Of a stretch of 64,000 nt of DNA, positions 1 to 64,000 are shown one piece after another. Position 1 is the first letter of the stretch, and every line of letters starts with the position of its first letter. Position numbers and translations under genes: made by a program. This DNA is from Somniosus microcephalus (lineage: Eukaryota), in assembly GCA_052327205.1 (NCBI GenBank), contig CM126218.1, positions 58,962,001-59,026,000 on the forward strand, in the 5' to 3' direction. Under the pieces are notes generated by a model. The model saw only the letters and a list, made by a program, of their open reading frames with translations. It had not been told where the DNA came from and did no database searches.

Positions 1-1038
1 AACTCAGCCAAATTGTCCAGAAGTGGTCCAGTTCCATCGTTGTATAACAGCAATGAAGCATGTTTGTCTGTTAGATTCTTTCATGTTGGTCACAGAATAA
101 ACAGGTTGACGTAAGAAAACTACTAGGCACTTGGTCTAAGTGTTAAACAAAGCTTTAATCAACTGGTTTACAACATGGAGGTCTAGTTGTGTCCTTCACT
201 AGTTCCTGTTAAGAATGTCCTGCACAAGCTGGGCCCGTGCCCAAGTATTTATACTCTCCCTGGACAGCGCCACCCGCAGGCCGCTCAGTTGATTCATGTC
301 ACAGGTTAAGGCCTATTGCTATCTATTTCTGCAAATTGCATAGAATATACATTACAGTCTGGTTAATTTTTATACCTCAGGAAAAGGCAGCAATCACATG
401 GGGAAAAGTCAAACCTGAAATAAAGATGAACAAACTTAAACTTCGGCTCTTTTGCGGTTAATTTTTTTTGTTGTCAGTTTCCATGATTTGACAGATTACA
501 CTGATTGCCCGGCTCTGGGGGGGGAGGGCGGGGCGGTGGCACAGTGCAACCTGTGGAGGAGCAGTGAATGACAGACCACAACTTCAGGATTTTCGAGTTA
601 GGCTGCGCATGCGCTAAATCCTGAAGTTGCGGTCAGTTTCATCGGCGAAATGTCAGCGAACACTGCAGTTTGCAGTCATCAGGACCGCAAGGTCCGGGCA
701 AGCTTAAGATGTTTGAATTGAATAGAATGGCTTGGTCCATTGACCTGTGTCAAATAATTTGAATAAGCAGTTGGGTGGATTTCCATCCAAGTACAATGGC
801 AGCAATCCAACCATGCAGAGCAAAGCCTTTCTGGGCAATCCATGTCTCTGCCTTTTCCTGAGGTATAAAAATTAACCAGACTAATGTATATTCTATGCAA
901 TTTGCAGAAATAGATAGCAATAATAGGCCTTAACCTGTTTATTCTGTGACCAACATGAAAGAATCTAACAGACAAACATGCTTCATTGCTGTTATACAGC
1001 GATGGAACTGGACCACTTCTGGACAATTTGGCTGAGTT
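1..1038. repeat. Inverted duplication: arms 1-390 (interrupted by the LTR) and 848-1038
   Basis: 1-106 and 302-390 are near-perfect reverse complements of 848-1038 (one substitution, two small indels seen). The left arm runs off the window edge. Confidence 0.92.
107..301 (-). mobile_element. Solo LTR (195 bp)
   Basis: TGAC...GTCA termini and a 5-bp TSD CAGGT (102-106, 302-306). The empty site is visible in the inverted copy near 925-945. TATAAATA and ATTAAA occur in LTR order on the minus strand. Confidence 0.8.
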
Positions 1039-4000
1039 TCACACTGGGCAATGTGCTTACTAACTGAACCATGAGGGAAAACTTTTAAATTAGGACAGTA
1101 TTGATACAAATGCATCAGAATAAGTGAACAATTGTAGTTGATTTAATTGAGCTGCTTGCTCAAGATATGTACAAGTTAAATTTAATTTTACTTTGGAAGT
1201 GAAACCCATCTTTTTTGTATGGGCCCTCTTGGCATCAATTACTGTGCTACTGGCAGTACAGAAACATCTCCAGGTACTCCTTCTGCTCCCACTTGCCAGC
1301 CAAAAAAAAAAATCAAGGGATATGCTAAAATTAACAATCCACTGAAACATTATTTAAAAAATCTCAAACTCCTACAAGAGCGAAATGATGCAACCAAGTT
1401 CCAGGGTTCAGATTCAGGATATAAATGACTGAAGTTTAGCTCCCATGATTTGCCTGGACTTAAACTCTGGGATTGGATCGAACTCCCTCCCCAGGTGCGT
1501 GTTAAAAGTTTTTCATTATTATGAAAGCTTAGGTAAACCAAGAAAGAATATATTTGACAATAATATCTAGTATAGCATGATTATTAAATAAAGGAAGTAA
1601 AATATTTTCAATGCCTTCCCTTGTGCAGAATTTGCTTTACTTTGTTATCCAGATTTTTTTGCCACTTTATATCTAAAGACACTTAGAGCACAAATGCAGT
1701 CCTCCAATTACACCGAATGTTCTTTGCTATAAAAGTAAAATGGAAACTTGAAATAAAGCATTCTTCATTGTGCTGCAGCAACATTTCTGACATTCCTGTA
1801 GGTGTTTTGTCATCAGTTTACAAAAGCCTTGTACTTGAACCACTCCACTCTCCTGGAAGTAGCTTTGCACTTTTCTGACAAACTTACTGGGATTGTCATT
1901 AATGCAAAGGGACAGGAGACTGAATATTTAGGACTCATGAAAAGGGCATCAGTTTGGTTCACAGAGACTTCTGGAGTTTGCATTCAATAAAACAGTAAAG
2001 TGAACTGACGAGCTTTGCAAATTGCTGAAGATGTGAACATTGATTGAGTTGACAGTCGCTGTGCATGTCAGTATTTTAAAATAAGAGAGAGTTAATGCTG
2101 CTCCAGGGTCACCAATCTACTGTTAAGGACTGACTGGAATAATGTAATTGATGCATAACTGGCACCAAAACAAACCACCACCAGATAAGAGGCTGGTGAC
2201 AGTGGGTTGTTAAAAGCAAATTCATGCAGGTACTCCGTTATTTAAAACATATATACAAAATGCAGCAATGTAAAGTTTTTGTTTCAGATTTCCAGTTTTG
2301 TTTTCTTTTTATATTTGTATAGCAATGTAAAGACAAGTTGAAAACAGTCTGTATAAAACAGTGAGTATGAAACTTCTAGTTTTTATTCGTGTGAATGGAA
2401 AAGAGCATAGTACCTTCACTAGCCCCAATCTAACTGAGCTATGATATGTTAACTTTTACAGAGAGGCTGTCGAGAATAATTTTCACTAAAATGAGAACAA
2501 AATTGAGGGGGAGATAAAGAGGTAGAAACCTAAATATGCCTCGGGCTGCAAATAGTTTTGAAGATTTATCTAATTGGACAAGCGGATAGCCTGATGAGCA
2601 ATAAAAAGTATAATTTCAACCTTAGTTGAGGTGCTAAATTTAAAGAGGCATTGTATTCATTAAAAAGGCGCTGAGAAAACTATTTCACATAGGGATGGAG
2701 GGGAGCCAGAACATGAATTTGCAGATTTTCATCATAATATCCTGCATAAGTGATAAGTTTGAAGTGATTGCTTTTCTTTATAAACACAATGAAATGATGT
2801 CAAACGTTTGCTAACACTCTTGCAGAAGCACAGTACTGCTCCTGGAACATAAACAAAGCATGGAAGAAAAAAAAGGTATTTTGGTCCATTACGTTCATTT
2901 CTTCTACAGACCACATACAATTCACTATCATTGACTCCACCCAACCTATCTAATTACCTGAGCAAAGATTCTACAAAGCTTTGCTCTGTCCCTCACAAAA
3001 GGTAAATCCACCAAACTTCCAGAATATTGACATCCTAAGTCCTATCGTTCCAGCAGTTCAGGAATCATTATATTCCACACAACATTCAACCAGTTCTATT
3101 TAGCATCTAAGCTCCAAATATGTTACCTTCCACACCCTTCCTCTTGCTTACATCTTCAATATATCGAAATATGTACTGAATTTCCCTCCAATTTAATTAT
3201 CTGATCTAACATTATTTTAGCCGATCTACCAGGCACAAGTTTTTGATTCTAAATGCATGCTCAATATTCCTTATGACTTTTGTTGTTCTCTAGCTATACA
3301 TTGATACTATAGGCCTCCAAACAGTAGTGGTAATGTAGGGGATGGCATCAAACAGGAAATTAGAGATGCATGTAACAAGAGTACTACAGTAATCATGGGT
3401 GACTTTAATCTACATATAGACTGGCCAAACCAAATTAGCAATAATACTGTGGAGGATAAATTCCTGGAGTGTGTACGAGATGGTTTTTTAGACCAGTACG
3501 TTGCGGAGCCAACTAGAGAATAGGCTATCCTAGATTGGGTATTGTGCAATGAGAAGGGGTTAATTAATAATCTTGTTGTGCGGGGTCCTTTAGGGAAGAG
3601 TGACCATAACATGATAGAATTTTTAATTAAAATGGAAAGTGAAGAAGTCCAATCCGAAACTAGGGTCCTAAATCTAAACAAAGGAAACTACGAAGGTATG
3701 AGGAGTGAGTTGGCTATGATAGATTGGGGAGCTTCATTAAAAGGCATGATGGCGGATAGGCAATGGCTAACATTTAAGGAACGAATGCATGAATTGCAAC
3801 AGTTATACATTCCTTTCTGGCTCAAAAACACAAAAGGAAAAGCAGCCCAACCATGGCTAACAAAAGAAATTAAGGATAGTATTAGATCTAAAGAGGAGTC
3901 ATATAAAGTTGCCAGAAAAGTAGCAAGCCTGAGGATTGGGAGCAGTTGAGAGTTCAGCAAAAAAAGGACCAAGAGATTGATTAAGAGGGGAAAAATAGAG

Positions 4001-4756
4001 TATGAGAGTAAACTTGCAGGGAACATAAAAGCGGATTGTAAAAGCTTCTACAAGTATGTAAAAAGAAAAAGATTAGTGAAGACAAATGTAGATCCCTTAC
4101 AGTCAGAAACGAGAGAATTTATAATGGGGAACAAGGAAATGGCAGAGCAATTAAACAAATACTTTGGTTCTGTCTTCACAGAAGAGGACACAAATAACTT
4201 CCCAGAAATGCTAGGGAACCAAGGGTCTAGTGAGAAGGAGGAATAAAAGGAAATTATTAGTAAAAAAAAGTGCTGGAGAATTTAAATCGGACTGAAAGCT
4301 GATAAATCCCCAGGGCCTGATAATCTGCATCCCAGAGTACTAAAAGAGGTAGCCATGGAAATAGTGGATGCATTGGTTGTCATCTTCCAAAATTCTATAG
4401 GTTATGGAACAGTTTCTGCAGATTGGAGGGTGGCAAATGTAACCCCACTATTTAAAAAAGGAGGGAGAGAAAACAGAGAACTACAGACCGGTTAGCCTAA
4501 CATCAGTAGTAGGGAAAATGCTAGAGTCTATTATGTATAAAGGATGTGATAACAAGACACTTAGAAAATATCAACAGGATTAGAGAAAGTCAACATGGAT
4601 TTATGAAAGGGAAATCGTGTTTGACAAACCTACTGGAGTTTTTTGAGGATGTAACTGGTAGAATAGATAAGGGAAACCAGTGGATGTGGTGTATTTGGAT
4701 TTTCAGAAGGCCTTTGATAAAGTCCCACATAAGAGGTTAGTGTGCAAAATTAAGTC

Positions 4757-5704
4757 ATGGCAGTAGAGCTCGGACCTGTGTCATGCTCCTCCTGTAACAT
4801 GTGGGAAATCAGGGACGCTTCCTGTGTCCCTGACGACTATGTGTGCGGGAAGTGTGTCCAGCTGCAGCTCATGTGGGACCGCATGACGGCCCTTGAGCTG
4901 CAGATGGACTCACTTTGGAGCATCCACGATTCTGAGAGGGGTGTGGATAGCACATTTAGTGAGTTGGTCACACCGCAGGTTAAGGCCAGCGTAGACAGTA
5001 CATGGGTGACCAAAAGGCAGAGCAAGGGCAGGAAGGTAGTGCAGAAATCCCCTGGGGTTGTCTCCCTTAGCAACAGGTTCACCGTCTTAGGTACTGTTGT
5101 CGGGGGGGGTGACGCATCGGGGGAAGGCACCAGCAGCCAGGCTCATGGCACCATGACTGGCTCTGTTGCAAAGAAGGGAGGGAAAAAGAGTGGCAGGGCT
5201 ATAGTAATAGGGGATTCGATTGTAAGGGGAATAGATAGGGGTTTCTGTGGTCGCGACCGAGACTCCAGGATGGTATGTTGCCTCCCTGGTGCAAGGGTCA
5301 AGGATGTCTCGGCGCGGGTGCAGAACATTCTGGAGGGGGAGGGGGAACAGCCAGTTGTCGTGATACATGTTGGTACCAACGACGTAGCTAAAAAAAGGGA
5401 AGAGGTCCTACAAGTAGAATTTAGGGAGTTAGGAGCCAAGCTAAAAAGTAGGACCTCGAAGGTAGTAATCTCTGGATTACTACCAGTGCCACGTGCTAGT
5501 AAGAGTACAGAGAACAGGATAGTTAGGCTAAATACGTGGCTTGAGCAGTGGTGTAAGAGGGAGGGTTTTAAATTTTTGAGGCATTGGAACCAGTTTTGTG
5601 GTAGGTGTGACCTATACAAAAGGGACGGTCTACACCTGTGCAGAGATGGAACTGATGTTCTCGGGGTAATTTTTGATAAAGCAGTTCGGGAGCATTTAAA
5701 CTAG
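4757..5704 (+). CDS. CR1 ORF1p: CxxC..CxxC zinc finger, coiled coil and SGNH/GDSL esterase domain
   Basis: 315 aa; CSSC and CGKC motifs, VIGDS, HVGTND, DGLH. Confidence 0.92.
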   Translation: MAVELGPVSCSSCNMWEIRDASCVPDDYVCGKCVQLQLMWDRMTALELQMDSLWSIHDSERGVDSTFSELVTPQVKASVDSTWVTKRQSKGRKVVQKSPGVVSLSNRFTVLGTVVGGGDASGEGTSSQAHGTMTGSVAKKGGKKSGRAIVIGDSIVRGIDRGFCGRDRDSRMVCCLPGARVKDVSARVQNILEGEGEQPVVVIHVGTNDVAKKREEVLQVEFRELGAKLKSRTSKVVISGLLPVPRASKSTENRIVRLNTWLEQWCKREGFKFLRHWNQFCGRCDLYKRDGLHLCRDGTDVLGVIFDKAVREHLN

Positions 5705-8646
5705 TATGGCAGGGGGCTAGAAACCTATGTAGTGAAATAGAGGAAAGTGAAAGGCAGACAGAAATAAATGGTAAAAGGGTGAGGAACAAAAAACAAAGGG
5801 CCAAACTAATTCATAAAAAATGTGAGCATAAAAAAAGCCTGAGGGTTTTATACCTTAATGCGAGAAGCATCAGGAACAAGGTAGATGAATTAGCTGTGGA
5901 AATAGAGGTTAATAATTATGATCTAATTGGGATTACGGAAACATGGTTGCAGGGTGAGCAGGGCTGGGAGCTTAACATACAGGGGTATTCAGTATTTAGG
6001 AAGGATCGACAAAAAAGAAAGGGAGGAGGGGTAGCATTGCTAGTAAAAGAGGGGATAAATGCAATTGAAAGGAAGGATATTAACTCAGTTAATACAGAAT
6101 CTATATGGGTGGAGCTAAGAAATAGCGAGGGGCGAAAAACATTAATAGGAGTGGTATATAGGCCTCCAAATAGTAAAATAGAGGTTAGGGAGGGCATCAC
6201 GAGGGAAATTAGAGAAGCGTGCAATAAGAGCACAGCTGTCATCATAGGTGACTTTAACTTACATATAGATTGGACTAGCCTAATCAGTAAAAATAATGAG
6301 GAGGAGGAATTCCTTGAGTGTTTAAGGGATGGTTATCTGGATCAATATGTCGAGGAACCAACTCGGGAACAGGCTATATTGGACTGGGTACTGTGCAATG
6401 AGAAGGGACTAATCAGTAATCTTGTTGTACGGGGACCCTTGGGTCAGAGCGATCATAACATGATCGATTTCTCACTCGAAATGGAGAGCGAAGAAATTGA
6501 CTCAGAGACTAAGGTCCTGAATTTAAACAAGGGGAATTATGATGCCATGAGACGGGAACTGAGTAGGTCTGATTGGACAACGTTCCTGAGAGGACTGGAG
6601 GTAGATAAACAATGGCAAACATTTAAAGATAGAATGACAAAATTGCAAAAATTGTTTATACCAATCTGGCATAAAAGGAAATCTAAAAAGGTGACTCAAC
6701 CGTGGATAACAGGGGAAATTAGAGACAGCATAAAATCCAAAGATAGGGCGTATAAAATAGCCAAAAAAAGCGCCAGAGCGGAAGATTGGGAACAGTTTAA
6801 GATAGAGCAAAGGAGGGCAAAGGGCATGATCAAGAGGGGCAAAATAGCTTACGAAAACAAGCTGGCGGAAAATATAAAAACTAACTCCAAAAGCTTTTAT
6901 AAATATATCAAAAGGAAAAGACAGGTGAAAACCAAAGTTGGTCCATTGCAGTCAGATACGGGGGAATATATAATGGGAAATAAGGAAATGGCAGATCAAC
7001 TAAATGCATACTTTGGGTCAGTCTTTACGAAGGAAGACACAAAAAACCTCCCTGGGATATCGGGAAAAATAGGGACATTGGCAAAGGAGGAACTGACGCA
7101 AATCAATATCTCTAAGGATATGGTGTTAAGGAAGCTAAAGGGATTGAAGGTGGACAAATCCCCAGGGCCTGATAACATGCATCCTAGGGTACTGAAGGAG
7201 GTGGCCCTAGAGATAGCGGATGCACTAAGGATGATTTTTCAGAATTCATTAGACTCGGGAACAGTGCCGATGGATTGGAGGGTAGCTAACGTTACCCCAC
7301 TATTCAAAAAGGGGGGTAGGGAAAAAGCAGGTAATTACAGACCTGTAAGCCTTACATCAGTTGTGGGCAAAATGCTGGAGTCCATCATTAAGGATGAAAT
7401 AGCGGAGCACTTAGCAAATGGGGACAGGATAGGACAGAGTCAACATGGATTTACAAAGGGTAAATCGTGCTTGACTAATCTATTGGAATTTTTTGAGGGA
7501 GTAACTGGTAGAATAGATGGGGGAGAGCCAGTAGATGTGGTGTACCTGGACTTCCAAAAGGCCTTCGATAAGGTCCCACATAAAAGATTAGCATGGAAAA
7601 TTGAGGCTCATGGGATAAAGGGGAAAGTTTTGGCGTGGATAGGGAACTGGCTGTCAGATAGAAAACAGAGAGTTGGAATAAACGGCTCATTTTCTGAATG
7701 GCAGGCAGTAACAAGTGGGGTACCACAGGGATCTGTCCTGGGCCCCCAGCTGTTCACAATTTACATTAATGACCTGGATCAGGGAGTCGGATGCAGCATT
7801 TCCAAATTTGCAGACGACACTAAACTAGGAGGTGGGGTGGGCTCAGAGGAAGAGACCAGGAAGCTCCAGAGCGATTTGGACAGACTGGGCGATTGGGCGG
7901 ATAAATGGCAGATGCACTATAATGTGGACAAGTGCGAAGTTATCCACCTTGGGTGCAGGAACGGGAGGGCAAATTATTATTTAAATGGCAATAGATTGGG
8001 AGAGGGGGAAGTACAGAGAGACCTGGGTGTTCTTGTACACCAGTCACTGAAGGCGAGCATGCAGGTGCAACAGGCGGTCAAGAAGGCAAACGGTATGCTG
8101 GCCTTCATAGCAAAAGGGTTAGAATACAGGAACAGGGATACCTTGCTGCAGCTGTACAGGGCACTGGTGAGACCACACCTCGAGTACTGTGTACAGTTTT
8201 GGTCGCCTCATCTGAGGAAGGATGTTCTTGCCATGGAGGGGGTGCAGCGGCGATTCACCAGGCTGATACCAGGAATGGCGGGAATGACCTATGAGGAGAG
8301 ACTATGTAGTTTAGGGATGTACACACTGGAGTTTAGAAGATTGAGAGGGGACCTCATAGAAGTGTATAAAATTCTGACAGGTCTAGACAGACTGGATGCA
8401 GAAGGAATGTTTCCCTTGGCGGGTGAAAACAGAACTAGAGGACATAATTTAAGGATAAGGGCTAAACCATTTAGGACAGAGATGAGGGGGAATTTCTTCA
8501 CTCAGAGAGTGGTGAACCTGTGGAACTCATTGCCACAGAGGGCAGTGTACGCCAGCTCATTAAATATATTTAAGAGGGAATTAGATATATTTCTACGGGC
8601 AAAAGGGGTTAAGGGTTACGGAGAGAAGGCGGGGACGGGATACTGA
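5680..8646 (+). CDS. CR1 ORF2p: AP endonuclease plus reverse transcriptase (frame open from 5680; true start unclear)
   Basis: Uninterrupted frame with YLNARS, ITETWL, YRPP, GDFN, SDH, PGPD, YRPVSL, GVPQGSVLGP and FADD. Confidence 0.95.
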   Translation, partial: SSSGAFKLVWQGARNLCSEIEESERQTEINGKRVRNKKQRAKLIHKKCEHKKSLRVLYLNARSIRNKVDELAVEIEVNNYDLIGITETWLQGEQGWELNIQGYSVFRKDRQKRKGGGVALLVKEGINAIERKDINSVNTESIWVELRNSEGRKTLIGVVYRPPNSKIEVREGITREIREACNKSTAVIIGDFNLHIDWTSLISKNNEEEEFLECLRDGYLDQYVEEPTREQAILDWVLCNEKGLISNLVVRGPLGQSDHNMIDFSLEMESEEIDSETKVLNLNKGNYDAMRRELSRSDWTTFLRGLEVDKQWQTFKDRMTKLQKLFIPIWHKRKSKKVTQPWITGEIRDSIKSKDRAYKIAKKSARAEDWEQFKIEQRRAKGMIKRGKIAYENKLAENIKTNSKSFYKYIKRKRQVKTKVGPLQSDTGEYIMGNKEMADQLNAYFGSVFTKEDTKNLPGISGKIGTLAKEELTQINISKDMVLRKLKGLKVDKSPGPDNMHPRVLKEVALEIADALRMIFQNSLDSGTVPMDWRVANVTPLFKKGGREKAGNYRPVSLTSVVGKMLESIIKDEIAEHLANGDRIGQSQHGFTKGKSCLTNLLEFFEGVTGRIDGGEPVDVVYLDFQKAFDKVPHKRLAWKIEAHGIKGKVLAWIGNWLSDRKQRVGINGSFSEWQAVTSGVPQGSVLGPQLFTIYINDLDQGVGCSISKFADDTKLGGGVGSEEETRKLQSDLDRLGDWADKWQMHYNVDKCEVIHLGCRNGRANYYLNGNRLGEGEVQRDLGVLVHQSLKASMQVQQAVKKANGMLAFIAKGLEYRNRDTLLQLYRALVRPHLEYCVQFWSPHLRKDVLAMEGVQRRFTRLIPGMAGMTYEERLCSLGMYTLEFRRLRGDLIEVYKILTGLDRLDAEGMFPLAGENRTRGHNLRIRAKPFRTEMRGNFFTQRVVNLWNSLPQRAVYASSLNIFKRELDIFLRAKGVKGYGEKAGTGY

Positions 8647-8679
8647 ATTAAAGGATCAGCCATGATCTCATTAAATGGC

Positions 8680-8743
8680 GGAGCAGGCACGAAGGGCCGA
8701 ATGGCCTACTCCTGCTCCTATCTTCTATGTATCTATGTATCTA
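8680..8743 (+). other. CR1 3'UTR stem-loop and octamer tail
   Basis: GGAGCAGG (8680-8687) pairs with CCTGCTCC (8711-8718); inner GGCC-GAAT-GGCC; ATCTATGT repeats follow. Confidence 0.85.
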
Positions 8744-8904
8744 TAAAGCACATGGGATTGGGGGTAATATACTGGCATGGATTGAAAATTGGTTAAAACA
8801 GACAGGAAACAGAGAGTAGGAATAAATGGGTCTTTTTCGGGGTGGCAGGCGTGACTAGTGGGGTACCGCAGGGATCAGTGCTTGGGCCCCAGCTATTCAC
8901 AATA

Positions 8905-9444
8905 CAGGAAACTAGTTTAAACGGCACCTAAATATCCGGAATTCTCTATTAACCGGCAAAATTCTCACTCCGAAAACAACACCTCAATAACCGGCAATGT
9001 TGCCGAGTCCAAGTCCCCCGCGGTGGCCGAGTTAGTCAGTGGGGGTAGTTCTCCAAACTGCCACTACTCGGCTTTTTGGCGCTGTCGGAAGTCGGAACAC
9101 CTCAATACCCCTGTAACAGGAGTGTGACTCTCCCGCGCTGCCGGTAGTCTCTTCTGATCCGCCATTTTACAGGGGTACTGTGTGTCTCCCACGCTGCTGG
9201 TAGTCATTGCATTGCATTACCCTCAACTGGCAGTACTGTACTTAATCAAGCATCTTCCACCATCCATTTAACACAACATTCTGTAGGTGAGTACCCAATT
9301 ACTGTATACTGCATATTTATTGATTTTTTAAAATTTTTCTTTGTTAAAAATAGCCTCGGTAGATAACTCTCTCCGTCATCTGGAATTTTTAATCAACCGG
9401 CAACACGGCGGTCCCGTCTGTGCCGGATACCAAAGAGTTTTCTG
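8905..9444. mobile_element. pogo/Tigger-like (Tc1/mariner superfamily) MITE, 540 bp
   Basis: TA TSD and imperfect CAGGAAACT.../...AGTTTTCTG TIRs. Removal restores host codons F-T-I-Y-I-N-D. Confidence 0.82.
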
Positions 9445-11063
9445 TATATATCAATGATTTGGATGAGGGAACCAAATGTAATATTTCCAAGTTTGCCGAC
9501 AACACGAAACTAGGTGGGATTGTGGGTTGTGAGGAGGATGCAAAGAGGCTTCAAGGCGATTTAGACAAGTTGAGTGAGTGGGCAAATACATGGCAGATGC
9601 AGTACAACGTGAATAAATGTGAAGTTATCCACTTCGGTAGTAAAAACAGAAAGGTAGAGTATTATTTAAATGGTGCTAGATTGGGAAATGCTGATGTACA
9701 AAAGGGACCTGGGTGTCCTTGTACACCAGTCACTGAAAGCAAACATGCAGGTGCAGCAAGCAGTTAGGAAGGCAAATGGTATGTTGGCCTTCATTGCAAG
9801 AGGATTTGAGTACAGGAGCAAGGATGTCTTACTACAGTTGTACAGGGCCTTGGTGAGACCACACCTGGAGTACTGTGTGCAGTTTTGGTCTCCTTACCTA
9901 AGGATATACTTGCCATAGAGTGAGTGCAGTGAAGGTTCACCAGACTGATTCCTGGGATGGCAGGACCATCGTATGAGGAGAGATTGGGTTGACTAGGCCT
10001 GTATTCACTAGAGTTTAGAAGAATGAGAGGGGATCTCATTGAAACGTATAAAATTCTGACAGGGCTAGACAGACTGGATGCAGGGAGGATGTTTCCCATG
10101 GCTGGGGGGTCTAGAATGAGGGGTCACAGTCTCAGGATACGGGGTAGGACATTTAGGACTGAGATGAGGAGAAATTTCTTCACTCAGAGGGTGGTGAACC
10201 TGTGGAATTCTCTACCACAGAAGGCTGTGGATGCAAAGTCACTGAATATATTTAAGGAGATAGATAGATTTCTAGACACAAAAGGCATCAAGGGGTATGG
10301 GGAGAGAGCGGGAATATGGTATTGAGATAAAGGATCAGCCATGATCATATTGAATGGCGGAGCAGGCTCGAAGGGCTGAATGGCCTACTCCTGCTCCTAT
10401 TTTTCTATATTTCTGTTTCTATCCCTAAAATTGCTCTGAATTGATGGACTGAAATTTTGCTGCAATCTGCCTATCTATTTCTCTCTTGACTTTTCTAATA
10501 TTCATTTGTTACCCCCAACTGAATTTTGTTTAATTCCCATTCTCAAAGTCCTTTTTTCTTTGTATATTTTTTAAATGGGCATCGTTACTTTTGACGTCCT
10601 CATTCAGCTATATTTGAGGTCATTGAAATTTCTCACATAAATGCCTATAGTTCTATGCAAACCTTATAATCATATGAATGCATTAAAATCTGAAGCTCTG
10701 ATTAAAAAAAATTAAAAGTCTTGTGCTCGACCTGAGAAGCACATCGGCTCATAAAGGGTGCAATGCCGTCAGTATCATAAGGGTCTTATCTCATTAACTC
10801 ACATTATTAAAATGTCATGTCTGGAATACTGTATGTCTAATGTAATACTGATAGACCAACCTACAACATTACTTGCTCAATGATAACCATATGACACCAC
10901 AGAACAATCAGATCCCTAGAAGAACACTTTATTTTCCACTTTCTATTTTTTAATTATTTCTAACTTTCTTCCTTTGTATTCTTTTCCCCCTACACGGTTC
11001 CCAGCCTCTCTGCTCTTCCCCAACCCTACCTCACCTCCCAACCAAACACAGCTGCATGCTACA

Positions 11064-11665
11064 TAATAAGAACATAAGAAGTAGGAGCAGGAGTTGGCCA
11101 TTCGGCCCTTCGAGCCTGCTCCGCCATTCAATAGGATCATGGCTGATCCGAACCTAAACTCACATCCACTTCCCTGCCTGCTCCCCGCAACCCCTAATTC
11201 CCTTATCAGCTAGGAAACGGTCTATCTCCGTTTTAAATTTATTTAATGTCGCAGCTTCCACAGCTCACTGAGGTAGCAAATTCCATAGATTTACTACCCT
11301 CTGAGTGAAGAAGTTTCTCCTCATCTCAGTTTTGAAAGGGCAGCCCCTTATTCTAAGATTATGCCCCCTAGTTCTAGTCTCACCCATCAGTGGAAACATC
11401 CTCCCCACATCCACCCGATCAAGCCCCCTCACAATCTTATATGTTTCGATAAGATCGCCTCTCATTCTTCTGAATTCCAATGAGTAGAGTCCCAACCTAC
11501 TCAACCTTTCCTCATAAGTCAACCCCCTCATCTCCGGAATCAACAGAGTGAACCTTCTCTGAACTGCCTCGAGAGCAAGTATATCTTTTCTTAATTATGG
11601 AAACTAAAACTGTACGCAGTATTCCAGGTGTGGCCTCACCAGTACCCTGTATAACTGAAGCAAGT
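11064..11665 (-). mobile_element. CR1 LINE 3' fragment
   Basis: Minus-strand translation LGLYSLEFRRMRGDLIETYKI; CR1 3'UTR and (TAAGAACA) tail. Confidence 0.92.
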
Positions 11666-12639
11666 CCTGTTCAATCTCTATATCCCATTTGGATTCTCTG
11701 CTTGACTCAACTCCATTCCAGCCTCTTCCTTACCTGACAACCACCAAACCTGGCACCTGTCTGCCCACCCAACCTTGAATGGCATCTGGTGTAGCATCCA
11801 GCCTCCCCTCCATCACTCCCTGGCTGACAGCCTCCAGCCCAACTTATGTTTTTTTCTTGCCCATTTTTCTCCCAGTGCTAGGAAATGAGGCGCCTGGGGC
11901 AAGTGAGTTTTTATTGTGTGTTCCTTCAGACATCACAGCTGTGTTCCAGAAAGAGATACATAAAGAGAGGAGAGAAAATCTGGGAGAGACAGAGAGAGAA
12001 GACACAAGGTATACAGAAAAGAGAACTGACAAAGGGTGGGGGTGGGGGGATGGATTTCTACAAAGAAGGAGGTAGCTACGGTAAACTACCTCTTTCGTAT
12101 GGTAGTAGCAAAAAAACAAATTAAATATCAATATTGAAGTCAGATATCCAGGTCAAAGCTTCCAGTGCAACAGCATGGATATCTTGTAGACTGCCTGCGA
12201 ATTTCCTGAGGGCAGTGCTCAATGATGTGCTCCAGGGTCTGATTAGGAGCTCCACAGTCACATGATGGGGATGCTTTAATCTTCCATCTATGGAGAAGGT
12301 GGCAGCATCTACCATGACCTGTTCTGCGGCGGCTGATGGTTGTCCACTGTTTGTGAGAAAGGTTTGATCAGGTTGTACTGTGGGCTCCTCTATAAAGAAT
12401 TGCAGTTCTTCCAAGCATTTCCCGGTGAGAGTAGTAGCTAAGGTAAAGAGGTCACCTTGTCCCTTTCCGGAACTAGGAATGACTGTGGTGATGATAATGA
12501 TTGCGTTTTAAACAGTAGGTGAGCTAAATACAGTCAGTAGTCATCTCGTTCCCAGGAACTTATTAATTACAATAAAGGATAGGTATTTCCAGCCAACTTT
12601 ATTTGCATCAAAACAAATTTAAAAAAACCTGTTAGAGTG

Positions 12640-12930
12640 TAGGAGACTGTGTGGCTTCTGCTCTCCTTTCCATCTCCCTCCTCCTGCTCCAAATTCAATA
12701 GCAGAGCCTTCAGCCATTTTCCCCCTCCACTGTGGAACTTTCCTAAACCCCTCCATCTTGTTACCTCTGTCCCTACTTACAAAAGTCTCTTCAAATCCTA
12801 CTTCCTCAACCATGCTTTCAACTACTTCCACTAAATCTTCTCCTATTACAGCTCAGCATCTGTTCTTGCATCTTGGGATGCTTTACTACATTAAAAAGGT
12901 ACTAGGTAAATGCAATATGCTGTTGTTGAT
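12640..12930 (+). mobile_element. Degenerate L2 LINE 3' end
   Basis: gcagagccttcagc...ctgtggaact...cctaaacc resembles the L2 3' region at 58500-58760. Confidence 0.6.
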
Positions 12931-13849
12931 GGATGGAACGCATTGTACATGCATGTCTAGGTCAGACAATTATTAAGTGAGATTTCATGAAAAAACAAAA
13001 AGACTGATTTTAGTCCTATGAAATAAACATTGTTTAAACAATCCTTTTTTTCCCCCTCAGTAAGTTCAAAAGAAAGTGTATTTTTCTTCCTCCTCACAAA
13101 CTCAGTCAGATTTGATGGGTCTGCTTTTACTTCTGGGACCAGCTTTAAATCCAGCGAGACTAATGGGTTTAAAATCTCCATACCAGGCCCTTGTAACAAT
13201 CCTATATGAAACTTGTCTGGACAGTCTCGAGACACTTTCTAGCAGTTGCCACAGCACAAAATTTGCAATTTTACTTAGACAGGCTACAAGGGTAGCTGAT
13301 GGGGAAGAGCAAAGGTTCACATGGGTACAGTGAAGCTACAAGCCAAGATTTTCCAATCGTTTGGCAGGGGATGTGATTGGAAGTTAGGGAGGAGATCGTG
13401 CTCACCAGATCGCCGCCCTTAATGCAATTGATTGGCTTTTCTTGGGGGTGGGGTTGGGGGAGGGGCAAGAAGCTCTCACGAAAAAACTGGCAAGATGTTC
13501 ATTTAAAGATAACAACATTTAAATATATGTTAATGACTGCATGCATGATTCATGTAGAAATGTGACATGCACTCATCTTGTCCATATAAAATTGGTGTTC
13601 AAGGTTACATGTTGACAGGATGTTAGCATTTAAAGGGCAGAATTTGTTAGTTTGATATTTGGAGCCTATGGGAGAAAAATATTGCAGATGCTTTTTGAAT
13701 TCACTATATTTTCATATTGTTTACACTATGAATTCTGGCACTGCAAGTTTCAGTTGCTGCAATTTAAATTAGGTCCATGAAGGAATTCCTTTATATTTGG
13801 ATCAAGAGGAAAAAAGGGATGCCAGGCAAGTGAGGATATGCCAGAGGAA

Positions 13850-14600
13850 GACAGACTACACCCAACATTAACCTAGAACCCCAGCATAAAGGCAGAAGTT
13901 CATTTACCTGGATTTCAGTGAAATTCTGTCTTTGTAGACTGTGATTCACCAAGGAGGCTGTGACAGACGGTGCCGCATGCTGGATAATGGTTTTCAAAGT
14001 CACCACAACCTCAGGCTCCTTCTAGGGTGCTACAGCAGGCATTTTTAGCAGCATCCTATTCAGAGTACATGTATTAAGCAGGTCATGCCTTGTTTGGCAG
14101 AACAAGCAACTAAATCACAGTTCTCAGACAACTGGCAACACACGAGAAGGCACAGTAATTTTTTTCAAAAGGCAAAATTCTTCAAAGTGCAGGGTGCCAT
14201 TAATGGTATCCATGTGGCCCCATGAGCTCCAGTCTGCAGTAGCTGCACATTTATGGACTACAATGGCAGCTTGTCTGTGACCATCAGCATAGGATCATGC
14301 ACGTCAATGCCCATTCCCAGACAGCAGTCGTGATGTGATTATTTTAAGGAAATCCATCATGCCCCCGTTATTTAACCCAAGTAGAGTGCAATGTTGGTTT
14401 CTTGGAGACCAAGGCTATTCTGAAGCGCTGACACCTTTCTGACAGCTGTGAAAAGCTGCAAAGTATAGATACAATGAGGTACAACTACAAAAATCATTAC
14501 CAAACATATTATAGCCATGTTGAAGCAGCACTTCAGATACCTTTACAGATCTAGGGTGCCTGAGAATTTAGCTCAGCCAAAGTCTCCAGAGTCTGGAGAA
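13850..14600 (+). mobile_element. PIF/Harbinger transposase relic (HARBI1-like), pseudogenised
   Basis: Fragments in order: YLDFSE, FTKEAVT, KVT..SGSF, KVQGAINGIHVA, QLVCDHQHRIMHVNA, WFLGDQGY, LKQHFRYL, with stops and frameshifts. Confidence 0.8.
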
Positions 14601-14634
14601 TTAGCTCAGCCAAAGTCTCCAGAGTCTGGAGAAT
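14562..14634. repeat. 33-bp tandem duplication containing an 8-bp palindrome
   Basis: GAGAATTAGCTCAGCCAAAGTCTCCAGAGTCTG x2; TCTCCAGA-G-TCTGGAGA. Confidence 0.85.
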
Positions 14635-14944
14635 AAACACAGGGTTATCACTAGATTCATTTTTCACACAGATGCTATTAGAACAAGGAATACTTTACCA
14701 CAAAGGCCTATTGAGGTAAAGACTATAACATCATTTGAAATTAAATTGGATAATCATTTGAAAAATAATTTAAAAGGTTATGGAAAAGGGCAGCTCAAGT
14801 TGAAGAGATAGCATTAGCACAATGGCAAAGGGCTGCAGGGCCTCCTTTTGTGGTGCAATTTCTATGATTCAGGTGCAGATTCAGACTTGCGTAGGGAGCA
14901 CACTATTGGTTGGAGCAGAAAATTGCAGCTAATTGAAGGTTAAA

Positions 14945-15345
14945 AAGACTTGCATTTATATAGTGCCTTTCACGACCACTGGATGTCTCAAAGCGCTTTA
15001 CAGCCAATGAAGTATTTTTTGAAGTGGAGTCACTGTTGTAATGTGGGAAACGTGGCAGCCAATTTGCACACAGCAAGGTCCCACAAATAGTAATGTGATA
15101 ATGACCAGATAATCTGTTTTTATTGTTATGCTGGTTGAGGGATAAATATTGGCCAGGACACCGGGGATAGCTCCCCTGCTCTTCTTCGAAATAGTGCCAT
15201 GGGATCTTTTACGTCCACCCTGAGAGAGCAGACGGGGGCCTCGGTTTAACGTCTCATCCGAAAGATGGCACCTCCGACAGTGCAGCACTCCCTCAGCACT
15301 GCACTGGAGTGTCAGCCTAGCTTTATGTGCTCAAGTCCCTGGGAT
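14945..15345 (-). mobile_element. Deu-domain SINE (SacSINE1/AmnSINE1-like)
   Basis: Deu-like core gcactgtcggaggtgccatctttcggatgagacgttaaaccgagg on the minus strand; L2-type tail. Confidence 0.8.
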
Positions 15346-18300
15346 GAGTTAAAGGGGTGAGGCAATTAAAGCGGAGTGCCTTCAGTAGCTTACCACCACC
15401 AGGCAACTATGGGCAGAATGCCAGAAGGGAGTAAATGGTGTGCAGAACGGACGCACCCCAAATTAGTATTCAAATAAAGCACCAGCCTGTTTGAGGTAGA
15501 TGCTTCTACCATAGCTGGTCCTGCCTACCAGAAAATACACTGGAGTGCAAGCGGGCAGAGTTCCAGTGGAAATGATTTCCGCCTGCTTTCCAATACCAGC
15601 TGCTATTATGTTTTGTTTTGTTCCTGCTACCAAAGTAACTACATTTCTCCCCTGAACCAGTTGAAAAAGTGTGTTGACAATTTCAATAATAGCAAAAAAA
15701 TGTCAGCTTTATAAAGTGCAAGACTATTTATAGATACAAAATGCATAACTTTTTTAGATTTATGGAATGTGTGGTTCCTGAATCCACATTGATACAGTGA
15801 GTACCATACAAGGCTCCCATCATTAGATTTCAAATCAAAGTTCAATTTGTAAATCTCATTCTCCAAGCACCTGGCTAGTTCATAGACAATTATTTCTATA
15901 CATGTTTTAAATGAGAATAAAACAGGAACTTTTATAATTCTAACAGAGCATGATTTGTGATTTAACACAATATGAACTTCTTGGTCCACACTCAAGTGAA
16001 ACAGTTTGCTTTCAGGAGTAAGAAGCGGCCTGCACAAAGACATTTCCACTCTCACTTCGTCACACCTGTCAACCCATTTCTAGAGATGAAGCAGTTTGCT
16101 GATACAGGGATAGTATTATAGGACACATTAAATGATCATACGCGAGAACCCTTTCTTCAGCAAATACATTCGACTTCAAGAGCTAATTTTTCCATTTAAT
16201 ATGAGCTTTCAGACGGAGAAGACAATGCTAAGAAAACCAGTATTTTTTCTTCAATAAATTACGTCAAGATTTTTGATGAGGTTAAGCAGAAATATCCAAC
16301 CCTAGTCATAAGATATTGGTGGCTCAGTGTCAAGACTGCATCAGAGTAAGCGTTTGAAATCTTTTGTTTTACCTTTTAATCTTTCCATTTTATAACTCTA
16401 ATGTATTTTATTTGTTTTTATTCAATAAAAAGGTATCATTCATCTGATTATTCCAAGTCCATCATACATATTTTCACTATGCAAGCACTGATTTGACAAA
16501 AGTGAAGGCAACAGAGGAATATGTAACCAATGATAGTGAATTAGAGTTTAGCAATACGTTTCCATAAGTATAAACTTGAAATGAAAATTGGAACACCATG
16601 TTTATCCGTGAAACATCAATCTTAACTTTTGCAAAGTGTTTGTCCCGTGGCCAGTAAAATTACCAATCACACTCGCAAAACAAAATATCCAGCAATCAAC
16701 TGTTAATTTAAATATGTTAAACAAGTGACCTGACCTCATGGACTCTGAGAAACTGATCACAAAATGAATATTTTTGTATTTTGACAAGTAATCATTTTTA
16801 TACTGTTATGTATAAAACAAGTTTTTTTAATGTTCCGTTATTATGGCTTAAATATTATGGATTTGTGCAGAGGCAGAGTGGTCAAAGTCAGCCAGTGGCA
16901 TGGAAGTTGTTAAATACAATGGATCAAAGCATAACAGTACAATGGGTTCTATGATCACTTTGACAGTAAAATATGTTGATACTGTAGGTGGCCAAGTCCA
17001 GGGCAAACAGTCAAGTCCAAACTAGCTGTCTGGCTTTGGTTTATTTAGGATGCGAGAACAGTATTGCTACTTCCTTCTCACAAGATGTCGGTAGTTTATG
17101 CTGTAACAATTGCGTTACAGAATATTTAGAAATTAAGCACAAGATCTTTTGCTTTATACTCTCATTTATTTTCAATTTTTTTCTCCCTTTCAATGCCATA
17201 CATATCATCTATAGCAGAGATGCAGAGCTGGAAGTACACTGCTCTTAGACATCCCCAATATCATTAGTAGCTGATTGCCAATAGCCTCGCCATAGTGGCC
17301 AGGAGTTGACTTTTCCTCCAATATCCGTCCTTCCTACAAAGCAACACTTGGTATCCACTGCCACTCTTCATTAGTGAGATAATTCAGATTGGGAACTCGA
17401 TGGAGTGGAGACTCAAATCTGCACTCCACAATGCTGCATGCCAATGTTACAAGCTATTCTATCAGACTACTTGAGGTGGTCATATTTTTGGTTTAAAAAA
17501 AGTGGATGAAAAGCAGGCCGTTTGATTTAATTCCTTTGTGTGATATGTCTAGCACAAAACATAGCAAAATTGAGATTTTCAAAGAGCATTTAGATAGCAC
17601 ATTGAAATTAGTGCATTAATGAATTATCTTGTTCTCCCTACCATTTCCCCACATAGTTAGCTCTCTATCTCAGCCAGGCTGAGGAAGGCACTAAGTGGAA
17701 GGAATCTGCTTCTGGGGGAAATAGGGAAAATCACTAGGCGAGTCCGTTTCTTACACACGCTCAATTCAAGAGCCACTGGTAGAGGTTTGAGAACAGGTCA
17801 TGTTCCAGGGCTTTTGGTTGGAACATACTATGTAAACACAACTGCCCCCCCCCCACCAATGTTCAAATTTTTGAGTGGCAATATAGTTAGAACTGCTGAT
17901 CCAGTGTGAGGAAAGCAAGTAGAAGCAATTCCTTTAAACATTTATTGTTCTCTATTGAGTTCTGAAATAAAATGTCTGTTAAAACCTTTATTTCAGCATT
18001 TCACTTGTTTAATCCCAGAATTACAAAAATTTAAAAGGCAAAAAGCTTCAATAATCAACTTGATTCCTTAATCATACACCACAGTAGAAACAATTATAGA
18101 CAGCAACCTTTTAAATCTAATTATTGAATTCAGGTCTGAATGGCTGCCTTTACAAAACAGTAGTCAACATATCTATTTTATGTTTAGGTGAGTTGAAGTG
18201 TTAAGAAGCTAATTTGTACCCTATAACTGTGTAAAAGGTAACACAATGCCTTTTGCATTTTAATTCTGACTTGCGGTGTCAAACTAGGCACCTGACTTGG

Positions 18301-19838
18301 CTCAATCTCAAAGGTCTGGCTTCCTTGCCTACATCAATATTAGAAAAAGATGAACCAACAGCTATAACATTTCAATCCTTCATTAAAAAGTTTTTACAAA
18401 GCCAATCTCTCTTAACTTTATAACAGTAAGCATCCTGAATGCTAATAAACTGAATCTGGATTCATTTACTGACGAGAATGACCTTCACTACTTAGCTGCA
18501 GATTGGTTGATTTGTAAGTAATAGGACATTTAGCCTCATTAGCTATTCCCAAAATAAACCACGGTCCAGGTGTCATTATTATTTGTTCTCTTAGTGACCA
18601 GACTACATTGTGAGGATTGCACAATCATCCGTAATGCGCTCTATGCGTTGCATATTCTGTCTATAATTTAATAGTACTGAAACGCTAATTGAATACGAAA
18701 CTAAACATGCCTGCATGTTTTAAAATAATATATTACAACCTTACAGGAAAAGTGCAGTACATTCATCTTACAGCTGTTTCCCACTAATTAGTCCCAGTGG
18801 ATGAACAATTGCCAGTACTTGAATTGAATTGGTTAAATAGCATGCTTGAATACAAATACGTCACCTGATTCCATCATATTAGGGCAACCAGTCTGGAACG
18901 AAGGGGACATTTCTTTTTTTTGTAGGATTATACTTTAAAACTTAAAGCACCGTACCTTCTACTTTCATTAAAATTACTTCAAAGAGCTTAACATATTCAT
19001 TTTCAGTATAATTATTTAATTTTTCCTTTTGGAGATTGCCGGAATCTCCTGTGCTGATAAAAGATTGACACTTTTGCTTCCTACTGCTCAAGTCAAGCTG
19101 TTTTTTTCCATGTTAATTCAACCCCACGCAAGGCTGACCTGAACTCTCACTTTTGGCTTACAGGGAACAGTCTGCTGTAGTTCACACATGTACAGTGGAG
19201 ATACTGTGCTGGGCATTCCGCTATCATCTGCCTGACTGTGAATACAGCCCACAGGATAGAAATGACCCGTGAGTGCACTGTATGCTCGCACATCGGAAAT
19301 GTATCCACTTTATTTTAAAACGTAGACTGGTCTGGGACTGACAGCTGTCCCAGCAAAAGGTTTTTACACTTGAGTTGAGCCCACACACAAAGCCTACTCA
19401 GGCCTGCCAGCTTAGTTTAATACACCCCAGCTCCAGTACAGACTCTTTGAAGGACAGAGATTTAGGAATAGAAAGGGAATGGTTCACAACAAAGGAGGAA
19501 ACCCCAAAGGATTCATTTGTCTTCATAACTCATATCAGCAAGCATGCGGACGGTCAAATAAATCATGTTAATATGGTTCCATTTTTAACCTTGCTCTTAA
19601 TGTAAACATTAAAATATGAAACACTCCGGTGGCTCGCAAAAACAAAGAACTGCTTCTTTTAAATATGCAGACTTTAACCAGATGCATGTCAATTTTATAA
19701 TAGATATGTATTTCCACACATCATATCATGTGAAAGAACTACACTTGTTTCACCCAGAAACAAATTGTTACACTATTATGTTAATCTAGACACTAAAACC
19801 CATAAGCAACATCCCTTTAAATACAAAAAGTGACCTAC

Positions 19839-20067
19839 CATGATATTCTTGACCAGGGACATAATATCCTGGGTTTCCCGCAATATGAAGCGACATCAAC
19901 ACCTCTCCCTGTTCTCCATCGCCCTCCAGTTCTCCATGGTGGGTACAAAGGAAAAAGAATGGGGCAAACCTTGGGTAAAACCCCACTGACCCGTATACAA
20001 AATCTGGCAAGAATATTCCAACCAGAAAGAGCAAAGTCCAAGAGTTAAAGCATTGCTTTTTATCCAT
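19839..20067 (-). CDS. RELN: Reelin, first coding exon (signal peptide and start of reeler domain)
   Basis: [17 protein letters not shown]...[46 protein letters not shown] matches the vertebrate reelin N-terminus. Phase-1 donor G|GTAGGT at 19839/19838. Confidence 0.97.
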
Positions 20068-20700
20068 ATCTCGATCCTCTTCGTATTCCGTTCTGCTGGG
20101 AACCCGGTTCTTGTGAATGAGAGTATTTTTTTTGCTGTATTAAAGAGATTACAAGTTTAATGTCAGGGAGCTGCTGTTGGGAAAGTCATAAGCCAGGAAC
20201 TGTAGGAACTGCCAGCTGTCAGCTGTTTCTACTGCATTCTAATACATCAGCTCCATAAGCTGCAATACAGCTTTCAAACACGTCTTCCTCAGAGCATATT
20301 CTGTTCCACTTTCCAGCCCCCTCCCACGTGCCTCAAGGCGTGTCTTTTTTTCTTAACTTTGTTTTAGGAGGGCAAACGCCTTCCCTTCAGTCAGAACACT
20401 GACTAAAACTGGAAGCTGATCAGGCATAAAATGCAGTGACTGGAAATAATTTATTTCCCCTGCTGCTTTTACTGGAGTGCTGAAAAACTCCACCTTCTCA
20501 GATTAACATCAGACAGAGGAAGCCATTCCTCACCCATTCTCTCTGACTGTCCATAGCTGGAAATCTCTTATTTACGCCTTGTCTTGTTACTAAATAGACA
20601 AATGACAAAATCTGAAGAGCAAACGGCAAGCATTGTTAGTCCAATGGCATACACTGAAAGGCAGCTTAAATGCTGTTTCAGTTCTGAAGTGCTGACCACC
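20068..20700 (-). promoter_or_regulatory. Probable RELN 5'UTR and proximal promoter
   Basis: Directly upstream of the ATG and free of recognisable repeats; GGGAGGGGG and CACGTG motifs near 20315-20330. TSS cannot be located from sequence alone. Confidence 0.5.
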
Positions 20701-23700
20701 AAAGACCTTTTTCAACATAATTAATGGTTTAATTTCACCTTTGTAAAAAATCTGCAGTGTGCTTCATGCACAATTGTCAAAAAGCTCTCGAAAGTCCAGG
20801 CTTTGCACAGGGCACTTACAACAGATTAAACTGTTCTCTGTGGTAGCAAATGTGGACATTTAAAAAAAAATTACTAACTTCTCTTGTTATTAGGACTACT
20901 AGCTTTTCTAGATTAAATATTAAACTACCAAACTCATCATAAAATGATGCAAATATTAACCCTTAAGTTCCTTCCTGAACCATTACAATAGCAATACAAT
21001 TATACAACATTGTGATCATACAAATGACCTACATGGAGACATCAAATGCAAGTCTTATCTTCCGTCTCAACATTAGCTCAGCAAATACAACAACACAACC
21101 AGCGGACACCGAGCATTAGAAAAGGAATTCTTTGTTGATCTCATGGGCATAATATTTTGGATGAAAACACAAGGTCACGAATTAAAGCATTAAAGTTCTA
21201 TACAGTATAGGCTTTGCCACTAGACCGCAAGCCCTATGGTAGCTTGAATTAAACTACTTAACGGCAGAGTCTCTGATTAATCATTAAGTTCACCTCTTAT
21301 TTAGTTTCTTCAGAGCTAGGTTTAGCATAAGTACCTGCAGAGGAAGAGTTTAGATTTTTGTAATTAGTGAGCTCAAAACAGCAGCCTAGAAGTTGACAAA
21401 TGGATTTTAAGTTCAGCTACTTTGATGCGTTCCATGTGGGTGGTGAGTGGGGGGGTGTGCGTCAATGTTATGATAATTATTAATGCCATGTCAACAGAAC
21501 TTTAACCTCACAGCAAGTAAGTTTACCCAAGTACCAGTGCACATTTCAGTCAACTTTTTTAGCATAGCTGAATCATTCATATCAGCTTCCTTAGAGAAAA
21601 TATCTGATAACTTGCATCTCGATTTCAAAGTTGGATTAGGCTGGACAGACAGCTCTTACATACACGGTAGTTAACGTTTTGTTTGCTGTAGAATAAAGAC
21701 ATTTGAAAAAGCACCTTTGAAGTTGTTTTGTAATCTTATTTTTTTGAAGTAGCAATTAACCAAAAAAGCAGAGAGTGTTCTTTGTTTGTATGCTTTCTCC
21801 AGTCCACCTAACTAAATCAAAGACATTTAACCATTTCATTGGCCTAATATTTCCCCTCCACCTACGCAGAAGATCCTAAATGAGTCTCCAATCTACTGTA
21901 TTCTCTTCATGAAATCATGTGAAAGATGCTGCAGAATGTATGGGCATTTAACTGGAGGAAGACCAATTAGCTGAACATTTCTATTAACTGGTATAAACTG
22001 CAGTAGGACTTGGTGCTATTTTACATTAGAAACTGATCAGATATGGATTCAATTAAAGATCTCTCAGTAAAACAGGATTAATTATATTGGGCAAAAACAC
22101 TCGTTGATTCAGTTGCCTAATAAAAGTGTTTTTGTTTGTTTCCATTCATTTGTTTAAAGTTACAACCCAATTGACAACTCTTAGGCTATATTTTATATCT
22201 GTGTGCAAGTTAAAGAAAAATAATTTTACTAAACTATTTTAAACCAATTATTTGAAAAAATAATTTTAACCATAGAGGACAGTAAACCCCTTGATGTTTG
22301 CTAACTGTACTTAGAGGTCTGTCTGACAGGGAGATTGACTAACTTGTTTCTGACAAGTGTCATCACATAAGCATTGTTCACTTTGAGGGCGACTGATGGC
22401 ATAATGATTGTGGGTCTAGAGAAGCAATCTTGTAAGCATAGCACTAGGAATAGCCAACTTGTTGGGATATAAACTGGGCTGCTATCAACCATAGCATAAT
22501 TGTCGACAGGGATGTAGAAGTTCTAGAAACTGAAATGTATTAGATAGAGAAACTTGAAATCTGTATCGCCTTCATGTACATCTGCAACAACACTGCTCTT
22601 CCAGTTCAGACCACCAGTTTCAACTGTAGATACTTCAGGCACTGCATATATATAATATATATATATATTCCTTCCAAGTCCCTATACCAAATGTTATATA
22701 GATTTGGCTAGGCATACTCGCCACTACCATATAGCAATTTTAATACTGGTTGGCTTTCCTAGCTTTACCTTTGTCTGCTTGTGCATCCTTTATTATTCTG
22801 CCCTACTTCTAGTCCAGTTTACTCTGTGCTTAGTCTGAAAAAAAATTGTTTTAAAATCCTCACAACTTTGTAAACAAATGGACTACAAACTATGTAAAAA
22901 CAGAGTTAATAGCTAGATAAATGAATGCAAGTAACATTGTAGACAGGCATCCCATTTTACCTATTAATAGTTACGAATAAAACTTTGAGGAATAGCAGCT
23001 AACAATTTATGTTTCTCAAAGCCCATTTGACATATAGCTTTGTCAAATAAACTCAGTACAAATAGAAACTATTCTTTATTGCCAGTGTGATTCCTGTCCA
23101 TTTACCATAATTAAATCAAGCATTGCCAGGACCAAAACAAAGATAGAAACCGCATTTATGCTTCTTGTAAGCACTGCTCAAATTAACATTCTGTCCTAAG
23201 CAGGAATGATCAACATTTGTCACAAGATAGTTGTAAAATTACAAGAAATTTACCTACAAGATTCATGATAGTTTAAAAATTATATATACGCACCATACTG
23301 GGCTCAGCACTGACGGGTGCTCTGGCTCATGGCAAGCATGGGAATCTACAGAATTTGGGGGGAAAAAATGCAGCTCATTCAACCAAGCTTTACCCTGCCT
23401 CCCATGAGACAGTTTTGACAACAGACCTTCATTAACTCTTGCATTGCATGACTTGGAATGACATTCCCAGAGCTGAGCATTTTTGACATGTTGAAAAATG
23501 ATTAAGTACCCAAAGAATACTGATGCCTCTCACTTTAATTCAATTATTTGAATGTGCTATTATCTGGTGTCTACAATATGCTGTAAATGGTACAAGATTT
23601 AAACTGGATTATGATCTAGAATTGATGCTGCTAGGCAAAAATAATGCAAATATCCTAAATACACTGATAATATATTTACTAACATTTGCATTTAATAAAG

Positions 23701-24314
23701 AGATATGGAACTTATGAATGTTATAAGTACATCCCTTTACTTATTTATACAAGATGTTTGATGTTTAAATCTTGTGTAATAGGCAGCCAACAATTCAAAC
23801 AGGAGAGAGACATCTTGCAGCATCTAACTCTTCCCTGGGGCACACTTGTACGTGATTAAGAAATTTGAGATCATCATGCATAATACTTCAGCGTGAACCA
23901 AATTTTCAGGTCAAGAGTAAATACAGGCCAAATAAATAGGTTTCAATACCTCCTTAGATTTGTAATCTAGAACTCTAGTAGAGCGCCTACTGCAGGAATG
24001 TTCAGTTGGATATTTGCTTGTTGACATGGACCCACAATTACATATAGCTCATATACTGAAGGTCTATTTCACCACATGCATCTACCCTTTAGTAGCACTA
24101 ACTGACTTATAGCCTCTTGTGAGAATGTAGACTTTTCTTTGTGTTACATTTACAAAATGCAGTACAACACAATAAATTCTCTCTGCATTTGCCAAAATTG
24201 ACAACTGGGTGCATAACTTCTGTTGATCCTCAGAGAAGAAACAATTATTTTCTGAAGTGAGTGGAAGGATGAAGCAATTGAAATTAGATATTTATTACAT
24301 CATTTAAAAAAAAT

Positions 24315-24565
24315 TCATTCTCGGGATGTGGGCATCGCTGTCAAGGTTGGCATTTCTTGCCCAACTCTTGTCACCCTGATACAGCTATGTGGCTTGGTAG
24401 TGGCAGTTAAGAGTCACTCACGTTGGTGTGGAGTCACAAATAGACCAGACCAGGTAAGGATGGCCGATTTCCTTCCCTCAAGGACATTAGTGAACCAGTT
24501 GGGTTTTTACGACAATCCGACAGCTTCAAGGTCACTTCTTGATACCAGCTTTTATTTCCAGATTT
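24315..24565 (-). mobile_element. SINE-like element sharing its 3' tail with the YKAQVRS LINE family
   Basis: gggatgtgggcatcgctg is the reverse complement of the LINE end at about 57035-57055; the body is non-coding. Confidence 0.6.
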
Positions 24566-24999
24566 ATATATCAATCAACATTTGTAGCCCATTTATGTCC
24601 AATAACATTAGCAATGATGATTTATTCAAAAGCTACTTATAAAAGGGCTATCTTTATATTTAACAATGCATCAAAAATGATGAATTAATATACAGTAAAT
24701 GTTCACTTACTACATAGTGTTGAGCATTAGTCCACCCTGTACTGAGAGCAGTTCAAAGACAAATAGCTCAATCGCATGTTGCTCACAAAAATAACTGAAG
24801 TCCCAAAGGACACATTGCTTAATTTGATCACAGCGACTTTTTCATCTGCACAGTATACACATTCATACAGCATACATTCGTTAATTTCTTACCACTGGAT
24901 GCATAGGCTATAAAACCAGCAAGCGCAGTTAAACAGACAGGTAGTGATACTGTGCAAGCCATGTTGAAATGAGTGCTCTGATCAGGTCACACATTGATT

Positions 25000-25760
25000 A
25001 TTGTGTTGAGTTTGTTCACCAAGGAACAAGAGAAACATCCAAGCTCTAGATGTGGTGCATTAAAGGACTACAGGAAACTTTGGTTTATCCGGAGGTTAAC
25101 TGTCCGGAATGCTCGAGCCACCAGCAAAAATCAGGAGCCGTTTCGTTAGGTTTTTTTTCTTTTCGTTGCTTTTTTTCCACCAGTCAGGCTCTGCAAGGTC
25201 TCGCTGAAGCTGTTGCTAAGCTAGAGACGCTTGGCCGACTGTTTAGAAGCTGTTAGGGTTTGTTGCCAGATACGGAGCTCAAAATCTCTATGTTTCAACA
25301 TTAGCACTGGTTTGTCCGGCAGTTTTGATGGGACGGCAACAGCTCGGTCCCGTCGGTGCCGGATAGCACAAAGTTTCCTGTACTAGTTTACCATTATGTT
25401 AGAGGACTGAGTTAAAAGGATAGACTAAAGAAAAATAAGACTACAGCCCTTAAAGGAGGTGGATGAGAGGGGACATTATAGAGGTATACCAAGCAGAATA
25501 GGAAAGATAGATTGAGAGCATTATTTTAAATTAGATCCGGCCAACAGGACATGATAAAAGCAAGTGCATGACTGATGTCAGGAAGCACATGTCCACATTG
25601 AATGATCAATACCTGGAACGGTCTTGAGTCAGGTAATAGTAGCAAAAACTATGGAAACATTCAAGGGACAATTAGATACTGTGATGGGGAGACCATAAAT
25701 TTCTAGGAAAGATAAGTTGGATGGATTAAACTGCCTACCTCATCTGCATTATCTTTGTAA
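25000..25760 (+). mobile_element. Highly degenerate CR1 3' fragment interrupted by a MITE
   Basis: Remnants of the RR.RGD.IEVY motif and the CR1 3'UTR. Confidence 0.55.
25071..25380. mobile_element. pogo/Tigger-like MITE, 310 bp, related to 8905-9444
   Basis: TA TSD; TIR CAGGAAACTTTG.../...CAAAGTTTCCTG; shared subterminal ggtcccgtc(g/t)gtgccggata. Confidence 0.85.
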
Positions 25761-26461
25761 TAGTGACAAAGTTTAAAAAGTAAAATGGTATTCTGTTGGC
25801 AAACAGGTAGTTGCAAAGACAGACCGACACTCAAGCCATCCATTAGTTTTTATCTCCTTCCATTCTGATCTGCCAAAGTTACCAGAGGAATAAATTAAAT
25901 AAATTAAATGTAAAGAGATACATGTACTCTGTGCTTTTCATAAAGGAGGACAATCATTACTGTTGTGAAAGTACTTTCCCCATGTAAAGCATTAAACCAT
26001 TGAATGGCCTAAATTCATCAATATACAGTTTTCTTCTTGTGAATGGTTCCTCACAGCTGCTTGGGATGAGGCATTTTATCAAAGAGAATGAAGTAGATTT
26101 CCATTACGGGGAGCATCACAGTGTCTGTCAGCAAACAGTGCATTTAAATTCCTTCATGCTGATAGGAGCTTGCCTGTTGCATTTGAAATCAATATGGCAC
26201 AAGTTGTGCTGCTGGTAGCCAAGAACACAGGAAAAACCTTGGCCAACAGTGAACTGAAATACCAGTGTTGTGATCAGTATGGTGAAATTGAACCACAGTG
26301 CCTCCTGATGGATGTTCTCCATGATAATTCCTGTTAACAAACATCAAGTTTCAAATTCCTCCTTGGTAAAATGTTGTAGCACCAGCAGCACAGGTACTAC
26401 AATATGGATTGGTAAAAAATACACAATACCTGATTGCAGGCCACACAGGTTTTGCTTACAT

Positions 26462-26790
26462 CACAACAACTTGCATTTATATAGCACCTTTAACGTAGTT
26501 AAAAACATCCCAAGACACTTCACAGGAGCGTTATACAACAAGTAATAGTAATGCTTGCATTTATATATGAATTATGACATTTAAAAAAATCAACCGTCTT
26601 CATAAAATGAATTACTTTTCTTATTTTATATAGAGTGCAGTATGATGTCCCACTGAAATCCCACAAACAGCAATGAGATGAATGGTAGTTAATCTGTGTT
26701 TTTTGATGGTATCGGTTGAAGGATGAATATTGGCCTGGACAATGGGAGAACTCACCGCTCTGCTTCAAATACTGCACTGAGGATATTCAG
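26462..26790 (-). mobile_element. Deu-domain SINE fragments
   Basis: aacttgcatttatatagcacc tail and cccacaaacagcaatgag body match the copy at 14945. Confidence 0.65.
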
Positions 26791-26931
26791 CATGTATTTG
26801 ATTTACTGAAACACAGACAGGAATTGGCTTTACCGTCTCCAAAAGGTGGAAAAAACATGTTCCTATACGGACATTTCTCTTCAAAAGCTTAACAAAATGA
26901 CTATCAGTAGGACACAATTATTGTACTCATA

Positions 26932-26941
26932 TTTATTTATT
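26932..26941 (-). terminator. Candidate ORC5 polyadenylation signal (overlapping AATAAA)
   Basis: tttatttatt on the plus strand, about 510 nt past the ORC5 stop. Confidence 0.5.
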
Positions 26942-27446
26942 TCTGTAGTTTAAAAATAGAAGGAAATTGCTTTCAGAATGAATAATGAACACAAAATCTC
27001 TCGGGGGGGGGGGGGGGGGGGGGTTTATATTACAACAGACAACTCAACAAAATGAAGACTGGTCACACACAAATGGGTGCCACACCATATTCTGAGGAAA
27101 GGACGCTTCACAAAGGAAAATAATTGCAAGTAAATACATTTCAGACAGCTTTTGTGCCAATATAATGTTATTATGTTGGAACAGATTGTGCTGAACTCCT
27201 GCTGTTAATAATTAACACATAGCTCCAAAATACTGAAGAGTCCCTGGTAAATAGTTCAATCTAAAGATCCATTCTGACCAATCAAGATATTTTCATCAGA
27301 TCCCATACTGTGGCAACACCTGCTTGGACAAATCCAATGAAGCCAAAATGCCTCTGCCACTTATCAGCGGAGTAGATGGATCAGTATGAATTGGTGCAAA
27401 AGCATTGATCATTGCCTGCAGTATCCATATGGTTGTGCATCTGGTC

Positions 27447-27492
27447 TCACAAGAAATCATACAAGTACCTCACTATGTCAAAATTCACAGTC
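27447..27492 (-). CDS. ORC5: ORC5 last coding exon
   Basis: ttcttctag|G ACT GTG AAT TTT GAC ATA GTG AGG TAC TTG TAT GAT TTC TTG TGA = (R)TVNFDIVRYLYDFL*, the ORC5 C-terminus; phase matches the upstream exon. Confidence 0.95.
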
Positions 27493-28659
27493 CTAGAAGA
27501 AAAAAATGAAATAGGTTATTAAATACATCACCTCACTGGATTTGAGCAGTTAATTCTGCATTGGTTACAATATTTAGATCTTACCCACATTAGAAACTCA
27601 TTTTGCGCATGGTTATAACCTACCTGTTGTTACTTGTTCCAGTTACAATGCACCTTCTTCTGTAGTCTCAACACTGGATGCACATTATTTGCTTATATGG
27701 TCAAACAGAACAAAATATTTAGATTTTAAAAAGATTTTAAACACTGAGCCTTATTCGCATGCTGCTGGTCAACGTCCTTGCACAGAATGGGCTGTGGAAA
27801 TTGGCCACCCGCTGACATTCAGGTTAAGTGTAGGGCTGATGTTCTGAGGGGGAGGGGTCTTGCAATAGAGAATCGGAGGGGGGTGGGGAGGGGGTTGAGT
27901 CCGGGGCAGAAGAGGTCTAAACTTTCCTTGTGGGGCCCGGAGGAGCACTTAGTTTGCACAAAGAATAAGCTGCCCTGGTCCATATTCCTTCAGAGCTTCA
28001 ACATTTAGATAAACTGTGTGGTCTATCAACACAACTCACTCTGATGTTTCTGCCGTTTATGTCTGTCTCTATGTGACCACAGGATGTGAAAAAGTGGCAA
28101 GAAGGATGTCTGTTAAAAATACTTCATAGTTCAGCAAAGGCTGCCACTTGAATCTGCCTCTAGTTGTCCAAATTCACAACCTTCACCATTAAATCTGCAA
28201 GATTTGAAACACTTTGTCATAGGTTATCCAGTTTGCTGCATTCAGAACCACTATCTTGCTAGTCAGTTGCAAGGCATTTTCATCTTTGTCCATCTTAGGA
28301 AAATACTCAAGTTACTGAGAGCAGTGTTGTGCGCTCTGAACATCTTGTATAAAGTGGTTGATGTCGTCTGTGTTCATTAGAAGTCATTTCACAGTGAAAC
28401 ATTTCAATGGCTACAGTTCTATCCCAGAATAGATTTTTTTTTTTTTTTTTTTTTTAAATTGCTGCCCCCCATCCTCTCCATATGGGGGCGTGCCCAGCCA
28501 CTTTCTGCCAGTGAACCAAAGCAAAGGACTGAAACAGTAATTGTAAACTTCTTCTGGTGTGAGATAAGAGAGATATACTTTGGATAATGGCAGAAGTGCA
28601 AAAAGTATGACCCAAATACTGTATTTCTTAGAGACCATGTCCTAAAGTATTTCCTCTCA

Positions 28660-28942
28660 TGGGGTGATGGTAATGGACCATCAGGGAAGGCCAGGTGCAG
28701 AAGGTCACGGAAGGAGCCCCGAGGAGGGGCGGTTGGTGAGAAGGTCACGGAAGGAGGAGCGGCTGGTGAGCAGGCCCGGGCGTTGGGCTGAAGATTGTCG
28801 GACAGGAGGAATGGCGGAAATGGAATGGCGGCGCGCACCGACGCAGCGGCTTTGCTTCTCCCAGTCATGGGAGCTTGCAAGATCACATCTCGTTGTTCAT
28901 GTACTTGTGCAATAGCAATAAAGTTGAATTATTATTATTATT
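28660..28942 (+). mobile_element. GC-rich retroposed insert with AATAAA and (TAT)n tail
   Basis: Ends tgtacttgtgcaatagcaataaagttgaat(tat)n; internal 18-bp direct repeat; 5' boundary unclear. Confidence 0.5.
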
Positions 28943-29408
28943 AGAATGCGGAGACTAAATGAATGAGGAAAAATGAAGTTACTTTAAAAAAACTGTTCGA
29001 ATGGAAGTTGCTGCTTAGTATCAAGGGAAAGAGTTAATATCTAAATGTTCAAAATTCTTCTAAGTTTCTCAACCAAAGCAGTTAAATTTGAAATTCTATT
29101 ACAAGGGTAAACAGAACCACATTCATCTTTTTTAATGTGATAGAACAAGAAATTTAGCATATCTCTTCATGCCATGACCACCTAATGAGACTTAGCAGTA
29201 ATATCATTACAGAAAATTTGAACTAAGCTCATAATTGGGTATTATGTAAATGCAATTTGCATTCCATCTGTTTGCAAGACAAGTCCAAGCAAATATTTAG
29301 AAGTTCTCTTGAGGCATGGTCTGTACCTGGCATCAGCCAACCAGCTTCCTACTTAGCACGTGAAATCTTTCACAGGTTTGGAAGCATTATGTATGCCAAC
29401 ATCACTTG

Positions 29409-30141
29409 ACCAGATTTAGCGGTCAGTGATGAACGAACGGCGCTAGCACAGACTTTCTATTGGATTTTGCACTGGAACTTGCTGTGGTTAGAGAGCCATT
29501 TCGGTGCAGCGCTTTCTACAGGGGATCTGGGACCTGTGAGATAAGGGCAAGCAACCATGTATCTCCTTAACCAATCAGATTGAAGAATTGTTGCTGAGCA
29601 GCGCAGAGTCTGAACCTGGAAGTGTAAGTTAGAATATTTAACTCAATGTCAAATCATGTACAGAAAGCAAAATAAAGAGGGAAAAAAAGATGGGATTAAG
29701 AAAGACATGAGAGACAAAGAAAAAGTTTTACAAATGTTTTACTTTTTAAAATCTCCAACAATAATTAATATCTGAATTAATGAGACTCCCCACTTATAAA
29801 AATTAATTTTCAGTGCCAGAGAGGTTGTTTGGCAGTAACTAAGCCTTAACACGTCATAAAAAATGTACTTGCACTGGAATGGACAAACCCTAACTTTTTC
29901 TGGCAAGTTTAATGTGGATCTATCACGCAAGTACAGCAACTTTACACCGTTCCATGTGTTTCAATGCAGTCTCTCGGCATGATACTGTTATAATGCAGCT
30001 TCTGGAGGAGCAGGACAACAACTTCCTGATTCCCACGTTTAACTGCGCAAGTGTAGTCACCGGACTTTGCTATCCGATTTACACTTGAATAAAAGTGAGC
30101 ATCGATAATCTCACCAGTATGTTTAGCGCAAAATCCAGGCC
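29409..30141. mobile_element. Non-autonomous DNA element, probably Harbinger-type
   Basis: Imperfect termini gaccagatttagcg / cgcaaaatccaggcc; internal similarity to the 574-634 motif. Confidence 0.45.
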
Positions 30142-30832
30142 ATAGTTTCTGTTCATACACTGAGCCCTGGGTCGTCCAACACTAGGCCTGAAATCTCAAA
30201 ATCCTGCTCCTGGTCTCAGTGTTATGCCAAAAAATGAGTTTTCACAAAAATATTATTTAATTTCAGCCCCAACAATGTTAATTTTCCAAATCCATCAGAT
30301 ATTTTTATGCTGCAGAATTAAATGGCAAACAAATTACAGTGACACCCAAAATTGCAGCAACAGCCTTCCTGTTTTAACCCAGCGTACTAAACTTCTGAAC
30401 CTTTCAAACTATATACACACACTTTATACTTATTACATAACACTGACAGAATGGATATTCTGTAAATTTTCATTGTGAATAACTGAATACAAAAATTAGA
30501 CGGATGTATGGCAACACAGTGCATTGCCCCCCTCCCTCACTTACAATGTGCTCTGCATAAACTGAAATCTTACCTGAAGCATCTAATATACAATCTTTTT
30601 TGGTATTGCATCAAAACATAGCCAGCAGCTTGAAGTTTGTGTATTATTTTTAAACCATTCATTATTTGAAGTAAAATCAAATATCTATTTGCATATAATC
30701 ATTAAAGCTAGTATATATAATATAATCATTATACCGAGTGTCCACACAGTCAAAAAGGATAACTTTATAATCTCACTCAAGTACCCCCTTTTAAATGTTT
30801 ACGATTCAGCAGCAGAAGACATGGTTGTATAC

Positions 30833-30945
30833 CTGGCAATTGCTCTGATGAATTCCAGACTTGCTGTGCATTTATACTTTGGTCCATCCAGCTGATCATC
30901 GTGGCCAACAAGGGTTAATAGTTGAAGTGCCACCAGGGAAGTGAT
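30833..30945 (-). CDS. ORC5: ORC5 penultimate coding exon (113 bp)
   Basis: ctccag|[37 protein letters not shown](R)|gtatac. Confidence 0.96.
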
Positions 30946-31479
30946 CTGGAGATACAAATAAAATTAAGGATAGTATCATAATTACATTCTACATTATTCC
31001 ATAACTGCAAAGTAGGCTAATAAACAAAAAGAAACACAAATGCTTGGACTGCACAATTAAAATATTTAGTAATAATTCAGAACTATTATTACAACAATTA
31101 TCCAAACTCTGATTGTCAATGAGCTGAGCAAGTCAGAACATGTCAAGTGAATTAATACCAATGATGGAGTCAGTCTGGAAAATTCCACTTGCCAACTAGT
31201 CAGAAGTGAATTACATTCTACCTGTTATGAACTGAAAAACAGCACTTTCCCAGGTTGCAAGTTACTGCACTGCATTTATCCCTCCATTGTTAGTCTTCTG
31301 TTTCTGTGGTCTGTTGCAACTCTTCACTATTGGATTGATCAGCTTCTCACTTAAACCAAATTTTTAAAAATTCCTTTTTATAATTAATTTTCTCTAGTAA
31401 GAATTCAAGTAAAAGGTTTTGCTCAATTCAGAATTAAGGGGGGAAAAAGAAGCTACCATTTTCCAAGAAAAGAAAGACA

Positions 31480-31874
31480 CTTTTCACCACTTTAGAATGT
31501 ACCAAATGAATGTAGTGGCGCTTTGCTGCCAATTAGAGTGCAGTCACTGTTGTAATGTAGAGGAAACGCCACAGTCAATTTGCACACAGCAAGGTGCTAC
31601 AAACAACAATGTGATACTGACCAGATCATCTGTTTTAGTGATGTTGGTTGAGGGATAGATATTGGCCAGGACACCGGGGAGAACTCCCCTGCTCTTCTTC
31701 AAAATAGTGACATCGGATCTTTTACGTCCAACTGAGGGGGTAGACGGGGCCTCGGCTTAACGTCTCATCTGAAAGATGGCTCCTCCGATAGTGCAGCACG
31801 CCCTCAATCCCTCAATACTGTGAAGTGTCAGTCTAGGTTATGTACTCGAGGCTCTAAAGCGGAACTTGAACCAT

Positions 31875-31917
<43 letters not shown>

Positions 31918-31930
31918 GGCCGACACCCAA
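31480..31930 (-). mobile_element. Deu-domain SINE with tRNA-derived head
   Basis: A box gtggctcagtgggtagcac and B box ggttcaagttcc on the minus strand, followed by the Deu core. Confidence 0.82.
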
Positions 31931-32905
31931 GTGGTGAGTATGTTTTAAAAACATTCCTCCAGCACCGTCTATTGCCAACTTTGTTTTTCTACAATTATAA
32001 ATAAAGGAAACATATCCATACACAGACAGTTTACTACATCAGGATAAATTCATGTTCACTTGCAAGTATCTTGGAAACAGGCAGCTGCTCTTACACCAGA
32101 ATGTTACGGTTTTCAGGCTCTATTACTCAACAAAAAGCTTATTCCATAATAGGTCTATCAGCTTGACTTTGTTTTACTCAGTTCCATTAAGTATCTGGCC
32201 ATCACAAGCACATGTACAGCAGAAACTTGGGAAGGGAGGGGGAAATAATTTGTGGTTATGGCTATCTGATTGTAAATGTGTACCAAACCAAGCATGTCTT
32301 CAATTAATTTGACTAGTACAGTGCGAGATGCATCATCTGCTAGGCAGAGAAAACCATGGCGATGATCAAAATATTAATATATAGATACTGCTACAAAATT
32401 CCTGTTCTAGATAGAACTACATTTCTTTCTGGTAATCAAAAAAGAGTAGCTACATAGTTTTATTTAAAATCTCATTTGAACCCCTTCAAAGGCCACATTC
32501 TGTAGCATTTTATATTTATAAAAGTATTGCATCTTACTAAATTTAAAGAATGATACAACAGTAGTAGGATTTGATAGATTTATACTGCACTGTTCGGCCC
32601 ATCAGACAATTTAATGGCCATACTGTCCTTCCGTGGGAAAGCTAGAAGGCGACAACTTGAATTCGAACAGCTATTGGCACACCATTCGCAAACTAGAGAA
32701 TTACATGCTACAGAACAAATATTCCATTAACAACCCCACTTTCTACATTTTTGGGTTCATTTGTTTGATAACATTATCTTAGTAAGGACACTTTATTTAA
32801 AAAAAAAAAATTGAAAATATTTTATATTTGCATCTTTGGCATAAACAGAAATTGCGGCAGGTTATTGTTGGATGCTGTGTCATTCTTATTTTATTTAGTC
32901 AGGTC

Positions 32906-33046
32906 CAATGTTCCATCTAATTTTTTTGTGTGTGCACGGTCCCTTTAAATTTGCTGCTGCGCAGTATCTTCCAGCAGCGGCAGCGTGAGTGGCCTGCGCG
33001 GAACCTCCCGATTGATGCGCAGCCGTGCGCCTTAGGGGGAACATTG
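32906..33046. mobile_element. hAT MITE, 141 bp
   Basis: Perfect 8-bp TSD GTCAGGTC (32898-32905, 33047-33054); 15-bp TIR CAATGTTCCATCTAA / TTAGGGGGAACATTG. Confidence 0.9.
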
Positions 33047-33189
33047 GTCAGGTCCTCTCGTTGGTTAACCGTCATCACCAATAAGCATCTGTTATGTATT
33101 TTCATTTAATTCTGCTGCATTTTATATTCACTAAATTTTTATTTCAGAAAATAAAATAAAATGTACAGCTCTCTACTGGTCTCCGTCTT

Positions 33190-33650
33190 GAATATGTTAC
33201 ATAACCCAGCATCCACAGCCTTTTGGGGGAGCGAGCTTCAAATTTCCATTACCCTTTCTGTGAAAAAGTGCTTCCTGATTTCATTCCTAAATGACCTAAT
33301 TATGCCTCCCTGTTCTGGATTCTCCTACTAGAGGAAATAGTTTCTCTGTATCTACCCTATTGAATCCCTTTATTATTTTAAACATCTCAATTAGATCACC
33401 CCTCAATCTAAATTTTAAAACTGCAAAAAAAAAGTTGTAGAAATCTGGAACTTTCTCCCCCAAATGGCTGTGGATGGTGGATCAATTGAAATTTTCAAGG
33501 CTGAGAGCGATACATTTTTCAGAGGTAAGGGTATCAAGGAATATGGATCAAAGGCAGGTAAATGGAGTTGAGCTACAGATCAGCCACAATCTGACTGATT
33601 AGCAGACAGGCTCGAGGGGCTGAATGGCCGACTCTTGTTCCTACAGATTT
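33190..33650. mobile_element. Two oppositely oriented CR1 3' fragments (minus about 33190-33410, plus about 33430-33650)
   Basis: Similarity to the CR1 ORF2 end and 3'UTR in both orientations. Confidence 0.7.
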
Positions 33651-34229
33651 GGAAAACAAAGGTTCTTTCAATACTGAAATAGTTCAAGTTAGATTTTTAA
33701 ATTATTGGTGGCTATTTCAACAAAAATATTTCAAAGGAAACTTTCAAGTAACATAATTAAACTGAGCATTATGCAGCAACAGAATGCTGAGGGAACAGTA
33801 GACAAGTGAAGCCAGTTCAAGGTTTTCTTCTGAAAATCACTGCCACAGAATATTGGAAGAAAGTAAATCTAGAAAACTTTGATTGGTAGCACCTCCCCTT
33901 TGAAGTGTTCCAAGTGGTTATTTTTAATTACTAACCGCCCTAAGAAATTGATAGCAAAGTCTAAAAGGGGCCACCATCGAGCATTCCACTAGCGATACAG
34001 ATGAGTGTAGGTTGACTGCTTCTGTCACTGCCAATTAGTCCGCAAATAGACCCTAAATCCCTCACCTCAGTGTTGCGTACATAGCGATCTCTTCTTTACT
34101 GAAATTACCACTGTGCATTCACTTGAAATCCTCATCAATGCTTTTCACTGCTGATTACTCAAGAAATACAAATATTTAATAACCACCATCCAGATGTGAA
34201 AGCTTTGCACTGAAAATCTTTACTTGTAG

Positions 34230-34670
34230 TGCGAGGAGCTCATGGACTTTTTTGTCACAAAGATGGAGACCATCCGTTCAGCTGTTTCAGACGTATCCCT
34301 CCCTTCCCCTAGCCCACCAGGCCAAACTTCCCCTAATGTTCCCCGCTGCCCTAACCTTGAAGTCCCATCTTTCTCTAGATTCTATCCCATCTCCCATCGT
34401 GCCCTCTCTGAGCTCATCGTGCCCATGACCACCTGCTCCCTCAACCCTATTCCCCCCAAACTGTTGACCACCCAACTTCCATTCATGGCCCCTGTTATCT
34501 GACATTATTAATAGTTCCCTCCCCTTCAAATCTACCGTCATCACCCCCTCCTCAAAAAACCCACCCATGACCCCATGTCCTTGTAAACTACCGTCCCATC
34601 TCCAACCACCTTTTCTTCTCCAAAGTCCTTTAACATGTTGTTGCCCGTCAAATCCGTGCCCATGTTTCCT
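34230..34670 (+). mobile_element. L2 LINE ORF2 internal fragment
   Basis: FFVTKMETIR, TTCSLNPIP, ITPLLKKP and NYRPISN motifs. Confidence 0.8.
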
Positions 34671-35690
34671 GAGGAGAGCAGTGGCGAACAGTTGTTTTTA
34701 AGACTGGAGGGAAGTATACAGCAGTGATCTCCAGGGGTCGGTATTAGGACCACCGCTCTTTTTGATATATATTAATGACCTGGACTTGGGTATACAGGGC
34801 ATAATTTCAATGCTAGCAGATGACACAAAACTCGAAAATGTAGTAAACAATGAGAAGGATAGTGACATAGTAACAGACTTCAGCAGGATGTAGACAGACT
34901 GGTGAAATGGGCAGACACATGGCAAATGAAATTGAATGCAGAGAAGTATAAAGTGACACATTTTGGTGAGAAGAATGAGGAGAAGAAATATAAACTAAAC
35001 AATATTAATGTGGGTGCAGGAACAGAGAGACCCAGGGGTGTACGTACACAAACCTTTGAAGGTGGCAGGACAAGTTGAGAAGGCTGTTAAAAAAGCATAT
35101 GGGATCCTTGGCTTTATTAACAGAGGCATAGAGTACAAAGGCAAGGAAGTTGTGCTAAACCTTTATAAAACACTGGTTAGGCCTCAGCTGGAGTATTGTG
35201 TTCAATTCTGGCCACCAGACTTTAGGAAGGATGTCAAGGCCTTGGAGAGGGTGCAGAAGAGATTTACTAGAATGGTACCAGGGATGAGGGACTTCAGTTA
35301 TGTGGAGAGACTGGAGAAGCTAGGGTTGTCCTCCTTAGAGCAAAGAAGGTTAAGAGGATATTCAATAGAGGTGATCAAAATCATAAAGGGTTTTGATAGA
35401 GTAAATAAGGAGAAACTGTTTCCAGTGGCAGAAGGGTCAGTAACCAGAAGACACAGATTTAAAGGGATTGGCAAAAGATTCAGAGGCGACATGCGGAAAC
35501 ATTTGTTTACACAGTGAGTTATTGTGATCTGGAATGCACTGTGTGAACTGAATAAATACTCGAAGGGAAAACATTTGCAGGACAATGGGGAAAGAGCAGA
35601 GGAGTGGGACTAGTTGGATAGCACTACCAGAGTCAGTACAGGCCCGATGGGCTGAATGGTCTCCTTTTATGCTGCATCATTCTATGAACC
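34670..35690 (+). mobile_element. CR1 LINE 3' fragment
   Basis: QGSVLGP, ADDTK and VRPQLEYCVQFW motifs; 3'UTR. Confidence 0.9.
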
Positions 35691-36325
35691 AAACGATGAG
35701 ACAAAAAATCTTAAATATAAAAGACTTCTGTTTACTAGTTTTGAGAACATAAGAGTATTGTACCATTTAAAAATCTTCCTCAATTTATCCTTTGCTTTCT
35801 CCCATTAATTCTTTAGTGAAGTGCATTCGTCAGGTTAACTGATCACATTTTCCAGATGGTCTCTATTTGCAGAACATTGCTTTCAATCTCATTAATACTA
35901 CAGTTTGAAAACATTTTAAAATGTTTCAGCAAAGACATTTCATCACAACTACCCTCAATGGAAGGCAGAGAACTTTCTTTACAATGTTTGGAGCAACAGC
36001 ATAAAGCATCAAGCACTACAAACATCACATTCTCCTAACTATTTGAAATGCCACCAATCGAACAGCAAGAGACAAAACTCTGACAATAATCAGCAAACCC
36101 CAAAGTGCACAGCATTCTTTCAAGCTTACATTCCAACATGCTTCCACAATATCAAATTTGAAAAACTAAACATTTCTTTAAAAAAGGAACAAGTCAGTGC
36201 TGTGATGCATTACCCCGGTTCACCAATTCACTAAATGACAAGATACAAGGCTGTGATAATAAAAGAACTAACTGCAATGTTGGAAGTATGAAATTAAAGC
36301 AGAAAATATAGGGAACAAAAGAAAT

Positions 36326-36545
36326 AACTTGCATTTATATAGCACCTTTCATGACCTCAGGACATCCCAAAGCACGTTACAGCCAATTAAGCACTTCTGA
36401 AGTGCAGTCACTGTTCTAATGTAGGGAAACATGGCAGCTAACTTGCACCCACCAAGATCCCACAAACAGCAATGAGATAATGATCAGATAATCTGTTTTT
36501 GGTGCAGTGATGTTGATTGAGGCATAAATATTAGGCAGAAATATT
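36326..36545 (-). mobile_element. Deu-domain SINE 3' half
   Basis: Matches 14945-15150. Confidence 0.78.
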
Positions 36546-37034
36546 CACCATTCCCTTTAGTACATGAAAAAAGATAGGTTAACATTTCAGGTAGACACAC
36601 CGTGGCAGATCTTTGACTTTCCTTCCTCGCTAAGGTAACACCAAGCCTTGCCATGGGGTGAACTTGCCCCGGGGTGGGGGAGGTATGTGAAATGGGGACA
36701 TGCAAATGACCTTGCCTATCAAATTCAGGCAGATTGAGGCCAGGACAGGTGCCATGCAGTACGCCTCGCCCAGTACCTAGTCAAAGGGGGCACATGAAAA
36801 TTGGCTCCTCCATTTCAGATTTATGCCAGCCACCAACTCTATTGTCAATTGGCAATGGAAAGTCAATTGACTAGTAGCAATATTACCAATCATGATGGTC
36901 ACATTTGATCAACAACATTTGTTGCATAAATTGTTGTGAACATAATGCAATTGGTGCCTTTTTTCTTCCTCTCTGGCTTTGTTGGTCATAGTTGAAGGTC
37001 TATGTCACGTAGTTAAGGCTGGACAGTGGCATAT

Positions 37035-37864
37035 GGGGGGGAATTTTCCCAGCCCTGGGGAGGCAGGTAAGGAGGCGGGACTGTTGGGAAAATGGCAGAA
37101 ACTGGGAGCGGGTACCAACCCCGCTCCCAACCTGCCTCCTTGCCAACTTCCCGGGAGGTGGGTCCCCGAGTCGCGCAGGGATCCATCTCCGAGGCGGGAA
37201 GGGGATGAGAGTCAATTAACTGCCTGCTAACAGGCAGATGTGAGGCTTATCCCCATTTTCCGCCTGCAATTGCGGGCTTCCCGACGGCTGCGAACCTCGC
37301 CAGGGTCAGCGAGGCGAGCAGTGGATCTGCGGGGGTGAGGGGTTGAAATGTCAGCTGTAGAGGTGAATGATGGGTGCAAGTGTGGACAGGTAAGTACGAG
37401 AGGCGAGTGTAACGTGTTGGAAAAAGTTTCCTTACCTTTGCTTCTTTCTGCAGGCGTCAACCTTCGAGGATCCGGAGGTGCCTCATCTCAACGGCAGAGA
37501 TGACAGAATGGCTGCTGCATTCTCAGATGCAGCAGCCATCTGCTTTTTGCTGAGGAGAGATGTCTTGGTGAGCCTTCTGTGCAAGAGCTCACCTGGGAAC
37601 AGAGATTGTCAGTGTTTGACAGCTTCTCAAAGCTCTCAAACGCTGACAATTCATCTGTCAAAAAATTTGACAGATGAAGCGTCATAAGCTGACGTCATCT
37701 GTCACCGACTTTCCCTTAATTGGCCGGTAAGTCCGTAGGGCGGGATTAACAAGGCCAATCAAGGGAAAATAGCCTGGGTTGGTCAGACGTCGCTGGGGGC
37801 GGGTCTGAAACCCGAAAACCAGCAGTCCTGCCCTCAACGCACCTCCATTGAGAAAATCCAGCCC
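37035..37864. mobile_element. GC-rich MITE-like element, probably Harbinger-type, with internal hairpins
   Basis: Imperfect TIR GGGGGGAATTTTCCC / GAGAAAATCCAGCCC; 13-bp perfect inverted repeats at 37508-37539 and 37650-37678. Confidence 0.6.
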
Positions 37865-39750
37865 ATAGTCTCACATTGTCATATAGTTTTCTTCCTCATT
37901 AATATTCTCCTCTTCCCTCCAGTGGTACCTGGTATTTCCACCCAATGACCATTATTTGAGTTGAGCCTCAACAGTGAGTGTCAGCAGCCTATTCAGGCAT
38001 GGGAATCACAGCCACGCCAGTGATAACACTTGCACTGCCATTCTGGCTGAAATGACCTAACCTCAGAACAGAACATGGATTCAACATGGGACCTCTTGGT
38101 TTGTATGGATCAGCTACTTTCTAGAAAACTCACCAATCCATTAGAGGAGTCCATAAATGTCTCCGTGTATCCAACTGAGAATCTGGTGCCCTTTCTACAA
38201 GCCTCCAATAATTCTCAGTCTATTTTACTTATGTCCGATTCCAAAATAATAACCCCCCCCCCCGTTAATTAAAAAAAGGACCACTGCAGTCTCTAAATGG
38301 ACATTTTTCATACAGCAAACCCACACTTCAGCGATTCTGATACGTGTTCAAGTGATAAAGCAACTGAAATAACTTTACAAAAATCATATTCAGAAACCAC
38401 TGTGAATTATCATCTCAACTAGAGCAAACAGAACTGCAAACATGACCTACCATAGATAAGTCACATTAATTGAATGATAGGTGAATGATGGTGCCAGATA
38501 GGTCACAAATGGAGACAACTTCACTGACGCATGTCGAGGTGATTAATTATCAGTCTCATTTCTTATAACCTACACTTTATGTATAAATCAAAAGCATCTG
38601 CTTCTAATGAAAATTTTGGGATTTTCAAATCAGCGTGTATATTCCTAAAAATTTTAAGCTAAAACCATTAATTAGGAAATGGAATGCATGATTAAATTGT
38701 TTTCTCTTTCTATTGGCTCTTCATTTTTAAGTGAGCTGTTAAGTTAAATGGTCTCAGCATGTTCCTGCATACTTTGAAGACATCTAGACATGATGTTGAA
38801 AGAGGAATGTTTTTTCATCAAATTATATAAATGTTCCTCCTCAGTGCGATCTAGGCAAGGATTATCCACTCTCTCCCAATTCTGCATTTGATCATAGTTC
38901 ACAGGCACAATGTGCTTGGCTATTGCACAGTGCCTGGGTGATCAGGCTATTAAAGGGCTGCCGAAAAGTTAATCAACAGATTATGCTAAATCTGAAGTCT
39001 ATGACAATCCAGTTTGATGGGGGATTGGGGCGAGGAAAGCGAGGGAGCTGATTTTTGGAAATTGTAGCAAAGGCATTATGCTTAAAGGAAGACATTTAAC
39101 TTCTAATTATAATTAAAATGAAAGCCGGTAATGCTGAATCTTGCTGATTGCAGCATTAGTGACATTTCCAGAAGTGTACAAATGCTGAAATAAGCATAAA
39201 TCTCTGTTAAAGGCATGCACTTTGACCATAATTAAAAGGAACTTAATGGGACACTTCCATAAAATGTCTGCACCAGCCGGTTAGTAACCAGTTAAGCAGT
39301 CATCCTTGAAATTCTTCCTCTATGTGGCATCTGAGCTAGTAACACAGATGGTAGCAGTTGGATTTCCTAACTAATACATATTTTGAACATAGAGCTATAT
39401 ATTTTTAACACACAACTCTCCCTCAATATAATGCCTGTCTTGAGTGACATGGGGAATTGCACTAAAGACAGCACTGTACAGTATATGGTATACAGTAAAG
39501 AATAGCAATGTACTAAAGGAAACACCATATATGGTATACATAAAACCAGTCTGGGAATCACAATAGTAATTTTTGTTCATCAGTCACCCACAGCTCAGAA
39601 AGAGGTTTAGGCAAAATCTGCTTTCGCTTTAGAACCTTCTGAATGCTTTCTCAGTATAAGCTGTGATTGTTTATTACTACTGGTACACCATGAACGATGG
39701 GCAACACTGTTAGTAATACCACATTTGATGTAAAGTTTAGACAAAGGTAA

Positions 39751-40275
39751 GTGAAGTACAAGGCACAAGTAAGAAATGTGATGGAATACTCTCCATTTGC
39801 CTGGATGAGTGCAGCCCCAACAACACTCAAGCGCGACACCATCCAGGACAATGCAGCCCGCTTGATTGGCACCCCATCCACCACCTTAAACATTCACTCC
39901 CTCCACCACCAGTGTACTGTGGCTGCAGTGTGTGCCATCTACAAGATGCACTGCGGCAACTCAACAAGGCTTCTTCGGCAGCACCTCCCAAACCTGCGAC
40001 CTCTTCCACCTAGAAGGCGCATGGGGAACACCACCACCTCCAAGTTCCCCTCCAAGTCACACACCATCCTGACTTGGAAATATATCGCCGATCCTTCATC
40101 GTCACTGGGTCAAAATCCTGGAACTCCCTCCCTAACAGCAGTGGGAGAACCTCCACCACACGGACTACAGCAGTTCAAGTAGATGGCTCACCACCACCTT
40201 CTCAAGGGCAATTAGGGATGGGTAATAAATGCTGGCCTTGCCAGCAATGCCCACATCCCATAAACAAATTTTAAA
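39751..40275 (+). mobile_element. CR1/Jockey-group LINE 3' fragment (YKAQVRS family)
   Basis: YKAQVRNVMEYSPFAW..IQDNAARLIG; shared 3' end. Confidence 0.85.
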
Positions 40276-41864
40276 AAGTCATAACAAAATATTTAAATAC
40301 CAGGAAGTGACCAGTTATCTCGAACTGTAGAATGCAATGCTTTTGAAAAGCAGCAAATATGGTCTGCTATTAAGTGCAGTGAGCTGTCACTGAACACAAA
40401 TTAGCATCAATTGCTTATGAAGAGTAGAGTAGCATCAATTAAAATGGATGAATAAATATCTGAATTTTTGTTAAGCATTATTAACTGCTGCTCAACTACA
40501 GGAACTGAACAGTAAAAAATACATACAGTACCCAGTTTTGGGAGCCAAGCAAAAATAGTGCTATCTGAAAAAATCTGTTGCACCAAGGGACAGCTAGAAC
40601 TTACACTACAGAAGTATTTAGAACCGGCAAGCAGTTCAGAAAATTCAACAGTTTTTAGAAACCTATTTTTCATTGACTGCACTATACAGTAGAGTCTACA
40701 TGGTTTGATTATTCTTGTGAGCTCCTTATTTGATCACACGGTTTCATAGCACAAATCAAAATGGTCATTTTATGAAAAAGGAACCAATCTAAATTTGGAC
40801 TTGGGATTTGCTCAATTACCCTGGTAGATCTCTCTATACGCCTTCTCTACTTCAACGATTGGCACCTAGGGCACTCCATACTTTACAGAGAGGTGCATTT
40901 TATCAGCCCAATGTTACATATTATCTACTACATACTTAAAAAAAAAGACAGCATGGGGGAAAAAATACAAATTTTCAACTCATGACAAATATATCATTTT
41001 TAAATAGATTTAATTATTAAATCATTGCATCAATAGGCATCAGTAGGGATCATAGCAGAAATGTAAGGAATCTATTTTATTCCTTGTGATGTCACAAAAT
41101 CAATGGGATGAAAATCTGGCAGGTTCTACAACAGGCGGGTGATCCACTCCGCCAGATTACGCCCACATGCTGAAGTTGAAATTTACCCCCATTGTGCCAA
41201 AGAGGTGCTGCATGTGTTAATATGCTATGAAATATTCCTGGATGCATTGCTAACAGTCTGCAATTTTAAATAGCTTTTCTATAAACCGCTTTGGTTTTAA
41301 TAATATTAAGTAGCAGATAATTTATGTACATATTTCAAAGGATTTTCAATAGAGTGCATCATTGAAAAGCAACGATTCAGCTTCTGGCTTTTATGGTGTG
41401 CCAACTATCAGGCAACATATGACATGTGGGCAGTATCCTACTCTTAAAAGCATCCTATGATTCCTGACATTGTTCCCCATTAAAGTCTTGAACTGCTGCA
41501 ATATAGTCTGACCAAGACACTACAGTTTATGTAGAAGAATTCTTCCATATATTTATTTTAAAAATCTAACAAACATTGCCTGTGTGCATCAAATTCAGGG
41601 CTTTTGTTGCAGGTATGTGAAGGGCTGCTTTAAAAAAATACGTTTTTTTTATAGACGTACAATTGGTTCTCCTTCAGGGAAGGTAACTTGCTTCCCCTAC
41701 CCACTCTGAACTACAAGTGATTTTAATTAAAATTAGCTGGTTGACTCTTAATGCCCACTAAAATGGCCCAGCAATCCAGTCAGTTGTACAAAACAATTGC
41801 TAGAGGGCTCAACGCCACCTTCTCACCAACTAGGGATAGGCAAGAAATGCAGCATTATAAATGT

Positions 41865-43440
41865 ATGATTAGAGATGTGGTGTAGGAGGGAAGGGTTCAG
41901 ATTCCTGAAGTATTGGGATCAGTTCTGGGGTAGAAATAGGCTGTACCAATAGGATGGTGTACAATTAAACAGAGCTGGATCAATATTCTTGCAGGAGAGG
42001 TTAACAGGAGTTATCGGGGAGAGTTGTTTTAAAAAAAAAACTAATAGGGTAGGGGAACGGGAGAGGTAGAGTAGGGTACACACTTTTGAAGTAAAGCTTT
42101 AGGTGTATAGGGAATAAGAAGGTAGAAAGATTGAAAAAGGTGAAGCAAGACAAGATAGTAAAAATAAATCAGCACGGAGATGCAAAGAAGGAAGAAATTG
42201 TCAAACTAAGGGATTTGAGCAGATGAACAATAAGGGATCAGCTTTATTACTGGGAGTATATTATAGACTGCCAAATATTAGAAATTAAATGGAGGATGAA
42301 AGTTATAGACAAATTAGAGAGGCATGTATTAACAGTTATAATTGTAGGAGATTTTAATTATACAAACATATACTGGGATAGGGAAAATAATTGTGGTAAA
42401 AAGGAGGGGGTATTTTTGCAGTCTGTTCAGGACTGTTTTCTCAATCAATCACCATTCCAGCAAGGAAAGAAGCACTACTTGACCTGGTTCTGGGTAATGA
42501 AGCAGATCAAGCAGTGAACATAAAAGTAGGGGAATATTTGCAAAACTGTGATAAGATAATTAAGTTCAGTGCAAGACTAGAAAAAGAAAGGATGCTTGGC
42601 ATGAAAAAAAAATAAATAGCACGATAAAATGGGGGCTTACCCAGATTAAATGCAAGGAAACAAATGGCAAATAGAACTAAAGCTCAGTAATGGTAAATAG
42701 TTAACCAAGTGATGGAAAAGGTTTAAACATAGATGATTCTAGCAAGAACAAAAGGGCACGTATCGAAGAAACCAAATTAGAACATAAAAAAAATATTCTT
42801 ACAGGGCAGATAATGAAAATGAAAGGTCAGGAAAAATATAAAGGCAATAGAAAAGCTACAAAAATAGAAATTTTAAGAGGGAGAATGAGACAAAATAAGG
42901 AAAAACATTATCAGCAATAAAGAGAGCTTCTATTGGCATGCACTGCAGCAACTTGCCACGGCTTCTTCGGCAGCACCTCCCAAAGCTGCGCCCTCCACTA
43001 CCTTGAAGGGCAAGGGCAGCAGATGCATAGAAAAACCATCACCTCCAAGTTCCCCTCCAAGTCACACACCATCTTGACTTGGACAATATCCCCTTTCTGT
43101 CATTGTCGCTGGGTCAAAATCCTGGAACTCTCTGCCTAACAGCATTTGGGGGGGGCACCTTCACCACACAGACTGCAGCTGTTCAAGAGGAAGACACCCC
43201 ACCACATTCTCAGGGCAACTAGGGTTGGGCAATAAATTCTGGCCTTGCCAGCAAAACCCACATCCTGCCTATGAATAAAATAAATTAATAGGAAGAGGAG
43301 AGTCAAGGTAGGGGTAAGGCCACAAAGAGATAAATGAGACACGCTTGCAGTGGAATGTGATGAAATGGCAGAGATACTGAATAAGTATTTTGCTTCAGTT
43401 TTCAAAGAGAAGGTGGATATTGAGATTGTAGAACCACCTT
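41865..43440 (+). mobile_element. Very degenerate CR1 (ORF1 end to mid ORF2), interrupted at about 42932-43285 by a YKAQVRS-family LINE end
   Basis: WCRREGFRFLKYWDQFWG (ORF1 C-terminus), IVGDFNY and EMAEILNKYFASVF motifs. Confidence 0.75.
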
Positions 43441-43454
43441 GAGGCAAATGTACA

Positions 43455-44002
43455 TAAAGAACAAGGCACAAGTCAGGAGTGTGATGGAATACTCTCCACT
43501 TGCCTGGATGAGTGCAGCTCCAACAACACTCAAGAAGCTCGACACCATTCAGGATAAAGTAGCCCGCTTGATTGGCACTCCATCCACCACCGTCAACATT
43601 CACTCCCTCCACCACCGGCGCACTGTGGCTGCAATGTGTACCATCTACAAGATGCACTGCAGCAACTCACCAAAGCTCATTCAACAGCACCTTCCAAACC
43701 CGCGACCTCTACCACTTAGAAGGACAAGGGCAGCAGACGCATGGGAACATCACCACCTACAAGTTCCCCTCCAAGCCACACACCATCTTGACTTGGACCT
43801 GTATCGCCGCTCCTTCACTGTCGCTGGGCCAAAATCCTGGAACTCCCTTCCTAACAGCATTGTGGGTGTACCTACACCATATGGACTGCAGCGGTTCAAG
43901 GCGGCGGCTCACCACCATCTTCTCAAGGGCAATTAGGGATGGGCACTAAATGCAGGCCTAGCCAGCCAGCGACGCCCACATCCCATCAATGAATAAAAAA
44001 AC
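43455..44002 (+). mobile_element. CR1/Jockey-group LINE 3' fragment (YKAQVRS family)
   Basis: KAQVRSVMEYSPLAWMSAAPTTLKKLDTIQDK...HHHLLKGN*. Confidence 0.88.
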
Positions 44003-44003
44003 C

Positions 44004-44285
44004 CATAAGAAATAGGAGGAGTAGGCCATTCGGCCCTTCGAGCCTGCTCCGCCATTCAATGAGATCATGGCTGATCTTCTGCCTCAACTCCATTCACCGG
44101 CCCTATCACCATATCCCTTGATGCCCTTACTAGTCAGAAATCTATCGACTTCTGTTTTGAATATACCCAATGACTGAGCCTCCATAGCCCTCTGGGGTAG
44201 AGAATTCCAAAGATTCACCACCCTCTGTGTGAAGAAATTTCTTCTCATCTCAGTCCTGAATGGCCTATCCTTTATCCTGAGGCTA
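44004..44285 (-). mobile_element. CR1 3' end
   Basis: FRTEMRRNFFTQRVVNLWNSLP; 3'UTR stem-loop. Confidence 0.9.
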
Positions 44286-45099
44286 CTAGTGTGTAGTAGC
44301 AGACTAGATAATAAATGATAATAAATTGTTGGCAAACACCATAAAATACTAAACCCAATGACTTTGAAAGTCATGTTAATTGCTGGCCCTAGATACATTA
44401 CAACTGGAATTTCTCCAAAATATTTGAATGACTGAGATCTTCATGGCACTTATTCCCCAGCATCAACTCTTATTTTGCAATTTGGTGGGATACTTGCATT
44501 TTTTTGTAACATTAGTGAATATTTTATCACCACCAATTAACCACCATTCCATTACATGAAAAAATACCAGGAGCAGATATTTCAATTCCTTAAAATATTC
44601 AAATTGACTATGAAAACTGATTAATAAATAAAAAAATCAATGCTGTTCTGAATATTTTCAGGTCTAAAACCAGATTAAACTGAGCGCATACAACCTTTTT
44701 ATATCTTGTAAATTTTGATTCAAGGTTATGTAATTCAGGTAAATTTGCTTGTTACTTAATCAAATCTACAGCTGGTTTATTTAGTGTGTAGCTTCCGAGT
44801 CCGTTAACTATAAGATTTATTTTTGCTATAGCATCTGCAGGTAGGCAGGAAATTCTTATTCTGTACACTGACAAAGTAACCATGATTAATAATGCTGAGG
44901 TGGTGACAATGTTTTTCCCTGCAGCATTACGTGTCTATAGCTATTCTTGCTTAGCGTATATCCTACTCCATGTAATAAGCATGTGAACATTTCAATTTTT
45001 AAAAATCGTATTGACTCTCTCCAACTAAAAAGTGCCTTTAGTTATAATGCATAACCCTATTAAATCACCCTGGAAATGATCAGATTTATACATATGGAG

Positions 45100-45810
45100 A
45101 TCTTCAAAATGGTCATCACCCATCCTTTCAAAGCACTCTTGACCACTTCACCCTTTCTAATTAATGCCCCATCTTTAACCCCTCTCCCCACCCCCTCCTA
45201 ACAAATATGTTCAAATATGCATTAACACTCAATTCTCTCCCTGCTCGAAGCCCTTCGGTGGAGCTTCCACCCTGCCAACAGATTCACGATTACCCTGGTC
45301 AAATTCAGCAAGGACTAAGTGGCTGCAACCATGATGCATTAAACCTTCTTGATCTCTCCATGGCTTCCAATGAAGTTGATCACTCTATCCTCTTTGGCAG
45401 GCTCTCCTCTGTGGTACTGCTCCATTGTCATTTCATCCATACTTGTCCCAGCATAGTCATTATGTCTTGTCCAATGGCTTCTTCTCTTGTGCTGGCATGG
45501 TCAGCTCCAGGATGTTCTAAGGTTCTGTCACTGGCCCCCTCCTTGGCCTATCTATGTGCTGTCTCAGGCAACATTATCCGTATGCAAGGAAATCAAGTTC
45601 CAGTTGTGCGCCAATGGCACCAAACCTTATTGCTCCTTCAGCACCCTCGATTCTATGACTGCTGCAGTGCTATCCAACATCAAATCATGGATGAAACAGA
45701 ATCTTCTCCAGCTCAACATTGACAAGACTGAAGCCATTCTATTTGGCTCTTACTGGAAGCTTTGTGCTTCAGGTACTATTTCTATCCCTCTGAATGGCTA
45801 CCTTTAATGG
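45100..45810 (+). mobile_element. Degenerate L2 LINE RT fragment
   Basis: LLDLSMA..VDHSIL and LSNIKSWMKQNLLQLNIDKTEAILFG motifs. Confidence 0.78.
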
Positions 45811-46659
45811 CATGTATTAACTGCTATCATTTTAAAGTCAGTTTAAAGACAAGATTTATTTGCAAGAATAAGGACTGATCCAAAGAAATTCTTTTGAAGT
45901 AAAACTGCTTTTAGAGCACTATGCAACAGGTAAGCCTGCCACTTGGACTTGTAGGGCTCTTTGGGAGAGAGTGTTATTCCACATATGGTTTTCAGCCATA
46001 GCTGATGCTTCTTGAAATGTTCCAGATTTTGTTGAGAATTCTAGTATACTCAACATGTTCAGCAAAGGGGAACTCTCCTGCATAAGAGAAAGATATTTGA
46101 CAAATACTAAACTTTACTGTGCAGTCCTTAGAGCAAGAGAGCATACCCTCACTTCAACAGCATACTTTAATGTTTTGCAGTCTGCAAAATATTAGCTACC
46201 AGTGGAAATGCATTGCTTTTCATAAAGACTTGGGCTCTCCTGCAAATAGACTGAATCTAAAGCACAACATACAGAGCACAGGTGTCTACTTAAGCTGTAA
46301 TGTCAGAGGCTCTTGTATAAAAACACATTTCTCTGACAAAGGTACCATCAGTACAAGTTTGGAAGAAGTCTGAAACAACATCTGCACCTTTGCCCCTGAG
46401 GACTTTGAAACAGATGGTCTGCTTTCCCACAGATCAGTGGCCATGCATAGCCAATGCCTAATTCCACTGGCATACTAGGGATGAGCTTTAGGTTGATTAC
46501 CTATCCTCTCAGCCAAATACAAAGAGACTTATGCATTAAACTGGTCAAGAGAGATGTGCTCAGGAGAAATTATATATTTATCCTTTCACTTCTTAACTAG
46601 AAATCCAGATGGTTATTTGAAACCTCCAAGTATATCAGAAAAAAGCATACTGAATAAGC

Positions 46660-46960
46660 ATATGTTCATTGGGACTACCATGGGACTGTGGGTTCTTAGA
46701 TACAGGATTAAATGTAAGACAATAGGACAGAGAGCAGGAAAAGCTTTTTTTTTAATAAACAGAGGGTTGTGAGGCTGTGGAATGCTCTGCTGGAGTTAGA
46801 GACCATATCAACTTCTAAAATAGGATGGGTAAGTAGTTGAAGAAAAGGGAGTTAAAGAACGATGGGAACAGGGCAGGCACATTAGGACTACTGCTCGTGG
46901 CGGATAAACACGAACTGGTTGGGCTGAAAGTTTCCACATTGTAATTTCTGTGCAACCAAT
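46660..46960 (+). mobile_element. Degenerate CR1 3' end
   Basis: cagagggttgtgaggctgtggaatgctctgc (QRVVRLWNAL). Confidence 0.65.
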
Positions 46961-49888
46961 TTTAGCTCTGCATTGTTAGACAGTTGACAGTGCATTTTCA
47001 TGTGAGATTAAGGCAAAAAGAATAAATACTTATATAAATTTGACTTAACGTTGCAATCAGCCTTTAAAGGAATTAGTCTTAAAGAAATTGCATATATATG
47101 TTTATACTGAAAGTGCATGTCTGTATCTATGGAAACATTTAGAATAATCATTCCAGATGGTTGTTATTTGTCATCAGAAAGCTGGATCTTTTCCCAGCTA
47201 AGAGAGTTTATGAATTATAATGTTCCAATTTTAGCAGGGAAATGCATAATCTCGCATACAAGTTCACAGTTCATTTTTCAGTAGAAAGCAAATCAGTGAT
47301 CAAGTATTTCCTTAAGCCAGGGAATAATTTCAAGTAAAAATGCAATGATGGATTTGACGGTCTGGGATAAAAAGTCAAAGACCAGAGGTTGTTTAATGCC
47401 TCATTTGAATAAATTTAAAAACAAACGCACATCTAAAGAGTATGTGAGTAGATATGCAAGGTAATGTCTTGGTCATGGCTGATAATCAAATCTACCTGTG
47501 AAGTCAGTTAGAGCGCTACAATATAATGGTACACCCCAACTAGGAAGAAAACAAATTGATGCCTATTCATACTTCAAGAAGGCATTTTGCAATATTGCTC
47601 TTGATCATGGAATTCATTCCATTTATAGCACAGATGGAATCTATAGCACTGAACCATGTTTATACTTTTATGGCAGGTGTAGCTAACTGAAGTGGAGGAA
47701 AAGCAGAAGGAAGAAACTTCTCTTCAGTTGGGTCTTGGGGTCTCGTTTACTTTAAAACAATGCCAAAATAATTTGCAGCACATGTTCTTGTCAACTCACC
47801 TGAGAGAATGAGACATTTTGGGAGCGGCAATAATGGTAATCTTATGAAATATGAAACTGTCAATTTCCCAACTCAAAGGTGGCAATGTTTTTTTTAGAAA
47901 ATAAAAAGGGGGAAAGATAGGAAATAATTATTATTTTAAAAAATCTGAGTAATTTATTTTTCTTCACAACTAGCACAGTAATGTATCTGAAACAATTTCC
48001 ATATAGCTTCCAAGAACATACAAGAGAGAAATATTTCTGTATCGTGCATTATGCCCAATTATCAAATGTTTTATTCAATAAATTAGTCTACAGAAGCAGT
48101 AATATTAATGTCATAACCTCAATTTGTTTATCTTGGTGTCAAAATAGGTTCAATGATGCAAAAGAAACCTTCAAAAAAGGTTCATCTCACCATCATGTAG
48201 ATTTTAATAAACTAAATCATTTGACTTGTGCTGTGTGGACTGCATGCTAAACAAAAATTATTTAATCTCTTAACCCAGTGACTATTGTGATATTCCTGCA
48301 GTCATAATCAAAAATATAAAAGGACTACAATTCTATTTACTCAGAAGTACTAAATTCTACTCCAGCATCTCAGCTGGGTACATTCTTATGTGAAATCCCA
48401 ACAGTGACTACCAAACTGTTTAACCATGGGAGGGGAGGGGACAGGAAGGAGAGGTCAGTCCCCAGTTACATTTTTACCCAAACATAAAAGTATTTGCTAA
48501 CACAGATAAAAGAAAGTCATTCTTACAGTTGTTTGAAAAATACTTAAAGATGTAAAACACTAGTATTTGAACACTGCACTGTTCAGGGTGTTGTTTGCAT
48601 CCACTAGGCTGTAGGATCAATAGTTTCTAATAATCTAGCATTAAAATAAAACGTCTTCGCTCTACATTGAGTCCGTCATTGTGACCATCAACTCAGGCAA
48701 TTTTCTACATTCTCATTGGGCCTTACAACAGTGTTTAAACTTATTAAAAGTATTTCACATGGTAAATTAAGTGGTTAACTCTGGTTTTCTTGTTCCCTCT
48801 TTCTTGCTGGGGCACTCGGCAACTTCCAATCCCAGTAATTATTTCAAGTGCACTTCTAAACCATCTTTATAGGGATGCTTGTTTAGGTCGGATTCCAGGG
48901 CTTCAGTGTCCATGCGCCGACTCCGATTACTTACGCTACTAAAACTGGCTTTCTTATCCTGCCACTAGGCTCAAACGCACAAAAACTGGATTCTGCCTCC
49001 GGGAGGGAACCTAATTTAGAACTATAAACAATAGAAGCCAGCTCCTGGAATCTGACCTAAAAGCCACAATGAAGGGATTTTAAAGAGCAAGTCGCAAAAC
49101 TTGGAGAAGTTGGGTGCCACATAGTGGTGTGAAGGAAGATGACATGTTTTGTAACAGGAACAGGGACTGTGTATTTGAAAATTCACACTGATGATTAATG
49201 CTGCTGCAAACTGAAGTGTGAACATTCAGCACAAAATACAGTAGCTAGTGCAAACAACAGCATGAAGGAAGGATTGTAGCACTAGAGCTGGTAGAAATGG
49301 GAAGTAGTGATCAATGAGGCCAGATTTTAACATTACTATACAAAGAAATCCCCATCAATATTACATTTCCAGATTTACCATAACTCAAAATATTAATTTA
49401 ATGCTTACTGAAGGAAATGTGATATATTGCGCCGTCTAGTTGATTGATTACTAAACAGTAAAGATGAAAAATGAATCCTAATCTGCATCAGGTGATTCAT
49501 GTGCAATGAATAGACAAAGAGCTGATCTTCTGCACCCATTCACCATCAATAAGCAGGAAATCTAGTCCATGTGTGCATCTCCTTACATCTTGTAAGACCC
49601 AATATTCTGAACCAACAACCACATTACAACTCCCACAAGGCACTAAGCAGCCCAGCTTCCATCACAATGCATGTGCAGAGGGCACAAATGAGGCTGATGG
49701 GTAGAGAACCAAGCAACTAGATTACAGCTCCCACAAACCACAACACAGCCCCAGGCTCTGGACCCGCTTCTTCCCTTCCTTCGACACTGTAGCAAACACA
49801 AGCCCCACACTTTGCCATTCTCTTCCTCCATCAACGCCAACTTGACTCCCTAGCCCACTCTCCTGATATTCAGACCTTGCTTAATCTG

Positions 49889-50009
49889 TTACTTCTCCAA
49901 CTTTTTCCAGTTCTGACGAAGGGTCATCGACCCGAAACGTTAACTCTGTTTCTCTCTCCACGATGCTGCCTGACCTGCTGAGTGTTTCCAGCATTTTCTG
50001 TTGTTGTTT
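49889..50009 (+). mobile_element. 121-bp Penelope-like pLTR fragment with a minimal hammerhead ribozyme motif
   Basis: 13-bp TSD CTTGCTTAATCTG (49876-49888, 50010-50022); CTGACGA-A-GGGTC-ATC-GACCC-GAAACGTT. Confidence 0.75.
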
Positions 50010-53000
50010 CTTGCTTAATCTGATCCTGCTTTCCAGATGGGCCACTCTCCAGCGCTCTCCATATATCTGGTTCAATCCACAACTTATTTCAACCCTGGGC
50101 CCCATTCCAGCCCTAGACTTCACTGCTCTCCACCCCGCTGTACTTCCCAGACTTCCCTGCTTGCTCTTCCCTCCCTTTTCTAAAGAAAGGCACAGTAGAC
50201 ATACGGTTTACTATAATTACAAACATGGATAATACAATTTATGATGTGCATAATTTAAAATACACTGGTTGTTATATGCAAAGCTAAATATAATTTTTCA
50301 CAGTAAATATATTTTAAAACAATAGGAGGAATCACAAAAGTCTAGCTACATTACATATAAAAGTAAATTGAGGATTGCAAGTCAATTTAAGAGAAGGAAG
50401 AAATTTAAATTTATATGAAGATCAAATAAAATTGGTATGGAGTGCAAATAAAATACAAATGTATTTTATGTAAAACTAATTGATCGCCATGGAACTGGTC
50501 ATGGATAAGAATATTAAATATGATTTAAAATTAGGAATATTAAAAACTTCCATTGTTTTTCATGGGACCCAGTTTATAGTCGGCAGAAACCAGGCGGAGA
50601 TTGTGACCTGAACTTTGAAGGAAAAGGGAGGATTAAAAAAAATAATTTAAATGCAGCCCCATACAAGCAGCTATAAATCATTTCCAGGGAAGTGGGGGGG
50701 GAAAGAGGAGAAGGAGGAGAGCCAATAGCACACACAAAACAGGCACCTCTGCTGGACTTTCTGGTGCATTTAATATAGCGGGTACGCTAGATGTCAGGCT
50801 AACTGGGGAACCGCCACCTGATTTCGGAAAATTCACTACAGTCAGTAGCGTAGGTTCCCAGTGAGCACAATCCCAATTGTCTGGATTGCTGGTCCACAAA
50901 TTTCCTTTCCACGTGCTGCTTGTTTGGAGAGTATTAAACTGTGCAAATCCTAGCACAATGCTGCCATCCAGTGTCATAGCTGTTTAATGCACCAGTATAA
51001 AATTAGAAAAAATATAACCATATTGAGTTATATTAATCAAAAGTGGTCAACTCTAAGCATGGATCCAGTCTGCTTCCCAACTTCAAACACCCTAAAGAAC
51101 TCATGATTTTAGGAAAAGTGCTCTAAAGAGCTGCTGGTAGAAATAGCTTAGCTTCCATTGGGGAATCAAATGGACCAACAGCCCCGCCAGCCATTCCAAT
51201 GGGAGTACTGGGAGTTGACAATCACCAATCACCTTCCGCTCTCAGCACTGCTGCCCCCCCACTCCAGTCAGATGCTGCTGTATCATGGATTCCTCACAGG
51301 TCCCAATTGGACAAGCAAAGCAATGCTGCTGGAAGTTGGGAGTGGGTGTTAAATTTAGGGTGACTTTATTTCAGGCAGGATGTTCATTTTGCAGAGGAAG
51401 GCATTTTTGTTAGGAGAGAAGGTTGGTGTGGAAAGACCTTGGATCAGGAAAGATTTCCGGAGAAGGCAGCTCTGTACTAGGATGGTTCCGCCAGGTATGG
51501 GGAATCCTTTATGGAAAGATAGAATTTACGATGCCAGCAGTGCTGTCTGTTTTTGGCCTAAGCCTCAAATTACTAGATTCTGGTTTCTGCCAATGTGTTT
51601 TGCTGGGGGTGAATGCTTTTCATTAATAGCGGTCATCTCACTCATTGTGGCTCTGTGATGAGAGAGAGAAGGTCGCAGTCAGGGCATGATCAGCTCATCA
51701 TTGAGCACCTCAAAAGGCAAAGTATGTCAGCACCACTGTTGCCAACAGATTACAGAAAGCCAGCAACCACTCAGACTACTCCCAGCTCCAGTACAGATCT
51801 GGGAGTGGTCTGAGAGTTTGTTGGCTTTCTGTGCCATCTCTTTCCACCAAGCCAGAAACCAATGCTGTTGCTTCTAACCTCCCAAGTCCCCACTGCTGCC
51901 TCTTCTCACTGGCGGTTACAAAGTGCTAAAAACACAAAGAGTAAGAAAGGAAAAAGCGGGAGAGAAAGTAGTAAAGGCATGGGTGCAAAGAAATTAATAT
52001 AAGGTATATAATTTACAAATAAAGTTAAACAGTTAAAATAGATAGATAAACAGATAGAGACAAGGAACCCGGAGGAGGAGACTGGGGGAAATGATATAAA
52101 ATTTTAATTTAAAACATTATGAATATTACAGTAATAAAGCAATCCCTGACATCTGAAGGGTTTTATTAATGTAACATTAGGTATTGTTTCAGTAACACAG
52201 AGCGTTAGCTGAAAACTTTTTCAAAGAGCTGGCAGCCATGAGGAGACCTGGAATTCCCTGGAGCTGCTAGCAGCCTAAGGGTTGGTATAGTGCAAGCTAA
52301 TTGCACCACTAATCATAATCTCACTGTCCCCTCTTCACTGTGAAAACACAGTCGTTTCTTTTTCCACAGGATACTGTGCTCCAGGGAAACCGTTGAAAAC
52401 TTTTTCCAATTAAAGCATTCCCTTTACTGAGTGTATGTACCCGTGATTTCCAATTAGTCTTTATAAAACAGATTAAGAAAAATGTGTTGAATGGCCTAAG
52501 ACAGTAGGTTATCCATTAATTCTGAACCTAAAATTATTATATTTTAAACACAAACTGAAAATTTGAGTGGTCAGGAACTTGGGAGTAGTCAGATACACAA
52601 ATTTATTAAAACGTTAGGTTTCCTGTTGTGTGTACCAATAAAGATTAACCTCTCTAATTTTAAGTACATTAATACAGAATGTGCAATTTCTGAAGTGTAA
52701 AAAGACATGTGCTTCATTTGCTATATGGACACAAGTACGTCTGGATTATTGATACATTTCAGAAGGACGACTAACTGTTGAATCCAGAAAATTGCTTCTA
52801 TTTGTCAAACAATGATTCCATTAATATGCACCCAAGCATCCTCAATGTAGACTAGTACACTGTATTGGCATAATAACTGCAGATTGCATAATTACTCTGA
52901 GTAATAAGAGAAAGAATGTGCAATATAAGCACTACTTCTATGGATTCAACCGATATGGAACATCCAATTGTACAGACTAAAAAATAACAGGTTTCATTGC

Positions 53001-53205
53001 CAGATTAAAATCAATAATGCATTACTGTACCGAGTTTTCACAACATTAGTATTAGATACTCTTTAATTTCAGCTTTCAATTTGTTTTCAAAGATTGTTCC
53101 AATTGGTTTCACATGCTTGGAGTGGTGCAACCTTTTCATGTCGGAAATGTAACCTTTTCAGATTTCCCAATGGAACCAGTTAACATTGACATATTCCAAA
53201 CTCAC

Positions 53206-53316
53206 CTGAGAGAAGATATTTGCAGTGGGAGTCACTCTGCTGTCGACAACGCTGTAGAAAATTGCCAACAACCTATCCAGTGGGAATGGTTTGGGGCCAA
53301 GGAGGTGATTGCTGGT
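53206..53316 (-). CDS. ORC5: ORC5 internal coding exon (111 bp)
   Basis: tttcttacag|[37 protein letters not shown]|gtgagt. Confidence 0.96.
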
Positions 53317-56179
53317 CTGTAAGAAACAAGGTTAATTAGACTGATCTGTCTTAGTAATAGTGCACCAAGGGACGTTATGTGCCTGCAAGCCGATTCAGTG
53401 AACAGCCACTTGTTTATGTAATTCATTTTCTTAAGCTGTTGTGCGTCATGCTTTCAAAACATAACTGCCATTAATTCATGAGATGGATGTTGCTATAATT
53501 GAGAACAATAGCTGAAGGTCTATATTTGATGCACTGTATACAGGTTTGGATTTTACTGTAACAGTATAACATTGAAGACACTACAAGACAGCAAAATATC
53601 AATCACCCTCTACACTAGTTTCATAAAACACCTAAAAAGATGTCAATGAAAAATCACACATAGAGAAAAAAAAACCAGAAGTTTCCTATTTTCCAATGAC
53701 TGGATCCATCTTTTCAATTATAATTTGTAATGAGTCTTTGGACATCCAAGTCTGCCTACAATTCCACACCAGCCACCTGGTGCTATAGCACACTTTTTCT
53801 TTTACTTTCTCAGCTCTAACTCACCACCATACAGGTTAGCTGTTTAGTTTAACTATTTTTTCCAGTGTACATTTTTATATTTTCATTTATCCCTGACTCT
53901 TTTAAAAAAATCTTCCCCAGGACAACTCACCCCAAGCATCTTACCTGCGCCCCACCTAATACGAAATTCCTGACGCTTAGTCTATAGCTTCCCTGCTGCT
54001 AATGACAGTTTTGAGGAATAAACCAGCAGCCTTGATTTATATTAAGATACAAAGGATTCAATTCACACAAGGCAAATTAAACTCAGAATGCAGGTTAGAT
54101 TCAGATAAAATGACTGTCCAAAAAGGTGTTTCTTGCATATCATGTTGGTTCAAGACAATGGGGAGTTTTAAGACATGCTAGTGGCATTCACAGCTAATAA
54201 GTTGGAATGGCATCTTTCATTTGTGCCCAGCAGGGTTGAGGGGGGAAGGGTTGGGGGGCTTGTCAGGGTTCCACACCTAGAAGGGTGGTCAGACCTTTGA
54301 TCAGCAGTTCAATTGGTCATCCCCCAACAGGAGACGAGGTCTTTAGCTTCCTGTCTAGCTAGGACAGGAGCACAATCTGCAGGGTGTGCTGTTGGTTGCA
54401 GGATTCTGGTTTTGCACAACTCAAGAAATGACCTGGAAGGTACTGACTTGGAAAGGTGTGCGTGTCTCAATTGCTCATTCATATTTGAGCCACGTTCATT
54501 TTAGTCTGGACATAGTACTTTGGGACCATGCTGAAACAGATTTTTCTTCAATAACAGCAAATTCCCAGTGCTTTTTAAACTCGTGGTGTACAAGATATGC
54601 ATCCAAACAATGCTCCTTCTTTGGCCATGTGCAAGATCCAGGACCAAGCTGTGAGATGGAGTTATAGCAAAAAAGGAAATGGCTGCAAGACAAAGTGCTC
54701 TGGTCAACTCTGACTTGTCACCAAGTACTCTTGAAGGAAAGTCAGCCTCATGTCATACAAACCTCTTTGCCAAAACCCCTCCTGAGGACTGGAATTACAC
54801 AGCTTGTGAGGAGTAAGCTGTGTATGCAACACTGGACTTTGACATCTGCCTTTAGCTTGATAAAGGACTTACACGGGATAGCTTGCAACATATTAGATAT
54901 CTGTTAGAACTGATTAGGAAAATCAGACTTGGGATAACCCATGAAGAAACTTGAGCTAACAGCTGCTAGAAGGCATCAACTCGAGGCCAGGTATGAAAAC
55001 ACATACTCGTATAACCCACGATCAGTTTGCACAAATGCGAGCAGCTGCTGAAGGTTTGCACATCCAACTGGTGAAATTCCTGAATGGAATATGGTGGTCC
55101 ATCTATGCTGCTGTATGGAGGGTGACAGGAATACACTCAACACATTATGCTGAGTTGTGCTACTCGCCATGTTGCTCATGTAGAGCCCTGGTACTCGTTA
55201 CCTGCCCAACAGAGGATCAACTTTGAATAGTAAGGTGTAAACATGCAGGCTGAAGTAGTCCACTGAAGCCAGCCATCTATACAAAACCATTATAGTTATT
55301 GGGGAGTGCAGTTAGTATAGTGTGAACAGACTATAAAAAAGAATTAGAGGTATGTGTACTTCTGAAATAGATAAAACATTCTAAGCACTCGTTACCTCCA
55401 GATGGCATTTCTACATCACGGAATTGTTGCATGCCACTCTACGTGGAATTCCTAATTGCCTTGGGCTCTGAAATGGAGACCATGCTGCCCAATTGCTCTA
55501 TCTCAACATGTTAAAAAGTGTCAGAAAGCATGATGATTTCGGAGAAAATATTAAGTGCTTCAGCCTTTAAAAAAATTAAAAAAAATCTAGACTTGTATTT
55601 CAAAACCTACACTTATTTTTTTTTTCTGGATCCAACACTGGAAACACTACACTAGATGCCAGGTTACATGAATAGATCCTTCACAATGCAATACTGAAAC
55701 CAGTTTCAGGTATTATGGACTAAATACCTTCCTTTTTTATATAAAAGGTACACTTGTTACACTGGGGCAGAAAATATTGACAAAAGTAAGTGTTTCTGGT
55801 CTTATAGAGGATCATTTTAAAGCTAACAGTGTGTCTGGTATCCCAGATTCCTTCAGCTTTGAGGTAGCGAAATGGATGTTTGATGTACATTGCATGTCCA
55901 TATAAGGCTATTAGAATGTAGATCTTACACTCTCTTTCACTCAAAATAGATAGCAGCCTTGTGCACTTTGCACTTCATTTGTCCAATGATCTTCCAAATA
56001 TTCTGGTCATCGGGACGAGTAACTCCGTTACAACATTCTATGTAACTCTTGGATTGAGAGTTTATCCTGAGCCTTCCTAAAACTCTCAGTCAATTCTATA
56101 TCTGTTGGGGCAATGGTTTACTAGCTTATTAGTCAAGCCATCAAATGCTACAAGAGCACAGAAATTATCTTATGTCTAT

Positions 56180-57065
56180 GATTGCACAGTGTTCAGGGCC
56201 ATTCACAACTCCTCAGATAATGAAGCAGTCCATGCCTGCATGCAAGACCTGGACGACGTTCAGGCTTGAGCTGATAAGTGGCAGGTAACATTCGCGCCAC
56301 AGAAGTGCCAGGCAATAACTATCTCCAACAAACGAGAGTCTAACCGCGGCCCCATGACATTCAACAGCATTACCATCGCCAAATCCCCCACCATCAACAT
56401 CCTGGGGGGTCACCATTGACCAGAAGCTTAACTGGACCAGTCATATAAATACTGTGGCAACAAGAGCAGGTCAGAGGCTGGGTATTCTGCAGCGAGTGTC
56501 TCACCTCCTGACTCCCCAAAGCCTTTCTACCATCTACAAGGCACAAGTAAGGAGTGTGATGGAATACTCTCCACTTGCCTGGATGAGTGCAGCTCCAACA
56601 ACACTCAAGAAGCTCAACACCATCCAGGACAAAGCAGCCCGCTTGATTGGCACCCCATCTACCACCGTAAACATTCACTCCCTCCACCACCGGCGTACCG
56701 TGGCTGCAGTGTGTACCATCTACGAGGTGCACTGCAGCAACTCACCAAGGCTTCTTCGGCAGCACCTCCCAAACACGTGACCTCTTCCACCTAGAAGGAC
56801 AAGGGCAGCAGGCGCATGGGAACACCACCACCTCAAAGTTCCCCTCCAAGTCACACGCCATCCTGACTTGGAAGTATATCGCCGAACCTTGATTGTCGCT
56901 GGGTCAAAATCCTGGAACTCCCTCCCTAACAGCACTGTGGGAGTACCATCACCACGCAGACAGCAGTTCAAGGCAGCGGCTCACCACCACCTTCTCAAGG
57001 GCAATTAGGGATGGGCAATAAATGCTGGCCTTGCCAGCGATGCCCACATCCCATAAACAAATAAT
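56180..57065 (+). mobile_element. CR1/Jockey-group LINE 3' part (YKAQVRS family)
   Basis: WQVTFAPQKC, ILGVTID and IYKAQVRSVMEYSPLAW motifs. Confidence 0.9.
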
Positions 57066-58494
57066 TTTTTTTAAAGTACGCTGCCACTTTGAAACTACAT
57101 AGCCACAAGATGACTCTGTTTAATATTCTACCATGCATTTTCAGGCCTTTCTATTTACTAATAATTGAACAAACCATGCATCCAAGCTAAATACACAGTA
57201 ATTAAAAAAACACAATGACCTATGGAGTCACGCTTGAACAGATCTCACCACTTGTGCGCACTCAACCAATAAAATTACTGTACACAAACAAATTACAATA
57301 ACAAACCTGCACATTGGCAATTTAACTTGCCACCCTGTCTGAAATGAACCAGAAAAAACTGGCAACAGAATTTTTAAATAGCTAATTTTCCTCTACTTGG
57401 CAACTAGTCAGCTCTCACCATTGTCAGCAGTATAAGCGGAGTGAGTGATTGCAGCACTCTGGAATTTTGCAGAAGGCATATAAAAACAACTAGACTTATT
57501 TGGTCATTTTTATGACCCATCTGGTCTTACTCCAAGTGTGTGAACAAAAACCATGCGATATATCTTTTGTCATCACTCACATCATTTATCGCAGAATTCA
57601 TAATATAAAACTCACATTTTACAGTGCAAGTAATATTCTGCTTGGGAAGCAGCCAAATAGCTTATTACAATGAAGTATGATTTATTAGCAAAATCAATGA
57701 AGACATCTACAAATATAATACTGTATTGGAAAACACCTATCACACAGGTGCAGCTATCCTTAAGACTCAGCCGACTGTAGGCTCTGCTTTAAAATTTTTG
57801 CTGTCAACAAACTTTGAAAATAAAATGCTCAGTGACATTCAAAAAACAGGCCCAAAATTTTGCCACTGGAACTGAGGCAGGTCGGGACTTTCACCCACTG
57901 TAAATTATGGGATCAGCTAATAAATATGCACTGGGAGTTATGGCCCAAATACAGGGGTTGGCCGGGGTGGGGGGGTGGAGGAGGAAAATGCCCAGCGAAG
58001 AAGCAGAGACCTGGTGCAGCAACACTGTAGGAATCAGGCAACCTGGGCAACAAGAAAGGAGTGCCGAACTTCATAAAGCCAGACCTGTATGTTCTCGTAA
58101 CAGAGATACGGACGGAGCAGAAGGGAAAGGCCATTTGGGGTTAGGGGCCGTAGACATGTCAAGAATGTGGTATGCACTTTGGGGAAGGAGGTGGGGACTG
58201 TGGCAGTGAGTGCCATATCCTTGAACCCCAGGGGCTCCTTTACTGTGCAGGAGGAAGTAGAACAACCTCATCAGAGCAGCCAGGATAAGCTTACTGCTAC
58301 TCGTGATTGTTCCTTGCAGTCTCTTTATGTGTGTGGCCCTTTTTCGTTCGTTACCTTCAGTGCCAGTGGAGTCAGAGATGGAGGTGGGATCTGGCTGTGG
58401 GGGAGACTCTGCAAAAGTCAGCTGCTGGCTCCTGAGCCTGCAGACTCCAATCTCTAGGGCCTTGCTCTAAAAAGGAGGATGCTGGATGAGCCTC

Positions 58495-59250
58495 AACAAC
58501 AACAACAACCACCTGTATTTATGTAGCGCCTTTAACATAGTAAAACGTCCCAAGGCGCTGCATAGGAGCTTTATAAAACAAAATTTGACACCGAGCCACA
58601 TAAGGAGATATTAGGGCAGACTTGGTCAAAGAGGTAGGTTTTAAGGAGCGTCTTAAAGGAGAAAAGAGAGGTAGAGAGGCAGAAAGGTTTAGGGAGGGAA
58701 TTCCAGAGCTTAGGGCCTTGGCAGCTGAAGGCACGATCACCAATAGTTGAGCAATTAAAATGGGGGATGCTCAAGACGACAGAAATAGAGGAGTGCAGTA
58801 TCTCGGGGCGGGGGGGGGTTGTGGGGCTGGAGGAGATTACAGAGATAGGGAGAGGCGAAGCCAAGGAGGAATTTGAAAACAAGGATGAGAAGTTTAAAAT
58901 CGAGGCGTTGCTTAACCAGGTGCCAATGGAGGTCAGTAAGCACAGGGGTGATGGGTGAACTGGACTTGGTGCCAGTTAGGACACGAGCAGCAGATCTTTG
59001 AATGATCTCAAGTTTATGGAGGGTAGAACGTGGGAGGCCAGCCAGGAGTGCGTTGGAATAGTCAAGTCTAGAGGTAACAAAGGCATGGATGAGGGTTTCA
59101 GCAGCAGATGAACTGAGGCAGGGGCAGAGTCGGACGATGTTCCGGAGGTGAAAATAGGTGGTCTTGGTGACGGTGTGGATATGTGGTCTGAAGCTCATTT
59201 CAGGGTCAAATATAACACCAAGGTTGCGGAGAGTCTGGTTCAGCCTCACT
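58495..59250 (-). mobile_element. L2 LINE 3' part
   Basis: RNLGVIFD..YFHLRNI..LIHAFVTSRLDYSNALLAGLP; (TTG)n tail. Confidence 0.92.
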
Positions 59251-61249
59251 CTCAGATGGAGTACTGAAGACAGATGGTAGAGGTCCATTTCCATCCTCGG
59301 CGTCACTATCAGAAGATGCGACACAATGCTGCACCATCCAGAGCAGGTGGTGGCACGAGGAACATCTGCGTTGGTCCCTCCCTGAAATAGGTTTCCAGAC
59401 CAGTCAGTGCATCCAACATGTGATTGTTGCTGGAGGATGCACACAAGGACATTGGAAGAGAACAGGATCAGGCTCAGCAGTGACAACATACAAAGCCAAA
59501 CAGCCTGCTGACAATCACAGTCTAGACTCTCACACAGGCAAGTTACTGGCTGGCTGCTGGTATATGTGGAACTGTACCCCAGCAAGTGTAAATGGTTTGA
59601 GAGGAGTGGCAAAAATGCAAGAGAATTGATGAGTGATGGGGAAACAGTCTGCTTCTTAGTGAAGAATCTGTGATCATGCAAATAAAAAGTATAAAGTTCA
59701 CAAAAGCAACCAAAGCAAAGATTGAATTTTTTGTGTGCGCGATCCTAAAGTTGGTAATTAAAAACATGGTAATTTTGAGAATAAAATACAGATACACTTT
59801 ACAGCCACATCAAGTTGGTTACTATTGTGCTTTATGCAGTGAAGGGTAAGTTGCGGATTCTGGCACATGACTGGTCACACTAATAGGGGAGGGACAAAAT
59901 GGAGCTAAGGCACTACAGACACTCAAGAGGAAAAATGCCCAGGAAACTCTCTTACATTTCATAGTGACCTGCTCAAAAGTGAAATAGGTGGAAAGTATGA
60001 ACACTACCTTTCTGATTATGGAATAATGACGGACATGAGCAGATTTATGAATGTAGAAAGAGAAATGGAGAGAAAAATATCAACATACACTGAGTAATAG
60101 TGTTCACGGGCTCTGAAGCTTGCTACTTGTGTCCGACGAGAAGAAATATTACCATGGATACTGTTTTACGGTGACTGAAGAAGTCACATTCTACTTTTAT
60201 TATTTGGGATGTCAGGATTTTTACAAGTGTTCTGGGAATTAATTCTGTTATGGGAATCCATTGAATGTGACAAAAACAGAAGATTTCAATAACATACAGT
60301 ATTTTTTTTTTTTTTTTAAAGTTGATCATTTAACTATTTCCAGCCTCATTAACTACATATGTACAACTTAAAAATAAAGTGCTCAAAAATACAAAGCAAA
60401 CATAAAGAACATTAAAGGTACTCAATTTTGGCTGCACGGAAGATAAAAATTAAACTGCAAACATCAGAACATAACTTAATTAAAATTATAGAGAGTGCTG
60501 AAAAATTCTCTCTCTGTTCTGGTTGGTCTTGATTGTGCCTGGCTGTGCAATGTTCCAATGGACATAACAGCAGGAACATTGAGCAGTCGCTTGGTGACTG
60601 GATAAAGCAAAACAGCATAATTTGCAGGTTTACATTGGAGACACAGATGCGCGCACAAATAATCCAAGAAATCGTAACAAAAAAGTTCTATTTGAAAACA
60701 TTGCACTGTTAACTATAATGCAATGTATACTACATGCAGCTCATTAGACTGAATTACACAGACAGGTTTACCTAGTCTATGCGGAGGTAACCATTCTGAG
60801 TCAAGGTAGCAATACGTGCTTCTAATAACTTCAGCATCTCCAGGCTGGAGTGGCAGGGGAAACCATACAGGGTTCCTGCTTCGGATTGCTATTCAGCAGC
60901 CCATGCTGCTCAATTTATATGTGTGGACATCAAGTGAGTAATTTATAGTCAGAGGGATGGATCCATGAAAGCTGATAGGAATTTTGAAACCAGGAGCCAG
61001 CATCAAACAGAGGCTGAGAATAGTGAGAAAACCTCTGATTATAACAAACATCCTTCCTAACGCTCAGCAGAGCTCTCTTTTGGCTTGACACATTTAACAC
61101 ATCAAAGACTAAGTTCGCTTGTATCTCTAAAATGACATGAATCGTGACTCAGACTTGCTTTGACTAAAGGTTTGCCCTCAAGCTATGGTCAACTTGCAAA
61201 CTGTATGAAAAATATTGTTACAACGATAGTTTAAATTTACTTAATGCCA

Positions 61250-61620
61250 TTCACATAATAAACGTTCTAAGGGACAGGGATTGGAGGACACCGAATAGGA
61301 CATGAAATGGTAGAAGATTAAGGTCACCAAGGTGTGGTCGAAGAGGCAGAGCTTTTCAAGGTGGGGAGAGAAGTGGAGGTGTTTGGAAAGAGAATTTCAG
61401 AATGTAGGGGCACAGTAGCTGAAGACTTGACCAGTAATGGTGGAACAGAGGGAGCCAGTGGCACACAGTGTTGGAAGCCTGGCAGGTGTGGTGTGAAATG
61501 TTGGGTTGGAGAAGATTGCAGAAGTAAGGTGAAGCGAGATCATGGAAGGATTTGAAAACAAAAATGAGAATTATGAAGTTGAAGCACTAGAGTCCCACAG
61601 AGGTTGTTGAGGTCAGGGAC
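61250..61620 (-). mobile_element. Degenerate L2 3' fragment
   Basis: Similar to 58520-58950. Confidence 0.55.
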
Positions 61621-63087
61621 AATAGATATAATGGATAAGAGATGGAGTTGTTAAATAGACCTACAGTTCAGACACTGATAATGCAGTCAATATTTAAAAA
61701 AAATATTTCTATCAGTTATTGAAGGAAAACTAAGAAAACTAAAATGCTGACAGAGACCGATACTTAGGAGTGCCCGTTACTATATATGCTTTGGCTCCTC
61801 TACAATGTGAATTCTTCCCGATATTTGTTTTGTCTGCACTGGTGGACCTTTATCATGTGTTATGGAAATGGTCATCACCGGTCTAAGCACCCAAGCAATC
61901 TATTTATCTAACTCAATATTTCTTTAATGTCTCACCTACAATTACTTCAGGTTCTGCCGCATGTTTTGCTTAAGGGCTGAGGTATTTGGAGATGCTGACA
62001 AAATTACTTTTGAATGAGATCATGGAGTAGATTTAGTCTTTTGGAGGGTGACCAGCAGAGAGTGCTGGCCAGCTATCCGCTGTTCAGGTGGCAAAGAGGC
62101 CGGAGAGACTGAGAGGTCCGGGCGTTGTTTGAATCTGACCGGCAAACTGCGGACACCACACATGCAATTTGCCACGCATGAAGTGCGTTACATGCATGAT
62201 TTTGTTAAAAATGGCAGAGCATTTGACAAGATCGAAAAATGTGGGAAAGTCATAGAAATATCTCCAAGAACTTTAAAGGCAACTAACTTCACTGTAAGCC
62301 TTAAAATATTTTCACAGTTTGAACATTGTAAAACAAGAACAGCAAAACCAGTAAAAGTTCATTACTTGAACTTTAACTAAATGTATCAATAAAGCCTGTT
62401 ATTTTGGTTTGTCTCAAATTCTGAGACAGCTAGTGGCACTTGTTCAATGTGCAAAATGTTAAAAGACCCAAAATCTTCTCAATAAACTGGGGAACTTCAA
62501 GGCAGTTGTAGAGTTAATCCAGTGTTGTTCTTGTTGGTAGTGTTGGCAGACTTCATCCTAATCATTCTCTGCCACTTTAGCATCATTCCTACCAACAATC
62601 GCAGATTGAAACATCAACATCAATCGCAGGTCCAGTGCACTCTGCTGTGTTGTCAATGTCAGTTTATCAAATTCTTCAACTATCATTCCCACAGGCAGTT
62701 CTGAATTTCCCACTACTCCAACACTAGGTACAGGTTAAAAAGTCAGCTTTTGAAAAATATTTCTTTATAGTTGCAGGTTTCAGTGCACCGCAGACAGGAA
62801 TCAGCATGTAAACTGAGTAATCTGTTTCGCCAGTTGTGATCCTATGCAGTCACTTCAATCATCAATGGCATGCAAAACTTGATTTACCATTCTACTCTCG
62901 TCATGCTGTTTCAAGGTTTTAATTAATCCTGGATCGATTAGCTGCATCAATGACGCGTTGGAGGTAGAAAAGTTAGTTTGGCATTTGTCAATACATGGTT
63001 ATGCTGAGCAATTGTAAATAATGACCATGACTTCGAACACCTGCAGACACAAGATCCGCTGCAGTCAATTGTAAAATATGGTTTGAG

Positions 63088-63398
63088 TTCACAGAATCAC
63101 AGAAACCCCACAGTGCAGATAGAGGCCATTTCGGCCCATTGAGCCTGCACCGACACATATCCCACCCTATCCCCGTAACCCCACGTATTTAATCCCCCTA
63201 ACACCAAGGGTCAATTTATCATAGCCAATCAACCTAACCCGCACATCTTTGGACTGTGGGAGGAAACCGGAGCACCCGGAGGAAACCCACGCAAACACGG
63301 GGAGAATGTGCAAACTCCACACAGACAGTCGCCCGAGGCCGGATTCGAACCCGGGTCCCTGGCGCTGTGAGGCAACAGTGCTAACCACTATGCCACCC
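63088..63398 (-). mobile_element. HE1-type V-SINE
   Basis: tRNA head (gtggttagcac, ggttcgaatcc), V-domain gtgtggagtttgcacattctccccgtg..gggtttcctccgggtgctccggtttcctcccaca and CR1-type tail. Confidence 0.9.
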
Positions 63399-64000
63399 TT
63401 GTCCAAGCAATGGAAATTGCTTTGATTTAATTTGCACTTGGCTAAAGATCAACATGAAAACAATGTGGTTCGTTGCCCTTGCCAATAATTAGAAACTTTG
63501 TTTTGTCTGTACCTGCCATTATGGCGCAAAGCAGGACAGAAATGCGTTTCCATTTCTGTTCCCTGTACTTGCAGTGTTATCTCTAGAGGGGAAGAGTGCC
63601 AGATGATTTATCTTTAAAAAAAAAAAGAAAACGTAACAGTGCCATCACAGTTGCATACGTCTTTGGTTGCATATACATCAAGGAAGGAAGGCAGAATATT
63701 AGTTGACCAAGACACCATATCAGCATCTGTCTTCAGCTAGGTGAGCTTCTGTATATGCAGCGTTATGCAATATGCCCAGCTGTTAGAGGGATCAAATGGA
63801 ATGCCCATTTTTCCAGCAAGTAACATGACTTTTACTTTTGACATTTGACCAGTTCATATCCATTCCTCTTTGCCAGCTTTCAGTTACATCCACTGCGAGT
63901 CATTTTAATTTTGACTAATTTCACCACTTGGCTCCCACATCTCCATGATTTGTTTTTAAGTAAGTATGCATCTTGTGGATACAGGAAGCTTAAATTCTTC

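Follow-up and report, generated by a model that had tools for sequence, protein, structure and literature searches.

A young CR1 copy with overlapping reading frames

The window (the whole stretch of 64,000 nucleotides analysed here, from contig CM126218.1 of Somniosus microcephalus) carries a CR1 LINE that is 99.9% identical to other copies of its family and that sits within an older CR1, the sequence of which picks up again at about 8744, after the inserted copy (Table 1). Other members of the family extend at least several hundred shared bases further 5′; the window copy is truncated at about 4750-4754, and the family's 5′ UTR is missing from it. Because of this truncation, the mechanism discussed below concerns the active masters of the family and not the window copy itself. 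The ORF1 protein bears a CxxC..CxxC motif in its N-terminal part and an SGNH/GDSL esterase domain in its C-terminal part (PF13472, E 5e-11, above the cut-off), with homologues in sharks, rays, frogs, reptiles and birds; in a tree of ORF1 esterases, the close homologues group with amniote ORF1s, and the teleost-type esterases form a separate clade not ending in Leu-Asn. The endonuclease of ORF2 displays the motifs NARS (5857), TETW (5935), GDFN (6247) and SDH (6448). With its esterase ORF1, its APE-then-RT ORF2, its microsatellite 3′ end and its 5′ truncation, the element fits the canonical vertebrate CR1, for which the same pairing of esterase ORF1 with APE/RT ORF2 has been described (PMC13343379); according to that paper, most vertebrate species have elements of the CR1 group as their dominant retrotransposon.

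Table 1. Features of the CR1 element and of its ORF1-ORF2 junction (window coordinates)
Feature	Position	Strand	Remarks
Young CR1 LINE copy	4754..8743	+	both ORFs intact; without 5′ UTR; nested in older CR1
ORF1, 315 aa	4757..5704	+	start ATG 4757; ends Leu-Asn-stop
ORF2, APE endonuclease and reverse transcriptase	5680..8646	+	-1 frame; PF03372, PF14529, PF00078
Slippery heptamer T_TTA_AAC (candidate)	5695..5701	+	X_XXY_YYZ phase; invariant in 12/12 lineages
54-codon linker, heptamer to endonuclease motif I	5695..5856	+	-1 frame open; no Met
ORF1 stop TAG	5702..5704	+	abuts heptamer; TAA or TAG in 12/12 lineages, TGA never
G-rich motif GGCAGGGGG	5708..5716	+	7-15 nt past heptamer; candidate unstructured stimulator
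3′ end	8721..8743	+	short TATCTATG-type repeats; poly-A absent; read from sequence

A preliminary description of this DNA had placed a TTTAAAC heptamer in slippery phase directly against the ORF1 stop, with ORF2 open in the -1 frame from 5680 and devoid of an AUG until 6460, past SDH, the listed start at 5779 being merely a GTG. All of this is borne out: ORF1 closes with the codons caT-TTA-AAC-TAG (heptamer 5695-5701, stop 5702-5704), the ORF2 frame runs from 5680 to 8646, its first in-frame ATG lies at 6460, beyond all endonuclease motifs, and 5779 is a GTG. The linker contains no stop in the -1 frame, six in frame 0 and 11 in the +1 frame; upstream, the -1 frame is closed five codons before the heptamer, with no ATG in those codons. 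TTTAAAC by itself is common, occurring 15 times on the forward strand of the window, and what stands above chance is the heptamer's constant place and phase across lineages, not its mere presence.

Conservation of the junction across CR1 lineages

The comparison rests on 12 CR1 lineages, 11 of them from one genome (a thirteenth, L264, was left out), whose representatives were mostly selected for an open frame. T_TTA_AAC_TAR stands at the end of ORF1 in every one of them; these ORF1 ends are 50-94% identical, and the X base of the heptamer belongs to an Ala, Asp, Gly or His codon, depending on the lineage. In a control over 75 codons, made without L160, just 6 (9%) of the remaining 68 free third bases are invariant, so that three invariant third bases together would have a probability of about 7e-4 if independent, a figure that is optimistic because the lineages share ancestry. 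Invariant third bases elsewhere, at codons -4, -21, -27 and -29, count against a special status of the heptamer; in its favour, conserved Leu codons elsewhere are free to vary (in DGLHL, for both Leu, the top codon is found in 4/12 lineages). On the test that the preliminary description had proposed, the heptamer is kept beyond what the Leu-Asn amino acids impose, given its presence in all the lineages and in 115 of 120 copies that end in Leu-Asn-stop. The first 30 copies were chosen at 100% ORF1 protein identity, and their agreement carries no information on conservation.

Outside sharks, this junction recurs at locus L031, where the end of ORF1 agrees with a sturgeon-named protein at 85 of 89 residues. 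ORF1 proteins ending in Leu-Asn-stop are found in sharks, rays, bony fish, frogs, turtles, squamates and birds, the evidence from tetrapods being at the protein level, and 70 of the 76 proteins in the vertebrate CR1 ORF1 clade end in Leu-Asn. Three frame-broken copies, including those of a stingray and the painted turtle, show F-K-L at the heptamer's place, which is what TTTAAACT necessarily gives when read in the -1 frame. Searches further afield added little: the search of genome contigs yielded 35 loci, all of them bacterial SGNH hydrolases, which were not used, viral contigs gave no match and hence no DNA for the proteins ending in Gly-Asn-stop, distant ORF1 queries (P0062, P0085) found only families already in the set, and the two matches of a 'longer' protein search were uninformative.

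The register of ORF2 is similarly constant. Anchored on the ORF1 stop, with the heptamer not used for selection, ORF2 lies in the -1 frame in 53 of 54 intact copies. Linkers range widely in length (35, 47, 52, 54, 57, 60, 62, 68, 69 and 71 codons; compiled without L138+), and the -1 phase is kept throughout (11/11), with no stop in that frame and 1-12 stops in each of the others. Furthermore, the -1 frame is shut 4-5 codons before the heptamer in 9/11 lineages, which implies that nothing upstream can feed ORF2.

How ribosomes might reach ORF2

What, then, could bring ribosomes into ORF2? The conserved heptamer and stop, the position of ORF2 one base back and the lack of a shared start codon make a backward slip of one base likely, and we put at roughly 0.8 the probability that CR1 ORF2 is made via programmed -1 ribosomal frameshifting at U_UUA_AAC, a heptamer that PMC5009743 ranks among the most shifty on mammalian ribosomes. 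Most ribosomes would end at UAG or UAA and release the 315-aa ORF1p, whereas a minority would slip, with tRNA-Leu re-pairing on UUU instead of UUA and tRNA-Asn on AAA instead of AAC, and would then read CUA as Leu in place of the stop. The predicted product comprises 315+981 = 1296 aa with the junction EHLN-LVWQGAR, and would carry ORF1p, with its zinc-binding motif and esterase, on one chain with the endonuclease and reverse transcriptase. The slip would presumably set a ratio like that of gag to gag-pol and tie ORF2p to ORF1p from the same RNA. Comparative sequence data lend support to the frameshift proposed in the preliminary description; on the other side of the scale, ORF1 functions have been argued to need separation from ORF2p (PMC3708506), which counts against a fusion.

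Reviews call the translation of LINE ORF2 either unclear or a matter of reinitiation, and give the latter as the mechanism of L1 and SART1 (PMC2881922; PMC3708506; PMC5009743). By analogy, ribosomes terminating on CR1 ORF1 might restart near its stop at a non-AUG codon in the -1 frame and produce a free ORF2p. Near-cognate codons are available for this (ATA 5737, ATA 5764, GTG 5779), reinitiation would likewise preserve an open linker in the right phase, and since L1 ORF2 is described as able to initiate without needing its own AUG (PMC5009743), AUG-less ORF2s could be accounted for as well. What this route leaves unexplained is why an X_XXY_YYZ heptamer should stand unchanged ahead of the stop. 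Moreover, the UAAUG-type overlap is absent (the ATG at 5706 lies in the +1 frame, is open for only four codons and is missing in most lineages), and folding of the 12 lineages found no SART1-like downstream structure. We consider reinitiation unlikely.

Another possible source of ORF2 starts is the methionine codons of the linker, which bear on the earlier claim that no AUG precedes the endonuclease. The claim holds for the window's own family, in which 30/30 copies, those picked at 100% ORF1 identity, have the same junction; it fails for 7/11 lineages, where an in-frame Met is found at codons 16, 18, 20, 23, 43, 44, 57 and others. A full ORF2 could begin at such a Met, reached through leaky scanning, through reinitiation or from an internal promoter, the heptamer then being a relic or serving another role, and to this extent the linker Met counts against frameshifting. 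The Met positions are not conserved, however, and 4/11 lineages, including two very young families, of which the window's is one, have no Met before the endonuclease, their next Met lying +8, +12, +131 or +201 residues beyond the motif I Asn. A start at the first AUG would, in the window's family, cost the entire endonuclease, the frame is open from the heptamer even where Met stands 43-44 codons downstream, and among the RNA matches listed there is no pile-up of starts at the junction. A linker AUG as the regular start of ORF2 thus seems very improbable.

Even less credit, by a narrow step, is due to the idea of a frame correction at the RNA level, by splicing or by polymerase slippage at TTTAAA. 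Run lengths do change near the site in genomic copies, and an extra G in the G-run yields fused ORFs of 1286 aa. Two raw RNA-seq runs, however, span the junction unbroken (mean depth about 80 and 100), with no indel or joint listed at the 2% setting, in reads that represent many copies and both strands and among which a rare event of under about three reads would escape. In a second comparison, three other runs scarcely covered this stretch, and the contigs of one other organism carried many differences nearby and, among those listed, none in 5695-5703. A permanently fused sub-lineage was also considered and rejected: hand-picked fused copies require eight changes on the tree and form a single group in 0% of bootstrap trees (12 rows, of which L113 was wrongly labelled fused and one has a very long branch), which suggests repeated slips in the G-run or errors of assembly.

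Stimulatory elements, precedents and consequences

Programmed -1 frameshifting canonically relies on a second, stimulatory element, which is absent here as far as RNA structure goes. Folding of +4..+70 and +4..+150 gave z about 0 over 12 lineages, with no stem-loop above shuffles; the alifold consensus downstream of the heptamer was empty; and no first stem for a pseudoknot was present (ViennaRNA does not model pseudoknots), in keeping with the verdict of the preliminary description that there was no convincing one. A local downstream hairpin was therefore discarded, as was an upstream hairpin, whose z of -3.3 is confined to the window's family (mean -0.67), and a distant pairing partner for the G-rich motif (-19.8 kcal/mol, about 7740), because its position varies among families. 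The motif itself, conserved at a constant distance, has G at +7, +11, +13 and +14 in 12/12 lineages, with +4..+6 variable, and may act as the stimulator. Perhaps the pause comes from slow termination at the abutting stop together with the single-stranded motif at +7..+15, a suggestion on which we would place even odds. Evenly balanced, too, is our judgement of a broader, composite proposal: that throughout the vertebrate CR1 clade, sharks through birds, the endonuclease/RT is produced solely as part of a gag-pol-like fusion, by an ancient -1 shift driven by these two elements and not by RNA structure, and that distant esterase LINEs ending in Gly-Asn-stop or Lys-Asn-stop would use G_GGA_AAC or A_AAA_AAC, respectively.

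Several known systems share parts of this arrangement. The coronavirus ORF1a/1b site (IBV) has the same U_UUA_AAC heptamer and phase (PMC5009743), and in coronaviruses as in retroviral gag-pol a structural ORF lies upstream of the polymerase; CR1 differs in its LINE host, in the stop directly after the heptamer and in having no pseudoknot or stem-loop that we could find. For the two candidate stimulators, PMC5009743 offers the Semliki Forest virus 6K/TF site, with a 3′ stimulator that involves no intra-mRNA pairing, and pea enation mosaic virus, where shifting needs a nearby stop codon, as proposed for CR1, both with heptamers that differ. L1 and SART1 resemble CR1 in their bicistronic RNA and low ORF2 output; L1 has a short spacer between its ORFs and SART1 an overlapping UAAUG, unlike the overlapping frames, constant -1 register and lack of a conserved AUG seen in CR1. 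The preliminary description had called gag-pol-type frameshifting typical of LTR elements; -1 shifting is not confined to these, since a review states that ORF2 of two Dictyostelium LINEs, TRE5-A and TRE3-A, depends on a -1 frameshift (PMC5911963). They likewise have two ORFs with APE and RT in ORF2, but they belong to another clade with an unrelated ORF1, and CR1 stands apart by a canonical heptamer that abuts the stop and is conserved over vertebrate lineages.

For CR1 itself, our literature search found no description of a -1 frameshift route: 'frameshift', 'slippery' and 'overlap' are absent from the main text of PMC13343379, and PMC4316615 uses neither 'frameshift' nor 'overlap', though an earlier remark may exist in Haas 1997/2001 or Kajikawa 1997. 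If the conserved shift is real, the true CR1 enzyme bears ORF1p at its N-terminus, and CR1 ORF2s begun at their first AUG are mis-annotated, the window copy losing its whole endonuclease in this way. Tallies of 'intact' CR1 elements would then have to be redone, functional constructs would have to retain the junction, and the junction itself would constitute a short, natural frameshift cassette without structure.

The young CR1 copy and its ORF1/ORF2 junction

As the preliminary description had proposed, the heptamer TTTAAAC of the CR1 copy in the window lies in slip phase directly before the ORF1 stop, and ORF2 follows in the -1 frame, its first ATG (6460) being downstream of every endonuclease motif, including SDH at 6448. 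Judging from its sequence, a -1 slip in this copy would yield a 1296-aa protein whose junction reads EHLN-LVWQGAR. The copy shares 99.9% identity with fellow members of a very young family of this 6.4-Gb genome, and its best named ORF1 homologues come from sharks and rays. Because it lacks the family's 5' UTR and is nested inside an older CR1, the question of mechanism concerns the family masters.

Features of the CR1 copy (positions in the window)
Feature	Position	Length, frame or phase	Content
CR1 LINE	4754 to 8743		ORF1 + ORF2
ORF1	ATG 4757 to TAG 5704	315 aa	SGNH esterase
ORF2	open 5680-8646	-1 frame	endonuclease + RT
TTTAAAC	5695-5701	T_TTA_AAC phase	abuts ORF1 stop

The older, decayed CR1 surrounds the young copy at about 3300-4753 and 8744-10420; the joints of the young insertion show TTAA microhomology at the 5' side and a repeated TAA at the 3' side. 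At 8902-9447 the old element holds a TA-flanked insert of roughly 540 bp. Its short ends are inverted (12 nt, 92%), and it resembles a Tc1/mariner-type MITE. An old CR1 ORF1 end at about 41990-42050 (+) has an expanded A-run in its heptamer, followed by a G-rich stretch.

Conservation of heptamer and frame within the genome

Does the heptamer merely reflect the Leu-Asn that it encodes? ORF1 ends were gathered with four different homologues as protein-search queries, with two degenerate patterns matching upstream of the junction, and from 60 random 10-kb stretches. An HMM ending 13 residues short of the ORF1 end returned 204 hits, of which 183 were adequately covered and 145 distinct (24 clusters). 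In this HMM set, 125 of the 145 distinct ends carry exact TTTAAAC followed by TAA or TAG. Among 120 in-frame Leu-Asn-stop ends, 115 read T_TTA_AAC, three T_TTA_AAT, and two have another first base. The 12 lineage representatives are single real copies; their last 30 codons are 50-94% identical and, where a long unbroken match could be had, their RT shares 65-86% identity with the RT of the window's copy. All 12 have the same nine bases TTTAAACTA, and codon -3, counted back from the stop, varies among Ala, Asp, Gly and His. The heptamer is thus kept beyond the amino-acid constraint. By way of control, invariance is found at only 6 of the 68 remaining free third bases (9%) in the last 75 codons of 11 lineages, and the two Leu of DGLHL use five and four different codons. 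Invariance of all three heptamer third positions would have a probability of about 7e-4 if these were independent. The value is no more than a guide, since the lineages have a common ancestry and invariance extends to some further third bases, among them the G of codon -4. A G at 5692, 10 nt before the ORF1 stop, occurs in 12/12 lineages, whether the codon is for Glu, Gly, Lys or Arg, and may extend the signal upstream.

With the frame count anchored on the ORF1 stop, the only requirement being an endonuclease frame open from there, ORF2 is in -1 in 53 of 54 copies; the lone exception carries a short deletion. The linkers from heptamer to endonuclease motif I come in ten lengths (35-71 codons), and every one keeps the -1 phase with 0 stops versus 1-12 per other frame, most representatives having been chosen as open-frame. 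Upstream, the -1 frame is closed within 4-5 codons in 9/11 lineages. The linkers of four of the 11 lineages are free of Met, and those of the other seven have at least one Met at scattered positions. These Mets are the chief argument against a single mechanism, although chance alone would be expected to place a Met in many stretches of 60 codons.

Probable frameshifting, its alternatives and its candidate stimulator

The CR1 junction is a real, strongly conserved recoding-type signal, and we consider -1 programmed frameshifting its best explanation, with a probability of roughly 80%. The main rival, reinitiation on ORF2 independently of an AUG, appears improbable; in the available parts of the literature, LINE ORF2 translation is ascribed to reinitiation or left unclear (PMC5009743, PMC13343379, PMC3708506, PMC3905857, PMC2881922, PMC4316615, PMC5006619, PMC5911963, PMC11835228). 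Our literature search, with most subscription papers outside its coverage, turned up no proposal of frameshifting for CR1; 'CR1' has 0 hits within the first 300,000 characters of PMC5009743, and the frameshift passages in the same extent of PMC11835228 concern ALV-E. As proposed here for CR1, a -1 frameshift is stated for the Dictyostelium LINEs TRE5-A and TRE3-A (PMC5911963, available part), so that frameshifting would not be new to LINEs as such. The conserved CR1 junction makes the question of ORF2 translation in the commonest vertebrate LINE testable with one reporter.

Two raw RNA-seq data sets, sampled to 24% and 31%, span the junction at mean depths of ~80 and ~100. No indel or splice joint was listed at it with a 2% setting, which argues against RNA-level correction, with sensitivity limited and copies and two strands mixed. 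Copies of another young CR1 family (L299-L307 and L316, e.g. C17:87064000-87068800 of the source genome, G000) carry one extra G before the heptamer, and at least five of them read ORF1 and ORF2 as one 1286-aa frame. Nothing points to a permanently fused master, since the extra-G copies are scattered on the family tree and do not form one clade.

What might stimulate a frameshift here? The preliminary description saw no convincing pseudoknot downstream, and in 12 lineages no local structure was found after the heptamer: mean z-scores are 0.2 to 0.5, folding the consensus gives an empty structure, and a search for a conserved long-range pairing partner found none. The bases at +7, +11, +13 and +14 past the heptamer are G in every lineage, and +4 to +6 vary; in the -1 frame, +11 and +14 fall on third codon positions, at which the background count of G is 76/264. 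According to the available part of PMC5009743, U_UUA_AAC is among the most shifty heptamers, Semliki Forest virus has an unstructured 3' stimulator, the pea enation mosaic virus shift depends on the stop, and synthetic G-quadruplexes stimulate shifting. In CR1, the ORF1 stop and the G-rich motif (5708-5716) would be the putative drivers.

The junction in other species

A metagenome locus (L031; ORF1 identity 44%) has T_TTA_AAC_TAG, the G-rich motif and a 35-codon -1 linker devoid of Met, and its ORF1 end matches a sturgeon-named protein at 85/89 residues. Among 228 homologous proteins, 92 end in Leu-Asn, eight in Gly-Asn, seven in another x-Asn and 39 otherwise, nine carry long tails and 73 are without the anchoring motif; of the 76 in the vertebrate clade, 70 end in Leu-Asn. 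Named homologues include sawshark, rays, chimaera, eel, elephantfish, frogs, lizards, a snake, turtles, swallow and turaco, the tetrapod evidence being at protein level. Leu-Asn stays at the very C-terminus with tails of 26, 32 or 39 residues after DxxH, which suggests a link with the stop rather than with the fold. In three frame-broken copies (P0037 from stingray, P0121 from painted turtle, and P0075), F-K-L at this place equals the -1 reading of TTTAAACT.

Several esterase ORF1 proteins (P0132, P0141, P0143, P0144, P0145, P0150, P0212 and P0227, plus P0154) end in Q/S/A-Gly-Asn-stop, one in Lys-Asn-stop, and share one clade with a Leu-Asn one; as protein sequences, these ends are compatible with G_GGA_AAC and A_AAA_AAC heptamers. 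CR1 ORF1 also appears (P0008, P0028, P0071/P0072, P0082, P0089) under a Pseudomonas assembly, likely as contamination, or within gene models of sharks and rays, for example RPS24, TMEM204 and ABHD14A-like.
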